The notes: generated by a model from the sequence alone, not told the origin. 64,000 nucleotides of DNA from a virus (IMGVR_UViG_3300038425_000083:12069-76068), one strand, 5' to 3'. Shown: positions 1 to 64,000, counted from the first letter of the stretch. Made by a program: numbers and translations.

Positions 1-31
1 TTTAAGATCTACCAACCCTAAAGGAGAAAAA

Positions 32-235
32 ATGGCAATCATACCAGCAGAGATAAAAGAATTTGTATTTACAAATAGTGGAACAACTGTGACTAAGAAA
101 TTTACTTCATCGATTGCCTATACTGTTGTTATACGAAGAGGGGATTTAGTTCTTAACCTAACAGGTCCAGAGTTTGATGCCTTCTTTGAAGTAGTCAGCG
201 ATGCAAATGATCAGCAATACACTGATCCAGTATAG
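32..235 (+). CDS. hypothetical protein
   Basis: 67-aa ORF with AAGGAG RBS upstream. Confidence 0.6.
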   Translation: MAIIPAEIKEFVFTNSGTTVTKKFTSSIAYTVVIRRGDLVLNLTGPEFDAFFEVVSDANDQQYTDPV

Positions 236-250
236 AGGGGTGGTGATTAT

Positions 251-394
251 ATGTTAACAGTTATGATTGTTTTGGCGATTATAGCTATCGTAGCAACTGT
301 TGTTGCAGCATCGGGGCATTGTCCATTGTGGGCTCCCGTATTTATTCTCTGTGTTATTGAATTGCTGCGGGTGCTTCCGTTAGGTAAGCCGTAA
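251..394 (+). CDS. small two-helix membrane protein (not in ORF track)
   Basis: ATG251-TAA394, MLTVMIVLAIIAIVATVVAASGHCPLWAPVFILCVIELLRVLPLGKP; two hydrophobic stretches; GAGGGG upstream. Confidence 0.55.
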   Translation: MLTVMIVLAIIAIVATVVAASGHCPLWAPVFILCVIELLRVLPLGKP

Positions 395-412
395 GATTGA
401 AAAGGAGAAGAG

Positions 413-784
413 ATGAGACAAGCTGAAATAACTACAATAGACGAAGAGTTCAGAAGTAGACATCCTGGCCCAGTAGTAGATGGCTTAGAGAAGTCTAGCG
501 AATCTGCTAAGAAAGCCTGGCAAACAAGACGTAGAGGATTTAAGGGTATACGAAAAGTTATCCCAAGAGTCGGGAGAACAAAAGCGGAACAAGAGTTCTT
601 GAAGAAAGAGAACAAGGGAATCCAAAAGCTTTATGCCGATGTCTATGGTAAAAAGAAAGCAAGCAAGATCCTTCAACACGTCAAGGAGGCTACTCGGCAA
701 GGTTTGATAAAGCCTGGCATGAAGAAGACTCCGAGCAAATGGAAAGAGTATCTAAAGAAACGTGAGATAGAAGCAGGCAACTAA
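413..784 (+). CDS. basic tagged protein (ITTIDEEF leader; LEK|SSESAKKAWQTRR)
   Basis: AGGAG RBS; one copy of the repeated tag (K codon at 491); Lys/Arg-rich remainder. Confidence 0.75.
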   Translation: MRQAEITTIDEEFRSRHPGPVVDGLEKSSESAKKAWQTRRRGFKGIRKVIPRVGRTKAEQEFLKKENKGIQKLYADVYGKKKASKILQHVKEATRQGLIKPGMKKTPSKWKEYLKKREIEAGN

Positions 785-1596
785 TGAGTTGGTGCGACCT
801 TAGTGGATTGAGATTTGGCAAAGTAACAGTCGAAAACATGGCAGGCTCCACTACGAAGAGTTTGTTATGGAGATGTATATGTGATTGTGGCAGCGAAATT
901 GTAGTAGAGACAAATGCCCTCACTAATACTTTAAGTTGTGGACATTGTAAACCTGGCATAAGAAAGAGAGCAAAGACTAAACCTAATTATAGACATCATT
1001 GCAACATAAACTTTGTAGATAATCCCAACGAGGCAACCGACCTAACAGAAGGGAGACGTGCTGAATATAATCCGAAATACCAGTATGAGGGTCGATGGAA
1101 AGCCGACGTTGAACGTTATGAGAGGAGACATGAAATGATTTGTGAAAGATGCGGATGTGAACTGAAGATGGGTCTTGGTGATTTAACAAGAGGACAAGTT
1201 GTTGAACTTCTCGAGCAGGCCGTTCTGGATAAGAAGATAGATGATATCAAATTGTTCCGGTATGAAGGAAGTCGTGGAGCTTGGCCTTTTACCAAAGAGG
1301 AGGAAGCAATCTTAAGAAGTTATCTGCCTGGCTTCGAAGCCTATGAGTCAGGGGTTAGAAGAGTTATAAGAACAGATTCAGATCAACCCCCAGGCAAGAG
1401 AAAGTTTGTTAGAAAAGTTAGAACCAAAGATCGTAAGATGGAAGAACCTCCTGATCTTGAAGAGTTTGGGAAGAGTCTAAGAAACTTTGGAAGAGTTTCT
1501 GGTATAACAGGACGAGAAGGTCTTGACCTTAATGATGTAACGATTGGAAGAGACGAGTATGACCAAACTCCAAGGGACGATCCGGCAAACTTTTAA
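784..1596 (+). CDS. HNH/AP2-associated Cys-rich N-terminal domain fused to a copy of the scaffold C-terminal domain
   Basis: DLSGLRFGKVTV..WRCICDCG..SCG motif; segment 1183-1323 is 26/47 identical to the scaffold C-terminus; possible internal start ATG1135 after AGGAG. Confidence 0.7.
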   Translation: MSWCDLSGLRFGKVTVENMAGSTTKSLLWRCICDCGSEIVVETNALTNTLSCGHCKPGIRKRAKTKPNYRHHCNINFVDNPNEATDLTEGRRAEYNPKYQYEGRWKADVERYERRHEMICERCGCELKMGLGDLTRGQVVELLEQAVLDKKIDDIKLFRYEGSRGAWPFTKEEEAILRSYLPGFEAYESGVRRVIRTDSDQPPGKRKFVRKVRTKDRKMEEPPDLEEFGKSLRNFGRVSGITGREGLDLNDVTIGRDEYDQTPRDDPANF

Positions 1597-1620
1597 AACA
1601 TAAAAGTAAAGGAGCCTGTT

Positions 1621-1899
1621 ATGTGGAAACATAAAATTGAAGATGACGGTAAGATTTTATTCTGGAAAGATGAAGAGAATGATGGAGGACAAAGTCCATC
1701 GGAACAAAAGATGCAGACGTTTTGGATTTGGGATACAAGAGATCTTGTCGATCTAAGCAAGGACATCGACCAGGCAAAGCTTGACTATTCTAAAAAGTTT
1801 AAACACAATCATTCAAAAGAAGCTCGGAGAGTTATAAGAACAGAAAATGATTCCTCTCCGATGAGAATGAGAAAGTTTGAAGGACTTGTAGTACAATAG
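1621..1899 (+). CDS. hypothetical protein with RRVIRT motif
   Basis: AGGAG RBS; shares RRVIRTxxDxxP..RKF with ORF 784. Confidence 0.65.
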   Translation: MWKHKIEDDGKILFWKDEENDGGQSPSEQKMQTFWIWDTRDLVDLSKDIDQAKLDYSKKFKHNHSKEARRVIRTENDSSPMRMRKFEGLVVQ

Positions 1900-1907
1900 G
1901 AGCTCAC

Positions 1908-2753
1908 ATGATTGTTAAAGAAAAAGGCGGGTGGAGTGTTAAGTCAGAGAAGGGTAAAAACCTTGGGGGCCCATACAAGTCTCGAGCTCAGGCTAAGAAA
2001 CGTCTTGCAGAGGTTGAGAAGTTCAAACACATGAATAAATCAGTATCAAGCTATAAGACACAATCTCCCTGGCCTTGGGAAAAAAGTATACCAGATCAGT
2101 TTTATTACATCAATGAAGGCGGAGCCGATCTTGCAAAGACATCTGAAGGAGCTCGTAAAGCATGGGAGACACGTAGATCGGGTGGAAGTCGTAGGACAGA
2201 ACCTTTCCGATCAGGCGAGCCCAGGTTCACGAAAGAGGAAGAAGAGAAAGCTAAGCAGCCTACATGGGATAGTGTCCAGAAAGAAAAGGATGAATTGATT
2301 GGAATAGCCAGAGCTCATGGGATTGAAGTTGTAGATAGTTCTTATAACACTTTAGGAATCAAAGACCCGGAGAAGAAAGCAGACATATATGAAGGAAATG
2401 TTTCATTAAAGTTTTATCCCACACCGGTCGAAAGAGCAGGACAACCATTTAGTGCCCCTTGGACTAACGATCAGCATAAAGATATGATGGCTAAGTTTCA
2501 GCATATTAGAGATCAGGCAAAAGAGAAAGGGTGGAAAGTTGAGCCTCGAGCATTGCCCAATGTTCTTATAAGAGGCAAGTCAATAGGAAGTGCCCGAGCA
2601 GGAACAAGTCGATGGATGCCTTCATACTATGTGACATATCTTACTAAGCAGGCACTTATGACTGCAGCTCCACAACTGAAACCAAGACGACAGATGCAAC
2701 TTGACAAAACTCTTTATGTTGTCTTGGACTTGAAGAAGTCAAGAGAGGATTAA
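1908..2753 (+). CDS. tagged multi-module protein
   Basis: N-terminal small module (WSVKSEKGKNLGGPYKSRAQAKKRLAEVEKFK), LAK|TSEGARKAWETRRSGGS at 2136, C-terminal YVVLDLKK|S. Confidence 0.75.
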   Translation: MIVKEKGGWSVKSEKGKNLGGPYKSRAQAKKRLAEVEKFKHMNKSVSSYKTQSPWPWEKSIPDQFYYINEGGADLAKTSEGARKAWETRRSGGSRRTEPFRSGEPRFTKEEEEKAKQPTWDSVQKEKDELIGIARAHGIEVVDSSYNTLGIKDPEKKADIYEGNVSLKFYPTPVERAGQPFSAPWTNDQHKDMMAKFQHIRDQAKEKGWKVEPRALPNVLIRGKSIGSARAGTSRWMPSYYVTYLTKQALMTAAPQLKPRRQMQLDKTLYVVLDLKKSRED

Positions 2754-2936
2754 ATGACAGTCAAAGACTTATTTGAAAAGTGGTGGTCTGTTTGGCATTT
2801 GAGAGAAGGAATGGGCCCCGTGCCTGAAGAGCTAACAGTTAGGCACAAACTTGGCCCCGATGATCCAGGTGGTACATGGATGCTTAAAAATTTATTATAC
2901 ATAGCCTTTGTTGAAGGATACAAAGAACGGAAATAA
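2754..2936 (+). CDS. hypothetical protein
   Basis: 60-aa ORF tightly packed between neighbours, GAGGA RBS. Confidence 0.5.
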   Translation: MTVKDLFEKWWSVWHLREGMGPVPEELTVRHKLGPDDPGGTWMLKNLLYIAFVEGYKERK

Positions 2937-2937
2937 T

Positions 2938-3342
2938 ATGGCACTTACAAAACGATCAGCTATCGATCTTTTAGAAAAGGCTGTCATGGATGGTAAGTTG
3001 CCTGACAGTTTACTTTATCAAGTTGAAGGTGGGGAAAGGGTTAAGCTTGATGAAAAGCAAGCTGGTATTCTCTTGTCTTATACAGAAGACTTCAAACCAA
3101 CCTTCAGACCAAGCCGTCCTCCTTTACCGGCAAGGACTATTGAAAAGATTTCAGAAGACCTTAAAGACATCTACAAGATGAGAAGAGATGCCCAGTTTCA
3201 TCGTCCAGCATATCAAGTCTTTGATAATAGAGTAAGATACACAAGAGAGGAATGGCAGAAGTTAGAGAAAGCCGAACAAGCAAAAGAAGATGCTAAGTAC
3301 TCGTTCCCTAAAGCGAGAAGAGTTATAAGGTGTGAGGGATAA
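2938..3342 (+). CDS. protein with scaffold-like domain and RRVIR motif
   Basis: MALTKRSAIDLLEKAVMDGKLPDSLLYQVEG..ILLSY matches the scaffold C-terminus; start moved to ATG2938. Confidence 0.7.
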   Translation: MALTKRSAIDLLEKAVMDGKLPDSLLYQVEGGERVKLDEKQAGILLSYTEDFKPTFRPSRPPLPARTIEKISEDLKDIYKMRRDAQFHRPAYQVFDNRVRYTREEWQKLEKAEQAKEDAKYSFPKARRVIRCEG

Positions 3343-3344
3343 TT

Positions 3345-6300
3345 ATGGAATACGTCATTATAGAGAAATCAGCTGAAGGTTCTAAACGAGCATGGCAAAC
3401 ACGTAAACATGGCGGTTCTCATAAAGAAGCAGAGAAGCCTAAACCTAAAGGCCCGGAGATAGACGCTCTTTTAACTAAGGAAGATAAGCTAAAAGAACAA
3501 GCTCTAAGAAAAGAAGTCGAAGTTTTTTCTGACGGCGACCTTTCTGCTTATGTCCAAGTCCTGCGGAAAAAGTTACAAACGAAATCCTGGAACGAATTAA
3601 ATGATTATGAGAAAAGATTTTATCCTCTTGTTCTTGATGAGCAAAGCAGGAGAAGACGTAAAGCTCTTGGGGCTATATTTGCTATAGAGATACCAGAGGT
3701 GCGTCTTGAAGATGTCAAGGAAAGAAAATCTCAACCAAGGAAGGTTTTAATGAATTCACTTCATGTAATCATAGAAAAATCAAGTGAAGGTGCTAAGAGA
3801 GCATGGGAAACAAGAAGACATGGTGGAAAGCATCTTGGCCCCGAGAAGCCAAAGTCAGCAAAGAAAGAGTTATCAGAAAGAGTTAGAGAACTTTCAGATG
3901 AACAACTTCAAGCTACTCATGAAAGGCTTGACAAGATACCATATTCCCAGATGAAGCCTGATGAAAGGAGACTATCTCATCTTGTAGCTTATGAACTGAT
4001 AGAAAGAAAGAGATTAAGACCCATTTCTCAAGACCCAATGGGAAGTCTTGCCAGGCAGGCTGCTAAAAAGGAAAGCGATGAACAGAGACTAAGAAGGAAG
4101 GGGCCTATTGAAACCCCTGGATTACCTGAAAGAGAACCTGAAGTTGTTGAAGAATTTAAAGTTGGAGACAAAGTCAAACATCCTACTTATGGAGAAGGAG
4201 TTGTTAGTGAAGTTCGCAAGATGAAAACCGGGACACCAGTTTATTATGTTAAGTATCCAGGGCGTGATTTGGCCTTCGCTCATGGAGACGAAGAGCTTGA
4301 AAAGGTTGAAGACGTAGCTAAGCCCAAAGAAGAAGTAAGCATGGGTACCAAAGTTCAGAAGTTAAAAGATAAGATCGAACAACAGCAAGCCGAACGGTAT
4401 GCGAAAGACTATCCTCATGTTGAACCTCCTAAAGTTACAGTCAAAGAGGGAGGGAAATACATTCGAGTTGACGTTGGAACTTCTGGCAAATACATGGTTG
4501 AGAAGGACACCGGGAACATCTATGGTATCAAAGGCTACGGAGTTATTCATAGAGGTCATTTCTATGGGACTTTGGATACGATAGATGATTTTAACTGGGG
4601 CGACTATGCAGCGTTTAGGACATTGTCTTTGAAAGATAGAGAATTCAAGGCTGAAAAGCCAGCTGAGCCGTCAGGTGTTGTTAGCATGGATACAGTCAAA
4701 GAAGATGTTAAGAAAATGCAAGAGAAGATCAATGCTCCTTGGGTTCATGTCCAGTCTTCAGATTTAGGTGGAGCAAAGAACGTTTCTATAATCATAAAAG
4801 CCTCGATGCAAAAGAAAGAAGAGTGGCATAATAACATACTACAGAACTCTCCCTATACAATGTTTCATTTGCTAACAGGTGGGGTGTTAGAGCAATTTCA
4901 AAGAAGCCCTGATTTGGATAAACTCGGAGCATTTAGAAAGACAAAAGTTAAGAGTGTGGTTGAAGCTATTCAAAAGATCAATAGCTATTTGAATCCACCA
5001 TTACCGCCAAGGAGAAAAATGCAGATCAAGAAGGGACAGATGTTTGTTATCATAGAGAAAGCCAGAAAGATTGGTTCTAAAGATAGTAAGAAGAGAAAGC
5101 GTAGAGGACAGAAAGAAAAAGAATTATATGAATTTTCTCACAAAGCAGCGTATGGACATTTGCCGTCATCTTCAACTCCATTTAAAGATGACTCCATTAG
5201 ATTCAAGAAAGCTGATATCCAGGTTCAACCATTCACAAGGACAGTCAAGGGAAAGTTTCAAAGAGTTCAACAGTTCTTTAGACCTGGCAAGGAAAGCTAT
5301 CCAGGAACAGAGAAGGGAGTTAATGACTTCATAAAGGATCATGTCGGACTTAGCAACTATGGGCATATCGTTGCAGACGAAGCAAAGAAGGAAGTTGATG
5401 TTGACGTTGCTGCGACAAACGCTTTTATGTCTGTTATGGGTCATGTTGTTGATAAAAAGGAGAAGCCGTCCTTAATCGCTAAAATAGGGTCTAAAATCAT
5501 TTCAAGAGGTGAACAGCCTACAATCCTTAGGCAGTTAGTCCAGAAAGATAAAAAAGCCTTCCAGGGGCTTTTAAAAGAACTCTTTAATAGGGTTCATGGG
5601 GATGTTAGAGAATTTAAGATGGAAATGGGCAAGTCCGTTGAAGGAATGCCTGTTGAATCGGTTAGAGCTCTTGCTGTTAGCCAGGCCATGAGAGAACTCA
5701 AAAAATCAAAATCTCCCGAGAAGGAAGAACATTGGAAGTGTAATAAGTGTGGGCATGAATTAGATGCCCCACATGAAGAAATGCTTAAAAGAATGGTGAC
5801 TTGTCCTGAATGTGGAGGAGCAATGGAGGAACTTAAGAAAGCTGGCTCAAGCGATGCTGCTCATAAAGCATGGCTTAAAAGAGAAGCCGAAAGAAGAGCT
5901 CTAAGAACAAGAGAGCGTGAAGGAACTAAGTTAGATGAACTCTCAGGACTTCAAGAAGCTGCAAGGAAAACCCGGGAACGAATATTTGCTCCAGGGAGAA
6001 CAGTTGAAACTCGGGGTAAGCGTCAGCTTACAGGAAAGGTAGTCAGGATAGTTGGAGATGCCCAGGCAAAAGTTCAATGGGAAGGTGGGTTGATAACCAT
6101 TGAGCCACTCATAGATTTAAAGCCAAAAGTTGATTTAGATATAAATCATCATGACCACATAGTTAAGAAGGGAACGTCAGAAGGAGCAAAGAAGGCCTGG
6201 TCACAAATGCAACATCAAGTTGCAAAGATTGCAGGTGTTCAAGAGAAGGTTAGAACTAAACAAAAGAATCAAGAAGAGATAGAACGACAAAAGAAACTTA

Positions 6301-6368
6301 AAGAAGGGGCCAAAAGTCTCAAGCGATTGGGTAAGCTTGGAATTTGGGGGAATAAAAATGATAGGTAA
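3345..6368 (+). CDS. 1007-aa tagged polyprotein (at least 6 tag-delimited units; KOW/SH3-like modules, Zn ribbon)
   Basis: K|S/A/G tags at 3366, 3777, 5058, 5208, 5838, 6168; FKVGDKVKHPTYGEGVV SH3/tudor-like segment; CNKCG..CPECG. Confidence 0.8.
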   Translation: MEYVIIEKSAEGSKRAWQTRKHGGSHKEAEKPKPKGPEIDALLTKEDKLKEQALRKEVEVFSDGDLSAYVQVLRKKLQTKSWNELNDYEKRFYPLVLDEQSRRRRKALGAIFAIEIPEVRLEDVKERKSQPRKVLMNSLHVIIEKSSEGAKRAWETRRHGGKHLGPEKPKSAKKELSERVRELSDEQLQATHERLDKIPYSQMKPDERRLSHLVAYELIERKRLRPISQDPMGSLARQAAKKESDEQRLRRKGPIETPGLPEREPEVVEEFKVGDKVKHPTYGEGVVSEVRKMKTGTPVYYVKYPGRDLAFAHGDEELEKVEDVAKPKEEVSMGTKVQKLKDKIEQQQAERYAKDYPHVEPPKVTVKEGGKYIRVDVGTSGKYMVEKDTGNIYGIKGYGVIHRGHFYGTLDTIDDFNWGDYAAFRTLSLKDREFKAEKPAEPSGVVSMDTVKEDVKKMQEKINAPWVHVQSSDLGGAKNVSIIIKASMQKKEEWHNNILQNSPYTMFHLLTGGVLEQFQRSPDLDKLGAFRKTKVKSVVEAIQKINSYLNPPLPPRRKMQIKKGQMFVIIEKARKIGSKDSKKRKRRGQKEKELYEFSHKAAYGHLPSSSTPFKDDSIRFKKADIQVQPFTRTVKGKFQRVQQFFRPGKESYPGTEKGVNDFIKDHVGLSNYGHIVADEAKKEVDVDVAATNAFMSVMGHVVDKKEKPSLIAKIGSKIISRGEQPTILRQLVQKDKKAFQGLLKELFNRVHGDVREFKMEMGKSVEGMPVESVRALAVSQAMRELKKSKSPEKEEHWKCNKCGHELDAPHEEMLKRMVTCPECGGAMEELKKAGSSDAAHKAWLKREAERRALRTREREGTKLDELSGLQEAARKTRERIFAPGRTVETRGKRQLTGKVVRIVGDAQAKVQWEGGLITIEPLIDLKPKVDLDINHHDHIVKKGTSEGAKKAWSQMQHQVAKIAGVQEKVRTKQKNQEEIERQKKLKEGAKSLKRLGKLGIWGNKNDR

Positions 6369-6439
6369 AAGATTTGGTAAGTTGATAGTTTGGATCAAAA
6401 AGGCCTACGAACATTCTTTTAAAGCAGGGAGGTTTGCAA

Positions 6440-6841
6440 ATGAGAAGTAATCTAAAGAAACTTTTTATTGTGTCTCTATTGGTATGTTTGATTCCATCAA
6501 TAGTGTTTGGCATCAATCCAACTTTTGCAGAAGTTAAACGACTAGCCCTAACTGCTAAAGTAGATTCAAGAGGTGATTATTTTCTAAACAAGATAGTCGT
6601 TGATAGGGATGGTGAGAAGATCGTCTTTATTCTTGGCTATCTTTCCGATTTCAAGAATGTTGGAGTACTGGTGAATAAGGGGGATACAACAGTTGTTGTT
6701 TGCTTTGATGAAAGTACAGGGATTTATGATTCTGATCTCACAGTTGGAGGTCAGAGGTTCACTAAGAACATTAGCGAAGAAGAAGCAACGGTCTTTGTAA
6801 AGAAAGTTTTAAAAATTTTCAAGGAAGGAGTGGATGCCTAA
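6440..6841 (+). CDS. exported or membrane-anchored protein
   Basis: basic N-terminus plus hydrophobic signal-like segment; GGGAGG RBS. Confidence 0.6.
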   Translation: MRSNLKKLFIVSLLVCLIPSIVFGINPTFAEVKRLALTAKVDSRGDYFLNKIVVDRDGEKIVFILGYLSDFKNVGVLVNKGDTTVVVCFDESTGIYDSDLTVGGQRFTKNISEEEATVFVKKVLKIFKEGVDA

Positions 6842-7212
6842 TGGAAAACGAATATTATACGACGCTTTGTTGTGCTATGACTCCGAGAAGAGTCATAAGA
6901 ACAAGTGAAGACAAGCCGGGTAAGGTTTGTGAGCCTGTTGAAACGGAACCCAAAGGATGGATTTGCCCAAGATGTGGGAAGTCTAATTCTCCGGAAGTTA
7001 GAGTGTGTGGTTGTTTGATACTACCGGGAACATTAGATCAACCGAATACATTCCCTGGCTTAAATCCGTTTGTTAATCCGTTTGTCGAACCTCTTTCTCC
7101 AAGTTTGCCAAATACAGGAGGATGGCCGGGGTCGGGAGTAACTGTAACAACTGACAATGTAACTTGGCGTTTTGCGAATGAGCTCATTTTAGGAGGTAGT
7201 AATGGATCTTAA
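6841..7212 (+). CDS. Zn-ribbon protein with RRVIRT motif
   Basis: GWICPRCGKSNSPEVRVCGC; PRRVIRTSEDKPG. Confidence 0.65.
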   Translation: MENEYYTTLCCAMTPRRVIRTSEDKPGKVCEPVETEPKGWICPRCGKSNSPEVRVCGCLILPGTLDQPNTFPGLNPFVNPFVEPLSPSLPNTGGWPGSGVTVTTDNVTWRFANELILGGSNGS

Positions 7213-7906
7213 AACCAGGCTTGATCTTTTATGGAAGAGTCCGCCTATTTACTTAAAGACTAAAGACCCAGTAGTGGTTTTTAGCGATCTTCACATGAAT
7301 AATCAGGGGAAGACTGATTATTTCTTTCCTAACTACCCAAAATATTTGAAGGTTGCTCGGGCTTATGCAGATGGGGGATGGACGATTATTGTGACTGGGG
7401 ACATGGAAGATATGTGGAAATATCCCAACGTAAAAATCATCCGAGATAGGTACAAAGAACTTTATGATTTACACAATTGGCTTTTATCACAAGGAAGGTT
7501 CTTTAGAATAACTGGGAACCATGATATACAACTTGGATACCCCGAGGCGTTGATTCTAGACCATCCAGTTGGAAAGTTTTTCTTTGTTCATGGGTATCAA
7601 GGAGATCTTTTTAACGATATGCTCTGGCCGTTTTGCATGGTGTTTGTAAGGTATATTGCAAAACCGTTAGAAAAATTAGGGATAAAAGATCCCTGGAGTG
7701 TAAGCAAGAATCCAAAGAGACATAAAAAAGTTAGAGATGCTTTGGTCGATTGGGCTAATAATGCTGATTTGTCCATGAGAGGGATGATTGTTGGACACAC
7801 ACATACTCAGGAAATAGTAGGACGCTATTTCAATGTAGGATGCGAAATGCACGATAGACTTGAGTGCATAGAGATTAATCAAACAATCCAACTCAAGACG
7901 TGGTAG
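7202..7906 (+). CDS. calcineurin-like metallophosphoesterase
   Basis: SDLH, GD, GNHD, HG and GHTH motifs in canonical order. Confidence 0.85.
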   Translation: MDLKTRLDLLWKSPPIYLKTKDPVVVFSDLHMNNQGKTDYFFPNYPKYLKVARAYADGGWTIIVTGDMEDMWKYPNVKIIRDRYKELYDLHNWLLSQGRFFRITGNHDIQLGYPEALILDHPVGKFFFVHGYQGDLFNDMLWPFCMVFVRYIAKPLEKLGIKDPWSVSKNPKRHKKVRDALVDWANNADLSMRGMIVGHTHTQEIVGRYFNVGCEMHDRLECIEINQTIQLKTW

Positions 7907-8528
7907 GAGATGAATAGTATGGGTATGGGAATCTTTATTGGAATTTTTGGTTTAGTTGTAGCTCTCATTGTCTGGGGATATATTTGGTAAAGGAGTTGAG
8001 TAGGATGAAACTGAAGTACTGGATATGGCTTGCTGCGATTGTAATTTTAGTTATGGCAGGTTTGGTTTTTAAGAATAAAGAAACAGGTGGAGTGAATGCT
8101 CTTTTCTTTTTTGCTTTGCTGTTTTTAGGTTGGTGCTTCTTGTGGTTTACACGAGCAGGCAGGAGGTAAATTATGTTACGAATCTGGCGTAGTCAGAAAA
8201 GGTATCAGAGGTTTAATCCGTTTACACTCATTATGGTGCTGATAGTTATTGCAGTCACGTATCTCTTATCAAGGTAGGAGGTGAGTTTATGATTCCTTAC
8301 ATAGTGGTAGGACTTTTAGTGATAGGTGTAATTTGGAGAAATTGGTAATGATAGAAGGCTTAACATCATTGGAGAATACTATCTTTTCTTTATGTCTTTC
8401 TGTGTATAACGAAGCGGTCGCTGAAGAACATTTAGGTCCCCCTGTTAGATTGAAGAAAGCTATCGGTGAATTGAAAAGACATATCATATCTCAGACTTAC
8501 AAAACACCGTGGCAAAAGGATAATAGCG

Positions 8529-8735
8529 ATGGAACTCGATCCTAATAAATTTAAAGTTGATGAGAGCAGATCAAACCCGATGGTTGCAGCCATGCAGTAT
8601 TTAGATTGTCCAAGTGGAAGGGAAATTTGCGCTTACGTGATTGTTGGTTTTGGAAGTATTGCAGAGCAATGCGAATACTTTAAGTCTGACCCTAAAACAG
8701 AACAAGCAGAATGTTTGTTTGAAAAGAAAGATTAG
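8529..8735 (+). CDS. hypothetical Cys-containing protein
   Basis: 68-aa ORF, AAGGA RBS. Confidence 0.45.
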   Translation: MELDPNKFKVDESRSNPMVAAMQYLDCPSGREICAYVIVGFGSIAEQCEYFKSDPKTEQAECLFEKKD

Positions 8736-8901
8736 CCAATGAATCCTCTTATATTTTTGAAAATGCCTGAACGTTGTCCGAACGGAAAGTTTGATACCGA
8801 TGAACAATGTTGGGAATGTGGATTTGTTGAATATGTAGGTGGAGAAAAGAACTATTACAAGTGTCCTTATACTCAAGTTATTTTTGTTAAGGGAGGGTGA
8901 A

Positions 8902-9180
8902 ATGGATAATGAAAATGCTCGTGAAGCATGGCTATTGCAGATAGAAAGAACTAAAAATGGTTATATACTTTTAGGGAATGATGGCCTGAGTGTTATTGAA
9001 GAAGATGATCAAGATGAACTTAAAGAACACGAGAAACTACTTTGGGCAGTCATGGAATATTTTGGTTTTCAAGGAAGCAAACATGACAAGCAACGTTTAC
9101 GAGTCATGCGAGAACAACAAGAGATTGGAATAGGAGACCAGACAATTAGGAGGGATAATGAAAGTTCAGGATGTAATTAG
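8902..9180 (+). CDS. hypothetical acidic protein
   Basis: GGAGG RBS before ATG8902. Confidence 0.6.
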   Translation: MDNENAREAWLLQIERTKNGYILLGNDGLSVIEEDDQDELKEHEKLLWAVMEYFGFQGSKHDKQRLRVMREQQEIGIGDQTIRRDNESSGCN

Positions 9181-9598
9181 CATCGGTGATCTTTATAAGG
9201 CCGTAGGTCATAAATATTTTAGCAAGAAACCAATCGGAGGAGGAAAATACAGATACAAGTATGTTTACCCTGAAGTTGTTTCAGGCAAGGAAGTCCTGGC
9301 TGCAGGTGAAGGCAAACCATCCCAGGCAGCTTTAACAAAGGTTAGAGAAGAAAAGAAAGTAGAGAAGACTTTGTGGGATCACTTAAACAGAGCAAAGACA
9401 GAAATCAAAGAAAAGTTTGGAAAGTTTGATATAGAACCGAGTCATGGAGGCCATGCTGTCATCCTAAAGTTTAAAGACGGAGCCAAGGCTTTAGCCCATA
9501 TGTCAGGGCGAACTAAAGATGATAAGCTTTTGATTGATACCGAGTGGCGAAGCGAACCTTATGTTCCAAAGCAACCCACATTTTATGTGAAAGAATAA
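9158..9598 (+). CDS. tagged protein (VISIGDLYK|AVGHKY..GGGKYRYKY tag)
   Basis: GGAGG RBS; the same HKY tag occurs inside the MuF polyprotein at 45823. Confidence 0.75.
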   Translation: MKVQDVISIGDLYKAVGHKYFSKKPIGGGKYRYKYVYPEVVSGKEVLAAGEGKPSQAALTKVREEKKVEKTLWDHLNRAKTEIKEKFGKFDIEPSHGGHAVILKFKDGAKALAHMSGRTKDDKLLIDTEWRSEPYVPKQPTFYVKE

Positions 9599-9600
9599 AT

Positions 9601-10059
9601 ATGACAAAATATAATAGTCTGGGAAAATTTGGAAAAGATTATTCTAATAAACGTTATAATGATAGAAAAGATGACCCTGAGTTCAAAGAACTTAAAAGTA
9701 ATCAATCAAAGAGATTTTATAAAAAGCACACTACTCGAGTTCTTGAAAAATGTAAAAAACGGAGAGATGATTTAAGAGACCAGGTTTTAAAGGCCTTTGG
9801 CCCATGGTGTGCAAATCTTTGGAATTGTCCGATTCCGAGTGAAAAATTGGATGTGCGAAGCTTGCAAATAGATCATATCAATAATGATGGTTATGAAGAT
9901 AGAAAAAAGTATAAAGGTAGAGGAGCAGCATATTATAAAAAAGTTTTAGCTCATCAAGAGGATTATCAACTTCTGTGTCCTTACTGTAATTGGATGAAGT
10001 TTATTAAACAGGATAAAACTAAGGCTGGAAAGAAGTCTTGGGTTCTGAGGAGAAAATGA
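9601..10059 (+). CDS. HNH endonuclease
   Basis: LQIDHINNDG ... YQLLCPYCN. Confidence 0.8.
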   Translation: MTKYNSLGKFGKDYSNKRYNDRKDDPEFKELKSNQSKRFYKKHTTRVLEKCKKRRDDLRDQVLKAFGPWCANLWNCPIPSEKLDVRSLQIDHINNDGYEDRKKYKGRGAAYYKKVLAHQEDYQLLCPYCNWMKFIKQDKTKAGKKSWVLRRK

Positions 10060-10268
10060 AAGCAGTAATTCAAACCATTGACGAGTTTATAAAATCAAGA
10101 ACTAAAGGTGCTAAAGACAAATTTAAAAGAAGACATAAGCCTAGTCCACCTGTTAATCTTGGTGAAAAGATAACAGCTTCTTTAGGCCAACAGATAAAAG
10201 AGCTCGAAACTCTGCAAGAGCGGAACAGAAGATTAGATAAACTCTTATCAGAGCAGGATAAAGAGTAA
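10056..10268 (+). CDS. tagged small protein (IQTIDEFIK|SRTKGAKDKFKRR)
   Basis: GAGGAG RBS before ATG10056; tag similar to that at 5058. Confidence 0.7.
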   Translation: MKAVIQTIDEFIKSRTKGAKDKFKRRHKPSPPVNLGEKITASLGQQIKELETLQERNRRLDKLLSEQDKE

Positions 10269-10402
10269 AAGAAAGAGGCGTCAGCATGAAAGACAAAATG
10301 CGTAAGAAAGTTAAAAACACAAAAGCCTGGAAAGTACGGCATGTGATTGCTGTTAAGGAAGAGGCTAAGACAAAAAAAGACATGATTGAAAAGGGAGTCA
10401 GT

Positions 10403-11170
10403 ATGAAAGTTCAAGTTATTAGTTTAGATGAGGAGTTTGAAAAATCAACCGAGTCTGCCAAGAAAGCTTGGAAGAAAAGAAAACATGGGAAAGCATTCCA
10501 GTTCGGAGAAGGACGTGGTTATGTAGGAGGCCCGCCAGAGGGAGATCCATTTCCTCATAAGAGATCGTTAGGCTGGAAGAAATGGATAGAGAGAAATCCG
10601 GACTGGATTAAAGAGCATCCAAAATGGAAACCCCCAAAAGTGACAGGTATAACTTTTAGGAGACCAGGCTCAAAACTAAAGAAAGCCGAAGGACAAGTTG
10701 TTATTCCGGCTCACATGGCAACCGTCCATGGTAAGAAAGTTATGGTTCAGCAATCAATACCTTTCATGGCTCCTGGAAGACACGGAGATTATACCAAGAA
10801 AGTTCACACAACGGAGAGGGAAGAAGGGGGTAAAACTCATATCAAATATCATACAACTGATGTAGTGTCTTTTGATTCCAATGAGATAACCTTAAGAGAT
10901 GGTGGATGGATGACAAGTTCCACAAAGAAGAGAATTAACCAAGCTTCAACAGAGCATGGACTTGGCATTAGCATCTTTCAGCATAAGAATGATTGGTTTG
11001 TTGCATACAAAGGAAAGACTATTCCTTTCAGAGACGAAATGACAATCAATCGTGAAAGAGGAGATACTCATTATGACAAATGGTTTGATATGACAGAGAA
11101 GGAAAAGAAAACTCTGGCAAGTTATGAAAAACGGTATCATCGAGCGGAAGAGATGGCAGGCCGCAAATAG
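10403..11170 (+). CDS. two-unit tagged protein
   Basis: VISLDEEFEK|STESAKKAW (10442) and LKK|AEGQVVIPAHMATVHGKKV (10682); C-terminal YHTTDVV..GGWMTSSTKKRINQ domain; start ATG10403 after GGGAG (ORF track starts 10286). Confidence 0.75.
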   Translation: MKVQVISLDEEFEKSTESAKKAWKKRKHGKAFQFGEGRGYVGGPPEGDPFPHKRSLGWKKWIERNPDWIKEHPKWKPPKVTGITFRRPGSKLKKAEGQVVIPAHMATVHGKKVMVQQSIPFMAPGRHGDYTKKVHTTEREEGGKTHIKYHTTDVVSFDSNEITLRDGGWMTSSTKKRINQASTEHGLGISIFQHKNDWFVAYKGKTIPFRDEMTINRERGDTHYDKWFDMTEKEKKTLASYEKRYHRAEEMAGRK

Positions 11171-11171
11171 C

Positions 11172-14100
11172 ATGGAACAGATACAAGCTGTAAAGAAAAC
11201 AATTTATGGGACTCCTGTTTACTTTGTTAAATCCTCTGAAGGATCAAAGAAGGCATGGGAAACAAGAAGATATGGCGGAAGTCGCAAAGACCTTACTAAG
11301 ATAAAGCAAGATCATGAAGACCTAAAGAACAAATACAAAGACCTTATAGAATGGAGTAGAACAGACTCATGGGAGAGGCCAGAGTTCTCTGGTTCGCCCG
11401 AGACCGTAAAGAAGTTCATAGCAGACGTTCAAACTCATCATACGAAGATGGTCGATGCTTTTGGAAAGAACAAAACGAACATAGGTATCGAGGAGGATTT
11501 AGGAAGAGCAACCAAGAACCCTAATGTTCAAGGATCGTTTGGTAATGCTTTAAGTGCTCTTTATGGGATGGAAGATAAGATAAGATGGCTTAACCGCTAT
11601 CTCCCAAAGGAACAAGAGAAAGGGTGGAAAGGCAAGGAAAGATCAGAGGCAAGCTGGAAGGAGCTCATGTCAAAGTCATCTGAAGGAGCAAAGAAAGCAT
11701 GGCTAACAAGAAAATATGGCGGAAGTCACGCAGCATTAGAAGACAAGAAGTCTAGAGAATCTTTCAAGAAAGAGTTTTCGCTCAGTGATGTTGAAGGCGG
11801 TTCTAAAGATGATGTTCAGAGGCTTCACGAATCTTTAAAAAAGATAAATGAAAAAATACAGATTGATGGGAGAGGTAAACTATCCTTCAGTATTAAAGCC
11901 CCTCTTCAAAAGACTTGGTTCGGAGATTTCGATGAGGGAAATGATACCATAGAGATACATCCGAAACATCTTGAGAAAGTTGAACATGAGTATCTTCATT
12001 TTGTTTTTAAATACAGATTTGGAAATCCTATGAGAATAGGCCCAGATCATTACGATAAGTTTGGAAGTAAAAGATTTAGTATTCTTGACCAAAAAGAAAT
12101 ACCCGATTATGAATCGTTTAAAAAGGTAAAGTCAAAAGGATCATACGAGGATTATCATAAATTTGCAAGGGCGTTCGGTCGAAAATTATTTAAAAAGATA
12201 ACTCCTGAAGGTTTAGAAGATTCATTTGATGCATTTATTAAAAAGGTTGCAGATAATAAATCTTTAGATGGGGGGAAGAAAAAAGCGTTTACAGAACTTC
12301 TTCAAATATATAGGAACTTTTATACGAAACCTGGTATCTTAAAAAAGATGCAAGATTTGGTAGATCTCCCTGTTTATGCATTAGAACCTACAGAACTCTT
12401 TGCGAGAGCTGGGGAACTTTACATGCATGGAACAACTTGGTCTTTGGATGTTATCGAAGCTGATCTTACAGGAGAACAGGATTTAAAAGAGGACAAAGCC
12501 AAGAACGTAGCTTCAACTAAATTATTTCAAAGTCAGATTAAAGGGTGGGGAAACAAATATCTTAAAACCGGAGTTATGAGTAAATCTCTTTTTGTTATCT
12601 TTGAGAAATCTTCGGAGGGGGCAAAGAAAGCTTGGTTGACAAGGAAGTTCGGAGGAAGTCACAAAGGAGAAGAGAAGCCAAGTCTTAAGGGTCTTTCTTC
12701 TAAAGCTATTTTAGAGATGAGTCCAGAGGATCGTGAGAAATATCTCAAAGACATGGATTCATGGAATGAAAAGTTTGGCATTCCTAAAAAGATTGAGGTA
12801 TCCGAAGCCAACATTAACAGATTTGTCGATAAACCAGATGAGGCTATAAGAGAGTATAACAGCATCCAGCAGAAGTATGAGATAAAAAAGAAAACAAGTG
12901 TTAAGAAAACAAAGAAGTCTAAATCTAAACCTAAACCATTTAAGATGCAACTGGTCATTCCTCATGAGGAGACTGAAAGGAGAATTCATGAACATCTTCA
13001 ACAAGCGAAAAGAGAATCGTCAACGACACGTTACTTGGAAGGACGTACTCACGATGTGGACATATGGACAAAAGAGGATTTATTGGCTGCAGTGCCTAAG
13101 TCTCCAAAAGGTTCTCAATTCTATGCCAAAACAAATGTCCAAAACATCAAGCGGGTCTTAGAGTTTAAAAAACCAAATGAAGTAGGTGGGATTCATACAA
13201 TCGTTGTTCTCGAGAATGGTAAACCAGTTTATCAATACATTGATACCACAACAGAGAAGAACTCAAGGAAGAAATTTGTACGATCAAAGAATGTCGAAAA
13301 GAATATTGGGGAGATACGAGCCTTCTATAAGAAAGGAATGGGCAAAACTGGATATGACAAGCAGATGGGTACTATCCTTTCATTGATTGACCTGTATACT
13401 ATTCGGGTAGGAAGCAAAGCAGATGTTGATGAAGGTGTGAGGAAAGTTGAAGACTTAAAGAATAGAGCTCTTATTAAAGCGCCAAAAGATATAGCAAGAG
13501 TACCATATGGGCTACCATATGATCGAAACACGGTTTATTACGTTTTTATTAAAGATGGGCAAAGGCTTATCGGCCCATCCGAGAGAATGGATGAGATCAG
13601 CGATGAGATCAACGAAGCCAGGAAGATAAAAGATAAAGCTAAAGTAGAAACTCTTAAGCAAGAGAAGAAAGACCTTGTTAAACCAATGCCCGAGGATTGG
13701 AAGGAAGTTTATAAGTTAGGACACTTTGGAGCAACCCAGTTAGAGGCCAGGCATGTCAAGATCGAGCCCGAGTATAAAGGAGTTGGAACTAATTTTGGAA
13801 GTGTTGTTCACCTTGATTTCATTGGTAAATCTGGGGTTCATTGGGAGTTCCCAGTTAATGATACTGGAATTGCAGAAGCTTTAGCCGATCTGTCCAAAGG
13901 TAAGTCCGGGCGTGATCCTATATTCCCGGATGTTAAATATCAAAAGGTTACGGGTTTGCTCAAAGATAATTGGAAGTGTCTTGCAAAAGATTTTAGAACT
14001 TATCATGCAACAAAAACATTTGCTGAAGCAACTAAAGATTTTCCAGTCCCAAAGACAGAGCAGGAACTCAAATCAATAGAAGGTCAGATATTGGAAAGAG

Positions 14101-14636
14101 TTTCTGGTTTGCTCTGGAACACGAAGGGAATGGCTAAGAAGTCTTATATTGACCCTGCTGTCTATGGAGCGTGGAGAGCAGGCTTATTAAAAGTAATGAT
14201 GGAAGCTGCCCCGATTAAGAAGTCATTGCTTTTTAATGTGATCTTAGAGAAATCAGTTGAAGGCACAAAGAAAGCATGGCTAACAAGAAAGTATGGAGGT
14301 TCCCACAGAGAGCAGAAAAGCTACTATACAACTTCTGGTGCTATGACGATGAAGGAGTTTATAGAAACTGAAGTTGAAGATAGAGGGAACTATCCTTTAT
14401 CTGAGGTTAGAGGCTGGATTAAAAAGTATGGTATCAAAAGAGATCAGCAAATTATGTGGGTATCCCCCAAGAAGTGGAGAGCTTATAGCTATACTCTTCC
14501 GGCAGAGGAAATGGATTCTGCAAGAGATGTAGATGAATCTAAAATGGATGTTACCGAAGTCAAAGGTAAAGAAGGTTTTATAATTCCAGAGTCAGACGAT
14601 GGAAGCGAAGGTTTTTTATTTGTTTTCAAGAATTAA
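11172..14636 (+). CDS. four-unit tagged polyprotein: unknown, zincin (LPD1/MPTase-like), DNA topoisomerase IB, unknown
   Basis: tags at 11229, 11673, 12606, 14250; HEYLH..EPTELFARA; TopIB motifs TIRVG, GATQLEARHV, FIGKSG, KDFRT, LWNT..AKKSYIDP. Confidence 0.85.
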   Translation: MEQIQAVKKTIYGTPVYFVKSSEGSKKAWETRRYGGSRKDLTKIKQDHEDLKNKYKDLIEWSRTDSWERPEFSGSPETVKKFIADVQTHHTKMVDAFGKNKTNIGIEEDLGRATKNPNVQGSFGNALSALYGMEDKIRWLNRYLPKEQEKGWKGKERSEASWKELMSKSSEGAKKAWLTRKYGGSHAALEDKKSRESFKKEFSLSDVEGGSKDDVQRLHESLKKINEKIQIDGRGKLSFSIKAPLQKTWFGDFDEGNDTIEIHPKHLEKVEHEYLHFVFKYRFGNPMRIGPDHYDKFGSKRFSILDQKEIPDYESFKKVKSKGSYEDYHKFARAFGRKLFKKITPEGLEDSFDAFIKKVADNKSLDGGKKKAFTELLQIYRNFYTKPGILKKMQDLVDLPVYALEPTELFARAGELYMHGTTWSLDVIEADLTGEQDLKEDKAKNVASTKLFQSQIKGWGNKYLKTGVMSKSLFVIFEKSSEGAKKAWLTRKFGGSHKGEEKPSLKGLSSKAILEMSPEDREKYLKDMDSWNEKFGIPKKIEVSEANINRFVDKPDEAIREYNSIQQKYEIKKKTSVKKTKKSKSKPKPFKMQLVIPHEETERRIHEHLQQAKRESSTTRYLEGRTHDVDIWTKEDLLAAVPKSPKGSQFYAKTNVQNIKRVLEFKKPNEVGGIHTIVVLENGKPVYQYIDTTTEKNSRKKFVRSKNVEKNIGEIRAFYKKGMGKTGYDKQMGTILSLIDLYTIRVGSKADVDEGVRKVEDLKNRALIKAPKDIARVPYGLPYDRNTVYYVFIKDGQRLIGPSERMDEISDEINEARKIKDKAKVETLKQEKKDLVKPMPEDWKEVYKLGHFGATQLEARHVKIEPEYKGVGTNFGSVVHLDFIGKSGVHWEFPVNDTGIAEALADLSKGKSGRDPIFPDVKYQKVTGLLKDNWKCLAKDFRTYHATKTFAEATKDFPVPKTEQELKSIEGQILERVSGLLWNTKGMAKKSYIDPAVYGAWRAGLLKVMMEAAPIKKSLLFNVILEKSVEGTKKAWLTRKYGGSHREQKSYYTTSGAMTMKEFIETEVEDRGNYPLSEVRGWIKKYGIKRDQQIMWVSPKKWRAYSYTLPAEEMDSARDVDESKMDVTEVKGKEGFIIPESDDGSEGFLFVFKN

Positions 14637-14850
14637 GATCGACCTACAAAGAAGGTTATATGACCGATAAAGAATTTGGAGAACTATTGGATAAACTTTG
14701 GCCGTCAACTGAATTTGACGATGACGAACTACTCGATGAATCTTTAGAGGAAGAGGAGGATGACTAATGAACTACTTTATGGGCGGAGCAATAATTTTTC
14801 TTTGGCTGCTGATATTCATATATCTTCCATACAGAATATAGAGGAATAGA

Positions 14851-15399
14851 GTGTATTACGTCATCTTAGAGAAATCGAGTGAGTCAGCAAAGAAAGCGTG
14901 GGAGACCAGGCGAAGAGGTCTTGGCAAACAAAAGCCTACAAAGAAACAATCTGAGAAGAAATCTGAAGCTGAGTCGCTGGCGAGAGCTAAAAGAATTATA
15001 GCAAAATACCCCACATGGGAATCTTATCATGAATCCCAGAAGGGCACGAAGTATAAAGATTTCATCGGTAGAACTCAAGTCGTAAGAGATGCTGAACACG
15101 ACAAACGCAATTCAAGATATATGTGGGAAGCAGCAAAGCAATGGGTTGATGCAGGTGGAAGCCCGGCAAAGAAATCAGCTATCAAATGGGATAAAACTCT
15201 TTCTGTAGCCCCGGGAGGAAAAGGTTATTTCTATACAGCAAACACTCCGAGAGGAAGAGTTTGGGTTGTATGGGATAGGGTCAACAAGAAGTGGAAAGTA
15301 GATCATGATTCTGGTAAGCCAAGTCATGAATCTATAAAACACGAACGTTTCAAAACTGCCGAAGAGGGATTGAAGGCCGTGGCTAAGTGGCTTGAATAA
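14851..15399 (+). CDS. tagged protein (YYVILEK|SSESAKKAWETRR)
   Basis: GTG start after GAGGA; tag at 14872. Confidence 0.75.
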   Translation: MYYVILEKSSESAKKAWETRRRGLGKQKPTKKQSEKKSEAESLARAKRIIAKYPTWESYHESQKGTKYKDFIGRTQVVRDAEHDKRNSRYMWEAAKQWVDAGGSPAKKSAIKWDKTLSVAPGGKGYFYTANTPRGRVWVVWDRVNKKWKVDHDSGKPSHESIKHERFKTAEEGLKAVAKWLE

Positions 15400-15411
15400 T
15401 CAGGAGGATGT

Positions 15412-15957
15412 ATGATGAAGATTGAAGTCTTGATTCCGTTAATTGCAGCTTGTATAGCGTTTATCGGTTTGATCTATACTTATTTTTGGCCTTTCTCAGA
15501 AATAAAGAAAGAACTCGGAGAAATTTTAGGTCAATTAAAGAACGTAGACTTTAAAGAGATAAGCGAGTTTGTAGGAAAATTCAAGCTCATAAACTTCGAA
15601 GATATCTTTCATAGATTAGTTGGCATAGAGACAAGAAGTACGGCCATAGAAACAAGATTGGGAAGCGTAGATATCCCAGACATGGCTGCAAAGATGGCTA
15701 TCTTTTGGTTAGCGATAGAGCCCTCCATCAAATCTATTATTAAGCAGCCTATCCATTTAAGGAAGGATGACTTGGTAGACAGATTTCCAAGTTTAACGGA
15801 TGAAGAGCTTTGTGAGTTGAAAGATATATTACAGGCAGAGATGCAAGAATTTTCAACAAAGAAATCGGACCCAGTAGCACTTTCAAAAACTCTTGCATAT
15901 GCTTTGATGATGGCAAGAGTAGATACTGTTCTTTACGAGAATGGCAAAAAATGTTAG
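15412..15957 (+). CDS. membrane-anchored hypothetical protein
   Basis: N-terminal transmembrane segment; AGGAGG RBS. Confidence 0.6.
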   Translation: MMKIEVLIPLIAACIAFIGLIYTYFWPFSEIKKELGEILGQLKNVDFKEISEFVGKFKLINFEDIFHRLVGIETRSTAIETRLGSVDIPDMAAKMAIFWLAIEPSIKSIIKQPIHLRKDDLVDRFPSLTDEELCELKDILQAEMQEFSTKKSDPVALSKTLAYALMMARVDTVLYENGKKC

Positions 15958-15965
15958 GAGATGCT

Positions 15966-16541
15966 ATGGATTTTTTAAAAGAGATAGAATTTTGGCTATC
16001 TATATTTGCATTCTTTGGTCAAATTGGTGTTTTGTTTCTGGTTAGGAGAATGATTAGATTCGCTGCAAAGTATGGAAAGCCTTGGGCGTTTGCTTTCAAA
16101 GTCTTCTTTGCAGCTATGTCAATTTGTCTACTAAGACGAGTAGCTATATTACTATGGACTTTAGGAGTAGATGGAGGTTTTAAGGAAGCAATCATTTGGT
16201 ACGATCGGTATATTTCAAATCCTATTCTAACCTGTTTGTATTTACTTTTTCTTATCCTCTTGGTTAGATGGTGGAAATTCTTTTTTGGTAGTTTAGTTGG
16301 GTTGATTACAGGTCGTGAAAATAATGTTGGAAAGAGGGAAGAGGTTGCTAAGAACAGAGAAGATACAGTTACTAAACGTGAAGATGTAGTCCGACTGCGA
16401 GAGATTAAACTTGTAGAGGGTGAAAAACTTATTGTCATAGAACTCAAAAATGCTGAAATCGAAAAGCCCAAAATAGTTGTAATTGAAGGGCAGACGTTAT
16501 CAGTAAGAGGCGCTGGAAAGATTTTAATTGAAAAGGAGTAA
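15966..16541 (+). CDS. multi-pass membrane protein with coiled-coil tail
   Basis: three hydrophobic helices, then RE-x5 heptad repeats (RENNVGK REEVAKN REDTVTK REDVVRL). Confidence 0.6.
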   Translation: MDFLKEIEFWLSIFAFFGQIGVLFLVRRMIRFAAKYGKPWAFAFKVFFAAMSICLLRRVAILLWTLGVDGGFKEAIIWYDRYISNPILTCLYLLFLILLVRWWKFFFGSLVGLITGRENNVGKREEVAKNREDTVTKREDVVRLREIKLVEGEKLIVIELKNAEIEKPKIVVIEGQTLSVRGAGKILIEKE

Positions 16542-16878
16542 GATCGTGTTATTTTGGATAAACATAATACTTGGATTAGGATCTATTGTTGCTCAATCGC
16601 TTGTTGTTTATTATGGCTTGCGACTTTTTAAAGTTGTTGGGCACACAGAGCATTGGTCTTTGGGATGGAAATTTTATCTTGCAGCCAATGGTGTTATACT
16701 TTTACGAAGAGTCATTAATTTTGCAACTTTGGTGTTAGTCACATGCGAATACAAACTATTGAAATACATAATGACTGAAGAAGTTTTAGCTATTGTTATA
16801 AGTGTTCTCCTCCTTTTGTTCGGAAGAGAATTGTCTAAACTTTTTTCCAAATATGTTTTTAAATCAAATGGGTGCTAA
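16528..16878 (+). CDS. three-helix membrane protein
   Basis: hydrophobic segments; loosely similar layout to the preceding ORF. Confidence 0.55.
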   Translation: MKRSKIVLFWINIILGLGSIVAQSLVVYYGLRLFKVVGHTEHWSLGWKFYLAANGVILLRRVINFATLVLVTCEYKLLKYIMTEEVLAIVISVLLLLFGRELSKLFSKYVFKSNGC

Positions 16879-16896
16879 AAGTAAAGAGAGATCAAT

Positions 16897-17226
16897 GTGT
16901 TTAATGTAAGTGAAAGGCAAATTCAGATTGAAGAAAGAGAGTTGCAAACAATGGAAACTGAACAACTAACAAAATGGACATTGGAAGTCACAAAGGACGG
17001 AATTGGTTTGAAGATGAAAGGTGGATATTTGTGTAAAGAAGATGCTTTATCTTTAGCGTCTGCTTTAACCAGGTCTGTTGATCTCTTCAAGCAATTGGCT
17101 TTAGGAGCTTCAGAACCGATAATGACTTTGGCTGATCGGCAATTTCAAGCAAGATGCGATGGAATCCCGGGGTTGATAATAAAGAAGAAGTGGATCCCAA
17201 GTCGTAAGAAAAAGAAGAGGGGATAG
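16897..17226 (+). CDS. hypothetical protein
   Basis: ORF in co-directional gene run; start uncertain. Confidence 0.5.
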   Translation: MFNVSERQIQIEERELQTMETEQLTKWTLEVTKDGIGLKMKGGYLCKEDALSLASALTRSVDLFKQLALGASEPIMTLADRQFQARCDGIPGLIIKKKWIPSRKKKKRG

Positions 17227-17959
17227 TATGGAAGCACAATGTACTAAACCAACTCCTGGTTTCATATGTCATAAAGAAGGGGGCTATGATAAGAAACATT
17301 ATCAATGTAAGCCTTGCCGTTTTAATTCAGTAGCAGAGTATAAAAAAGAATTAGACAGAAAGAGGGCTGAAAATGAAAATTAAAAACTTGGAAGAATGGC
17401 TAAGGCAATTTCCAGGTGATTGTGATATCTCTGGAAAGATTCTTGTGAAGACATCGGATGAGATATTCTGTTCTTGGGAAGAGTCATATGAAGAGATGAT
17501 TGAAAAATGCAAACTAAAAGCGAAATAAAAATAAAACTAAGAGACTGGATGACAGCCTCAAGTCAACTATTGAAAGTGGCTGCTCCGGATAAGATAGGGG
17601 TTAGCGACATATCTTTTATGTTTCGAGCTCAGTACGGAATTAAGATGACGGACAAATGGGTGGAACGTGCTCTATATGGTATCAAGAAGAAACCTTGATG
17701 TTATGTTAGGTCACTTATGCCTTGAACAAATGGCTTTAGCGTCCGATCTTAAAACAGAGTATCTAAAGCTTTATGAAAAACATCTTAGAAAATTGGGCAA
17801 GACCGATGAAGGAATATTCAAAGCAAAGCTCAAACTTTTAAAGTTAGTTGCGGATGCAGATTGGGCGAAAATTGAATGACAATTTCCGCCTATTTATAAA
17901 CAATAATGTTTTTAATTGTTTACACAGAAAAGTGTACCAAAAGGTACAGGGAGGAAAAC

Positions 17960-18340
17960 ATGAGCGATGAAATCTTATCCAAGGACCAATGGCTTGACAG
18001 TTTAAATGTAAAAGAGTGGACTGATTACAAGAGAGTGACAGACAGATATAATAAATTTAAGCCTCCTTCTAAACCGACACAAGAGGAGATTGATGAACGG
18101 CTAAGAAAAGCTTTTGAAGCATTAGATAATTTATCAAAACCCGCTCCTTCTCCAAGAGATGTTCTTCCGTCAAGACCATCTCCATTTCGACCAGGCCACG
18201 AACCGGGAAGAGATGCTCGAGAAACAGAAGCCATAGAGAAGATGATTGAAAAGATTCTTAGTGGAGATAAAGATCAACGACCAAAAGAAGTTGAAAAGCC
18301 AAAAGAAGAAAAGCCAAGACCACGGAGAGTTATAAGATAA
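17960..18340 (+). CDS. Pro-rich protein ending in RRVIR
   Basis: GGGAGG RBS before ATG17960; C-terminal RPRRVIR. Confidence 0.65.
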   Translation: MSDEILSKDQWLDSLNVKEWTDYKRVTDRYNKFKPPSKPTQEEIDERLRKAFEALDNLSKPAPSPRDVLPSRPSPFRPGHEPGRDARETEAIEKMIEKILSGDKDQRPKEVEKPKEEKPRPRRVIR

Positions 18341-18342
18341 GT

Positions 18343-18552
18343 ATGAGCACTCTTGAAATAAAATGTTCGATTTGCGGTGAAAATGTGGTATGGATTAGCG
18401 ATATAGGCACTTCTAATGACCTATTTCGTGACCATTTGAAAACTCATAAAGAGCATGACGTTGAAACCTTATACCCTGCGACATTTAAAAATATGAAAAT
18501 GATGGGATACTTTGAAGCTCCTATGGTCAGAAGGGTAATAAGGACAAGCTAA
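18343..18552 (+). CDS. C2H2-like Zn-finger protein ending in RRVIRTS
   Basis: CSICG..HLKTH; C-terminal VRRVIRTS. Confidence 0.6.
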   Translation: MSTLEIKCSICGENVVWISDIGTSNDLFRDHLKTHKEHDVETLYPATFKNMKMMGYFEAPMVRRVIRTS

Positions 18553-20747
18553 TGCTTTTTAATGTTATTGATTTAGGAAAATCAAAGTCATCTCATGAAG
18601 GCATGATCTTGGTGCCAACAGTTATTAATCTTCGTGGAAAGCAGGTTACAGTTGGCTATTGGAGATATCCAGAGGGAGTTAAAGGGCCTAAAGGAACCCG
18701 CAAGCCAACTATAAAAGTTCCCCGGGAACCGGTTCCAGAACCTAAGACTTCTTACGAAAAGAAAATATATGATGAGGCAGTTAGGATTCAAGAGACCGTT
18801 GAGGCCGCAGAAGATAAGTTAGATCAAGCTAAGAGAGAATTAAAAAAGATCAAGTCCCCGGAAGCTGGAAGCGAACATGCCGTCTCTTTAGTTCGTCAAG
18901 TTCACGAACTTGAAAGTCTTCTTAGTGAGTCTAAAGCAATAAAGACAGAGCTGAAATTAAATAGAATTCATCTTGAAGAGGAGTTATCAAAAAAGTTTCC
19001 AAAGTTTTCAAGAGAAGTTGGTGCAGGGGAGCATGGAGTAATAACTCATAAACCAGGATACGACATATATGTTGATCCAGACTCTGAACAGTTGATTTTA
19101 GTTTATAGATATCCAAAAGTTATAAAACATGAAACTCATCAAGAAATTGCTGGGCTCACGAAAGTTCCTGATCTTGTTGCCAGGGATATAACTTCTAAGG
19201 AAGTTAGAGACAAAGATTTTAAAGTTTTAGCAAACACAGTATCCTCAATGCTTGATAAAAGAGGATGGGACTTTACTGTTGATTCGGCTGGAAGACAAAT
19301 AAGAATTACAGGATATGCAGGTGGTGGGGTAACAAAGCATATCATTGATCTGAATGAAGCAGAGGAGAAATGGAGATTAAAAAAGGGACTCCCGGGGTTA
19401 GTTGCAAAGAAAGTTACTATAATGATGAGCGGTCATCCCTACCAAGGAGTCAGATGGGTTAATCCAAATCCTAAAACTGAATGGCGAAGAATTTTTATAG
19501 ACAAATACAATCTTGGAGGATTCGGATCAGAGCTTGGATTTAGCCCAGACGTTACAAAGAAAATAGATAAGGCTTTTGATCATCTTAGCAAAGCTTTAGT
19601 TGTTGATGGCAAAGGAGAATTAAAGATAACTGTTGGGCCGGAGATAGAAGGCGTAGAGAATGCTGAATACTTTACCGGTAAACATATTATACAGGTTTAT
19701 GGAAAAGATAATACCGAAAGCTTGGCGCATGAGTATGGTCATTGGATGTTTGATGCCAATATTCCTGACTTTCCATCGGTTTTTCCGAAGTCTTGGGATA
19801 AGGCAGATGTTATATCCTGGAAGAGCAAAGTAGAGAAGGTTGCAAAGACTGAACCTATCTTTGACCTTGTTTCTAAAGTTGTTGATTTCTATAAAAAGAA
19901 TCTTTATGAGTTTAAAGAGTTTAGTGATCGATGGGCTGCAACTCAACCAGACCCAAAAGAATTTGGGGATTCCATTAGGATGTATCTCTTTACTCCTCAG
20001 GAAATATTTGCCAGGGCTGTCAATGCTTATGTGGAGCAGGATATTTCAAGATCGTTCTTTACAGAACTTGAAGACGATCCTGCCTACTGGTCGATTGTCA
20101 ATTCGTGGGGAGCCAAGTATCTTAAGACAGGAATTGTCAAAAGCTTAGTAGAGTCATTTACTCGTGTTTCCCGAGGAAAGTTTCAAAAGGTTAAAGAGTT
20201 TTTTAGGAGGGGAGAAGAGAGATTAGAGGATCGTAACATTAGAACTTTTATTAAGCAACGTGATAAGCTACCGGATAAATTTAAGCCTTACGTTACTCCT
20301 TATACATTCGATGAAATAAAGAAAGGAAAGTTTAAAGTTTTTCTTGTAGCTCACAATACTGCAGGCGTACTTGTAAAGCCGGATGGAGAAATTGCTAATC
20401 TTTTTAGTCTTAAAAAAGGAAACGGCAAGCTTGCTCATAAAATAGCGCATGAGAATGGTGGAACATGGGGATATTGTTTTGATGGAAAACTTGTGAAGTA
20501 TTATAAGGAGTTAGGATCACCAGAATTTCATCGAGAGCCTAATTGGGAAAAGGGCAAACCTGATATAGTCTTCACAGGATATAAAAAGGATGTTATGAAA
20601 GCCTTAGACAAATTAAGAAACGACAAAAATATTAAGGCAGCCAAGGAGCGTTATAAAGAACTCAAGGCAAGGCTTGAAGGTACTGAGATTGATTATGCCA
20701 AGCTTGAGGACGATATGTTGGAAATGATGGGAGAACCTACAGAATAA
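18552..20747 (+). CDS. tagged polyprotein: coiled coil, zincin (LPD1/MPTase-like), GNAT-like domain
   Basis: FNVIDLGK|S leader; AHEYGH..PQEIFARA..WGAKYLKTGIVK|S; hairpin tag FTRVSRGKFQKV; GNGKLAHKIAHENGG..CFDGKLVKYYKELG. Confidence 0.8.
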   Translation: MLFNVIDLGKSKSSHEGMILVPTVINLRGKQVTVGYWRYPEGVKGPKGTRKPTIKVPREPVPEPKTSYEKKIYDEAVRIQETVEAAEDKLDQAKRELKKIKSPEAGSEHAVSLVRQVHELESLLSESKAIKTELKLNRIHLEEELSKKFPKFSREVGAGEHGVITHKPGYDIYVDPDSEQLILVYRYPKVIKHETHQEIAGLTKVPDLVARDITSKEVRDKDFKVLANTVSSMLDKRGWDFTVDSAGRQIRITGYAGGGVTKHIIDLNEAEEKWRLKKGLPGLVAKKVTIMMSGHPYQGVRWVNPNPKTEWRRIFIDKYNLGGFGSELGFSPDVTKKIDKAFDHLSKALVVDGKGELKITVGPEIEGVENAEYFTGKHIIQVYGKDNTESLAHEYGHWMFDANIPDFPSVFPKSWDKADVISWKSKVEKVAKTEPIFDLVSKVVDFYKKNLYEFKEFSDRWAATQPDPKEFGDSIRMYLFTPQEIFARAVNAYVEQDISRSFFTELEDDPAYWSIVNSWGAKYLKTGIVKSLVESFTRVSRGKFQKVKEFFRRGEERLEDRNIRTFIKQRDKLPDKFKPYVTPYTFDEIKKGKFKVFLVAHNTAGVLVKPDGEIANLFSLKKGNGKLAHKIAHENGGTWGYCFDGKLVKYYKELGSPEFHREPNWEKGKPDIVFTGYKKDVMKALDKLRNDKNIKAAKERYKELKARLEGTEIDYAKLEDDMLEMMGEPTE

Positions 20748-20788
20748 AGGAGTAGCTATGGAGATAAAACATTGGAGGGAAATACAAA

Positions 20789-21832
20789 ATGGAGCTTAGA
20801 GTCTTTTCAGTAGACGAATTACTTAAAGCCAGAAGAGCAATGCAAATAACAACAGCATCTGAGGCAGCAAAGAAAGCTTGGGAAACACGGAAGTTCGGCG
20901 GATCGCATAAAACAGAACTTCCGGCAAAAGGCCAAGTTCTGAAACCAAGAGAAGAAGTAAAACATGAAATCCCAGAGGCTTCTAAAAAGGATTATTCTAA
21001 ATTTAGAAACAACCTTAGAGAGTATTTCACAACACAGAATGAATACAGAGATCTTCAAGGTCAGATTGAAGGCAAGAAGGCTGAGCTCGAAGATCAGATG
21101 AAAGTCATAAGGCCTTACTTGGCTAAGATGCAGAACTTGGAAACAAAGGAGAATAAGTTCCGAGCTAAGTTCGAAGACGATGGATTCAAATATGAATTTC
21201 TTCAATTTACTTTGACAAGAACTCCTTATAAAGAACTCTATACAGAGGCCTTTAGTAAATTGAACGACCAGGCTAAGGCAGAGATGACAGCTATTCAGAA
21301 AAAGCTTGGGCAGACTTATGCTCAAGAGAAATTTGAAAGAGAATCACTTACAAAGGCTGAAAGCATTGTTGATCATTTAAAGAAATTGTGTGCTATCAAA
21401 GAGAAGGGCTTAGAACTCTTGAAGAAGATTGCAACTCCGGGACTTAGGAAGGCTATTATGCTTAAATTAGCCCCGGAAGTCTTTGAAGAATATAAGAGAG
21501 GAAACAGATTAGTTGTTGTAAGTCCAATGGTCGGTGAAGCCGACTTAGAAAAAGATGAGGAGGATGACATGGAAATAATAACATTGGATGAAGCATTGAT
21601 GGAGAAGTCCAAAGAAAAGCAACCTTTTCAGATTGATGGTAAAATCAACAAAGAACTACTTGCTCAGATCGAAGAGGATAAGGGCAAGATAAAAGCACAT
21701 TATAGAGGGGATTTTGTAGTTAAAGAGCCTGGCGTTCCTGATCACAAAGGAAGACCATCGGCTATTATCGAAATGACTTCCGGAAAGTGGAAGGGCGGAA
21801 CTTTTGAAATTTTTCTAAACGGAATTGAATAA
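20789..21832 (+). CDS. tagged coiled-coil protein
   Basis: VFSVDELLK|A..SEAAKKAWETRKFGGSH; internal IITLDEALMEK|S. Confidence 0.75.
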   Translation: MELRVFSVDELLKARRAMQITTASEAAKKAWETRKFGGSHKTELPAKGQVLKPREEVKHEIPEASKKDYSKFRNNLREYFTTQNEYRDLQGQIEGKKAELEDQMKVIRPYLAKMQNLETKENKFRAKFEDDGFKYEFLQFTLTRTPYKELYTEAFSKLNDQAKAEMTAIQKKLGQTYAQEKFERESLTKAESIVDHLKKLCAIKEKGLELLKKIATPGLRKAIMLKLAPEVFEEYKRGNRLVVVSPMVGEADLEKDEEDDMEIITLDEALMEKSKEKQPFQIDGKINKELLAQIEEDKGKIKAHYRGDFVVKEPGVPDHKGRPSAIIEMTSGKWKGGTFEIFLNGIE

Positions 21833-21844
21833 CAGGAGGATAGA

Positions 21845-23023
21845 ATGGCAGACAAAGAAGAAAAGGACAAAAAGAAAAAGTTAACCTTTAGCAAGTTCAA
21901 GCCTAAAGAAGCGGACGAAGAAGAAAAGGACACATCCGAAGACGAAGAGGAATCTGGAAAAAAGAAAAAGAAAAAGGGATTCCCTTTTAAGAAGAAAGAC
22001 GAAGAGGGAAAGAAACCTAAGCCCGGTGAAGATGCGGACAAAGGCGACGAAGACCCCGAGAAGAAAGAAGCTCTCGATAAGATCGATGAGATAGAAGGCG
22101 ACGAGGACGAAGAGGGTGAGCCTAAAGAGGGTGACGAAGATGAGGGTGAGGAAGGTAAGGAGTCTCCTTTTGAAAAACCTGAAGAGGGCGAAGAAGGTGA
22201 TGAGAAACCTGAAGACTTCCAAGAAGCCCCTCCTGGCGGGCCTGCTGGGCCTCAGGCCAATGTCATTATAAGTAAAGTCCAGATCGGTGATACCATTGTC
22301 ATTGATGAAAAAGAAGCCGAAGTCATAGCTATTGGGAAAGATGGAGTCACAGCCAAAGGAGAAAATGATATAAGATATCAGGTTCTCCATGAGGATGTAG
22401 TAACCCCGGAAGAAGCCAATGCTAAAGGCGAACTTGATGGTAAGGAAAAAGAAGGCGAACTCAAGTCACCTGCAGAAACAAAAGAAGGTGAAGCCGATAA
22501 GGATAAAGATAAATCTCAGGAGAAAGAGGGAGACAAGAAGGGCGAAGAAGGTAAAGAACTTGGGACTCCTAAAGAGGGACAGACGACAGCGAACTTAGTT
22601 CTTAAAGATATGAAGCTTTCTTTAACCGCCTCATTCAAAGATAAGGTAGATAACTTCCCTAATGATGAGGATGGGAAACCCCATAATCATTTCGTTATAA
22701 CCGTTCAAACAGAGAAAGGGAAGGAAGATTTTGATTACTATGATTCAAATGCAAATTTTGAGGCCAAGAAACAAACTCTTGACGAACCTGATGTGAAAGA
22801 GGCCTTCAATTCAATTCTGCAAGATGCAAATGATGCGACTAAAACTTTTGAAGACTTTGTTGGAGCTCTGGGTCTTAAAACTCAAGACCGTGCCAAGGCG
22901 AAAAAGATTTATGAAGTTGCGGTTGAGAATCTCAATAAACTTCTTAAATTGGGAATTAAACGTGAGGACTTGGAATCGTTGGTTGAAGAGTTTGGGAAAC
23001 AGAATCCTTCAGAAAAGAAGTAG
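21845..23023 (+). CDS. highly acidic low-complexity protein with GKDGVT SH3-like module
   Basis: E/D/K-rich N-terminal half; IGDTIVIDEKEAEVIAIGKDGVTA matches the MuF polyprotein C-terminus. Confidence 0.7.
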   Translation: MADKEEKDKKKKLTFSKFKPKEADEEEKDTSEDEEESGKKKKKKGFPFKKKDEEGKKPKPGEDADKGDEDPEKKEALDKIDEIEGDEDEEGEPKEGDEDEGEEGKESPFEKPEEGEEGDEKPEDFQEAPPGGPAGPQANVIISKVQIGDTIVIDEKEAEVIAIGKDGVTAKGENDIRYQVLHEDVVTPEEANAKGELDGKEKEGELKSPAETKEGEADKDKDKSQEKEGDKKGEEGKELGTPKEGQTTANLVLKDMKLSLTASFKDKVDNFPNDEDGKPHNHFVITVQTEKGKEDFDYYDSNANFEAKKQTLDEPDVKEAFNSILQDANDATKTFEDFVGALGLKTQDRAKAKKIYEVAVENLNKLLKLGIKREDLESLVEEFGKQNPSEKK

Positions 23024-23043
23024 TTAATTCTGTTATATACTAT

Positions 23044-23241
23044 ATGAAGCTTGCAAAAGTTTTAAAAGACGTGGGAGTAGTATCATATTGGATCGTAATG
23101 TGTCCAAAATGCAAATTGGATAATGTTTTTAAAGATACTTGGATCATAGATGAAATTTTTGCCGAACGAGCAGGTGGATGTATTTGGGTATGCCCCTGGT
23201 GTGGTTTTGAAACAATGATAACAAAGGAGAATGTAAAGTGA
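23044..23241 (+). CDS. Zn-ribbon protein
   Basis: CPKC..CPWCG. Confidence 0.55.
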   Translation: MKLAKVLKDVGVVSYWIVMCPKCKLDNVFKDTWIIDEIFAERAGGCIWVCPWCGFETMITKENVK

Positions 23242-23450
23242 AAGAGATAGACGAGAACGAAGCACACTTCTTAAAACAATTACTCATCTATAATCATGAG
23301 ATGAGACTAAAAATTGGGGCAAGATTGGTTGTTATAATGAGCGATCATTGCAAAGGTTGTGTTAATCAACCTCCTTGTTGGAATGGACTTATTTTATTTA
23401 ATGATTTGACTATATCCAACAAGAGATGTGTTAATAGGAGAACGAAATGA
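23238..23450 (+). CDS. hypothetical Cys-containing protein
   Basis: GTGA overlap with upstream ORF; AGGAG RBS. Confidence 0.5.
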   Translation: MKEIDENEAHFLKQLLIYNHEMRLKIGARLVVIMSDHCKGCVNQPPCWNGLILFNDLTISNKRCVNRRTK

Positions 23451-23662
23451 GAAGAGGAAAAGTACCAGGCGAATATTATGTTATCTTAGAGAAATCTCGA
23501 AGGAGTGGAGGGTTTAGACTCGCAAGGCATGAACTTGGTGAAGAAGAATCTGCTGCTGGAAGAAAACGAAGACGCAAAGAAGGAAGTTGGACTCCTCACC
23601 TTGAAAGATTTAGGGAGCGGGCAAGAGAAAGAAGAGAGGAGCAAGAAGCCCCTGAGGCCTAA
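23447..23662 (+). CDS. tagged Arg-rich small protein (YYVILEK|S)
   Basis: AGGAG RBS; leader identical to ORF 14851. Confidence 0.7.
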   Translation: MRRGKVPGEYYVILEKSRRSGGFRLARHELGEEESAAGRKRRRKEGSWTPHLERFRERARERREEQEAPEA

Positions 23663-23744
23663 GGGTGTGCAAGTTGTTTTCACCCTTAAATGGGTGTGTT
23701 CAGAAAATCAACGTGTTCATAAATAATGAACAAGGAGTTAACCA

Positions 23745-23954
23745 ATGGAAAAGTTAAAGTATGAAGACGGAGCTTACATTGATGTTGTGATTGATCGGAT
23801 CAATGAACTTATTGATACGGTCAATGGTTTAGAAGATAGGATAGATAACCATTGGTCATTCCATCGCCACAAGTTTATGGAAGAGAAGAAAGCGAAATCA
23901 GAGAAAGAAAAAAATGGAAGAGAATCTAAAGAAGAAAACAGCAAATCTTCTTAG
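23745..23954 (+). CDS. hypothetical coiled-coil protein
   Basis: AAGGAG RBS. Confidence 0.55.
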   Translation: MEKLKYEDGAYIDVVIDRINELIDTVNGLEDRIDNHWSFHRHKFMEEKKAKSEKEKNGRESKEENSKSS

Positions 23955-24435
23955 TGGATATTTGGAAGAACGGCGAAAAGATGGTCGTCTGGCAAAGCAT
24001 ATAGAACGTCTTGCAGCTATGTCCCGGGGTAAATCTAAGCCTCAGCATAGTAAATTAATGAAGCAAGTTATGAAGGGTAAAAATATTGAATCCACTAAAA
24101 GACTTTGGCAAGATGAAAACTATGCTAAAAATTGGGCACAAAAGTGTGGGCTAAAACCTAATAAACTTGAAAAAAGTTTCATGATCTTTTTGGGAGAAGA
24201 GGCTCCGAACGAATGGAGATATGTGGGCGATGGTTCAGTATGGATTGCAGGTAAAAATCCTGATTTCATTCATAAGGTAGAACGCAGAGTTATAGAATTG
24301 TTTGGTTCTTATTGGCACAAGAAAGAAGAAGAGAAAGAAAGAGTTTCTCATTTCGAGAAATACGGTTTTGAATGTATTATTGTTTGGGATAAACAATTTA
24401 AAGATTGGAAACAAAGTCTTGGCTATGTATTTTAG
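23914..24435 (+). CDS. Vsr/DUF559-like PD-(D/E)xK nuclease, probable homing endonuclease
   Basis: PNKLE..RYVGDG..NPDF..IELFGSYWH..IIVW; basic N-terminal repeats. Confidence 0.75.
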   Translation: MEENLKKKTANLLSGYLEERRKDGRLAKHIERLAAMSRGKSKPQHSKLMKQVMKGKNIESTKRLWQDENYAKNWAQKCGLKPNKLEKSFMIFLGEEAPNEWRYVGDGSVWIAGKNPDFIHKVERRVIELFGSYWHKKEEEKERVSHFEKYGFECIIVWDKQFKDWKQSLGYVF

Positions 24436-24451
24436 CCGAAGGAGGAGACAA

Positions 24452-25120
24452 ATGGCGATAAAGGGAATAGTAAGAACTCTGGACGAGATCAAAAAGAGTG
24501 ACAAGAAACCTAAGTTAACAAAAGATGAAGCCTTACAATGGCTAAGAGTCAGAATATCACGTAGGGTCAAAGATGAACTTCGCTATCCGGACAAAGATTC
24601 CCCGCCTACAATAGATAATGTAGCCCAAAAGGTCTACGAGAACATTGTTGACGATTGGACTTACAACTCGGAGATTTTGGCAGCTTGTCGTGCAGTTGGA
24701 TTTAACCAAGCATATGTTTCGTCTATCGTAACTGGATTCTTTGATGGCGAAGGAAAACCACTTCCTATAAAGGGTAGTAGCGGGCCTGAAGTTGCGAAGA
24801 CGGCTGGCGAACCAGCTGTAGAACTTGGAAGGTCGCTTTCAAATCTTACGACTATAGATGATGAGTTTGATGAATTGGCTAAGACATCCGAAGGAGCCAA
24901 GAAGGCATGGTTAACAAGAAGAGGTGGTTCTTCTCATAAAAAAGCTGGCAAGTCTGCTAAATGGAGCAAACTTGATAGTATCTTTAAGAAGCATCATGGA
25001 GGTAGAGGTGCTCTTGTTAAAAAAGTTAAAGCAGCTGGTATGACAGAGAAAGACCTTGATAGGTATCTCAATCTTACAGATACTAAAGCTGCAAGGGCTG
25101 AGTTTGCGAGAGGGAAATAA
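24452..25120 (+). CDS. two-unit tagged protein
   Basis: GGAGG RBS; IVRTLDEIKK|S and LTTIDDEFDELAK|TSEGAKKAWLTRR (24881). Confidence 0.75.
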   Translation: MAIKGIVRTLDEIKKSDKKPKLTKDEALQWLRVRISRRVKDELRYPDKDSPPTIDNVAQKVYENIVDDWTYNSEILAACRAVGFNQAYVSSIVTGFFDGEGKPLPIKGSSGPEVAKTAGEPAVELGRSLSNLTTIDDEFDELAKTSEGAKKAWLTRRGGSSHKKAGKSAKWSKLDSIFKKHHGGRGALVKKVKAAGMTEKDLDRYLNLTDTKAARAEFARGK

Positions 25121-25339
25121 ATGTTCTCTAATCAACTGCAGGTGGAATTACTGAATGCGTTTGTTGTTCCTGAGAAAGACATCGAGATATGTCTTTTCAC
25201 AAGTATATTTGGCAACTTCTCTGTTGTTGTTCGTGAAGGCAAAGAAGTAAAAAGCAATATCTGTGTTTCACAATCGCAAGCACAGAAGTTATTTGAGGAC
25301 TGTGTTAAACGAACCGTTAATAGATTTCAACTTAACTAA
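25121..25339 (+). CDS. hypothetical protein
   Basis: abutting ORF, GAGGG RBS. Confidence 0.5.
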   Translation: MFSNQLQVELLNAFVVPEKDIEICLFTSIFGNFSVVVREGKEVKSNICVSQSQAQKLFEDCVKRTVNRFQLN

Positions 25340-25341
25340 AG

Positions 25342-25578
25342 GTGAATATGGTTAGAGGATTCGTTGTTAAAGTTAAGATGATCCCTGACAATGTGACGAG
25401 GGGAGAAAGATCAGCCGTCAAATTTATGAAACCAGATTTTCCTTATTCTATCTTAGATGTTCACAAGTTCAGGGATAAGGATGGACTCTTTTGGACTTGG
25501 TTTCTTGTTGGAGATCAAGAGACCGGAGAACTTATCTGGGTAGATGCCAACAAAGTTAGCTTTGTAGGAGTTGTCTAA
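25342..25578 (+). CDS. hypothetical SH3-like beta protein
   Basis: WFLVGDQETGELIWVD beta pattern. Confidence 0.5.
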   Translation: MNMVRGFVVKVKMIPDNVTRGERSAVKFMKPDFPYSILDVHKFRDKDGLFWTWFLVGDQETGELIWVDANKVSFVGVV

Positions 25579-25580
25579 CT

Positions 25581-25847
25581 ATGACTGTGATTTATGATTA
25601 TTTTGGGGATGGAGAACACTGCCAGGTTTGTAGCAAGATTTATTTTCCGCATCATAGCCATCAGAATTCATGTTCTGATTGTGAAGAGTTGAATTTTGTG
25701 ATTCCTGGCGTTACGTTCTATTGTAAGTGTGGCTGGGAAGTTGATAAAGACAAGTTTGAACTTGTTTATACACCGAAAGGTCTAAGAAGGGATCATAGAT
25801 GCCCTGAATGTGGCAGGAAGATTTCTCAGGTTTCTTCCCGGGGTTGA
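25581..25847 (+). CDS. multi-Zn-ribbon protein
   Basis: CQVC, CSDC, CKCG and CPECG. Confidence 0.55.
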   Translation: MTVIYDYFGDGEHCQVCSKIYFPHHSHQNSCSDCEELNFVIPGVTFYCKCGWEVDKDKFELVYTPKGLRRDHRCPECGRKISQVSSRG

Positions 25848-25944
25848 TATAATGATGCATGTATAAGACGTAAAACCATGTCTATACGACATCTTTTGAA
25901 AAGTTCCATAATCCGATACGGATTGAGGGTTTAGGAGAAAAACG

Positions 25945-27615
25945 ATGGGCTTATTGGACAGATTTTTTAAGACAAGACTTGCAGCCGAAGTTGCAAAAGT
26001 AGAAGAACGTATGATTGGAGTATCAGAGTCAAGAGCACTTGAGAAGGCCAAAGAGATTCATCAAGTTTGGCTTGATGACTTAAGCAAGTCGAATGATGCT
26101 CAGCCAAAAACTCTTTTGCATGATCCTTTCCAGTTGCTCGAGTCGATGGGATACAAAGAACGTCCTATGATGATAACTTATGATACACTTAGGACTATGT
26201 CTGAAAGAAACCCGATCATAGCTGCAGTCATCAATACAAGAGTTAACCAGATTGCTGCTTTCTCGTCTCCTCCGAAGACTAAGTACGATATTGGTTACTC
26301 GGTAGAGATGAGAGATGACGAAGCAGAGCCCACGATTGAAGACGAGCGAAGGATGAAAGAGATCGAGAGCATGCTTGAGAATACCGGTGTTACTTCTTTG
26401 GCTCCTGAGGAACGAGATGACTTTGATTCTTTCTTAAGAAAGTTAGGAAGGGATTCATTGACCTTTGACCAAAGCTGTTTTGAAATAGTAGATGGTCGTG
26501 GAGGAAAGCCTGTTGCTTTCTATGCGGTTGATGCATCAACTATACGTCTTGCGACAACTCCTAAATACATGAAGGATGTTAGGGACTTTACTCTTCAAGA
26601 CATTGGCCCGGAACCTCAAAGATCAAAGGACACAAGATATGTTCAAGTTATAAGTGGAAAGGTTGTAAACACTTATACGGAAGATGAGATGTCTTTTGGT
26701 ATTCGGAACCCAAGAACAAACATCAAGCAAAATGGGTATGGGACTGCCGAGCTGGAGATTCTGGTCAATACGGTAACGGCTCATCTATGGGCAGAAGAGT
26801 ACAACCGAAGATTCTTTAGTCAAGGTAGTGCTCCTAAAGGGATTATACATTTTGAAGGTAACGTTCCAGAGAATCAATTACTTGCTTTTAGAAGACAATG
26901 GCATGCTCAAGTTATGGGAGTCTTTAATGCTTGGAGAACCCCTGTTATTGCGGCCCCGGCTAAACTTCAGTATACAAATCTTCAGATGTCTAACAGACAG
27001 ATGGAATATAGTAACTGGATTGATTATTTGATCAAACTGATTTGTGCAGTTTATCTTATTGATCCATCTGAGATTAATTTTGAACTAAGAGGCGGAGCCC
27101 AGTCTCAGGAAGGCCCACTGTTTGAAAGTCATTCAGAAACAAAATTGAAGATGAGCCGAGATCGTGGCTTAAGACCTTTCTTAAAGTTTATTCAATCTTG
27201 TATTAACAAGGACTTGATTTTTAGAATAGACCCAAGATATGAAATGAGGTTTACAGGATTGGATGCCAAGACCGAAGAGCAAATGTTAGAGTTAAGAATA
27301 AAGGAGATCACGAACTACAAGACCATAGATGAAGTTAGAGCTCTTGATGACCTGGAAGCTCTTGGCCCGGAGAGAGGTGGCGACTTGATCATGAATCCTT
27401 CGTATATCACATTCATGACACAGAAAGCTATGGCTCAGCAAATGGGCGGTGGTGGCGGAGCGATGCCTGGTAAAGAAGGAATGGACTTTGGAGAAGAGGG
27501 TCACGGATACGAAGGTATTGATTTTGGTGCCGAAGAAGGAATTGATTTTGGAAATCCAAATGTGGAACATCCAAATAAACTTGACTTCGGAAGGGAAGAG
27601 AAGGGACAAATCTAA
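25945..27615 (+). CDS. phage portal protein
   Basis: IIAAVINTRVNQ, RDSLTFDQ, FYAVDASTIR, RNPRT..GYG..ELE, NRRFFSQG..PKGII, YLIDPSEINF, DRGLRPFLKFI..IN, TIDEVR: motifs typical of SPO1/A511-type portals. Confidence 0.92.
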   Translation: MGLLDRFFKTRLAAEVAKVEERMIGVSESRALEKAKEIHQVWLDDLSKSNDAQPKTLLHDPFQLLESMGYKERPMMITYDTLRTMSERNPIIAAVINTRVNQIAAFSSPPKTKYDIGYSVEMRDDEAEPTIEDERRMKEIESMLENTGVTSLAPEERDDFDSFLRKLGRDSLTFDQSCFEIVDGRGGKPVAFYAVDASTIRLATTPKYMKDVRDFTLQDIGPEPQRSKDTRYVQVISGKVVNTYTEDEMSFGIRNPRTNIKQNGYGTAELEILVNTVTAHLWAEEYNRRFFSQGSAPKGIIHFEGNVPENQLLAFRRQWHAQVMGVFNAWRTPVIAAPAKLQYTNLQMSNRQMEYSNWIDYLIKLICAVYLIDPSEINFELRGGAQSQEGPLFESHSETKLKMSRDRGLRPFLKFIQSCINKDLIFRIDPRYEMRFTGLDAKTEEQMLELRIKEITNYKTIDEVRALDDLEALGPERGGDLIMNPSYITFMTQKAMAQQMGGGGGAMPGKEGMDFGEEGHGYEGIDFGAEEGIDFGNPNVEHPNKLDFGREEKGQI

Positions 27616-27905
27616 TGACTGAAGAATTCTACCGCATCCAGCCGATTGAGCAAGAGGAACGTGGAAATCTCAAAATGCTTGGACTTGGGGAAGCAGTTCT
27701 ACTAACAGATATAAATGCAGATGTCTTAGTAGTTCATATCCGAACTACTTTGGATCACAGCCAGTTGGATAATTTGAATGCCCAGTTGAAGATGATCTTC
27801 GGACAGAATACTTTAGTCTTTGCCTTTGAGGAAAAGATCGATTTTCTTAAAGCTACAAAGATGACCGAAGCAGAAGTTCTGAAGGAGATTGGGAAACCAA
27901 GTTAA
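27615..27905 (+). CDS. hypothetical protein
   Basis: TAATG coupling to portal. Confidence 0.6.
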   Translation: MTEEFYRIQPIEQEERGNLKMLGLGEAVLLTDINADVLVVHIRTTLDHSQLDNLNAQLKMIFGQNTLVFAFEEKIDFLKATKMTEAEVLKEIGKPS

Positions 27906-27931
27906 ATGGAAGTAACTTCCAGGGGAAAATT

Positions 27932-28336
27932 TACCATAATGTTTTCAATAATTTAAGTTCTCGAGGAGCTGAAGAAATGAACGACGTTAAAGAATTAATA
28001 GAACAGAATGACAAAGTTCTTACCGAACATGAAGAGAAACTAATTAAAGCGATAAATGTTGCGTACCAGAAAGCTCTGAAGGCGTGTACGAAAGAGTTTA
28101 AGGAACTCGAAGGTCTTGACCCAGGAGTGAAACTTGGTTCGCAGCAGGTTAAAGAAATCCTGGCTAAAGCCATGACAAACTTCCAAGATGAATATCAAGT
28201 GCTTATCAAACCGATCCGTGAAGCCATGCTGAAATGCTATGATGAGGGATTAAAAGAGGCAGGGCAATTCTTAGAATCTTTAGAAAATAAAATGTAAGAT
28301 TTTACCCAGGGGTCTGGAAAATACCATAATGTTTTC
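27932..28336 (+). repeat. 15-bp direct repeat TACCATAATGTTTTC (27932-27946 and 28322-28336), each preceded by CCAGGGG
   Basis: seen directly; flanks ORF 27977. Confidence 0.75.
27977..28297 (+). CDS. helical protein, possibly the detached N-terminal part of MuF
   Basis: GAGGAG RBS; amphipathic helices; sits downstream of portal where MuF normally lies. Confidence 0.6.
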   Translation: MNDVKELIEQNDKVLTEHEEKLIKAINVAYQKALKACTKEFKELEGLDPGVKLGSQQVKEILAKAMTNFQDEYQVLIKPIREAMLKCYDEGLKEAGQFLESLENKM

Positions 28337-28476
28337 GGTTGATTATAAAATGTTGTTCACCTAAATGTTCAAAATGAAGCCAAAAAAGCAGAAAAGTTCC
28401 GGAATTCCGGAAGTGATTCTTCATTTTGAAGCCAAAAGCAGAATAAATTCTCAAATTGAGGATGGAAATCTCAAAA

Positions 28477-29946
28477 ATGACTCTACTTTTTCATGTAATC
28501 GATCTTCAAAAATCTTCAGAGGGGGCCAAGAAGGCCTGGGAAACAAGAAGACATGGAGGTTCCCATCAGAAGATTAAGTTAACAAAGCAGCAAGCTTGGG
28601 ATTTGAGAGAACAAGAACGCAAAGCTCAAATGAATCTTCCTCTTAAAGAGAGGGCAAAGTTAAAACAAAGATATGATGAACTAAAACAAGATGCGGAATT
28701 ATCTTCCGAAGAATACGCAAAGAAGTATTCAAAGGAATACGGAGAAAAGTATTTAAAAGAATATCCGTATGCACTTGAATATCGGCAAAAGATGGCAAAA
28801 GAAATTGTTTCTAAGCCATTTGAAGAACAACTTAAACTCTTCTCTGAGAAAAAGAAGCCTGAAGACATGACCTGGACAGAATACTTTGAACACAGAAAAG
28901 CTACTCCAAAGGGTCAAATGCCAGGGCAGTTCTATGCCGGAGATGTGAACCGAATACGAAAAGATTACAAGAAACTTCAGGAGAAGAAACAACTTAAACT
29001 CTTCCCAGAGAAGAAGCCCGAGAAATCTTTAAAACAAAAACAGATAGATGCTATGACTAAGGAAGAACGAAAGAAATATATGGCTCCGTGGGGAGGACGA
29101 ATAGGAAAGCCGAAGATCGAGAGTAGCAAAGCTCACTTTACACCAAAAGAAGTTAGTTCTGCAATCGATAAATTGAAGACTGCTACTATTGAAGATGTTC
29201 AGGGTGGAAAAATCCCTCTTGCTTTTTACGGGGGAAATGAACTTGGCCCAGAGATTGTTGCCCAGTTTAGTAATGGCAAGATTCGTTTGTTCGATGGTTT
29301 TTTTAAGATGCCTGCGGAAGATCGCCCCTCATTGCTTTACCATGAATTTGGGCATGAGGTTACACGTATAGCATTTGGTTATCATTCAGATGAGACTAAC
29401 TCCATGTTAAAACCATTCCAGTTGGGTACAATGAGATATGACAATTTTGCAGGAGCCAGTTATCGTCCAGATGAAATGATAGCGGATATCTACTCAGAGG
29501 CGATGACCGTCAAGGAACCGATATGGGAGAGCGGTGGGAAGTATGAGCGAATGACAGATTACATTCTTAATATTGCTCATAGTGCAGGGTTACCCACTCC
29601 AAAATGGTTTACTTCTAAGTCCGTTCCTGAAAAGGTTTACCCTGCAGGTTATAAACCAGAATCAATAGATGAATGGATGGATTGGCACGAGAAGCATAAA
29701 GATGAGTTAGAACGGAAGCAAGAGAAGCGAGATGTCTTATTTAAGAAGAGTTTTTATCCTGGAACATTAGCGATGACCGCTGGTAAAGATTTACCACGTC
29801 CTCGGAAGATAAAGGATGTAGAGAGGTTGATAAGAAAAGTCGAAAAGAATGAAAAGGACCGAAAGAAAATGTTAACGGCTGATATATTACCAGAAAATCC
29901 TTTGAAGCAAACAACAGGAAGCGGCTCTCAAGCAGTTCTTGGGTAA
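28477..29946 (+). CDS. tagged protein with zincin metallopeptidase domain
   Basis: FHVIDLQK|SSEGAKKAWETRRHGGSH; LLYHEFGHE..PDEMIADIY; internal repeat QLKLF(S/P)EKKP. Confidence 0.8.
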   Translation: MTLLFHVIDLQKSSEGAKKAWETRRHGGSHQKIKLTKQQAWDLREQERKAQMNLPLKERAKLKQRYDELKQDAELSSEEYAKKYSKEYGEKYLKEYPYALEYRQKMAKEIVSKPFEEQLKLFSEKKKPEDMTWTEYFEHRKATPKGQMPGQFYAGDVNRIRKDYKKLQEKKQLKLFPEKKPEKSLKQKQIDAMTKEERKKYMAPWGGRIGKPKIESSKAHFTPKEVSSAIDKLKTATIEDVQGGKIPLAFYGGNELGPEIVAQFSNGKIRLFDGFFKMPAEDRPSLLYHEFGHEVTRIAFGYHSDETNSMLKPFQLGTMRYDNFAGASYRPDEMIADIYSEAMTVKEPIWESGGKYERMTDYILNIAHSAGLPTPKWFTSKSVPEKVYPAGYKPESIDEWMDWHEKHKDELERKQEKRDVLFKKSFYPGTLAMTAGKDLPRPRKIKDVERLIRKVEKNEKDRKKMLTADILPENPLKQTTGSGSQAVLG

Positions 29947-30021
29947 CTAAGGAAGACTGATTTCTGCATACAACTACTTATAACTGAAAGCAGAGCTCGA
30001 GTCGCCCATGAAATTTCTGGG

Positions 30022-30420
30022 ATGATTCTATTGGGCTCAAAAGAAGTGGATGTGCCCTTCGGGGCAATCAGTCTGGTTCTAAATATTATGTTTAATCAAG
30101 AAGATAAAGAGTTTTTAGAAGTTATGAATCTTAGGAAGCATATCCTGTCTAAAATGGATAAGCATCCAGATGAGATGTTTTACGCTTTTTCCTGGGTTCT
30201 ACTTGAAGGGGTAAAAGATGGATACTTAGAATTTACTAAAGATTTGGATTTGACAGCAAAAGATTGTGAAGAAATCTTTAAAGGCATGCTCGAGAAAGAG
30301 TTCAATTCATTAGATGATTTAGATGTTGCCATTGATTTCGGCCAGAAAGTTTTAAAAAAGTTTGATGAAGTCTTTAGACTATTAAAAAAGGAAAAGAGAG
30401 GTAAAGAGAGAAGTCTTTAA
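30022..30420 (+). CDS. hypothetical protein
   Basis: 132-aa ORF; start uncertain. Confidence 0.55.
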   Translation: MILLGSKEVDVPFGAISLVLNIMFNQEDKEFLEVMNLRKHILSKMDKHPDEMFYAFSWVLLEGVKDGYLEFTKDLDLTAKDCEEIFKGMLEKEFNSLDDLDVAIDFGQKVLKKFDEVFRLLKKEKRGKERSL

Positions 30421-30489
30421 AGCATTACGTGAAAATTGAAACTTGAATAACCGCCCATGAAAAATTGATACTCTCTTTTGTGGGTTAGT

Positions 30490-31146
30490 ATGCTTATTAA
30501 TGCAGCAGATATTCTTAACATTATAGGAACGTCTGGTTATTCAGGGTTAGGAACGTCAGGCTATTCTGGAACAGGTTATTCTGGTTATTCTGGAGCAGGT
30601 TACTCTGGGGCATCTGGTTACTCAGGATACGATGCCAGGGCAGGATATTCTGGTATTTCTGGATACTCTGGGATAGTTAAAACCAGGCTGGATTATTCGC
30701 CTGAACTTGTTTTTACAGTTGATGTCACTGGTACGACAGAACCAATCACAGAAGTACGCTTAACTATTCATGACAATAGAAAGGTTAGCTATACAGGACA
30801 ATATAAAGAAGGTAGGGCTTTCTTTAAGCTGGATGAACTTAAAAAATATTTTAAAGTTGGAGCATTTAAGTATGATCTTGAAATATTTATTGGTAATCAA
30901 TTCTTTGTTCCTTTGTCTGGTCAAATAGAGTTTACTGAACCAATAAGAGTGACAGCCGATAAAGAGTCCCTCAAAGAGCCTCCTGTTGCGATAGTCCAGG
31001 CTGGAATTTCTATGGCTAAGGCTTTAGACTTCGGGATTCCAAAACCAGAACCCAAAGTTGTTAAAAAAAGTGAGAGTGAAAAAGTTGTAAGAAGAAAAAC
31101 AAAACAAAGATTTGTAGTTTTAGATTTTAAAGAGAAGAGGGGTTAA
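30490..31146 (+). CDS. SGYSG-repeat protein with Ig-like beta domain
   Basis: GYSG repeated 8 times at about 30535-30672; beta-rich C-terminal domain; terminal FVVLDFK. Confidence 0.7.
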   Translation: MLINAADILNIIGTSGYSGLGTSGYSGTGYSGYSGAGYSGASGYSGYDARAGYSGISGYSGIVKTRLDYSPELVFTVDVTGTTEPITEVRLTIHDNRKVSYTGQYKEGRAFFKLDELKKYFKVGAFKYDLEIFIGNQFFVPLSGQIEFTEPIRVTADKESLKEPPVAIVQAGISMAKALDFGIPKPEPKVVKKSESEKVVRRKTKQRFVVLDFKEKRG

Positions 31147-32243
31147 TGACAGAACCTGTTAGGCGTTGGGATGATTGGAGATGGCAGTTAAGAAATCGTA
31201 TTACGACTAAAGAAGAATTAGAGAAATTAATTGAACTTATCCCTGAAGAAATAAAAGGGATAGAATCATTGCAAGGTAAAGGTATGGGGTTAAACATAAC
31301 GCCTTACTATGCTTCTTTAGTTGACCCGAAGTCTCCCAACGATCCTATAAGAAGAACCGTTGTTCCAAGGATTGAGGAGACAATTATCAAGCCTTGCGAG
31401 ATGGAAGACCCTTTAGCTGAAGATAGGATGAGTCCGGTTCCAGGGTTAGTCCGTAGATATCCAGATCGGGTTCTTTTGCTTGTAACAGACCATTGTGCGA
31501 GCTATTGTCGTTATTGTACCAGGCGGAGACTGGTAGGTCACAAGGAAAGACCAATAACAAAGACTGATTTTAAAGAGGTTGTTCGTTGGCTTAAGGAGCA
31601 TAGAGAAATAAAGGATGTTCTTATATCAGGTGGTGATCCTTTGACTTTAGAAACAACAAAGTTGGAGGACTTTTTAAGAGACCTCTATGCTATACCTCAT
31701 ATTGATTTAATTCGCATAGGAACGAAAGCTCCTGTGACTATGCCTATGAGAATAACATCGAGTCTTTGTAATACTTTGAGAAGTTATCATCCTTTGTTTA
31801 TCTCAATAAATTTTATTCACCCAAAGGAGATAACTGATGAGTGCAAGGAGGCTTGTATAAAACTTGCGGAGGCTGGGATACCGTTAGGAAGTCAAACTGT
31901 TCTTCTTAAAGGAGTCAATGATGATGTTCCCACAATGAGAAAGCTAATGCATGAACTTCTTAAAATCAGAGTCAAGCCATACTATATTTATCAGTGTGAT
32001 CTTGCTCAAGGAACAGATCATTTTAGAACTCCTGTGTCTACAGGTATAAAAATTATTAATAAGCTCCGTGGATTTACAACAGGATTTGGAGTACCAACTT
32101 ATGTTATTGATGGCCCCGGAGGTCTTGGAAAGATTCCAGTTTCGCCAGACTATGTTGTAAGCAGAGATGAAAAGAAAATTATTCTAAGAAATTTTAAAGA
32201 TAAGACATGCGAATATCCGGAGGTTGAAAATGAAAGTAATTAG
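31146..32243 (+). CDS. kamA: lysine 2,3-aminomutase (KamA family radical SAM)
   Basis: WDDWRWQLRN, ITPYY, EDPLAED, RYPDRVL, CASYCRYC, SGGDPL, QTVLLKGVND, HFRT, YVIDGPGGLGKIP (PLP Lys). Confidence 0.92.
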   Translation: MTEPVRRWDDWRWQLRNRITTKEELEKLIELIPEEIKGIESLQGKGMGLNITPYYASLVDPKSPNDPIRRTVVPRIEETIIKPCEMEDPLAEDRMSPVPGLVRRYPDRVLLLVTDHCASYCRYCTRRRLVGHKERPITKTDFKEVVRWLKEHREIKDVLISGGDPLTLETTKLEDFLRDLYAIPHIDLIRIGTKAPVTMPMRITSSLCNTLRSYHPLFISINFIHPKEITDECKEACIKLAEAGIPLGSQTVLLKGVNDDVPTMRKLMHELLKIRVKPYYIYQCDLAQGTDHFRTPVSTGIKIINKLRGFTTGFGVPTYVIDGPGGLGKIPVSPDYVVSRDEKKIILRNFKDKTCEYPEVENESN

Positions 32244-32445
32244 TGATTATGATGAGCACGCAGATGTTCTTTATTTAACTTTTGATGATGCAGAGCCTGC
32301 AATCTGCTATGAGTTAGAGGAAAAATTCAGAAGTGCCATTTTAGTCCGTTATAATCCAGCAACTGATAGAGTTTCTGGAATAACAATTTTAAATTTGAAA
32401 GACATTAAACCAAAGGATGAACATGAAAATTTCGGATTTTTTTAA
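32230..32445 (+). CDS. DUF2283-like protein
   Basis: YDEHADVLYL..GITILN. Confidence 0.7.
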   Translation: MKVISDYDEHADVLYLTFDDAEPAICYELEEKFRSAILVRYNPATDRVSGITILNLKDIKPKDEHENFGFF

Positions 32446-32632
32446 TCCCCAAAGTTTAGAACATATGATGGCTTACAAACATCTTCAGGAGAAAGGATTT
32501 TGGCCTGAGGGTTTTATTCCGGAGAGAATGGAATTTGAACCTGCCTGGCAAATCATTCTTCAAGGAAAGATGGCCGAAGAGTATATGAAGCAGTTAGAGA
32601 AAGGATGGGATTGTGAATGGATGGAGGGGTAA
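32417..32632 (+). CDS. hypothetical protein
   Basis: ORF in packed gene run. Confidence 0.55.
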   Translation: MNMKISDFFNPQSLEHMMAYKHLQEKGFWPEGFIPERMEFEPAWQIILQGKMAEEYMKQLEKGWDCEWMEG

Positions 32633-33034
32633 ATGGCTGATTGGAGCATTGTTCGTTTTGACCCTGACTATCCAGAGAAACTTGATCCAGAAATCATTCC
32701 TCTCTGTGATGCTTTGAATGCAGCCGGTTTTGTAACGACTGCCTCTTGTTGTGGTCACGTGCGGGATTGGCCTATTGTATGGTTTGAACATAGTACCGAT
32801 GAGCGTACCGAGAGCTTAGCAAGATTCATTATCAAAGAAGAACAAGGGGATTACCGTCCTCATTTTTCAGTCTTTAGAAAAGAAATTTTACTTGAAGGAT
32901 ATATCTGGTGTTTAGAAATACATTGCAATAATGTGTATAGTGATACACCGCAGAACATAGTTCATAAAGAATATGAACAAGCTTTGGTTAAAGTCACTCA
33001 GTTGATTGATGAATGGAGGGAACATAATGGCTGA
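32633..33034 (+). CDS. protein with TYW3-like N-terminal motif
   Basis: LDPEIIPLCDALN..FVTTASCCGH resembles D..I..L...LN...TTSSCSG of Tyw3/Taw3. Confidence 0.55.
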   Translation: MADWSIVRFDPDYPEKLDPEIIPLCDALNAAGFVTTASCCGHVRDWPIVWFEHSTDERTESLARFIIKEEQGDYRPHFSVFRKEILLEGYIWCLEIHCNNVYSDTPQNIVHKEYEQALVKVTQLIDEWREHNG

Positions 33035-33190
33035 TCTTATAAAGATTCTTAAGCTTGAATGTTTGATATGCGGTACTGTCTTTGACTTGGAGACCCCGAC
33101 AGGTTTTATAAGATGGCAGTATTGTCCTGCATGTAAGAACTCCGGGAAGTTTAAGCAACTTGGAATGACAATAAAAGAGGAGAAGAAATA

Positions 33191-34513
33191 GTGAGAGCAG
33201 TTATAAGAAGACCCCAATCTGAATCATATATTATTTTGGAAAAGGCCAAGAAGACGCCTTCAAAGAAAGTTCTTATTTGGGACTGCGATTATGGGACAGA
33301 ACTTGCGGCCAGATTTGCTAAAGATGGACATGATACTCTTTATTATACGGAGTGGCCTGAGTCCCATTCCCATTTTAATAAGTTTGCCGTCGGCTTAGGA
33401 ATGGATGGCATTAAGAAGATTAAGCATTTCTTTAAATACTACAAAGATGTTGATTATATTATTTTTATGGAAACGGGACGTGGAGACTTGTGCAACGATC
33501 TTAGAAAAGAAAAAATTGCTAATCCTGATTCCTCTTTACCTTATATCTTCGGTGCTGGTCTCGGTGAGAAGTTAGAACTGAAGCGTGCCTGGGCCAAAGA
33601 GATTCAAAAGCAGGTGGGACTTCCAGTCGCACCTTATAAGATAATTAAAGGAGTTGAAGGAGTTATTAACTATCTGAAGAAGAATCCTGGGAAGTGGATT
33701 AAACAGGATATCTTTAGAGGAGATAAAGAAACTTTCTATGCTGAGGATGAATACGGGGCAAGAACAGAACTTAATTATTTGCGTCCCAAAATCGGGCCGT
33801 TTGAAGAAACGTATGAGTTCATAGTAGAAGACCCGGTCAAAGATGCTGTAGAAGCTGGTTGGGATTTATTTTTTAATGGTAATGATTTTCTTAAGCCTTA
33901 CTTATGGGGATATTGCCAAGACTGGTTTTATGTTGGCAAATTTACCGATAAAATGCCTCCTGTATTGGAGGATGTGGCTGTGAGAATAAAACCTATCCTT
34001 CAAGAGTTGAATTACAGAGGAATTATATCAATAGAATGCCAAGTTGTAAAAGACGGCACAGGATTTGTAACCGATTGGACTACAAGATTTCCTTTGCCGT
34101 TAGGTTTTGCTTATGAATACGGCTTAAAGAACTTTTCCGATGTCATGTTTGCGGTTGCCGAAGGCAAAGATATAGAACTTGACATTAAGAACAAGTATAT
34201 TGGTTACATGGAAGTTCAATCTATGGATGTTCAAGATAGTTGGCTTAAAGTAACCTTCCCAGAGAAGTATAAAGATAATATCAAATTAAGAAAGCCGACT
34301 AAGGTTGAAGGAAATTACTATGCTATCCCGACCATCGATGAAGTTTTATGTGCTGTAGTTGATTCTAATTCAAATATGAAAAATATGTTTGAGAGGATTT
34401 GTGATATAGGAACACAAATTAAAGCATCTGGATGTGATGCTGGTCAAGCTTCCGATGCTTACGGAATTTATGAAGAGATAAAAAAAGGGAAGAAGAGGGG
34501 GCTTGATTTCTAA
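33191..34513 (+). CDS. ATP-grasp ligase (PurD/GARS-like) with YIILEK|A leader
   Basis: LELKRAWAKE..GLP, FIVEDPV..VEAGWDLFFNG, YRGIISIE, DWTTRF. Confidence 0.7.
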   Translation: MRAVIRRPQSESYIILEKAKKTPSKKVLIWDCDYGTELAARFAKDGHDTLYYTEWPESHSHFNKFAVGLGMDGIKKIKHFFKYYKDVDYIIFMETGRGDLCNDLRKEKIANPDSSLPYIFGAGLGEKLELKRAWAKEIQKQVGLPVAPYKIIKGVEGVINYLKKNPGKWIKQDIFRGDKETFYAEDEYGARTELNYLRPKIGPFEETYEFIVEDPVKDAVEAGWDLFFNGNDFLKPYLWGYCQDWFYVGKFTDKMPPVLEDVAVRIKPILQELNYRGIISIECQVVKDGTGFVTDWTTRFPLPLGFAYEYGLKNFSDVMFAVAEGKDIELDIKNKYIGYMEVQSMDVQDSWLKVTFPEKYKDNIKLRKPTKVEGNYYAIPTIDEVLCAVVDSNSNMKNMFERICDIGTQIKASGCDAGQASDAYGIYEEIKKGKKRGLDF

Positions 34514-35253
34514 TGATAGTCTATGTTGATGACCGATTAATGAAAGCTGACCGTAGCCATGTTGCCTTTGAAAGAACTGTTAAAGGCAAGCAACAACATA
34601 TCAAACAAAAGGGTTCGAAGAAAGAAGAAGAGACTGAGCAAAAAAATAAAAAGCCTAAAGGCGAGCAGGCCAGAACCGAAGCCAAAGGGATAGTCGATAG
34701 TATAGGAAATACTATGAAAATATTTAAACAGTCTGAAGGGATGTGCGGGCCGACGAGTGTTAGCATGGCATTGACAAAATTCAGAAAAAATTATTCTCCG
34801 GAACAAATAGCCAAGATTGCCCACTCTACGGCTTCGGAAGGAACAGATAGCGGTGAGTTGGTAAAGGCAATTAAATCTGTTGGTATAGATGTTGTTGAAT
34901 ATAAAAATTTAAGTAGGTTACATGCCTTGCATGTTCTTAGGAATCATACCAAGAATGGAGAGCCTTGTATCGTATCTTGGCTTAAAACAAAACTCGTATC
35001 TTCAAGTGAGTCCAGTATAAAGGGGTCAGAAGGGATGAAGCCTGGTTTTGAAGAAGTCCCGGACATGAAGACGATATCGAAAAAGCAAGCAGAAGAAGCA
35101 GAGCATTATTCAGTTGTTAAAAGTGTAGACGATAAGTATGTTCATATGCTTGATCCGTTGGAAGACAAAGAACAATCACTTCCAATTAAATATTTTTTGG
35201 ATAGATGGTGGGATTCAGAGGATAAGAGATGGTTCCTGGTCTTAACAAAATAG
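34513..35253 (+). CDS. tagged C39-like cysteine peptidase
   Basis: LMK|A plus hairpin tag; QSEGMCGP, EGT, HYSVV, MLDP. Confidence 0.8.
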   Translation: MIVYVDDRLMKADRSHVAFERTVKGKQQHIKQKGSKKEEETEQKNKKPKGEQARTEAKGIVDSIGNTMKIFKQSEGMCGPTSVSMALTKFRKNYSPEQIAKIAHSTASEGTDSGELVKAIKSVGIDVVEYKNLSRLHALHVLRNHTKNGEPCIVSWLKTKLVSSSESSIKGSEGMKPGFEEVPDMKTISKKQAEEAEHYSVVKSVDDKYVHMLDPLEDKEQSLPIKYFLDRWWDSEDKRWFLVLTK

Positions 35254-35263
35254 GAGGAGAAAC

Positions 35264-35671
35264 ATGGAAGAAAGAGCTTGGAGGAACATAAGTATCGGAA
35301 AGACAGATCGCCCTGTGTTATGTCCTGATCTTATTCGTCAGAGATGTGTCATCGAGTTTTTGACTGATTTGGACATGAATGACTTTGATTTCATGGAGAA
35401 ACACCTAACGAAGTTTCTCCATGATTTGTCAAAAACCTTGGATATGAGGATATTCATGGGGCCGATTATAGGGAACGACAGAAACGAACTTACTGGCGAG
35501 AATGGTCCCTCAGCACTTGTAGGATGGACTACTTCGGGTTGCCAGATTCACTCTTGGCCTTTCAGAAAGTTTGTATCGATTGATATCTATAGCTGCAAAG
35601 CGTACGATGTATTAAAGGCATTCAAACTTGTGACTAAATATTTTAATCCTGTTATTGTGGACATTCGTTAA
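35264..35671 (+). CDS. S-adenosylmethionine decarboxylase-like (pyruvoyl) proenzyme
   Basis: GPSALVGWTT-SGCQIHSWP..FVSIDIYSCK; T-S rather than E-S at the self-cleavage position. Confidence 0.8.
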   Translation: MEERAWRNISIGKTDRPVLCPDLIRQRCVIEFLTDLDMNDFDFMEKHLTKFLHDLSKTLDMRIFMGPIIGNDRNELTGENGPSALVGWTTSGCQIHSWPFRKFVSIDIYSCKAYDVLKAFKLVTKYFNPVIVDIR

Positions 35672-36486
35672 TGAGGATGCAAGTCTATTTAAGAAAGTTG
35701 TTTAAAGTCGTTAGTGAACGGAGGCTTTGGCTTACTGTTCTTGGGAAAACAGGACGCCAGTATATCTGGATTGTTCGATCAACTTTAGAGTTTGATCATG
35801 ACAGGCCAAACTTTTTAATTGCTGCAGGTTTTCATGGAGAGGAGATTGCCGGGCCTTTTGCGATTCTGAAATGGCTTGAAACTGCAACTCCAAATCAACT
35901 TGCAAAGGCCAATTTTACATTTTTACCAGTTATGAACCCGATCGGATTTAACAGAGGTTCTCGGTATGCTCGAGCAGGAGAGAAAACAAATGCTGGCTTC
36001 TATCACGTAGAAGAAAGCAAAGATGTTCTTTCAACAGAGGGTCAGATTCTTATGGAGAATGTTGACTTTCTGATTAAGGCTGCCAGGGATGGCTTTCTTA
36101 GTTTGCATGAGGATGAGACTGTAGATAAGTTCTATGTTTATGATTATGTAGCAGAGGAGCGAGCCAAGCCAAGTTCTTTTGCAAGAGCTATGAGAGATGA
36201 GGAGAAGAAGTTTTTTGATGTCATTGCGGATAATACCCCTGTCAATGAGGAAGGCGATCCGAATGCAGTTGTTTGGGATGGGATTGTTTATCATTTGTGC
36301 GATGGTAGTTTTGAAGACATGTTAATGCATAACGGAATACCAAGAGCTATAACTACAGAGACCCCATCACTTGGCATCGGATTGGAAAAAAGAGTTGAAG
36401 CTGGGGTTGCGTTAATAACAAAATTTGTTAATTTATCTGTTAGACGTTCCAGGGTTATGTCAAAATATAGGAGAGATAAAGAATAA
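35671..36486 (+). CDS. M14 family peptidase/deacylase (succinylglutamate desuccinylase-like)
   Basis: AGFHGEE, PVMNPIG..R, LSLHED, TTETP. Confidence 0.85.
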   Translation: MRMQVYLRKLFKVVSERRLWLTVLGKTGRQYIWIVRSTLEFDHDRPNFLIAAGFHGEEIAGPFAILKWLETATPNQLAKANFTFLPVMNPIGFNRGSRYARAGEKTNAGFYHVEESKDVLSTEGQILMENVDFLIKAARDGFLSLHEDETVDKFYVYDYVAEERAKPSSFARAMRDEEKKFFDVIADNTPVNEEGDPNAVVWDGIVYHLCDGSFEDMLMHNGIPRAITTETPSLGIGLEKRVEAGVALITKFVNLSVRRSRVMSKYRRDKE

Positions 36487-37245
36487 ATGGGAAGAGAAGT
36501 TAAATGTTTTATGTTAGAACCGACAGATCGAGTTAGAAGGCATCTTCGAAGATTTGTATCTTTTAAAGTCTCGCAAGCTGACCGAGAATGTAAAGTAGCT
36601 GAACATGGCTATCATCAGGCACGACAAATGATTGAAGATGCACCAGCTCAGATGACCAGAAGAATTATTCAAACAGAGAACGGAATAAAAGAAGTAGGCG
36701 ATCCTATCTATATTGAATGCGAACAGCCAGGAAGATTTAGAGTTTTAGAATTTGTTGGAATATCGGGATATACAGGGCATCAGGGCCTCTCTGGTGTTTG
36801 CAATGCTGATGAAACCGATCACCAAGTTTATTCCGGAAAGGAAGATCCGAGATGGCCATGGCACTGCCCATGTGGTTATAAGTTTACTCCTGAAGATGAA
36901 TGGCAGGTGTTTACGAATCTTATCTACAAGCGGAAGGATACCGGCGAGTTGATGACATTGCAAGAGTCTCCTCCCGGGGCTATGTGGGATGCCGATTGGA
37001 TGCATGACCTAATCGAGTATTACGGTAGTGATCATAGAGGAGAGAGATTGGACGATGGCATGATTCTGGTCGTTAAAACTCCTGCTGGGGAATGGCTGAT
37101 TGATGGGCCGTCGAGCGACAAACCTTCTAAACGATGGACAAGAAGTGGAGTTCCTCCACTTATAACGGTTCAAGGTTCTATTGGAATTGGAAGTCCGCAG
37201 AAATATCATGGGATGCTTATTGAAGGAGTTTTGAGAGATGTATAA
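36487..37245 (+). CDS. conserved phage-type hypothetical protein
   Basis: PPGAMWDADW, WLIDG, WTRSGVPPLITV..SI..YHG.L..GVL. Confidence 0.65.
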   Translation: MGREVKCFMLEPTDRVRRHLRRFVSFKVSQADRECKVAEHGYHQARQMIEDAPAQMTRRIIQTENGIKEVGDPIYIECEQPGRFRVLEFVGISGYTGHQGLSGVCNADETDHQVYSGKEDPRWPWHCPCGYKFTPEDEWQVFTNLIYKRKDTGELMTLQESPPGAMWDADWMHDLIEYYGSDHRGERLDDGMILVVKTPAGEWLIDGPSSDKPSKRWTRSGVPPLITVQGSIGIGSPQKYHGMLIEGVLRDV

Positions 37246-37771
37246 GTTTGTTATTTTAGAAAAATCTAAGGACTTTCCAGGAGGCTATTACTATATAGAC
37301 CTTGACAAGACGCTCGCATATCATAAAACCGAATGGGGGGCAGATGTCATAGGTAAGCCACTTCCTAAGATGTTGAAAAAACTTAAGGGCTTATTGCGGA
37401 ATGGAAAGAAGATAAAGATTTTCACTGCAAGAGCTACCGATAAAAAAGCTGTTAAAGAAATTCAAGCTTGGTTGAAGGAAAATAAATTACCCCGCTTTGA
37501 AGTTACCAATATAAAGGGAACTGATGTCATTGAGATATGGGATGATAGAGCAAGACAAGTTGATCCTAATACTGGAGAGTTTACAAAAGCGCAGGGTGGA
37601 TACGGGGGCTCTCGAGTTCCTTTGATTGGATTAGGCCTACCAGGTTCTGGACAGTTTCGTTCTCATAAATTGGGGAGATCAGAACGGAAGAGGTTAGCTA
37701 AAAGAAAACGTATAGAGCGAAAGAAAGAACGGAAGGAAGATATAGAAGCATATGGCGAAGCTCTTGACTAA
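37238..37771 (+). CDS. tagged HAD-superfamily phosphatase
   Basis: FVILEK|S leader; IDLDKTL (DxD), IFTAR, WDDRA; basic C-terminal unit after FTK|A. Confidence 0.8.
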   Translation: MYKFVILEKSKDFPGGYYYIDLDKTLAYHKTEWGADVIGKPLPKMLKKLKGLLRNGKKIKIFTARATDKKAVKEIQAWLKENKLPRFEVTNIKGTDVIEIWDDRARQVDPNTGEFTKAQGGYGGSRVPLIGLGLPGSGQFRSHKLGRSERKRLAKRKRIERKKERKEDIEAYGEALD

Positions 37772-37919
37772 TTATGTCATTTTGAAAAAGGCTGAGAAGA
37801 AGTTACCAGATCATAACTCTATGCAATTTCACAAGGAACTTTTTGAAGTAGAAGATGATCTGATGGATTACTTAGACACATTGGAGAAAGAACCAAAGCA
37901 TGAGGCTCGTAATTCTTAA
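37752..37919 (+). CDS. small tagged protein (YVILKK|A), not in ORF track
   Basis: MAKLLTNYVILKKAEKKLPDHNSMQFHKELFEVEDDLMDYLDTLEKEPKHEARNS. Confidence 0.6.
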   Translation: MAKLLTNYVILKKAEKKLPDHNSMQFHKELFEVEDDLMDYLDTLEKEPKHEARNS

Positions 37920-39732
37920 ATCAAGCGAAAGTGCACGTAGGGCATGGGAAACAAGAAGATATGGAGGTTCTCATACAACCCTATCGACCGAACGCTCTGA
38001 ATATTACAAAGAAAGAGAAAAGCTTGACAAAGAGGTTTTTCTTAATGAGCTTCCAAAGTTTAGGGAAGAACTTAACATAAAAAAGTTTTATACAAAATTT
38101 CCTAAAGTGTCTTCTCAGATCGAAGAGAAGTTTCGAACTATTACTGAAAGTTACAGAAGCGGTGGTTTAGATGACTTGGGTGCTAAACCAGAAGAAGTAA
38201 GAGAGAAGATGCAAGTTGTTAAAGATGAAATAAAATCGTGGGGCGACAAACTTCAATTTAATGGAAGAGGTAGACTGTCTATTAAAGTCGGCACCATACC
38301 AAAAAGAGGAAGACATAAAACCTATGGTATGTACTACCCTGGGATTCAAGTTTTAGAAGTGGATCAAAGATACAAAAATTCTATAGCTCATGAGTATGCT
38401 CATTTTATTTTTGATGACAATGGATGGGAAGATAGCTACAAAGATAGTTTAGTTCATGGGAATTTCGATGAGGCTTATGAATTTGGGTTTACGAATTTTT
38501 TAGAGAAATTTTCTCAAGATATGGAATTTGTTCCCTCTGACATAAGTTCTGCAGGCACAGCTGCTACAATTAAAAATCAAGGGAAAGCACTTATAGAACT
38601 TTTCGCTCAGCTAAAAGATTTTTATAAACTTCCAGATGTTATGGAAAAATTTAAGAAAAGTCAAGACCCTCCTATCATTTGGGCGTCTACTGAGGCTTTA
38701 TCGGATAAGCAAAAGCTTACTCGAGAACGGATTGAACGGACGTTCGCCAGAGGAGTTTATAAAAGAGTTCAGAATCGTATGAAGTATCTATTTCGTCCAA
38801 CCGAAATATTTGCAAGAGCTGTTGGGTCATATGTATCAGAGGATTTTATTTCTAACCCGGTTGAAAAAGATGATAGATACAAGGCAATTGTAAAAGCCTG
38901 GGGTGATAAGTATCTGAAGACTGGTATTGTGAAGAGTTATGTGATTCTTGAAAAAGCCCAGATACAGATTAAGCCTTCTTTTAGGCATACGGCTTCTGGT
39001 AAGATAGTTCCTGTCAAAGGATTTACAGTTGAAAGGGAAACTTTTGAGCATGCCGTTCTTGCCGATGAATTTTTCAAATCACTTAAGGAGATTGAAGGAT
39101 CAGATTGGCAATTTGAACCCGGCGAAGTTTTTGATATGGGTGATAAAATAAATGTTGAAGTTAGATTGTGGGACCGAAGTAAGAATATCACAGAACTTGA
39201 ACCTTATAGAGCAAAGGGAACTTCTTTAACACGCTATAAAAAGATGTCTGGATACATTGGTCGTTTTGAATTGAATTTTCTTAAGAATGGGAAAGATGTG
39301 TATCTATCATCTTTATTTTTAAAAGACGAGTGGCAAGGTAAAGGTGTTGGCAATGATTTAATGAAGCGAGCTATAGACTTTGGAATTTCTAAAGGCTTCA
39401 AAAGTTTTGAACTCTTTGCAAATGGGGATGTCGGAACTTATGCGTGGGCTATCCAAGGATGGGATTTTGTTAAGAAAACAGAGAAACAAGATTTGCTTGG
39501 AGACTTTTGTAAATGGCTAAAGAAAAAATATAATGTAGAGAAAAATCCTCTGGATTTTCCTCATGCTTGGAATATAGCAGCGTTTAGAATAGGAGATGAG
39601 AAAGTCGGAAAAAAATTTATGACTGGAGATGGTCATAATGATTTCTGGGAAGGCGCTCTTAACGTTGGTAGCAAAGGCTACAAATTGTTTAAGGAATATC
39701 ATAGATTAAGGTTACTAAGGAAAATGAGTTAG
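37900..39732 (+). CDS. two-unit tagged polyprotein: zincin (LPD1/MPTase-like) and GNAT acetyltransferase
   Basis: LVILK|SSESARRAWETRRYGGSH; AHEYAH..PTEIFARA..WGDKYLKTGIVK|SYVILEK|A; QGKGVG acetyl-CoA motif. Confidence 0.85.
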   Translation: MRLVILKSSESARRAWETRRYGGSHTTLSTERSEYYKEREKLDKEVFLNELPKFREELNIKKFYTKFPKVSSQIEEKFRTITESYRSGGLDDLGAKPEEVREKMQVVKDEIKSWGDKLQFNGRGRLSIKVGTIPKRGRHKTYGMYYPGIQVLEVDQRYKNSIAHEYAHFIFDDNGWEDSYKDSLVHGNFDEAYEFGFTNFLEKFSQDMEFVPSDISSAGTAATIKNQGKALIELFAQLKDFYKLPDVMEKFKKSQDPPIIWASTEALSDKQKLTRERIERTFARGVYKRVQNRMKYLFRPTEIFARAVGSYVSEDFISNPVEKDDRYKAIVKAWGDKYLKTGIVKSYVILEKAQIQIKPSFRHTASGKIVPVKGFTVERETFEHAVLADEFFKSLKEIEGSDWQFEPGEVFDMGDKINVEVRLWDRSKNITELEPYRAKGTSLTRYKKMSGYIGRFELNFLKNGKDVYLSSLFLKDEWQGKGVGNDLMKRAIDFGISKGFKSFELFANGDVGTYAWAIQGWDFVKKTEKQDLLGDFCKWLKKKYNVEKNPLDFPHAWNIAAFRIGDEKVGKKFMTGDGHNDFWEGALNVGSKGYKLFKEYHRLRLLRKMS

Positions 39733-39740
39733 GAGATAAA

Positions 39741-40754
39741 ATGAAAGTTCTGTTTATTTGCAAAGTAAGAGAATATTCTGAAGACTACTCGGATTGGGGT
39801 TATTCTGATTGGGCATCTGGATTGCTTATTTCTGCAAAGCTTCTTTCAGATATGCTTAACAAAATAGGAATTTCTTCCAAGGTAGTTCGAGTTGTTGATA
39901 ATAATGATATAGATAGGGAAGTTCATAAATACAGACCTAATTATGTTATCATTGAAGCTCTATGGGTTGTTCCGGAAAAGTTTCATATCTTGAGACGGCT
40001 TCACCCACATGTAAAATGGGTAGTTAGAATCCATAGCGAGATTCCCTTTTTAGCAAACGAAGGAATAGCTATGAAGTGGCTTTATGGATACAGAGATTTG
40101 GGTTTTGTTCACATAGGTGTGAACAGTAAAAGAATAGGAGAAGCTCTTAAAGGTTTAGGATTTGATGTTCTGATGCTTCCTAACTATTACCCAGTTGATC
40201 CGAGAAGAGCAAGGCTTTCAAGAAGAGGGTCAGAGTTGAGAGTGGGATGCTTCGGAGCAATTCGACCTCTTAAAAATCAGCTTATGCAGGCTATAGCTGC
40301 GATTAGATGTGCAGAAGAGTTGAAATTACATCTTGAATTTCATATTAACCACAATAGAGTAGAGAACAGAGGAATAGAAGTTCTTAAAAACATAAGAGAT
40401 TTATTTGCCAATAATATTAACTGCGAATTGGTGGAGCATTCTTGGATGAGTCACCATAAATTTATTGAGCTACTTAAAACAATGGACATTGGAATGAATG
40501 TGAGTTTAAGTGAGACATATAGCGTTATTACCGCAGACATGGTTTCTCATAATGTACCTATAGTCGTATCACATGAAGTAGCATGGGCACATACTTTAAG
40601 CAAGGCAAATCCAAACGATTTAGATGATATAGTAAAAAAGATGAAAATAGCTTTTCATAATGAAGAACTTATTTACGACAATAAATCATTGCTTAGATTG
40701 AACGGAAGATTATCTAAACAAGAATGGAAGAGATTTTTGTTACAAAAAATTTAA
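39741..40754 (+). CDS. GT-B (GT4-like) glycosyltransferase
   Basis: GCFGAIRPLKN, MDIGMNVSLSETY..ADMV..VPIV. Confidence 0.75.
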   Translation: MKVLFICKVREYSEDYSDWGYSDWASGLLISAKLLSDMLNKIGISSKVVRVVDNNDIDREVHKYRPNYVIIEALWVVPEKFHILRRLHPHVKWVVRIHSEIPFLANEGIAMKWLYGYRDLGFVHIGVNSKRIGEALKGLGFDVLMLPNYYPVDPRRARLSRRGSELRVGCFGAIRPLKNQLMQAIAAIRCAEELKLHLEFHINHNRVENRGIEVLKNIRDLFANNINCELVEHSWMSHHKFIELLKTMDIGMNVSLSETYSVITADMVSHNVPIVVSHEVAWAHTLSKANPNDLDDIVKKMKIAFHNEELIYDNKSLLRLNGRLSKQEWKRFLLQKI

Positions 40755-40765
40755 GGAGGAATGTT

Positions 40766-41587
40766 ATGAGTATATTTGAGACGATTAAAGAAGATGTTGT
40801 TGGATTATTTGAAAAGAAAGTCCCAAAGAAATTTGGAGGATACGGTTGGATTAAAGATGCTTCCGATCCGAGAGACTTCAAGTTTGTATCTCCTATAAAG
40901 ACTCTCCCAAAATCTGTTAACATGAGACCTTATATGCCGCCGATTTTGGATCAGGGAAACTTAGGAAGTTGCACAGCTAATGCAATAGCAAATGATTTTT
41001 ATGCCGAGATGTTGAGACAGCTTTCGTTAAAGACTATCAACCACGCCTGGCTTCCGTCAAGACTTCTCATTTATTTCAATGAGAGAACTTTAGAAGGAAC
41101 CGTTAAACAAGACTCCGGAGCCAGCGTACGTGATGGATTTAAAACTATCAACACGCTGGGTGTTTGCCCGGAAACAGAGTGGCCTTATATTATTAGCAAC
41201 TTTGCTGTAAAACCTCCGGCAAAGTGTTACATAGATGCATTAAGAGATAAGACAGTTCAGTATTTGAGTATACCTCAGGTTCTCACTCAAATGAAGGGAT
41301 GCCTTGCTTCTGGATATCCATTTGTTTTTGGATTTAATGTCTATGAAAGTTTCGAGAGCGATGAAGTGGCCAAGACAGGTATTGTACCAATGCCAGTAAA
41401 GGGAGAAGCACTCTTAGGTGGGCACTGTGTTTTGGCTTGTGGCTATGATGATTATTATCAAAGGTTTATGGTTATGAACAGCTGGGGTTCAGGCTGGGGT
41501 ATTAAGGGATATTTTACAATCCCTTATGCTTACCTGACAAGTGCAAATTTGGCGTCAGATTTTTGGACAATACGATTGGTATCGTAA
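40766..41587 (+). CDS. papain-like C1A cysteine peptidase
   Basis: DQGNLGSCTANA, GGHCV, NSWGSGWG..GYF. Confidence 0.92.
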   Translation: MSIFETIKEDVVGLFEKKVPKKFGGYGWIKDASDPRDFKFVSPIKTLPKSVNMRPYMPPILDQGNLGSCTANAIANDFYAEMLRQLSLKTINHAWLPSRLLIYFNERTLEGTVKQDSGASVRDGFKTINTLGVCPETEWPYIISNFAVKPPAKCYIDALRDKTVQYLSIPQVLTQMKGCLASGYPFVFGFNVYESFESDEVAKTGIVPMPVKGEALLGGHCVLACGYDDYYQRFMVMNSWGSGWGIKGYFTIPYAYLTSANLASDFWTIRLVS

Positions 41588-41716
41588 GAGGTTTATGGAA
41601 CTTATTACATGTCCTATTTGTGGTAATCAGGTAATGTGGATAATTTGGGATGACTATGAAAATAGGATTCCTGCTATGTGCATTGACTGTTATGAACTTG
41701 AAAGGATGATCAATCT

Positions 41717-41881
41717 ATGAAAAAGGACAATCATAAATTTGTTATTCTAAAGAAGAGCGTATCGTGCCCCATTTGTGGTAAAGCTAACGCTATACAGATG
41801 GGAACCCGGTATAAAAGGGATAATCTTTGGGCCAGAAGATTCCGTTGCTCTAAGGGTCACGTCTTTGAAGAAATTCAATAG
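41717..41881 (+). CDS. small tagged Zn-ribbon protein (FVILKK|S), not in ORF track
   Basis: MKKDNHKFVILKKSVSCPICG..RFRCSKGH; AAGGA RBS. Confidence 0.6.
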   Translation: MKKDNHKFVILKKSVSCPICGKANAIQMGTRYKRDNLWARRFRCSKGHVFEEIQ

Positions 41882-41890
41882 GAGATTCCT

Positions 41891-42076
41891 ATGAAGATCA
41901 AAAGATGTTTGAGATGCGGGAGATCTGTTCTTTTACCGAAGGAATTTTTTACTTGCAAAGAATGTCGGAAAGAAAACAATGAAGTGTTAGACTTGGCTGC
42001 GAGATATGTTTCACATCACATGGAAGTTATTCGTGAGTTAAGAAAGAGAGGAGCGTGGGAAGGAGCATGGACATAG
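41891..42076 (+). CDS. Zn-ribbon protein
   Basis: CLRCG..CKEC; AGGAG RBS. Confidence 0.55.
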   Translation: MKIKRCLRCGRSVLLPKEFFTCKECRKENNEVLDLAARYVSHHMEVIRELRKRGAWEGAWT

Positions 42077-42323
42077 AAATTGGAAAACCAAAACCTGAGA
42101 AACCTTGGAAGTGGGCAGAAACAGAAGAAGGAATCCGAATTCCAATTCCTTCGAGTAAGCAGATAAAACCTTCAAAATACAGACCGGATAGAGGGAAGAG
42201 GATTCTTAATAGGCACGATCCTCACTGCTTTATTGAAAAGTCTAAGATGGATAACAATCCCTGCAACAACTTGCCCAAATGCAAGAGTTGTATGTGGAGA
42301 TTTAATTGTAAGAAGGAGTAGAT

Positions 42324-42674
42324 ATGAAAAAAAGAATTTTGAGAATGTTAATTATTGGTCTTATTGCAACCCTTGTTATATGTGTATGGCAAATTACAGC
42401 TCAGCAAACAGGGCCACAAGCGGGAGCACAAACACGAGTAATCTTTCTGTGTGGGCAAACAAGTCAACAAGTTATGTCTCAGATGGTTCCAATGATTCCG
42501 AAGATTACAAAAGATACTTATGGGTTTATCTACTTGAGCTATAACTTTGATGGGGTGATTTTTATCTTTCAATTTTACAATGATAAATTGGCAGGCATAC
42601 TGATTGGTGCCCCGGCCGTACCTCTTGAGCAGGAGAATAAAGCCCCGCAGGAGAAAAGATACAGGGGGAAATAA
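42324..42674 (+). CDS. exported or membrane-anchored protein
   Basis: signal-like N-terminus; AAGGAG RBS. Confidence 0.6.
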   Translation: MKKRILRMLIIGLIATLVICVWQITAQQTGPQAGAQTRVIFLCGQTSQQVMSQMVPMIPKITKDTYGFIYLSYNFDGVIFIFQFYNDKLAGILIGAPAVPLEQENKAPQEKRYRGK

Positions 42675-42676
42675 CG

Positions 42677-43015
42677 ATGAAAAAGAAACCAAAAAGTTTT
42701 TTAACCTTTGAAAGTTTTAGGGATAAGATAACTGTTATTTCAAGCATCTTGCTTATATTTGGTATGCTATTTGCAGCATGGATGTTTCTCGATAATAGAT
42801 ATGCCCAAAAGAAAGTTGAACAGAAACTGGATTATGTAAAATATAGCCTGCAGTTTCAAATGAACAACGATAAGATTTCGACATTGATGTCTTTGTACCC
42901 AAAAATAGAAACTGCTGATCCAGTCGTAAAGCAGCAACTTCAAACTTATATGGATACAAAGTTAGAACTCGTCCGTAAGATGGAAGTTTTAGAAAAGTTG
43001 GGGATAGGTCTATAA
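42677..43015 (+). CDS. single-TM coiled-coil protein
   Basis: TM segment then LDNRYA and coiled coil; TAATG-coupled to MuF. Confidence 0.6.
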   Translation: MKKKPKSFLTFESFRDKITVISSILLIFGMLFAAWMFLDNRYAQKKVEQKLDYVKYSLQFQMNNDKISTLMSLYPKIETADPVVKQQLQTYMDTKLELVRKMEVLEKLGIGL

Positions 43016-46000
43016 TGCCAAGGGTAAGGTTTGAACCTTTAAAGATAACAACTCTCTACGAAGAGAAAGTTGCTCAAAGCGTTAAGGATCGCTATAAGAG
43101 TCACATTAATAGAGAATCCCTTCGTCTCGTAAGTAACATCACGGATGACATGAGGGATAGGATTGCTGGATTAATGCACGAGGGTATTGACGAAGGTAGG
43201 TCAGTTAGTGCAACTGCCAGCACACTTCTTAAGACTGGTCTGGACAAAGGAGTTTTTAGATCGGCAAGACGAAGAGCCTATCTCATATCAAGAACTGAAT
43301 TACATAGAGCAAGACAACAAGGAGCTTTTGATCTTTATAGAGCAAATCATATTGATCTTGTTAAGTGGATTGCCATAGGAGATGAAAGAACATGCGATAC
43401 GTGTGCACCCCGAAACAACCATGTTTATAGGCTTAGCGAGATAGAGGGAGACTTACCGCCTATTCATCCAAGATGTAGGTGTAGAGTTGTGCCTTCAGAT
43501 TTTCAACTCGAGATAAGTGTTAGACGTGATCGAAGAGGAAAGATAATGGAAACAAGAATTTCTCCAACTCCTCAGAACTACAAATACTATGTGAGTCTTG
43601 ACAGGAAGCCAAGAAGACGAGTTAAGAAGTCACTCGAGAAGGCTGTTTCAGTCAGAGCATTTACAAGGTACGTTCCAGGCAGAGGGTTTCAAAGATATAA
43701 ACAGTTTCAAAGGGATGTAGCTGTTATTGATAAACCTGTTCCAAGGGATTTTTCATATGAGATAGCTAACTCTGGGGAAGATGTAGCAAATAAGATTGAG
43801 GAACGAAGAGAAGGAAAAGTTCGAGCTACTTATGCCGTTAATGCGGTTAGGGCTTGGAACATGGAAGCAAAAAATAAGTATCCTAACACTAATTATCTCG
43901 GTGACGTTGGCGTTAGAGAATGCTTACAAAATAGTTTGGATGCGGTCACAGAATCTTTAGAAAAAGGAGAGATAAAGAGGGGCAAGATCGAAATAGAACT
44001 TACTCCTCATAAAGAAAAGTACTCTGTCAAAGATAATGGAATAGGAATGTCCGATACAGACATTCGTGACAAGTTCCTTGCTCTTTACGGAACAGGGAAA
44101 GATATCAAAGGTAGATTCGGAGGATTTGGAATCGCTAAGGCTGTTATCTTGGCTCCTTCTGAAAGTTCACATTGGCAACTCAAAACAAGAGATAATTTCT
44201 TTGATGACAAGATGGCCTCTGCAAATGATCAGATTAAAGCCATTCCAAAAATTCAAGGAACACAAATTGATGTTTGGGCAGGGGAGGATATTGTTAGCGA
44301 AGATGCCAAGAAATATGTGGAGACGACTGAAGTTCCTAAAAATATAGGTATAAGATTTAAGTGGGCACTTGATGATTGGGAAACTTTAAAGAATCCTTTT
44401 CTGAAATTAAAGAGTGAAGTAAGTCATACTACGGCAAAGGGTTCTGAAATAACAATGTCTTTCTTTCCAAGACCGCCATCGGAATACAGAAATCATATGA
44501 TTTTGAGACTTGTTGACAAAAAGACCGGGGCTAAATTAACTCAGGCCATAAACCCTATATTTGGAGATTTTAAAGGGGCTTTAGTTGTTGATATAGAAAC
44601 AAGTGCAACCCCGGGCTCCGGTGGATATCCTCTTACCGATTCGAGAATGGGATTGAAGTGGGGAGAAGTTCAAGATTTTGTTAACACAGAAATAAGTCAA
44701 AGAACAAGAGAAAAGAAATCAGCTGAGCGAGTTGGTCAACAAGAGAAGTGGCTGGACTTACCGGAAGTTCCTGGCTGGAAAGATACTCTCGAGAGAATTA
44801 AAACAGATACAGGTTATGCATATCTTAAAGACACAATAGATAAAATTTGGCAAAAAGATTTTGTGTCGCAACATTTAAAAGGTATAGTATCAACAGATAT
44901 AGGAGAACAACCTTTTACCTCTCTTGAAAATATAAAGATACTTAGGGATGTTGGCTTTAAAGGTTCGGATGGCGGGACTGTTGCTCAAGCAAAGTTGATG
45001 CTGGCATTTGAGTCTTTAGCTCAGATGTATTCACAAACTTTGCAAAAAGCTGGTATGCATTGTCCGTTGTTTGGATTTCATGCTCTGTTGTCTAAAGCTA
45101 CATCGACCGGAGTGAGACTTGCACATTTTAGCAGACAAGAACATACTTTAGGTTTGGATATTAAATCTTTTCCTAAGAGTGCTTTCGCAAGTCCGGTTAG
45201 TCTTGCCTTAGAAATGGTCAACACTATTCAGCATGAGTTCACTCATAATTGGAGGAGGGAACACGACGAAGGTTTCACTTCTCAACTTGGGCAAATACAA
45301 ACGGTAACAGCGCCCTTATTTAATAGGGCTTTAGAGGTTGCAGGAGCGCTTCTCGGCAAGGATACCAGAATAACTATAGATACACCGCAAGGAATAGAAA
45401 AAATCAAGAGAAGCCATATTTGGACAATAGGAGAAAAACCAAAACAGCCTGAATGGAGAGCAGAACTTTTTCAGTTGTACAAGGAGATAGGGGGAAAGTC
45501 AGGAGCGACTGCAGTTTACAAGATTGCTGAAAAATATAACATTCCAGAGAAACGTGTAAGAATGGTTCTTGCCGGATACAAAGCGGCACAAAGCCGAAAG
45601 GAGAAGAAAGATGTCACTAAATCCATTACAGAAAGCAGCGTTGGATTCCGAGGCCCCGAGAGAACAAGTCATCCAAGGTTTGTTATCCAACTTGATAAAC
45701 GATTGCCTGATGAAAGCAGGGATCGATCCCAATGGGCCGATAGCAGGATCGATGCGGAAGCTGGGACAGGACGTTTGGGACTTGAGGGACGCTCTGGAAG
45801 AAGAGGGTTATTGGTAATAGAGAAAGCCAGATCTCACAAGTATCTCAGAAAAATACCGAGAGGATCGGGAAGATATGAATATATCTATCAGAGACCAGAT
45901 GTAGGTTTTCACGGAACCACTTCTAAGTTTTTAGAAACTATTCTTAAAGAAGGTTTAAGAAGTTCAAAAGATACCGGAGTTGCGTTGTATAGTGGAGAAT

Positions 46001-49000
46001 CACAATTTGGCCCAAAAGCTAAGAGATATGGAGTTTATTTCGCAAAAACTCCGGAAAGAGCTTTTGGTATTGCTGAAGTGGCAACAAAAAAATTTGGTGG
46101 GAAGCCTGTAATTTTTATTGCTAAAGTTGATCCTAAAAAAGCAGAATCGGATGAAGATTTTGCAGTTGTCTTGGGTGATCTCTTTCGTGATATTTCTCGA
46201 GACAAACCTCCTCTTTTAACGGGTAATGAAATTAGGCAGCGTCTCAAGGATTATAAATTAAGCTATGGGGAGACCTATTATATACCGCAAGATACGCAAT
46301 ATAGATTGAATACGTTATCTGACGGAAAATTGGAACGTCTGTACGATAATTGGCGGAAGGGAGGTTCTAAAGCGATAGATGAGGAGCTCACATCCAAAGA
46401 TAGTTGGAAAATATTTGGGAGTGCTGCATTTCCTGGTGATAAGCCAGAAGATATCAGAGCTGCTATTTTTTGGGATTGGGCTGAACATAAATATACAAGA
46501 ATAGGATCACCTTTTGAAAAGAAATTAGATAAAGCTTTAAGAAGGTTAAACTTAAGAGAAGTAACTAAACTTCCAGGGGCCCACGTTGTTGAAAATCCGG
46601 CCTTTATAAAAGCTTTAGAAGAGTTTGGATTCTTTGCGACATCTACCGGACTTTTGAAATCAGTTATGGGAGAAGATTTAAAGAAAGCCAGAAGCTATGT
46701 AAGATTCAGACATGGGAAGTATGAGCATGTTAAAGGATGGTCTGGAAAACCAAGATTATTTGATTTATCATCAGAGGACAAAATTCACCGTTATCTTCTT
46801 GACGCATCTTCCCCTGAAATAGAAAAAGCACTTCAAGTAGTTCAGGAAATACATGCTGTCGGTGGGCAAACTTTATTTATTGGAGGTTGCGTTAGAGATG
46901 CTTTGCTTGGCAAGAAGAGTAAAGATATCGATCTTGAAGTTTACAATGTGAAACCGGAAGAAGTTCGAGCAATTCTTGACCGAGCCGGAAAAGTAGATCA
47001 GGTAGGAAAGAGTTTTGGAGTTTTTAAACTCTCTTTTCCCGGAATGGAGGCTATTGATGTAGCCATTCCAAGAAGGGAAAGTAAAACTGGCAAAGGACAT
47101 AAAGGATTTATGGTAGATCATGATCCTTCAATGACTTTCAAGGAAGCTGCGGGACGTAGAGATTTAACTATCAATGCTTTGGCATACAATCCTATAGAGG
47201 ACAAGATAATTGATGAATATGGAGGCCTTCAGGACATTAAGGACAAGATATTAAGAGCTACAAACCCAGAAACCTTTGGAGAAGATTCATTAAGAGTATT
47301 GCGAGTTATGAGATTCGCTGCCCAGTTAGAATTCTCTCCGGATTTTAATCTTGCATGGCTTTGCAGGCAGATCGATCTGACCGATCTTCCAAAGGAGAGA
47401 ATTTTTGGGGAAGTTGCTGGAATGCTTCTTAAAGCAAAGAGACCAAGTATAGGATTAAGATTGATTCACATACTTGGAATTAATAAGATTCTCCCAGAGC
47501 TCGATGAACTTAAAGGAACAGAACAGGATGAGAAATGGCATCCTGAAGGGGATGTATGGGAGCACACATTATTGGCGGTAGACGAAGCCGCCAAGATGAA
47601 GAAGCAACTCGCAAATAATCAAGATAGACTGGTTTATATGCTTGGCGTCCTATGCCATGACATGGGAAAGCCAGAAACAACAGATGTTAATGAGGAGGGG
47701 AGAACAATCAGTCATGGGCATGACGAGATGGGAGCGAAGGTAGCTCAGGATTTTCTTGGAAGATTAACTGACGAGACAGATATTTTAGAAAGAGTTGAAG
47801 GTTTGGTAAGACATCACATGAGACCTACCTTCTTCTTTCATGACAAGGTTCCGGATTCAGCTATTAGAAGACTTGCAAAGAAAGTCGATATTCCAATGCT
47901 CCTTATGGTATCGGCTGCCGATAAATCCGGTAGAGGGGATAAAGACATTGATCTAAGTGCCGAGAGATGGATGATGAGAAAGTTCAAGAATCTAAAACTC
48001 GCACATCCTGAAACTCTCGAGCCGAAAGTCATGGGAAGACATCTCATTCCATTAGGCATTAAACCTGGCCCGGAGATGGGAAGAATTCTAGACAAGATTT
48101 ACAATGCTCAGCTGGAAGGTAAGTTTGAAACCACAGATGCTGGTTTGGAATATGCTAATCAGCAAGGATGGTTAAAGACAGAAGAAGATACTGTCATTAA
48201 AGCTGTTCCCGTTAAGAAACTTATAACAAGTAGAGGGAAAACTTTTCTCCATACTTACTATGAAAATAGAAGTGGCTTAGGCCCCGGATTTTTTGCAGGA
48301 GCCGAGCCTTTGGTTGTAAATAAAATGTCTTTCAAGCAAAGTGAGGATCAGAAAAGATGGGGAGAAGAAGTTGTTCTTGTTGATGTTTCTAAATTTGATG
48401 CTGAATGGAGTAAAGACGAAGGATTTTATATTTCTTCTTCTGGAAAGAATGAGATTAGCAATAGGAGAGAAAAATTCCAAGAGTTTCTCAAAACTGGAAA
48501 GCCTATTATAATGCCTTCGGTCTCTGTAAGAGATATCGGATCGAGGGGTCTTATAGGTTTTACAAATGGAAGACATAGATTTGCAGTTCTCAGAGATATG
48601 GGCTTTACAGAAATTCCTGTATCTGTGGATGCGAAATCTGCGAAGATGGCAAAGGAACTCTTTAAAGCCCCAAGTTTAAAGGAGAAACTGGAAGCGCAAA
48701 ATTACTGGTGGAAAACCGTTGCCGGAGGAATCGAAAGCAAGTATGAGGGGGTTAAAATAGTTTACGCAGGAAAGAAGACATCTGAAGGGTTTACCCATAC
48801 TTATGCAGATGAGCAGTTCCAAGATGCAATAGATATGATTCCGGAAGAGCATAGGAAGCTTATTGATTCAGTGATTCTTGAGCCTGGGAGTGTATTGGGT
48901 GAAGATGGCAAAGCTGAATTTGGTCGTGTTTTTGAAGGAACAAGTTCTATTCACATATACCGTGGGGTTCAACTTCATGAGTATGGAACCAGTTTTGAAG

Positions 49001-49707
49001 AACAGTTTGCCCACGAAGTGGGACATTTGGTAGCACGAAAAGTGTTTGGAAGCATAGAAGCTGAGAAGTGGGGCGATGTTATTAAAGGAGAGAATCCTGT
49101 TTCTCATAGAGGTAGAGAAAATGCTGCAGAAGATTTTGCAGAAACTTATTCTCTTTATCTTAATGATGAATTAAATAAGGATGATTATCCACAGAGATAT
49201 AAAGCAATAAAGAATATAGTAGATAGGGCAAGGAAGCCCAGAAAAGTTTCAAAATTAAAATGGGAAGTCAAAGATTTGAAAGATGAGTTTGAAGAGAAGA
49301 CTCCTTTGCTTCATACTACTTATGACAGATTAGCTGCAGGTGGGAAAGCTAAATATACTTCGAAGCCAAGTCCTGAAGCTGAAGCCGCTTTGAAAAAATT
49401 ATTTGGGAAGGGTATGGTGATAGATATGGTAAAATCCAGAAAGAAGATAGTTGAAATGAAAAAATCCAGACTCGAGAATAAGTTTGTGCCTCACAAGATA
49501 GATGGAAAAGTTTCATGGGTTAAAGTTAAACATGGAGGCATGCTTGTTAAGAGTGCTAAACTTATCCAAGTCGGACAAGAGATTTTAGCCAAGTCTGGTT
49601 TAGCTACAATAACTGCGGTCGGGAAAGATGGAGTTACGGCAAGAACATCTAAAGGAGATAAAATACTTCTCCTTATGAAAGATGTTCTACCTTATGTAAG
49701 AGGATAA
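43015..49707 (+). CDS. 2230-aa MuF-headed polyvalent polyprotein: MuF, GHKL ATPase plus zincin, ART-like domain, CCA-adding/HD enzyme, ParB-like domain, zincin, SH3-like domain
   Basis: MuF ISRTE..W..GDERTC..PPIHPRCRC; ECLQNSLDA/DNGIGM/GGFG; HEFTH; FHGTT..GL..GVYFA; GGCVRD/DIDLE/RRDLTINA/EDSLR/HPEGDV.EHT/HDMGK; NGRHR; HEVGH..EDFAE. Confidence 0.9.
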   Translation: MPRVRFEPLKITTLYEEKVAQSVKDRYKSHINRESLRLVSNITDDMRDRIAGLMHEGIDEGRSVSATASTLLKTGLDKGVFRSARRRAYLISRTELHRARQQGAFDLYRANHIDLVKWIAIGDERTCDTCAPRNNHVYRLSEIEGDLPPIHPRCRCRVVPSDFQLEISVRRDRRGKIMETRISPTPQNYKYYVSLDRKPRRRVKKSLEKAVSVRAFTRYVPGRGFQRYKQFQRDVAVIDKPVPRDFSYEIANSGEDVANKIEERREGKVRATYAVNAVRAWNMEAKNKYPNTNYLGDVGVRECLQNSLDAVTESLEKGEIKRGKIEIELTPHKEKYSVKDNGIGMSDTDIRDKFLALYGTGKDIKGRFGGFGIAKAVILAPSESSHWQLKTRDNFFDDKMASANDQIKAIPKIQGTQIDVWAGEDIVSEDAKKYVETTEVPKNIGIRFKWALDDWETLKNPFLKLKSEVSHTTAKGSEITMSFFPRPPSEYRNHMILRLVDKKTGAKLTQAINPIFGDFKGALVVDIETSATPGSGGYPLTDSRMGLKWGEVQDFVNTEISQRTREKKSAERVGQQEKWLDLPEVPGWKDTLERIKTDTGYAYLKDTIDKIWQKDFVSQHLKGIVSTDIGEQPFTSLENIKILRDVGFKGSDGGTVAQAKLMLAFESLAQMYSQTLQKAGMHCPLFGFHALLSKATSTGVRLAHFSRQEHTLGLDIKSFPKSAFASPVSLALEMVNTIQHEFTHNWRREHDEGFTSQLGQIQTVTAPLFNRALEVAGALLGKDTRITIDTPQGIEKIKRSHIWTIGEKPKQPEWRAELFQLYKEIGGKSGATAVYKIAEKYNIPEKRVRMVLAGYKAAQSRKEKKDVTKSITESSVGFRGPERTSHPRFVIQLDKRLPDESRDRSQWADSRIDAEAGTGRLGLEGRSGRRGLLVIEKARSHKYLRKIPRGSGRYEYIYQRPDVGFHGTTSKFLETILKEGLRSSKDTGVALYSGESQFGPKAKRYGVYFAKTPERAFGIAEVATKKFGGKPVIFIAKVDPKKAESDEDFAVVLGDLFRDISRDKPPLLTGNEIRQRLKDYKLSYGETYYIPQDTQYRLNTLSDGKLERLYDNWRKGGSKAIDEELTSKDSWKIFGSAAFPGDKPEDIRAAIFWDWAEHKYTRIGSPFEKKLDKALRRLNLREVTKLPGAHVVENPAFIKALEEFGFFATSTGLLKSVMGEDLKKARSYVRFRHGKYEHVKGWSGKPRLFDLSSEDKIHRYLLDASSPEIEKALQVVQEIHAVGGQTLFIGGCVRDALLGKKSKDIDLEVYNVKPEEVRAILDRAGKVDQVGKSFGVFKLSFPGMEAIDVAIPRRESKTGKGHKGFMVDHDPSMTFKEAAGRRDLTINALAYNPIEDKIIDEYGGLQDIKDKILRATNPETFGEDSLRVLRVMRFAAQLEFSPDFNLAWLCRQIDLTDLPKERIFGEVAGMLLKAKRPSIGLRLIHILGINKILPELDELKGTEQDEKWHPEGDVWEHTLLAVDEAAKMKKQLANNQDRLVYMLGVLCHDMGKPETTDVNEEGRTISHGHDEMGAKVAQDFLGRLTDETDILERVEGLVRHHMRPTFFFHDKVPDSAIRRLAKKVDIPMLLMVSAADKSGRGDKDIDLSAERWMMRKFKNLKLAHPETLEPKVMGRHLIPLGIKPGPEMGRILDKIYNAQLEGKFETTDAGLEYANQQGWLKTEEDTVIKAVPVKKLITSRGKTFLHTYYENRSGLGPGFFAGAEPLVVNKMSFKQSEDQKRWGEEVVLVDVSKFDAEWSKDEGFYISSSGKNEISNRREKFQEFLKTGKPIIMPSVSVRDIGSRGLIGFTNGRHRFAVLRDMGFTEIPVSVDAKSAKMAKELFKAPSLKEKLEAQNYWWKTVAGGIESKYEGVKIVYAGKKTSEGFTHTYADEQFQDAIDMIPEEHRKLIDSVILEPGSVLGEDGKAEFGRVFEGTSSIHIYRGVQLHEYGTSFEEQFAHEVGHLVARKVFGSIEAEKWGDVIKGENPVSHRGRENAAEDFAETYSLYLNDELNKDDYPQRYKAIKNIVDRARKPRKVSKLKWEVKDLKDEFEEKTPLLHTTYDRLAAGGKAKYTSKPSPEAEAALKKLFGKGMVIDMVKSRKKIVEMKKSRLENKFVPHKIDGKVSWVKVKHGGMLVKSAKLIQVGQEILAKSGLATITAVGKDGVTARTSKGDKILLLMKDVLPYVRG

Positions 49708-49708
49708 A

Positions 49709-49921
49709 ATGGTAGACTGCCCAAAGTGCGGGAATACGATTGTAAAATCATATCCCGGCAATAAAGTAAAATTAAGGACTAACATAATTATATGGGAGTC
49801 TGGTGGAAAGGCCTTTTGCAAATGCAACAAGTGTCACGAGGAAGTTTGCATCCCTGTGTCTATTGAATTACCTACTGGAAAAAAATTAGGCCACGTAATT
49901 ATTCAAGGAAAGAAAAAATAA
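49709..49921 (+). CDS. Zn-ribbon protein
   Basis: CPKCG..CNKC; GAGGA RBS. Confidence 0.65.
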   Translation: MVDCPKCGNTIVKSYPGNKVKLRTNIIIWESGGKAFCKCNKCHEEVCIPVSIELPTGKKLGHVIIQGKKK

Positions 49922-49981
49922 TGATCATCATTGTGTTATATTTATTAGAGATTTCATCTTGCCCTTTAAGTAGGGCTTTTT

Positions 49982-50314
49982 GTGCTTATGAAAACAGAAA
50001 TATTGAGAGGACGTAGATACAATATCTATCCCGATCGGCCTAAGAAGTGCCCGTTTTGTGGATATAGGATAGTATGGTCGAACGCAGATAGATGGAAATG
50101 TGGAAAATGCTATAAGAGCTGGGGCAAGAAAACTTTTCCAAGACGCAAAGATTTAGGAGATCGTCCAAAGTGCTTATGCGGGGCTTCAAATCCTATATCG
50201 GAAGGAGTAAACTGGTTATGTACTGAATGCGGACGGCATTGGCTGAAGATTTATAGAATAGAAAAACAACTTACCCAAAGGGAGGTTTTAAGCGCTCAAG
50301 TTTTTGAAATATGA
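49982..50314 (+). CDS. double Zn-ribbon protein
   Basis: CPFCG..CGKC and CLCG..CTECG. Confidence 0.6.
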   Translation: MLMKTEILRGRRYNIYPDRPKKCPFCGYRIVWSNADRWKCGKCYKSWGKKTFPRRKDLGDRPKCLCGASNPISEGVNWLCTECGRHWLKIYRIEKQLTQREVLSAQVFEI

Positions 50315-50646
50315 TTATCTACAAAGCTAAGAAGAAGTTATCCAAAGCTTTAAAAGGAAAGCCTAAATCTGAGGAGATGAAGAGAAAGATATCTGACTTT
50401 TTTAAGGGTAAATCTCTTTCGGAAGAGTTAAAGAAAAAGATGAGTGAAGCTCATATGGGCAAGCCTTGGAGTGAATTCAGAAAAGTTAGTTACTATCGTC
50501 ATTCAGAAGCGACAAAGAAAAAGTTATCCGATGCCATTAAAGGAAAATGTTGTTCTGAAGGAGCAAAGAGAAAAGTGTCCGAATTTTGGGCAAAAAGGAG
50601 AAGAACCCAATGCGAAAATCGAAATCTGACAGTGGTTTGGAAATGA
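50311..50646 (+). CDS. NUMOD3-repeat DNA-binding protein (homing-endonuclease remnant)
   Basis: repeated GK..SEE.K.K(I/M/L)S; no nuclease domain visible. Confidence 0.75.
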   Translation: MIIYKAKKKLSKALKGKPKSEEMKRKISDFFKGKSLSEELKKKMSEAHMGKPWSEFRKVSYYRHSEATKKKLSDAIKGKCCSEGAKRKVSEFWAKRRRTQCENRNLTVVWK

Positions 50647-51494
50647 TTAAAAGCTTTAAAATCAAGGAGTTACGAAAGTTTTTTGTAAGACGTATTGCAG
50701 CAGTTGGGGATTTACATTTGATGTCGAGGTATTCATTATTTCCTCCGGAGTTTGAGACAGAACAAGGAAATATATTTAAAGCAAGTCCGGGGCAACAACA
50801 AATATGGGAATCTTATCAAAACTTTCTTCATGTTTGTGATGAATGGGAGGTCGATACAGTTCTTGTTGCATCTGATTTGGTTCATGGACAGAATGCAAAA
50901 GAAAGAGGAATGGGTCTGATAAGCACAAACATGAATGAACAAATTCAGTTAGCAGAGCTAACTTTGAGGCCTCTCCTTAAAGGAAGGGAGTCTCACTGGG
51001 TTAGTGGATCGGGATACCATAACTCTGTTCAGGGAATGTATGTTGAAGAAGAACTTTGCACGAAGTTGGGAAAGGAGAAGGACATAACTACAAATTGGTA
51101 TGGCACCGTAGCAAACTTAAAGGTTAAGCCTTTCGATAAGATAATCAATTTAACTCACGGTGGTGGAAGAGCGATGTATTATCGAGAGACATTGGCTGCC
51201 AGAGAAATCATTTATGGTAAGGTAGCAGAAGTTAATCAAAAACTTCCAAGAATTGATATGTATGTTCATGGTCACTTCCATTGGTATTGCTACATGCATC
51301 AAGGGAATGTCCATCATTTACAATTACCAGGATTTACTGCTTATGAACCGGTTCCGATATTCACCCCTTCTTACACAAGGGCCCAGCCAGACATTGGGGG
51401 AGCTCTAATTATGTTTGATCAGAGCGGAAGAATCACGGTTTGGCACTTCTTGTATCCTCTTCCTCATATTAGCGATGAGGTGACAGGGATTTAA
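50643..51494 (+). CDS. calcineurin-like metallophosphoesterase
   Basis: GDLH, SDLVHG, SGYH, THG, GHFH. Confidence 0.75.
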   Translation: MIKSFKIKELRKFFVRRIAAVGDLHLMSRYSLFPPEFETEQGNIFKASPGQQQIWESYQNFLHVCDEWEVDTVLVASDLVHGQNAKERGMGLISTNMNEQIQLAELTLRPLLKGRESHWVSGSGYHNSVQGMYVEEELCTKLGKEKDITTNWYGTVANLKVKPFDKIINLTHGGGRAMYYRETLAAREIIYGKVAEVNQKLPRIDMYVHGHFHWYCYMHQGNVHHLQLPGFTAYEPVPIFTPSYTRAQPDIGGALIMFDQSGRITVWHFLYPLPHISDEVTGI

Positions 51495-51731
51495 AAATGA
51501 AGATTACAGAAAAGCAAGCCGTAGTGATGTTTGATATTTTGAGGCACGCAATTCAGTTCGCAGGTGGATTTGCTGGATATCCCACAAAAACACTTATAGA
51601 TGTCTACGATCAAATAATCAATCAACAGAGTAATGATCTTGTGGAGTTAGACAAGACATAGAGAGACACAAGGACATCCTTATATAATTAATAATGTAGA
51701 CTAAGAATACCTTAGAGAGACATAGAACCAG

Positions 51732-51763
51732 AAGCCAGGGGTTGTCTTGATCCTTGGCTTTTT
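51732..51763 (+). terminator. putative intrinsic terminator
   Basis: AAGCCAGGGG...TCCTTGGCTT stem (with G-U pairs) followed by a T-tract. Confidence 0.55.
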
Positions 51764-51816
51764 CTTCAAGGGACACATAAGCACATCATTATATAAATTA
51801 AAGTATAGGCAAATGT

Positions 51817-52122
51817 ATGTCAGTTGCTTTAGAGATAATCCGAAGGACAATTCAATCTGATCTGGATAGATTTAAAAAGGCAATCCAAGAAAAAGAATTA
51901 GAACATAAGAAACATCATGTCCATGATACGATAGATGATGTCATGAAAAGAAACTTGGAAATGCAGGGCTATCCAGTAGACGATGTCATATCTCAAGATG
52001 AGGCTAAGTTCCAGTTAGATTATGATGCTCTTGAGAAGACGGAAGTGCCAAAGACTGAGTCTGGTGAACAACCCAAATCGGGAGCTGAAGTCTATGAAAA
52101 GTTCTTAGACTCAATGAAATAA
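51817..52122 (+). CDS. hypothetical head-module protein
   Basis: directly upstream of the protease; contains ALEK|T. Confidence 0.6.
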   Translation: MSVALEIIRRTIQSDLDRFKKAIQEKELEHKKHHVHDTIDDVMKRNLEMQGYPVDDVISQDEAKFQLDYDALEKTEVPKTESGEQPKSGAEVYEKFLDSMK

Positions 52123-52132
52123 AGGGAATTTT

Positions 52133-53680
52133 ATGGAAAAAGGCGGATGCGGAGCGATAGAGAGGGACTTTAGTTTTTGGATGCCTCTTGAAGTAGTTAA
52201 GGGGCAGAAGGGCGAAATGAGAATTGGAGGGATAGCTTCCGATGAAGAGTCCCATGATCTCCAAGGTGAAAAAGTTTTTGTCGATGGTTTAGATACTTCA
52301 TATTTGCTTCAAAGAGGTGCTTTTAATTGGGATCATCTAAAAGGCCCAGAAGATATACTTGGCGAGATTGATACTGTTCAAAAGCAAGAAAAGAAGCTTT
52401 ATGTTGAAGGTTTTTTATATCCCAAAGTTAAGAAGGCCATTGATGTATTCGATTTGATGCAATCTCTTAAAGAGTCTGGTAGTAATAGGAAGTTAGGGCT
52501 CTCCTTGGAAGGTAAAGTTAAAGAAAGAGATGAAAAAGATGCTAAGGTCATAAAAAAGGCCTGGATTAAGAACGTTGCCATAACATACAACCCAATTAAT
52601 CAAGGTGCCTGGGTTGATATGATTAAATCGTTGGGAAACTTTACTTTTGATAGTTGTGATAAAGACTGTTCCCGTTGTCCATTATGTGAAGCCAAAAAAG
52701 AAGTTAAATTGGAGCCGGTTAAGAAGGCAACAGCAACGCCTCCTTCTTTTATAGTTCAGGACGGTATCAAATACTATCCAAAAGATTTTGGTGAGTTAAA
52801 GAAAGCTGGCGAAGGTGGAACAAGTGGTTCCGGAGGAGCTGCTCCTGCACCGCCACAAAGTGGTGGTCTTGCTGCTGGACATGATAACCCGGCATCGTCC
52901 GGAGGGATTAGTGGTTCGGCTCTTAGGAGACAATCCTTAGATAAGAAAAAGAAAAAGACGACTTACGATGAAGAGCATGTAGGTCAGAAGGTTGAACCCG
53001 AGAAGTCCGAGACAGACAAGAAGAAAAAGAAAAAGATGACTAAGTCTGAAGTCTTTGAGTTTATTAAGTCTGAGGGAAATTCGGAGGATAGAGCTAATCT
53101 TCTTACTGATTTAGTATTTGCAATGATTGAAGTTGCACCGATCTTAGCAAAATCCAGCGAAGGAGCCAAGAAAGCTTGGATAACCAGACGTAAAGGTTTG
53201 ATTTCTCTTGCTCAGCAAAAGAAAAAGAAGAAAGACCCAAGAGATACCCCTGAATTTTGGGAAGAACGATACGGAAAGAAGAAAAAGGGTGCTGATGTTA
53301 GAACAACTGGAAAGGGAGTAACTCCAAGTCCTATTTTAAGTGTTAAAGAAAAGGAAGATTGGAAGAGGCATTCAAAGATGCCTAAGAAAGTACAGAAGGA
53401 AGCACCTAAAGAACTTGCTCCGACAGGGACAGCCAAACTTGTTGCTCATGAAATTCATAGAATAACTTCCATGTCTGATAAGGCCTTACTTAATCGAGCT
53501 ACCAAGATTACCGATCCTAATAAAATGAAGAACTTTTATCTTGCTGCAAAGTTGAAAGGAAAAGGCGATTTAGCCGGAGCAATAATTACTGCCGGTGGGA
53601 GAATTGGTATTAACCCGCATGAATTTGGTACTAATGCCAAAGAAACTACTAAAGAATTCCGAAGACAACTGTCGGCGTAG
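52133..53680 (+). CDS. prohead (capsid maturation) protease with long C-terminal extension
   Basis: DLQGE..GLD..GAFNWDH..LYVEGFLY..LGLSLEG..NVAITYNPIN; position before scaffold and MCP. Confidence 0.88.
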   Translation: MEKGGCGAIERDFSFWMPLEVVKGQKGEMRIGGIASDEESHDLQGEKVFVDGLDTSYLLQRGAFNWDHLKGPEDILGEIDTVQKQEKKLYVEGFLYPKVKKAIDVFDLMQSLKESGSNRKLGLSLEGKVKERDEKDAKVIKKAWIKNVAITYNPINQGAWVDMIKSLGNFTFDSCDKDCSRCPLCEAKKEVKLEPVKKATATPPSFIVQDGIKYYPKDFGELKKAGEGGTSGSGGAAPAPPQSGGLAAGHDNPASSGGISGSALRRQSLDKKKKKTTYDEEHVGQKVEPEKSETDKKKKKKMTKSEVFEFIKSEGNSEDRANLLTDLVFAMIEVAPILAKSSEGAKKAWITRRKGLISLAQQKKKKKDPRDTPEFWEERYGKKKKGADVRTTGKGVTPSPILSVKEKEDWKRHSKMPKKVQKEAPKELAPTGTAKLVAHEIHRITSMSDKALLNRATKITDPNKMKNFYLAAKLKGKGDLAGAIITAGGRIGINPHEFGTNAKETTKEFRRQLSA

Positions 53681-53689
53681 GAGATAACA

Positions 53690-53893
53690 ATGAAGCGAGA
53701 CGAAGCAATAGCTTATTTAAGAGGCCAGAATTATTCAAGAAGATTAAGTGCTAAGTTAGCTGATATTGCTTTGCTTCGTAAGACAAATAGTATTTTTGCT
53801 GATGCTATTAAGTCGGCACTTGAGAAGGCTAAGCCTAAGAAAAAAGGAAAAAAGATTAAAGGCCAGGATAAACAAGGTAATTTAGGATGTTAA
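53690..53893 (+). CDS. small basic head-module protein
   Basis: MKRDEAIAYLRGQNYSRRLS resembles MTKSEVFEFIKSEGNSEDRA in the protease; LEK|A then Lys-rich tail. Confidence 0.6.
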   Translation: MKRDEAIAYLRGQNYSRRLSAKLADIALLRKTNSIFADAIKSALEKAKPKKKGKKIKGQDKQGNLGC

Positions 53894-54159
53894 CCGAACA
53901 AGATAAGGTAAACATTGAATTTGTAAATAAGTATTTCGAGAAAGCTGGGGTTCCTAAAGGACTCAGAAAGTGGGTAGGGGAACATGGGTTTAATGAGTGC
54001 GTTGCTAAGCTCTCCGGCAAAAGAGGTATTGATAGTGCAAAGGCTGTTTGTGGTAGTTTGAAAGGCAAAGCAAGAGAAGCCGGAGAACTAAAACCCAAAC
54101 ATATGGGGCGGATCGAGAAGCAGAAATATTTAAAACGAAAAAAGACTAAAAAGAGTTAG
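53887..54159 (+). CDS. small basic head-module protein
   Basis: YFEK|A then FNECVAKL..AKAVCGSL. Confidence 0.6.
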   Translation: MLTEQDKVNIEFVNKYFEKAGVPKGLRKWVGEHGFNECVAKLSGKRGIDSAKAVCGSLKGKAREAGELKPKHMGRIEKQKYLKRKKTKKS

Positions 54160-54211
54160 ACGTATATATAGACGTGAGGATACAGTCCAAAAAAGGCGGT
54201 GTTATAAAAGA

Positions 54212-54907
54212 ATGGCAAAAGAAGAAGAAAAGAAAGAAGAAAAAAAGGAAGATTTGAAAAAGGTCGATGAGAAGATTGAAAAGAAAGAGCCCGAGATCAC
54301 TGAGGACGAACTTAAGAAATCTCTCAAAGACTTAACTGACATTATCAAGGCTGGACGTGCTCCCGTAGTTACCGAAGAAGAGGAAGAGGACGAAGACGAG
54401 GAAGAACTTGAAGAATCCTTTACCGGAAACTTTGAAGAAAACGAGACCATTGCGAAAGCTATTGAAGTGTCTGACTTCCTTGCCGATCTCGTAGAACAGA
54501 CAGAGACATCTCTGGAAGCTGTTGGAAAATTGGTTAAATCACTTCAAAAATCTGAGGAAGTTTTCGATCAGAAGTTCGTTGATGCCCTTGGAAATATTTC
54601 CAAGAAATTTGACGACATGGATGCTCGTCTAAAGAAAATTGAAGATACACCAGTTGCCGCAGGACCAAAGACAATTCAGAAGTCGGTTCAGAAGATCGAA
54701 AAATCATTTACGGCTTCCGGGAAAGAGGTTGAAGGAACAGATGAGTTAGCCGCTTTACCGAAGAGACAGGTCATGGCCCTTTTGGAGAAAGCAGTTGCAG
54801 ATAACAAGATCAAAGATTCAACGTTATTTGCTTACGAAGGATCGCCTGGCGTGTTTAAATTTAATAGTGAGGACGAAGAAATCCTCAAGTCCTATATCAA
54901 GAAGTAA
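54212..54907 (+). CDS. capsid scaffolding protein
   Basis: acidic/coiled-coil protein between protease and MCP; nine (L/I)xK|(S/A) sites. Confidence 0.78.
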   Translation: MAKEEEKKEEKKEDLKKVDEKIEKKEPEITEDELKKSLKDLTDIIKAGRAPVVTEEEEEDEDEEELEESFTGNFEENETIAKAIEVSDFLADLVEQTETSLEAVGKLVKSLQKSEEVFDQKFVDALGNISKKFDDMDARLKKIEDTPVAAGPKTIQKSVQKIEKSFTASGKEVEGTDELAALPKRQVMALLEKAVADNKIKDSTLFAYEGSPGVFKFNSEDEEILKSYIKK

Positions 54908-54920
54908 AATAGGATTCTCT

Positions 54921-54948
54921 CACAGGGTTTTAACAACCTGTGTTTTTT
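54921..54948 (+). terminator. terminator-like hairpin between scaffold and MCP
   Basis: CACAGG...CCTGTG followed by TTTTTT. Confidence 0.45.
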
Positions 54949-55004
54949 AGATTCAAAATTTTTGAAATACGGATACTTCCAAAAAAGGCAGGTGTAATAA
55001 AATA

Positions 55005-56417
55005 ATGATCTCAATGAAGGACTACGAGCAGACTGATGGTTTTGGGATGGCTACCTGGGAAGAAGTTGCAGAGTTGAACAAGGCTCTTGCTGCGGGCTAT
55101 GATATTCCTGCTACGTCAGGAGGTATCAGCGGTTCCGCTTTAAGGGTTGAGTCACTTGAATCTTCTTTGAAGGTGATCACTTACCAAATGCAACACATTA
55201 AGTTCTGGCAGAAGATCCCCAAATTGCCTGCTTATAGTACCGTTGAAGAGTACAACCAGTTGACTTCTTATGGTTCAGAAGCTGGTGCGTTTACTCCTGA
55301 AGGAGAACTTGGTGAATTCGATGATGCTACTTATCAAAGAAAGGTTTCATTAGTGAAATACCTCCAAACCGTTCGAAAAGTTACCCATCCGTTAACATTG
55401 GTTAGGGCAGCTCACGGCGACGTTGTAGGAAATGAAATCCGAAATGGTATCATGTGGTTAATCGGAAAAATCGAGAACTACCTATTCTGGGGAAACAGCA
55501 AGCTGAGACCTACGGGTGCAGAGGGTTATGAGTGGGATGGAATCAATATTTTGATTGATCCCTCTATGGTGATTGATGCTAAGGGAGAACCCCTTGGAGA
55601 AGACATCTTAGAAAGCGCTTCTAACACTATTGTTGAAAACTACGGTTTTCCAACTGATATCTTTATAGGTACAAGGCCGTTGGCGGATTTAGCTAAAGTA
55701 ATGTTCCCTAAAGAAAGGATAGTTGTTCCTTACAAGGAAGGTCAAGTTGGTGTGCCTTTAAATACCTTCGCTTCACAGGCTGGTATTTTGGCATTCAATC
55801 CTGACGTTTTCTTGAAGAAGAAGGCTTGTCCTGTTGCTGCCACTTCAGGCAAAGCACCTACCGCACCCTCAAGTGTTACTATAGCACAGCGAACAACTAC
55901 AGGGCTGGGAGGCGATTGGACGAAGACTGGCAACGCTTATGGAACTTACTACTATGTTGCAACATACGGAAACAGATTCGGAGAATCAGCTCCATGTGGT
56001 GTTCAGCACAATGCAAATGCTGCAATCACAGCCGATACTGATGAGATTACTGTAGCAGTTATGACAACTACCTATTCGATTGCTCCCGATTACGTGAACA
56101 TCTATAGGTCAGTTGCCAATGATGCAACTGGTACAAGATATCTTGTTTATTCAGGCCCGGTTGATGATCCCGGAACAAGCACGACCGGTAAAGCATGGGT
56201 TGATGTGAACGCTATCTGTGCTAATTGCCATAAAGTATTCTTGGGCGAGTTAACTCCTCAAGTTATTGCTTTTAAACAGTTAGCCCCTATGATGAAGATG
56301 GATTTGGCGGTTGTTGAGCCAAGTGTCCGTTGGTTACAATTACTCTATGGAGTACCTCAAATATATGCTCCTAAAAAGTGGATTATAATCAAGAACATTG
56401 GTGAAGCTTCTGTTTAA
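55005..56417 (+). CDS. major capsid protein (SPO1/A511/K-like)
   Basis: ELNK|ALAAG..GSALRVESLE, IPKLPAYSTVEEY, IE..LFWG, EWDG, Fn3-like insertion (YYYVAT..NRFGESAP), QLAPMMKMDLA..WLQLLYG.P..YAPKKW..IKN. Confidence 0.92.
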   Translation: MISMKDYEQTDGFGMATWEEVAELNKALAAGYDIPATSGGISGSALRVESLESSLKVITYQMQHIKFWQKIPKLPAYSTVEEYNQLTSYGSEAGAFTPEGELGEFDDATYQRKVSLVKYLQTVRKVTHPLTLVRAAHGDVVGNEIRNGIMWLIGKIENYLFWGNSKLRPTGAEGYEWDGINILIDPSMVIDAKGEPLGEDILESASNTIVENYGFPTDIFIGTRPLADLAKVMFPKERIVVPYKEGQVGVPLNTFASQAGILAFNPDVFLKKKACPVAATSGKAPTAPSSVTIAQRTTTGLGGDWTKTGNAYGTYYYVATYGNRFGESAPCGVQHNANAAITADTDEITVAVMTTTYSIAPDYVNIYRSVANDATGTRYLVYSGPVDDPGTSTTGKAWVDVNAICANCHKVFLGELTPQVIAFKQLAPMMKMDLAVVEPSVRWLQLLYGVPQIYAPKKWIIIKNIGEASV

Positions 56418-56434
56418 TTCCAAAAGTGAATGAA

Positions 56435-56491
56435 AGAAGGGGGAATGATATCCCATCGGATCAATGTGTATTCCCCCTTCTATTTTTTTTT
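56435..56491 (+). terminator. intrinsic terminator after MCP
   Basis: 12-bp stem AGAAGGGGGAAT/ATTCCCCCTTCT followed by T9. Confidence 0.8.
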
Positions 56492-56542
56492 CTCAATAGA
56501 ACCGAGAATTACTACTTGACTTAAAAGGAGGTTAGAAAAATT

Positions 56543-57100
56543 ATGGCAGCTATTACTTTTACCTTATTGGATGATTGGTTGATAGCAAATGGGTGGGCAG
56601 CAACACCTGCCGCAGCCGTTCAGGTAATGATCAATCGAATGACCGCTGCATTTCCGACCGTTGCTCTTGATGTTGGTCTGATCCAGATGCTTTCTAAGAC
56701 ATTCACAGATCTTCAAGCGGTGGTTAAGGGAGTATATGAAGCAGGTGATGTAACTATTCCACCTTCAGTAGCTCATATCGATGCCTGGATTTTGGCAAAC
56801 AGACCTGATTTGGTTGGGCTTGATGCGATGTTTGAAGGCCTAATCCGAACAGATCTTTATGCTTTGATCCCAGCAATACCCGCTGCAGAGTCTTCTCCAA
56901 ACGGAACTTCAACAACTTGGAGTTCAGAGCAGAGATACCTTGAAGTTGTGACATTGCTTCTGGAAAAGGTTATTTGGTACACGAGACATTTCGTGACAGT
57001 AGCTCAAACCTATCCAGCAGATAGCATGAACGCTGGATTGATGTTGACACCGCCATTCCCGCCATCAAGTATTCCGGGAGTGTCTGAATTTTATTGGTAA
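56543..57100 (+). CDS. hypothetical (probably virion) protein
   Basis: AGGAGG RBS; follows MCP. Confidence 0.65.
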   Translation: MAAITFTLLDDWLIANGWAATPAAAVQVMINRMTAAFPTVALDVGLIQMLSKTFTDLQAVVKGVYEAGDVTIPPSVAHIDAWILANRPDLVGLDAMFEGLIRTDLYALIPAIPAAESSPNGTSTTWSSEQRYLEVVTLLLEKVIWYTRHFVTVAQTYPADSMNAGLMLTPPFPPSSIPGVSEFYW

Positions 57101-57116
57101 CAGTTGGTTCTGAAAA

Positions 57117-57377
57117 ATGCCGATTTACGAATTCACGTGTTCAAAAGATAACTTGGTAAAGGAGGAGATACGAAGGCTCGGGGATGTTTCTCCTCCTAAG
57201 TGTCCTGTTTGTGCGTGTGATATGGAGAGGGTCATATCCGGAACGATTGTTATAGATAAGACAAAAATTCCGGAGAAACTGAAAAAGCGATCTGAGGAAC
57301 AAGGGAAGAAATTCTTTAGAAGGTATCCTCAATATCAACAGCTTGTAACTAAAACATTAAATACTGGAAGGAGATAA
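57117..57377 (+). CDS. FmdB-like zinc-ribbon protein
   Basis: MPIYEFTC..CPVC..MERVIS. Confidence 0.75.
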   Translation: MPIYEFTCSKDNLVKEEIRRLGDVSPPKCPVCACDMERVISGTIVIDKTKIPEKLKKRSEEQGKKFFRRYPQYQQLVTKTLNTGRR

Positions 57378-57381
57378 AATC

Positions 57382-57663
57382 ATGGCAGAAGATGTGAAAA
57401 TTAGACTATTAGGTGTTAAGAAAACGACTCCAACGGAGTTTTACTTTCCTTGGATGAGAAAGAAAGTTTCGTTTGACAAAGACGGCTTTGCTCAAGTTCC
57501 TATTTTTGCGGCAGAGAGAATAAAAAAAGAAGCCCCAGATAATTATGAGTATCCAGTAGTTCACGTGGATACTGCTCCGCAAAAGAAGCAAGCAAAGGAA
57601 GTTAAGGAAGTGCCTTTGGAAGATAAGACAAAGGAGCAAGCATTTGTTGAAGCAATAAAATAA
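57382..57663 (+). CDS. hypothetical protein
   Basis: AAGGAG RBS. Confidence 0.6.
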   Translation: MAEDVKIRLLGVKKTTPTEFYFPWMRKKVSFDKDGFAQVPIFAAERIKKEAPDNYEYPVVHVDTAPQKKQAKEVKEVPLEDKTKEQAFVEAIK

Positions 57664-57685
57664 TTTTTAGGAGGTCAAGATCGAC

Positions 57686-58381
57686 ATGATCACTAACGTA
57701 TTAGAACGTTCAAGCGACTGTCCTCTCGGTGACGAGTTTAACATTCCTGATATAGTTGGAGCTTTGCAGAAGAAACAATGGCTTTTCGGAGCCAGAGTAG
57801 CTGATGTTGGAGCTATAACTTATCTGACATTGTCCGGAGGTATCGTTAAAAGACTTTATGGGAACGTCCAAATTTTAGCCCAAAAGCTAAATGTTGCCCC
57901 CAGTAATAAAACCTTTGCTTCCGCTAAGGGAACAAATGGTTTTACCTTGAATGGGGATTCTGGTGGAGCTTACAGCATTGTTATTCTTGGAACAGAACCT
58001 GCTACTGATCCGCCAGGTGGAAAATGGGCTAAAGATTATTGCCCATTTTGTAAGTCTCAAGGGTATCCAGCTATTCTTGGATCGTCTCTCAAGGAACAGG
58101 TAGCATTTGCTTTTTTGCATACTTTAGGAAGTGGTGCAGATGTAATTAGCTTTGCTACAGATACAAAACCTTACACTATGTTAGGATTACCCAGAGGCCT
58201 TAAGAAAGCGTCTTTAGTTACTCAGATGGCCGATGATGATTATCAGATTATCATTACCAAAGTCTCGGATGATGGAACAACTGCTCCGTATCCAACTTTG
58301 ATAACACCAACTGGGTTTACCTTGAATGGAGATCAAAACTCACTTTATGATATTTTCATTCTTGGGTCAATACTCTACTAA
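57686..58381 (+). CDS. putative head decoration protein with internal duplication
   Basis: GFTLNGD..Y.I.ILG occurs twice; WAKDYCPF shared with the next ORF. Confidence 0.6.
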   Translation: MITNVLERSSDCPLGDEFNIPDIVGALQKKQWLFGARVADVGAITYLTLSGGIVKRLYGNVQILAQKLNVAPSNKTFASAKGTNGFTLNGDSGGAYSIVILGTEPATDPPGGKWAKDYCPFCKSQGYPAILGSSLKEQVAFAFLHTLGSGADVISFATDTKPYTMLGLPRGLKKASLVTQMADDDYQIIITKVSDDGTTAPYPTLITPTGFTLNGDQNSLYDIFILGSILY

Positions 58382-58392
58382 GGAGGATTCAA

Positions 58393-58758
58393 ATGCCGAA
58401 CAAAAGATGGATTAAAGATTATTGTCCATTTGCCAAAGATCAGGGATTCATGTCCATAGTAGGAGACGTGGCCCCGGGTGAAACTGTTTTTGGTTTTACT
58501 ATCCCGGCTGCTTTGATGACTGCTAATACAGGTATAGCGTTAACATTTGCTCAATTAACATCCGGTTATGGAATGGGAAGCATCAGTAAAGTCACCCAGA
58601 TGAAAGATGCAGTCTGGCGAGCAATGTGTTCTGCTGTAACTTCTGGTTCTGAAATCCTACTTCCAAAGATTTATGCTAAGACCAAAGTAGGATTTACCAT
58701 CAAAGCAGATGCAAGCAAGGATTATGACGTTGTAATTATTGGAAGAATTCTCTACTAA
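58393..58758 (+). CDS. paralog of the C-terminal half of ORF 57686
   Basis: WIKDYCPF..QG, VTQM.D, GFT..YD..I.G.ILY. Confidence 0.65.
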   Translation: MPNKRWIKDYCPFAKDQGFMSIVGDVAPGETVFGFTIPAALMTANTGIALTFAQLTSGYGMGSISKVTQMKDAVWRAMCSAVTSGSEILLPKIYAKTKVGFTIKADASKDYDVVIIGRILY

Positions 58759-58767
58759 GGGGTTCCC

Positions 58768-59082
58768 ATGGCAAAAAAAATACGAATGGTTTATGATGCA
58801 ATGGGCTCCCCTATTCAGGGAGCCCTTCATCCAGTTGGAACAGATGTAAAAACTATATCCGCTTCACCAAATAAGACAACCGCTGGTTTTTTAGATGGTT
58901 ATGAGGTTGTCGAACTTTTTGCTACAGTGGCTTGTTTCATTAGATTCAGTACCGGGGAAGATGCCACAGTTAGCGATATGCCTTTCCCAGCTAATATTGT
59001 TAAAAGATATTCGCTTAAGGGAGCCACTTATATAGGCGTTATAGGTACGTCCGGTTCTCTTTATGTAACCAAGTTTGATTAA
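58768..59082 (+). CDS. small beta-rich putative virion protein
   Basis: ATVACFIRF..ATVSDMP..IGVIG..GSLYVT. Confidence 0.55.
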   Translation: MAKKIRMVYDAMGSPIQGALHPVGTDVKTISASPNKTTAGFLDGYEVVELFATVACFIRFSTGEDATVSDMPFPANIVKRYSLKGATYIGVIGTSGSLYVTKFD

Positions 59083-59123
59083 TTGTTGACAATTTGTTGT
59101 CGCTTGAAATTGAAAGGTGAAAC

Positions 59124-61163
59124 ATGAGAAGGCAAGCGAATCACATTCCGTTTGCAAGTAAAAGTCTCTCTTCTTTTAAAAGCCAGCCTATTCAACAAAG
59201 AACTCCTAAAAATGTTATTCCAGCTATTCTTATAAGTCGTCAAACCGGGGGCATAGGCGACATGCTTATGATCACCCCTTCAATCAAAGCAATCAAAGAA
59301 GCCAATCCAGATACCCCTATCATCCTTAGCACCTCTTCTGCATATGGTGGAGGAAGAGGTGTTCTCATCGACATCTTGAAATACAATCCCTATATTGATA
59401 AGGTCATATCTGTTGATAAGATTGAAGAATATGACTTTAAAAAGACCTATGATTTTGGATCGGGGCGAGAAGTTGCAATAGAAGCACGAACTAATGAGAA
59501 TAGAATAGACATATTTGCCAGACTTGCTGAACTTGAGCTTAAAGATAAACAGACGATTTATGTTGTATCCGAAAGTGAAAAGCAATGGGCAAAGAAATGG
59601 ATCACAGATCGAATTCCTCCGGAGAGAAGGAAACTTATAGGTATCCAGGTTCATACAACAACAGCCAAGCGTAATTGGCCTGAAGAAAAATCTCTTCTTT
59701 TAGCTTTTCAGATTGCTAATACTTGGAAGGATACTTCTATTCTTCTTTTTTATGAGGGATTAACAGAAATCAAATCTTCGACCTATGTTAATATCTATCC
59801 GATAGTCAGATTGCCTATTCGATGGGTTGCAGCTTTAATTAATGAATGTGAAATTTTTGTTTCCCCAGATAGCGGGTTATTGCATATAGCTGGGGCTCTT
59901 AAAAAGAAAACATTAGGAATATTTGGTTCTATCAAACCCGAGTCCAGGTTATCTTACTATCCAAACGCTCAGGGAGTGTATTTGTATTATCCATGCAGCC
60001 CTTGTTGGTATAAGACTTGTGAAAATCACTACGAATGTTTAAGAAATATAGATACGAATCTCGTTTTAAACCGTGTTGAGAAGTTTCTCGGCAAACCCAT
60101 TGCTCAGGATAAAACAATAGTTCTTCCTAAAAAACTCAAAAAGACTAAGAAAAGTAAGGAACGTGTTCTTGTTATAAGAATGGGAGGAATGGGGGACATT
60201 GCTTGTCTATCTTCTTCCCTTAAAACCTTCAAAAAAGAAAATAAGGATAGCATTGTTGACTTGGCAACAATGCCGGAGAATGTTCATATACTCAAAGGGG
60301 TTTCATTTCTCGATGATGTCTTTTCTTTAAATGATATCCCAAAGAAGGTTCCTTATGATAGGACATTTGATTTAAGATATGGTGCGGAGGGTGAAAGAAT
60401 AGGGGAAGGTAAATTGCTTTGGAATATCTATATGACCCAAGATCGATCAGACATTTTTGATAGTCTAATGGGTGTCAAAGGGGAAAAAGAATTTGAAGTT
60501 GTAGTAGATGCAGACGCCCTTAAAACAATGAAGAAAAGAATAAAATCATTGAAAGGGAGGATAGTTCTTATTAATCCGACAACAAAAGGAGACGTAAGAG
60601 CAATTCCGGTGGAGTACATCGAGCCTCTGTGCGAGATGATTTTAGGTATTCCCAGTGAGCAGGAAAAGTCTGGTGATCTTCCTCTAAGGGAAGAGCTTAA
60701 GAAACCACGTGAGAAACTTTCAATTATTATAGCTGGTACAGATATGGGATGGGGAGATTATATAAGAAACCAAGAGCTTAAAGAAGATAAACGAATTCTC
60801 AATCTTTTGGGAAAGACATCCGTTCAGGAAATTGTAGCTTTGGTAAACCTTTCGGATATTGTTATTTGCCCGGATGCTGGACTTATGCACATAGCCGGAG
60901 CTCTTAAAGTTAATTGCGTAGCGATTTTTGGTAACATCGATCCTCAAACCAGAGTTAAATACTATCCTTCCGTTTTTCCATTGTATCCCAAGGGTGAATT
61001 TCCTTGTATTCCTTGTGGTGACATTCCGGCTGTAGCCGCTGATTGTAAAAAGAGAGTTAGACCAACACACACCCCCGGGGCTGCTTGCATGAAATTGATC
61101 ACTCCTGGGAGAATTTACGAAGCTGCCAAGGAGGTTTTAAATATCAAAGATGGAAGACGTTAA
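59124..61163 (+). CDS. tandem GT9 (heptosyltransferase-like) glycosyltransferase
   Basis: two GG(I/M)GD and two D(S/A)GL.HIAGAL..IFG motifs, each unit ending C.PC..C. Confidence 0.88.
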   Translation: MRRQANHIPFASKSLSSFKSQPIQQRTPKNVIPAILISRQTGGIGDMLMITPSIKAIKEANPDTPIILSTSSAYGGGRGVLIDILKYNPYIDKVISVDKIEEYDFKKTYDFGSGREVAIEARTNENRIDIFARLAELELKDKQTIYVVSESEKQWAKKWITDRIPPERRKLIGIQVHTTTAKRNWPEEKSLLLAFQIANTWKDTSILLFYEGLTEIKSSTYVNIYPIVRLPIRWVAALINECEIFVSPDSGLLHIAGALKKKTLGIFGSIKPESRLSYYPNAQGVYLYYPCSPCWYKTCENHYECLRNIDTNLVLNRVEKFLGKPIAQDKTIVLPKKLKKTKKSKERVLVIRMGGMGDIACLSSSLKTFKKENKDSIVDLATMPENVHILKGVSFLDDVFSLNDIPKKVPYDRTFDLRYGAEGERIGEGKLLWNIYMTQDRSDIFDSLMGVKGEKEFEVVVDADALKTMKKRIKSLKGRIVLINPTTKGDVRAIPVEYIEPLCEMILGIPSEQEKSGDLPLREELKKPREKLSIIIAGTDMGWGDYIRNQELKEDKRILNLLGKTSVQEIVALVNLSDIVICPDAGLMHIAGALKVNCVAIFGNIDPQTRVKYYPSVFPLYPKGEFPCIPCGDIPAVAADCKKRVRPTHTPGAACMKLITPGRIYEAAKEVLNIKDGRR

Positions 61164-62133
61164 AGTTATATTCATTGCTTATAACAGGCCGCAGTATTTC
61201 AAGCAAGAGTTGGAGTCTATCAAAGATCAGGTTATGGGTATGGATGTTCATCTTATTCTTGACGGCCCTAAAGAGAAACAATTAAAAGGCGAAAGCACAG
61301 AATGGATGAGAGATAAATTTAAAGCATATCAGTTTGGATATGAGGAAGATGAGCGGAGAATTAATGAGTGTGAACAATTATTTAAAGAAGCTTTTAAGTC
61401 CTATCCAGATATAGATAGGAGAGTTCACAGAGAGAAGGAAAATATCGGCGGGGATAGAAATGTTGGCAAGGCTTATTACGTCGCTTTTGAAGAACTTGGG
61501 GCCAAGTATGCTTTTTTTATTGAAGATGATTTTGTTTTTGCCCCTGTCTATGTGGAGCAACTAAAGATTCTTTTTGACTTTTGTAAAGACGACAAAGATA
61601 TCGTAATAATGACTTGTTTCGGGTATTTATCAAGGGAATGGCCTCCTGGAATATTGGATAAGCAGTATTGTAAACTTATAGAACAGTCGTGGCTTTGTGG
61701 TTCTTTGTGGAAAAGGGATGCATGGGAGATTCTTAAACCCCATTTTGATATATATTTAGATTTAATCAAGAATAACCCTTGGGATGTGTTTGTTGAAAAA
61801 CTAAAGGCGTATACAAAAAGCATTGGCATTCATTATCTTGATAGTGCCGGAGGCGAAGACTCTTTTCTTGCGAATGTTTTATCTATATATCAGAAATTAA
61901 GGGTAAGTACAGCTGGGGAATATCTTTATAACATAGGGAAAACAGGCGCTCATTGTTATGAAGAGATGATAGGAAATCATCCTATGTTTATCAAAAATAT
62001 TTATCCTAAAGTTGCCAGAGAACTTTACATCGACAAGCAACACAGAGGTTTTCAACTTCAATTAACCGGAAGTCTATCGGAGGATTGGGAAGAGAAACGA
62101 AAAAAAATAATCGAAAACACTCTTCCTTATTAG
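61150..62133 (+). CDS. GT-A glycosyltransferase
   Basis: IAYNRPQYF..LESI, DG, N.GG, FIEDD, NIG..G.H. Confidence 0.78.
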   Translation: MEDVKVIFIAYNRPQYFKQELESIKDQVMGMDVHLILDGPKEKQLKGESTEWMRDKFKAYQFGYEEDERRINECEQLFKEAFKSYPDIDRRVHREKENIGGDRNVGKAYYVAFEELGAKYAFFIEDDFVFAPVYVEQLKILFDFCKDDKDIVIMTCFGYLSREWPPGILDKQYCKLIEQSWLCGSLWKRDAWEILKPHFDIYLDLIKNNPWDVFVEKLKAYTKSIGIHYLDSAGGEDSFLANVLSIYQKLRVSTAGEYLYNIGKTGAHCYEEMIGNHPMFIKNIYPKVARELYIDKQHRGFQLQLTGSLSEDWEEKRKKIIENTLPY

Positions 62134-62136
62134 AAA

Positions 62137-63057
62137 ATGGAAAAACTTTACACCAGCACTACAGCTAAATTGCTTCACAATCTACATCGATTGATCGAGA
62201 TAAAGAACGGAGTTTTCAGGCCTATATCTGTTCAATTTGCTCCGACTGATAAGTGCAATCTGGATTGCGATTTTTGCTCTGTTAAAAATCGGGAAGGTGA
62301 TGAGATAGAAATTGGAGATGCTAAGAAAGCTGTTTTTGATTTTAAAAATTTAGGGGCCAAGACAATCGAATTTACAGGCGGAGGAGAACCCACTTTATAT
62401 AAAGGGATTAATGAGCTCATTTTGTATTCTCACAATTTGATGTATAGGATAGGATTTATAACTAATGGGATCAAACTTTCCAAGATTGTGGATGAGAATC
62501 TGGATAGGCTCGATTGGCTTAGAATTAGTTTGAACAGCCTGGACTATGTCAAAGATATAGATGTCCCTAAAATAAAAGGCACTTTGGGATTTAGCTACGT
62601 CATAAATGATAGGACAACGGAAAAGACTTTCGAGAAGATCAAGCAATACAAAGAAAAATATGAAGCGACTTATGTTCGGATAGTTCCGAACTGTTTATCG
62701 GTAGACACAATAGAGGAGTCCAGGAAGAAAGCCGAGAACTTATTGAATCAATCAAAGGGATTCTTTTTTCAGTCTAAAAAATATGATGTTCCGAAGAGAT
62801 GCTGGATCGGATATCTGAAACCTTTTATAGCTCCGGATGGTTATGTCTATGCGTGTTCTGCAAATCCGTTGATAGCAAGAAAGTTTGATCCAAGATTTAG
62901 AATAGGTCACATCTCTAATGTTAGGGAGATTTACGACCGTAAAGTTTTTATACCTTTCGATACTTCGGTATGCCAGAAAGGCAAATGTTTTTTCAAAGAG
63001 CATAATGATCTAATCGAAGACCTACTTTGCGAAATAGAACATGAGGATTTCATATAA
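62137..63057 (+). CDS. radical SAM protein with SPASM/twitch-like C-terminus
   Basis: CNLDCDFC, GGGEP, ITNG, CWIG..DGYVYAC. Confidence 0.88.
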   Translation: MEKLYTSTTAKLLHNLHRLIEIKNGVFRPISVQFAPTDKCNLDCDFCSVKNREGDEIEIGDAKKAVFDFKNLGAKTIEFTGGGEPTLYKGINELILYSHNLMYRIGFITNGIKLSKIVDENLDRLDWLRISLNSLDYVKDIDVPKIKGTLGFSYVINDRTTEKTFEKIKQYKEKYEATYVRIVPNCLSVDTIEESRKKAENLLNQSKGFFFQSKKYDVPKRCWIGYLKPFIAPDGYVYACSANPLIARKFDPRFRIGHISNVREIYDRKVFIPFDTSVCQKGKCFFKEHNDLIEDLLCEIEHEDFI

Positions 63058-63707
63058 TGGATTATAGTGAGGAAGGAGCATTTTTAGTAAATTTCTTTAA
63101 AGAGCATCCTGCTAAATACAAGTTCTTGGTAGATGTCGGGGCTTTTACTACGGATGGTTCTAATACCCTTAATTTACTCGAGCTTGGATGGTCGGGACTT
63201 CTCATAGAACCTATGCCAATAGAAAAGTATTACAGACCCTTGGTTGAAGCTTTAAAAGGAAATGATAAAGTTAAATTTTGCAATTTAGCAATTTCGGATT
63301 TTTGCGGAACAGCTGAAGGTTTTGAATACTATGACGGTGAAGGCGCCCTGGCTGGTCATAGTTCGATGATGAATGAAACATATGATACAGGTGCTCAGAA
63401 GATGGTTGTTCGCATACCAAAGAAGAAGTTTTTGTTAACTGTTTCTACATTGCCTAAAGTTCTTGAAGACTATAATGTTCCCCTTGATTTTGATGTTCTT
63501 TCTGTGGATGCGGAGGGAATGGATTTTAGGATTCTTAAGCATCTTTTTTTAAAAAGCAGCTATCGTCCAAAGATTATAGTAGTTGAATGGGGGAAAGATT
63601 TTCCCCATCTTCAAGATTGGGAAACTCTGGAATCCGATGATTCAATTTTTGATGGATATGAACTTCTGCTTCAAACACAAGGCAATAGAATAATTTTGAG
63701 GAAGTAG
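63057..63707 (+). CDS. FkbM-family methyltransferase
   Basis: VDVGA..GSNT..GWSGLLIEP, DVLSVDAEGMD, PKIIVVE. Confidence 0.85.
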   Translation: MDYSEEGAFLVNFFKEHPAKYKFLVDVGAFTTDGSNTLNLLELGWSGLLIEPMPIEKYYRPLVEALKGNDKVKFCNLAISDFCGTAEGFEYYDGEGALAGHSSMMNETYDTGAQKMVVRIPKKKFLLTVSTLPKVLEDYNVPLDFDVLSVDAEGMDFRILKHLFLKSSYRPKIIVVEWGKDFPHLQDWETLESDDSIFDGYELLLQTQGNRIILRK

Positions 63708-63714
63708 AGCCGGG

Positions 63715-64000
63715 ATGATTCCTCTTTTTTCGTCATTGCTTTTAGAAACATTTTCACTTTGTAACCGTCGGTGCACAACCTGTATTCGGAATTCTGATCC
63801 GGATCGTAAAGCATGGGAACCGTGGTTTGTTCCAAACGAACTTCCGATGGAGACAATAGTCTCTATTCTGCAGCAAGCTTTTGATCTGGGTTTCAGAGGA
63901 GAGGTATCTTTGATAGCAAATAATGAACCGCTTCTTGATAAAAGACTTCCAGAAATTGTTCGACTTGTAAAAGAAATGGGATTAATTCCCGAAGTTTTTT
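63715..64000 (+). CDS. radical SAM protein, truncated by window end (not in ORF track)
   Basis: MIPLFSSLLLETFSLCNRRCTTC..NNEPLLD; open to the end of the window. Confidence 0.8.
   Translation, partial: MIPLFSSLLLETFSLCNRRCTTCIRNSDPDRKAWEPWFVPNELPMETIVSILQQAFDLGFRGEVSLIANNEPLLDKRLPEIVRLVKEMGLIPEVF

Follow-up and report, generated by a model that had tools for sequence, protein, structure and literature searches.

A MuF-led polyvalent phage protein with candidate prohead-protease sites at its module junctions

How are enzymes that a phage fuses into one long polypeptide made usable after injection? Polyvalent proteins are widespread and, to our knowledge, nothing but self-cleavage by embedded zinc peptidases has been proposed for them. 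The question is raised by an ORF at 43015-49707 of the window, the 64,000-nt stretch of viral DNA analyzed here (IMGVR_UViG_3300038425_000083:12069-76068). Our main reading, to which we give a probability of roughly 60%, is that this ORF encodes a head-packaged effector polyprotein, whose modules would be released at K|S/A sites by the prohead protease and ejected with the DNA. Polyvalent proteins of phages and conjugative elements, including MuF-fused effectors, were described by Iyer, Burroughs, Anand, de Souza and Aravind in 2017 (PMC5512222). The class carries two to fifteen unrelated effector domains per polypeptide, and both release by embedded zincins and delivery with DNA were predicted for it (PMC5512222).

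Anatomy of the seven modules

The ORF is one uninterrupted frame of 2230 aa (252.3 kDa), and an identical 2230-aa protein was recorded from two contigs. The single frame, together with a PF04233 match above threshold, bears out the earlier sequence-only reading of a MuF-led polyvalent protein at 43015-49707. At least eight domains, MuF first, were found in seven modules:

43015..49707, + strand: whole ORF, 2230-aa (252 kDa) MuF-led polyvalent protein
43015..43641, + strand: module 1, aa 1-209, MuF (SPP1 gp7-like), PF04233
43642..43713, + strand: hairpin-type tag behind K209, basic (net +5 over 25 aa)
43642..45825, + strand: module 2, aa 210-937, GHKL ATPase and zincin 1 (HATPase_c_3, HEFTH)
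45826..46686, + strand: module 3, aa 938-1224, HKY tag and HGT-motif domain, weak ART/Tpt1 matches
46687..48201, + strand: module 4, aa 1225-1729, class II CCA-adding enzyme head domain and HD (Pfam, PHROGs)
48202..48666, + strand: module 5, aa 1730-1884, Osa/PFIN-like ParB/Srx domain (fold and G-R-H-R motif)
48667..49464, + strand: module 6, aa 1885-2150, zincin 2 (HEVGH, Foldseek)
49465..49704, + strand: module 7, aa 2151-2230, basic hairpin and small beta-barrel (homology, AlphaFold)

The MuF domain (aa 50-158) scored 47.2 bits with PF04233 against a Pfam cut-off of 29.6, and minor-head PHROGs were also matched. MuF proteins such as SPP1 gp7 and Mu F are associated with the head, and membership of this class would argue for a head location of the ORF product. 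The BLAST matches of the MuF part to nine relatives stop at aa 197-255 (median 215), and the module ends with a leader-like strand, Y-K-Y-Y-V-S-L (43579-43599), followed by K205|S and K209|A. The tag behind K209 resembles the hairpin tag of the family in a looser form. In module 2, HATPase_c_3 (aa 300-378) scored 28.4 bits against a Pfam cut-off of 25, and the GHKL box G-G-F-G-I-A-K is kept in homologues. For zincin 1 the evidence consists of the HEFTH motif (aa 740-744; 45232-45246) and a weak WLM match. In the disordered tail of module 2, the leader-like R-F-V-I-Q-L-D-K (45676-45699) precedes L-L-V-I-E-K937|A (45808-45825). In relatives, GHKL-zincin is a separate ORF (P0167-P0170), which matches aa 256-848 and terminates at YVIKLN followed by a stop; a PDB sequence search with the GHKL-zincin segment returned nothing significant.

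Module 3 carries an HKY tag (45826-45891), an H-G-T motif (45904-45921) and a G-V-Y-F-A motif (46030-46047), and ends with K1215|S and K1224|A. Its domain is possibly ART/Tpt1-like, as suggested by a weak PTS_2-RNA match (E 0.021, 15.3 bits against a Pfam threshold of 26) and by Atlas matches to PARP and Arr, which with scores of 0.88-0.89 serve as leads only. The AlphaFold model, computed from a two-sequence alignment, was unusable (pLDDT 42). No match to the ART-like segment was obtained in a word-based search over the 152-487 aa range, in jackhmmer over all collected sequences or in a PDB sequence search. Module 3 homologues are present as a standalone ORF (L012:6207-6737) and within P0004 (aa 303-404), and their junctions line up with those of module 3.

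Module 4 begins with a hairpin tag at 46687-46743 and ends with V-I-K1729|A. PolyA_pol (aa 1288-1414, 82.5 bits) and HD (aa 1514-1605, 38.7 bits) both lie above the Pfam thresholds, and phrog_2244 was matched with an E value of 2e-72. BLAST matches of this module begin at aa 1211-1222 and end near 1740, and neither K1224 nor A1225 varies among 12 sequences from relatives. When the whole protein was searched against phage records by tblastn, relatives were reached via the CCA part only; megablast of the ORF against phage records gave no match.

Module 5 opens with a predicted beta-hairpin tag (aa 1731-1750), contains G-R-H-R at 48565-48582 and ends with L-F-K1884|A-P-S. It was modelled by AlphaFold with a pLDDT of about 95, with the hairpin and a low-confidence linker behind K1729 and with K1884 in a loop directly behind the last helix of the ParB domain. 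Foldseek matched the model to 4o7k (E 6.8e-4). The segment of the ORF itself gave no direct Pfam match, and PF22162 was matched by 13 of 37 homologues; G-R-H-R is invariant in all 37 sequences. Homology runs out at aa 1882-1884, and no tag stands behind K1884. In module 6, the zincin 2 motif HEVGH (aa 2000-2004; 49012-49026) is followed downstream by A-E-D-F-A-E. Foldseek matched M34/PPEP zincins, a search with the segment matched ATLF (E 8e-4), and standalone homologues were found (P0020, P0022 and P0023). The model is folded to about aa 2074, with a disordered linker at aa 2078-2116 and low-confidence helices that hold K2140|S and K2150|S.

All related MuF polyvalent proteins share module 7 as a constant C-terminus. 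The module has a basic hairpin at 49486-49527 and a predicted barrel of four strands (aa 2189-2220, pLDDT 78-87), for which the assignment as an SH3-like barrel is weak; K2150 and K2193 are nearly invariant in relatives. The earlier layout of the C-terminus, with K2140 and K2150 as boundaries between zincin 2 and the last domain, has to be revised. Because homology places the start of the last module near aa 2076, both sites lie within it, upstream of another hairpin and the barrel. As for the other modules of that reading, GHKL, CCA/HD, the Osa-like ParB domain and the two zincins were supported, and the ART-like and SH3-like labels were weak.

Junction context and module limits

All the K|S/A codons that had been listed as tags were found in place:

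43627 and 43639, + strand: K205 and K209 codons, tag Lys
45823, + strand: K937 codon, tag Lys
46657 and 46684, + strand: K1215 and K1224 codons, tag Lys
48199, + strand: K1729 codon, tag Lys
48664, + strand: K1884 codon, tag Lys
49432, 49462 and 49549, + strand: K2140, K2150 and K2179 codons, tag Lys

K, S and A are common residues, and the tags might be a pattern read into a Lys-rich protein by chance or composition. Indeed, the ORF holds 37 K[SA] pairs against about 28 expected, and its 21 copies of h-x-K-[SA] (0.9 per 100 aa) are an ordinary density. Raw K[SA] frequency was therefore rejected as a meaningful signal, with neither enrichment nor unusual density. About half of the 21 loose-motif sites are conserved core residues in folded domains (e.g., K375, K1271, K1332 and K1473). 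Since the loose motif is common and so often lies within folded domains, sequence alone does not define a site. K|S/A followed by a basic tag did stand up at module junctions, but K2179 and many in-domain K[SA] pairs are unlikely junctions. The signal lies in the way the sites are framed, with a leader-like strand before K|S/A and an interchangeable basic tag behind it.

Module limits were set without the motif, by BLAST end-points against 12 relatives, standalone homologues and the AlphaFold model, and these limits coincide with the tags, as the sequence-only reading had proposed for its domain boundaries. By BLAST, MuF ends at about aa 208-221, the CCA part starts at 1216-1222 and ends at about 1740, ParB ends at 1882-1883 and the C-terminal unit starts at 2134. 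Across the family, an h-x-K-[SA] site is found no more than 10 aa from 53% of 702 BLAST end-points (16% in the null) and no more than 12 aa from 42 of the 55 boundary clusters that are well supported, compared with about 19% by chance. K[SA] stands at most 12 residues upstream of 27 of 31 regex-defined hairpin cores (background 14.7%). The canonical site nearest to the boundary between zincin 2 and the C-terminal part (about aa 2074) is more than 60 residues away. On the 76-kb contig, the tags are confined to the stretch between the terminase and protease genes, and the reverse-strand control gave zero. When the hairpin-core pattern was searched in unrelated phage loci with K[SA] not required, only spurious-looking matches appeared, almost none of them with K[SA] upstream; with an upstream K[SA] made a requirement, nothing matched beyond the sister contig. 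With sites that coincide with independent module limits, are invariant in relatives and are enriched before tags, an origin by chance is hardly credible.

The leader consensus is [YF]-V-I-[LIF]-[EK]-K, a short hydrophobic strand closing the upstream unit. At least four dissimilar tag types are all preceded by K-[SA], and the tags are basic (+4 to +6 over 25 aa). Pfam searches with the window copies and the canonical HKY copies returned no family for the tags. Homologous domains bear different tags behind the same E-K|A, and orthologous proteases bear different tags in one slot. Four of the modules (GHKL-zincin, HGT-domain, ParB and zincin-2) are encoded elsewhere by ORFs of their own, indicating fission and fusion, and in relatives these separate ORFs start at the same junction as the fused modules. 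Standalone ORFs open with M-x-Y-V-I-L-E-K|S and a tag, or else the tag comes immediately behind Met (M-R-S-H-K-Y compared with K|A-R-S-H-K-Y). About a dozen ORFs in the window and in L012 begin with M-x-[YF]-V-I-L-E-K|S/A; the encoded proteins are unrelated and the short leader is shared.

The same junction grammar recurs in relatives. An unbiased IMG/VR scan with the canonical HKY tag gave 74 loci, many with the same portal, protease and capsid-protein family. At the loci with that head family, 38 of 42 tags have an upstream K[SA] or start at Met, and the capsid proteins of HKY-tag loci carry L-N-K|A. In 185,579 reference genomes, the HKY pattern was hit five times, each time in a metagenome-derived assembly and never in a cultured host or prophage. 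When the HKY junction was compared with cultured phages as a short peptide by tblastn, only noise at E of about 10 came back.

The junctions might instead be conserved seams for the shuffling of cassettes among polyvalent genes, with no role in processing. The relatives are extremely mosaic and exchange modules exactly at the junctions, and seams before polymorphic-toxin tips offer an analogy. However, DNA identity at the junctions (0.58-0.61; third positions 0.25-0.5) is not above that of the flanks, indicating that conservation there is at the protein level. The junction DNA was accordingly rejected as a recombination hot spot, with no excess identity. Moreover, the seams also head single-domain ORFs and occur in the protease itself. 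We consider seams devoid of processing quite unlikely, and shuffling at these points would be compatible with cleavage, not exclusive of it.

The head-gene block and the capsid protein site

The MuF polyvalent gene lies within the head block, with the portal gene (25945) on one side and the protease, scaffold and capsid protein genes (52133-56417) on the other:

25945..27615, + strand: portal protein; the roughly 15 kb from here up to MuF holds leader- and tag-bearing ORFs
52133..53680, + strand: prohead protease, 515 aa, presumed cutting enzyme, by homology
54212..54907, + strand: scaffolding protein, 231 aa, with nine h-x-K-[SA] sites, the densest in the window
55005..56417, + strand: major capsid protein with L-N-K26|A27, K codon at 55080-55082

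The protease matched phrog_1028 (E 4.5e-39), and its N-terminal part of about 180 aa is 35-40% identical to Herelleviridae prohead proteases. Its C-terminal half has its own K|S and basic tag, plus a copy of the N-arm of the capsid protein. A PDB sequence search with the protease returned nothing significant. L-N-K26|A27 of the capsid protein aligns exactly with V-V-K24|S25 of the staphylococcal phage phi812, and L-x-K|A is kept in 29 divergent capsid proteins of the family. The mature phi812 N-terminus was taken from the deposited chain 9row, not from a publication: PDB 9row_B, a capsid-protein chain of 439 aa, starts at S25 of the 463-aa precursor 5lii_P, right after V-V-K24. Because the maturation site of the capsid protein is homologous to this phi812 site, a K|S/A specificity of the protease lineage is plausible.

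Since the sites preceding the modules match the site at which this phage would mature its own capsid protein, the enzymes are probably separated in the capsid and injected with the DNA. The ORF had been put forward as the best internal support for the main hypothesis of the earlier reading, which was overstated; the capsid-protein site and the fission and fusion of modules in relatives argue for cutting more strongly. From the sequence we infer the following on where the protein is located, how it is cut and ejected and what the tags do. The N-terminal MuF domain would carry the polyprotein into the procapsid, by analogy with SPP1 gp7 and Mu F. Behind it would travel six cargo modules, namely GHKL-zincin, the HGT-motif domain (perhaps ART-like), CCA-adding/HD, an Osa-like ParB nuclease/NTPase, zincin 2 and the basic hairpin with beta-barrel. 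Each junction would consist of the hydrophobic strand closing the upstream unit, the invariant Lys with Ser or Ala, and an interchangeable basic tag (beta-hairpin or HKY). The Herelleviridae-type prohead serine protease, which would trim the capsid protein at L-N-K|A, most likely cuts the junctions during head maturation. The predicted fragments are about 24.5, 82, 33, 57, 17, 30 and 9 kDa, with a basic tag at each start. Once released, the modules would be ejected together with the DNA when a cell is infected, and their early targets would be host RNA, DNA or defences.

Cuts by embedded or co-packaged zinc peptidases, rather than by the prohead protease, would follow the earlier proposal for polyvalent proteins (Iyer et al., PMC5512222). 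Two zincin domains are present in the ORF, and on the contigs of at least two relatives lacking an internal zincin there is a GHKL-zincin ORF (P0167 with P0011, P0169 with P0008). On the other hand, five tagged relatives have no HExxH motif in cis, nor do about 20 small tagged ORFs, and the same K|S/A site is found in the Herelleviridae capsid protein, which is matured by the prohead serine protease. Zinc-peptidase cutting at the junctions is thus very unlikely.

There might also be no cleavage, the junctions being capsid-addressing or spacer peptides. The strand would dock cargo to scaffold, capsid or portal, the basic charge of the tags would serve DNA binding, and the 252-kDa protein would be packaged and ejected whole. 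N4 vRNAP, ArdC and TraC1 are transferred uncut (PMC5512222). Moreover, the leader-like strand is also found at the C-termini of standalone ORFs, where a cut is unneeded, and the invariant Lys could belong to a structural or binding element instead of a scissile bond. However, the K-[SA] pair is constant before all those unrelated tag types and is the maturation site of the capsid protein in the same genomes, and tags at true N-termini begin at the predicted neo-N-terminus. Passage of the whole protein is in our estimate unlikely, and we retain the reading of a protease-processed polyprotein.

A broader version of this reading, in which a hydrophobic strand of six residues ([YF]-V-I-L-E-K), K|S/A and any one of several basic tags form a portable address-and-cut code in phages with Herelleviridae-type heads, is put forward tentatively. 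Such a code would suffice to load, free and inject an arbitrary protein, and MuF polyvalents would be true polyproteins defined by it, not by embedded peptidases.

Relation to known head cargo

Like the proteins of Iyer et al., the ORF described here combines many unrelated effector domains behind a MuF lead among head genes, and it shares two of their hub domains, zincin peptidase and ParB (Osa/DdrB-like), perhaps with an ART as well. It differs in that its modules are headed by K|S/A and a basic tag, matching the capsid-protein site of the prohead protease. No junction grammar is described in PMC5512222, and 'linker', 'CCA' and 'GHKL' are absent from its text; CCA/HD and GHKL are additional cargo types here.

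In T4, internal proteins (IPI-III, Alt) bear a capsid targeting sequence and are cut by gp21 at I/L-x-E (Mullaney and Black 1996, as cited in PMC12991175). In both systems, an N-terminal leader of about 8-10 residues on unrelated head cargo ends at a prohead-protease consensus that is also used in the capsid protein. In contrast to T4, P1 is Lys and not Glu, the protease family is Herelleviridae-type, the leader is reused internally so that one gene would give several cargo units, and the basic tag would be retained after the predicted cut. The prohead-protease motif of phiKZ and SPN3US is small-x-E, different from h-x-K|S/A. Head and ejection proteins of these phages were shown by mass spectrometry to be cut by the prohead protease (PMC10052503, PMC7411985, PMC5694885). 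There, many head-internal proteins are cut at one consensus, some at several sites, and the cargo is ejected, whereas the present system is known from sequence; nor are their cut proteins mosaics in which a MuF lead is followed by known enzyme domains and exchangeable tags. The Dar antirestriction cargo of phage P1 (DarA, DarB, DdrB, Hdf) consists of large multi-domain proteins loaded into the head with morphogenesis, and DdrB is proteolytically processed (PMC5512222). Large multi-domain proteins and morphogenesis-linked head loading, the latter presumed here, are common to both, but Dar proteins are separate genes with ordered loading and no MuF lead, and no repeated junction motif is reported for them.

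A further likeness is to Herelleviridae maturation (phi812/K-type, PDB 5lii and 9row; SPO1 gp6.1, 9vel), with 31-48% identity in the capsid protein, 35-40% in the protease and the h-x-K|S/A site kept. In contrast, the flanks of Herelleviridae-like head modules in IMG/VR, collected as capsid-protein relatives, are without leader or tag grammar, except for the sister contig and one HKY-tag lineage. A grammar general to Herelleviridae was rejected, given its absence from about 50 capsid-protein-flanking loci. The cargo system thus appears to be a lineage addition to a Herelleviridae-type head. In the literature searched, we found no described junction tag and no stated Herelleviridae cleavage consensus. 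Because a cut after Lys is invisible to tryptic proteomics, such processing may be overlooked in cultured relatives.

What is new here is the junction grammar that would join polyvalent proteins with protease-processed head cargo, both known kinds. If the head-maturation protease does read this code, it would give a testable rule for which proteins are capsid cargo, where their mature units start and what sizes they have. Cargo would be predictable from sequence in uncultured phages, the movement of modules between separate genes and fusions would be explained, and laboratory strains would gain a means of loading proteins of choice into phage heads. As for the cargo itself, the mix of CCA-adding/HD, a possible 2'-phosphotransferase-like domain and an Osa-like nuclease, together with the Acb1-like 2H phosphoesterases found among the cargo of relatives, points to host RNA, DNA and signalling defences as early targets.

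The polyvalent protein and its head-gene setting

The region 43015-49707 (+) holds a single unbroken ORF of 2230 aa (252.3 kDa, pI 9.3), and its product belongs to the polyvalent class. Since the ORF was recorded identically from two contigs, it is not an assembly chimera. The window is the final 64 kb of one 76-kb contig with every gene on one strand, and the ORF is located within the head-gene block.

Head genes of the window
25945-27615 (+), portal
43015-49707 (+), MuF polyvalent protein
52133-53680 (+), prohead protease
54212-54907 (+), scaffold
55005-56417 (+), major capsid protein

A nucleotide search against deposited phages gave no match. The capsid protein showed 42-47% identity to its best-matching Herelleviridae capsid proteins (Bacillus, Lysinibacillus), and the protease N-domain 35-40% to prohead proteases of Herelleviridae. 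Judged from its proteins, the phage is an uncultured relative of the Herelleviridae head lineage. The interval from the MuF gene to the protease gene contains, in this phage as in its sister (syntenic contig L012), small Zn-ribbon ORFs and a conserved ORF that resembles a metallophosphoesterase (window 50586-51494; L012:15401-16264).

Domains of the MuF ORF (aa)
50-158, MuF, above Pfam threshold
300-378, HATPase_c_3, above Pfam threshold
1288-1414, PolyA_pol head, above Pfam threshold
1514-1605, HD, above Pfam threshold
1731-1750, beta-hairpin, AlphaFold
1766-1884, confident domain (Osa-like), AlphaFold
to about 2074, zincin 2 domain, AlphaFold
2078-2116, disordered stretch, then low-confidence helices, AlphaFold
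2157-2172, second hairpin, AlphaFold
2189-2220, small barrel, AlphaFold

PHROG assigned aa 1286-1695 to tRNA nucleotidyltransferase (E 2e-72), and the zincin motifs HEFTH and HEVGH lie at 740 and 2000. The AlphaFold model covered aa 1730-2230 (alignment of 46 sequences, mean pLDDT 75). By Foldseek, zincin 2 matched M34/PPEP peptidases and aa 1766-1884 matched 4o7k, the plasmid fertility-inhibition ParB/Srx protein Osa; PF22162 was matched in 13 of 37 ParB module homologues, with G-R-H-R invariant. The third module, read from sequence as ART-like, carries H-G-T and Y-F-A motifs and showed a sub-threshold Tpt1/KptA match; Atlas gave leads that scored under 0.9. Its PDB search gave no match and its AlphaFold model was unusable; the ART-like assignment is a weak suggestion.

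Junction sites and module limits

The tag coordinates of the sequence-only reading were all correct when recomputed on the ORF. K[SA] occurred 37 times (about 28 expected), and the loose motif h-x-K-[SA] occurred at 21 sites, a density similar to that of other ORFs. About half of the 21 are conserved core residues inside folded domains, such as K375 (GHKL glycine box) and K1473 (CCA core). The loose motif alone is uninformative; the signal comes from context.

Module limits were set independently of the motif. BLAST end-points against relatives placed the MuF end at aa 197-255, the CCA module from 1211-1222 to near 1740, the ParB end at 1882-1883 and the start of the C-terminal unit at 2122-2138. 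These limits coincide with junction sites. K1224-A1225 was invariant (12/12 sequences), and K1884 is the start or end of standalone ParB and zincin-2 homologues. The GHKL-zincin pair has no internal tag and is one separate ORF in relatives. The barrel region contains K2179 and K2193, and the conserved C-terminal unit encloses K2140 and K2150; no canonical site was found near the zincin-2/C-terminal boundary.

In an all-against-all comparison of 13 family members, 53% of 702 end-points lay within 10 residues of a site, compared with 16% at random positions; for well-supported boundary clusters, 42/55 lay within 12 residues (about 19% at random). Several clusters without a nearby site were intein insertions. 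The CCA/HD modules of two relatives, P0010 and P0011, are split by inteins (LAGLIDADG and Intein_splicing Pfam matches), which explains module "boundaries" without K|S/A (the bar marks the presumed cut).

Junction grammar across the lineage

Related MuF polyvalent proteins (P0003-P0014) combine MuF, CCA/HD and a constant C-terminal hairpin-barrel with other cargo, namely Acb1-like 2H phosphoesterase, RadC/JAB, ART-PolyVal and PBECR, and also inteins. Their junctions are the same: [LIV]-x-[EK]-K|[AS], then a basic tag, which can be any one of several types. With the hairpin core defined without upstream residues, K[SA] preceded it in 27 of 31 cases (background 14.7%), and the other four cores look spurious. 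Some ORFs of the sister contig (L012/L092) begin M-N-Y-V-I-L-E-K|S or A, then a hairpin; one is homologous to module 3, and its N-terminus aligns on L-L-V-I-E-K937|A. In P0004 the module 3 domain stands behind another tag type, and orthologous proteases carry differing tags in the same slot. One tag can therefore replace another, whereas K-[SA] and the hydrophobic strand ahead of it do not vary. This strand also terminates the MuF domain (Y-x-Y-V-x-L-x-K) and standalone GHKL-zincin ORFs. Junction DNA was no more conserved than its flanks, and the elements in the contig were confined to the terminase-protease interval, with none on the reverse strand.

An unbiased IMG/VR pattern scan for the canonical HKY tag returned 74 loci, many holding the same portal, protease and capsid-protein family. 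In loci with this shared head family, 38/42 tags followed K[SA] or directly followed Met, and the capsid proteins carry L-N-K|A. In L150, L165, L166, L209, L211 and L214, [LIV]-K directly precedes the tag (K|H-K-Y) instead of K-[SA]-x-x, perhaps the same site in a variant register. In at least four of them (L150, L166, L211, L214) the portal match was no better than distant, at about 21-25% identity.

A second, helix-like tag of about 18 aa, S-S-E-G-A-K-K-A-W-E-T-R-R-x-G-G-S-H, always preceded by Lys, has about 17 copies in 11 ORFs including the protease and is absent from the MuF protein (window 413-53150; e.g. K codons 491, 3366, 3777, 11229, 12606, 14250, 14872, 28510, 37918 and 53150). In the standalone GHKL-zincin ORFs P0167-P0169 of relatives, the module comes after a Cys-rich Zn/Fe-chelating domain (PF03692) and an x-L-E-K|A junction with its hairpin. 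These ORFs terminate in [YF]-V-[IV]-K-L-[NG], which shows that a leader-like strand can also stand at a C-terminus. In P0003, P0005, P0007, P0008, P0012 and P0013, Acb1-like 2H phosphoesterase / 2'-5' RNA ligase-like modules adjoin CCA/HD. Together with the Tpt1-like hint, this suggests a possible virion-delivered RNA-end repair or anti-CBASS activity.

The capsid-protein site and the prohead protease

The window capsid protein carries L-N-K26|A27. For the phi812-type capsid protein, the PDB holds a 463-aa precursor (5lii_P) and a 439-aa chain (9row_B) that starts at S25, directly after V-V-K24; this site, inferred from the deposited chains, aligns exactly with K26|A27. SPO1 gp6.1 has A-L-N-K|A, and L-x-K|A was retained in 29 capsid proteins at identities down to 31%. 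The scaffold is the densest motif carrier (9 sites in 231 aa). A literature search found no stated Herelleviridae cut consensus. Cleavage of the K|S/A junctions by the prohead protease is the best explanation, with a probability of roughly 0.6. Embedded peptidases could instead make the cuts, as proposed by Iyer et al. (2017; PMC5512222); this idea is weakened by five tagged relatives lacking HExxH, although at least two of them have a GHKL-zincin ORF on the contig (P0167 with P0011, P0169 with P0008).

The sequence-only observation is confirmed. Its interpretation had tied the tag grammar to a protein class known from the head. The K|S/A junctions at module limits and their match to the capsid-protein site support part of it; head location, cleavage and ejection we infer. 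By analogy, the MuF protein would act like T4 CTS cargo and phiKZ/SPN3US head proteins. Pfam has no family for the junction tags, Iyer et al. do not describe a repeated junction grammar, and our literature search found no description of the grammar or its capsid-site match; these two appear to be the undescribed part.

The protease also holds an internal copy, about 25-35 aa, of the mature capsid-protein N-arm (L-A-A-G-x-D-x-P-A-x-S-G-G-I-S-G-S-A-L-R-x-x-S-L), as does the sister phage protease (L012:16609-17871).

N-arm copies in the window
52868-52945, copy in the protease, aa ~246-271
55086-55160, capsid protein, aa 28-52

The copy may mimic capsid-protein contacts and thereby hold the protease in the procapsid.
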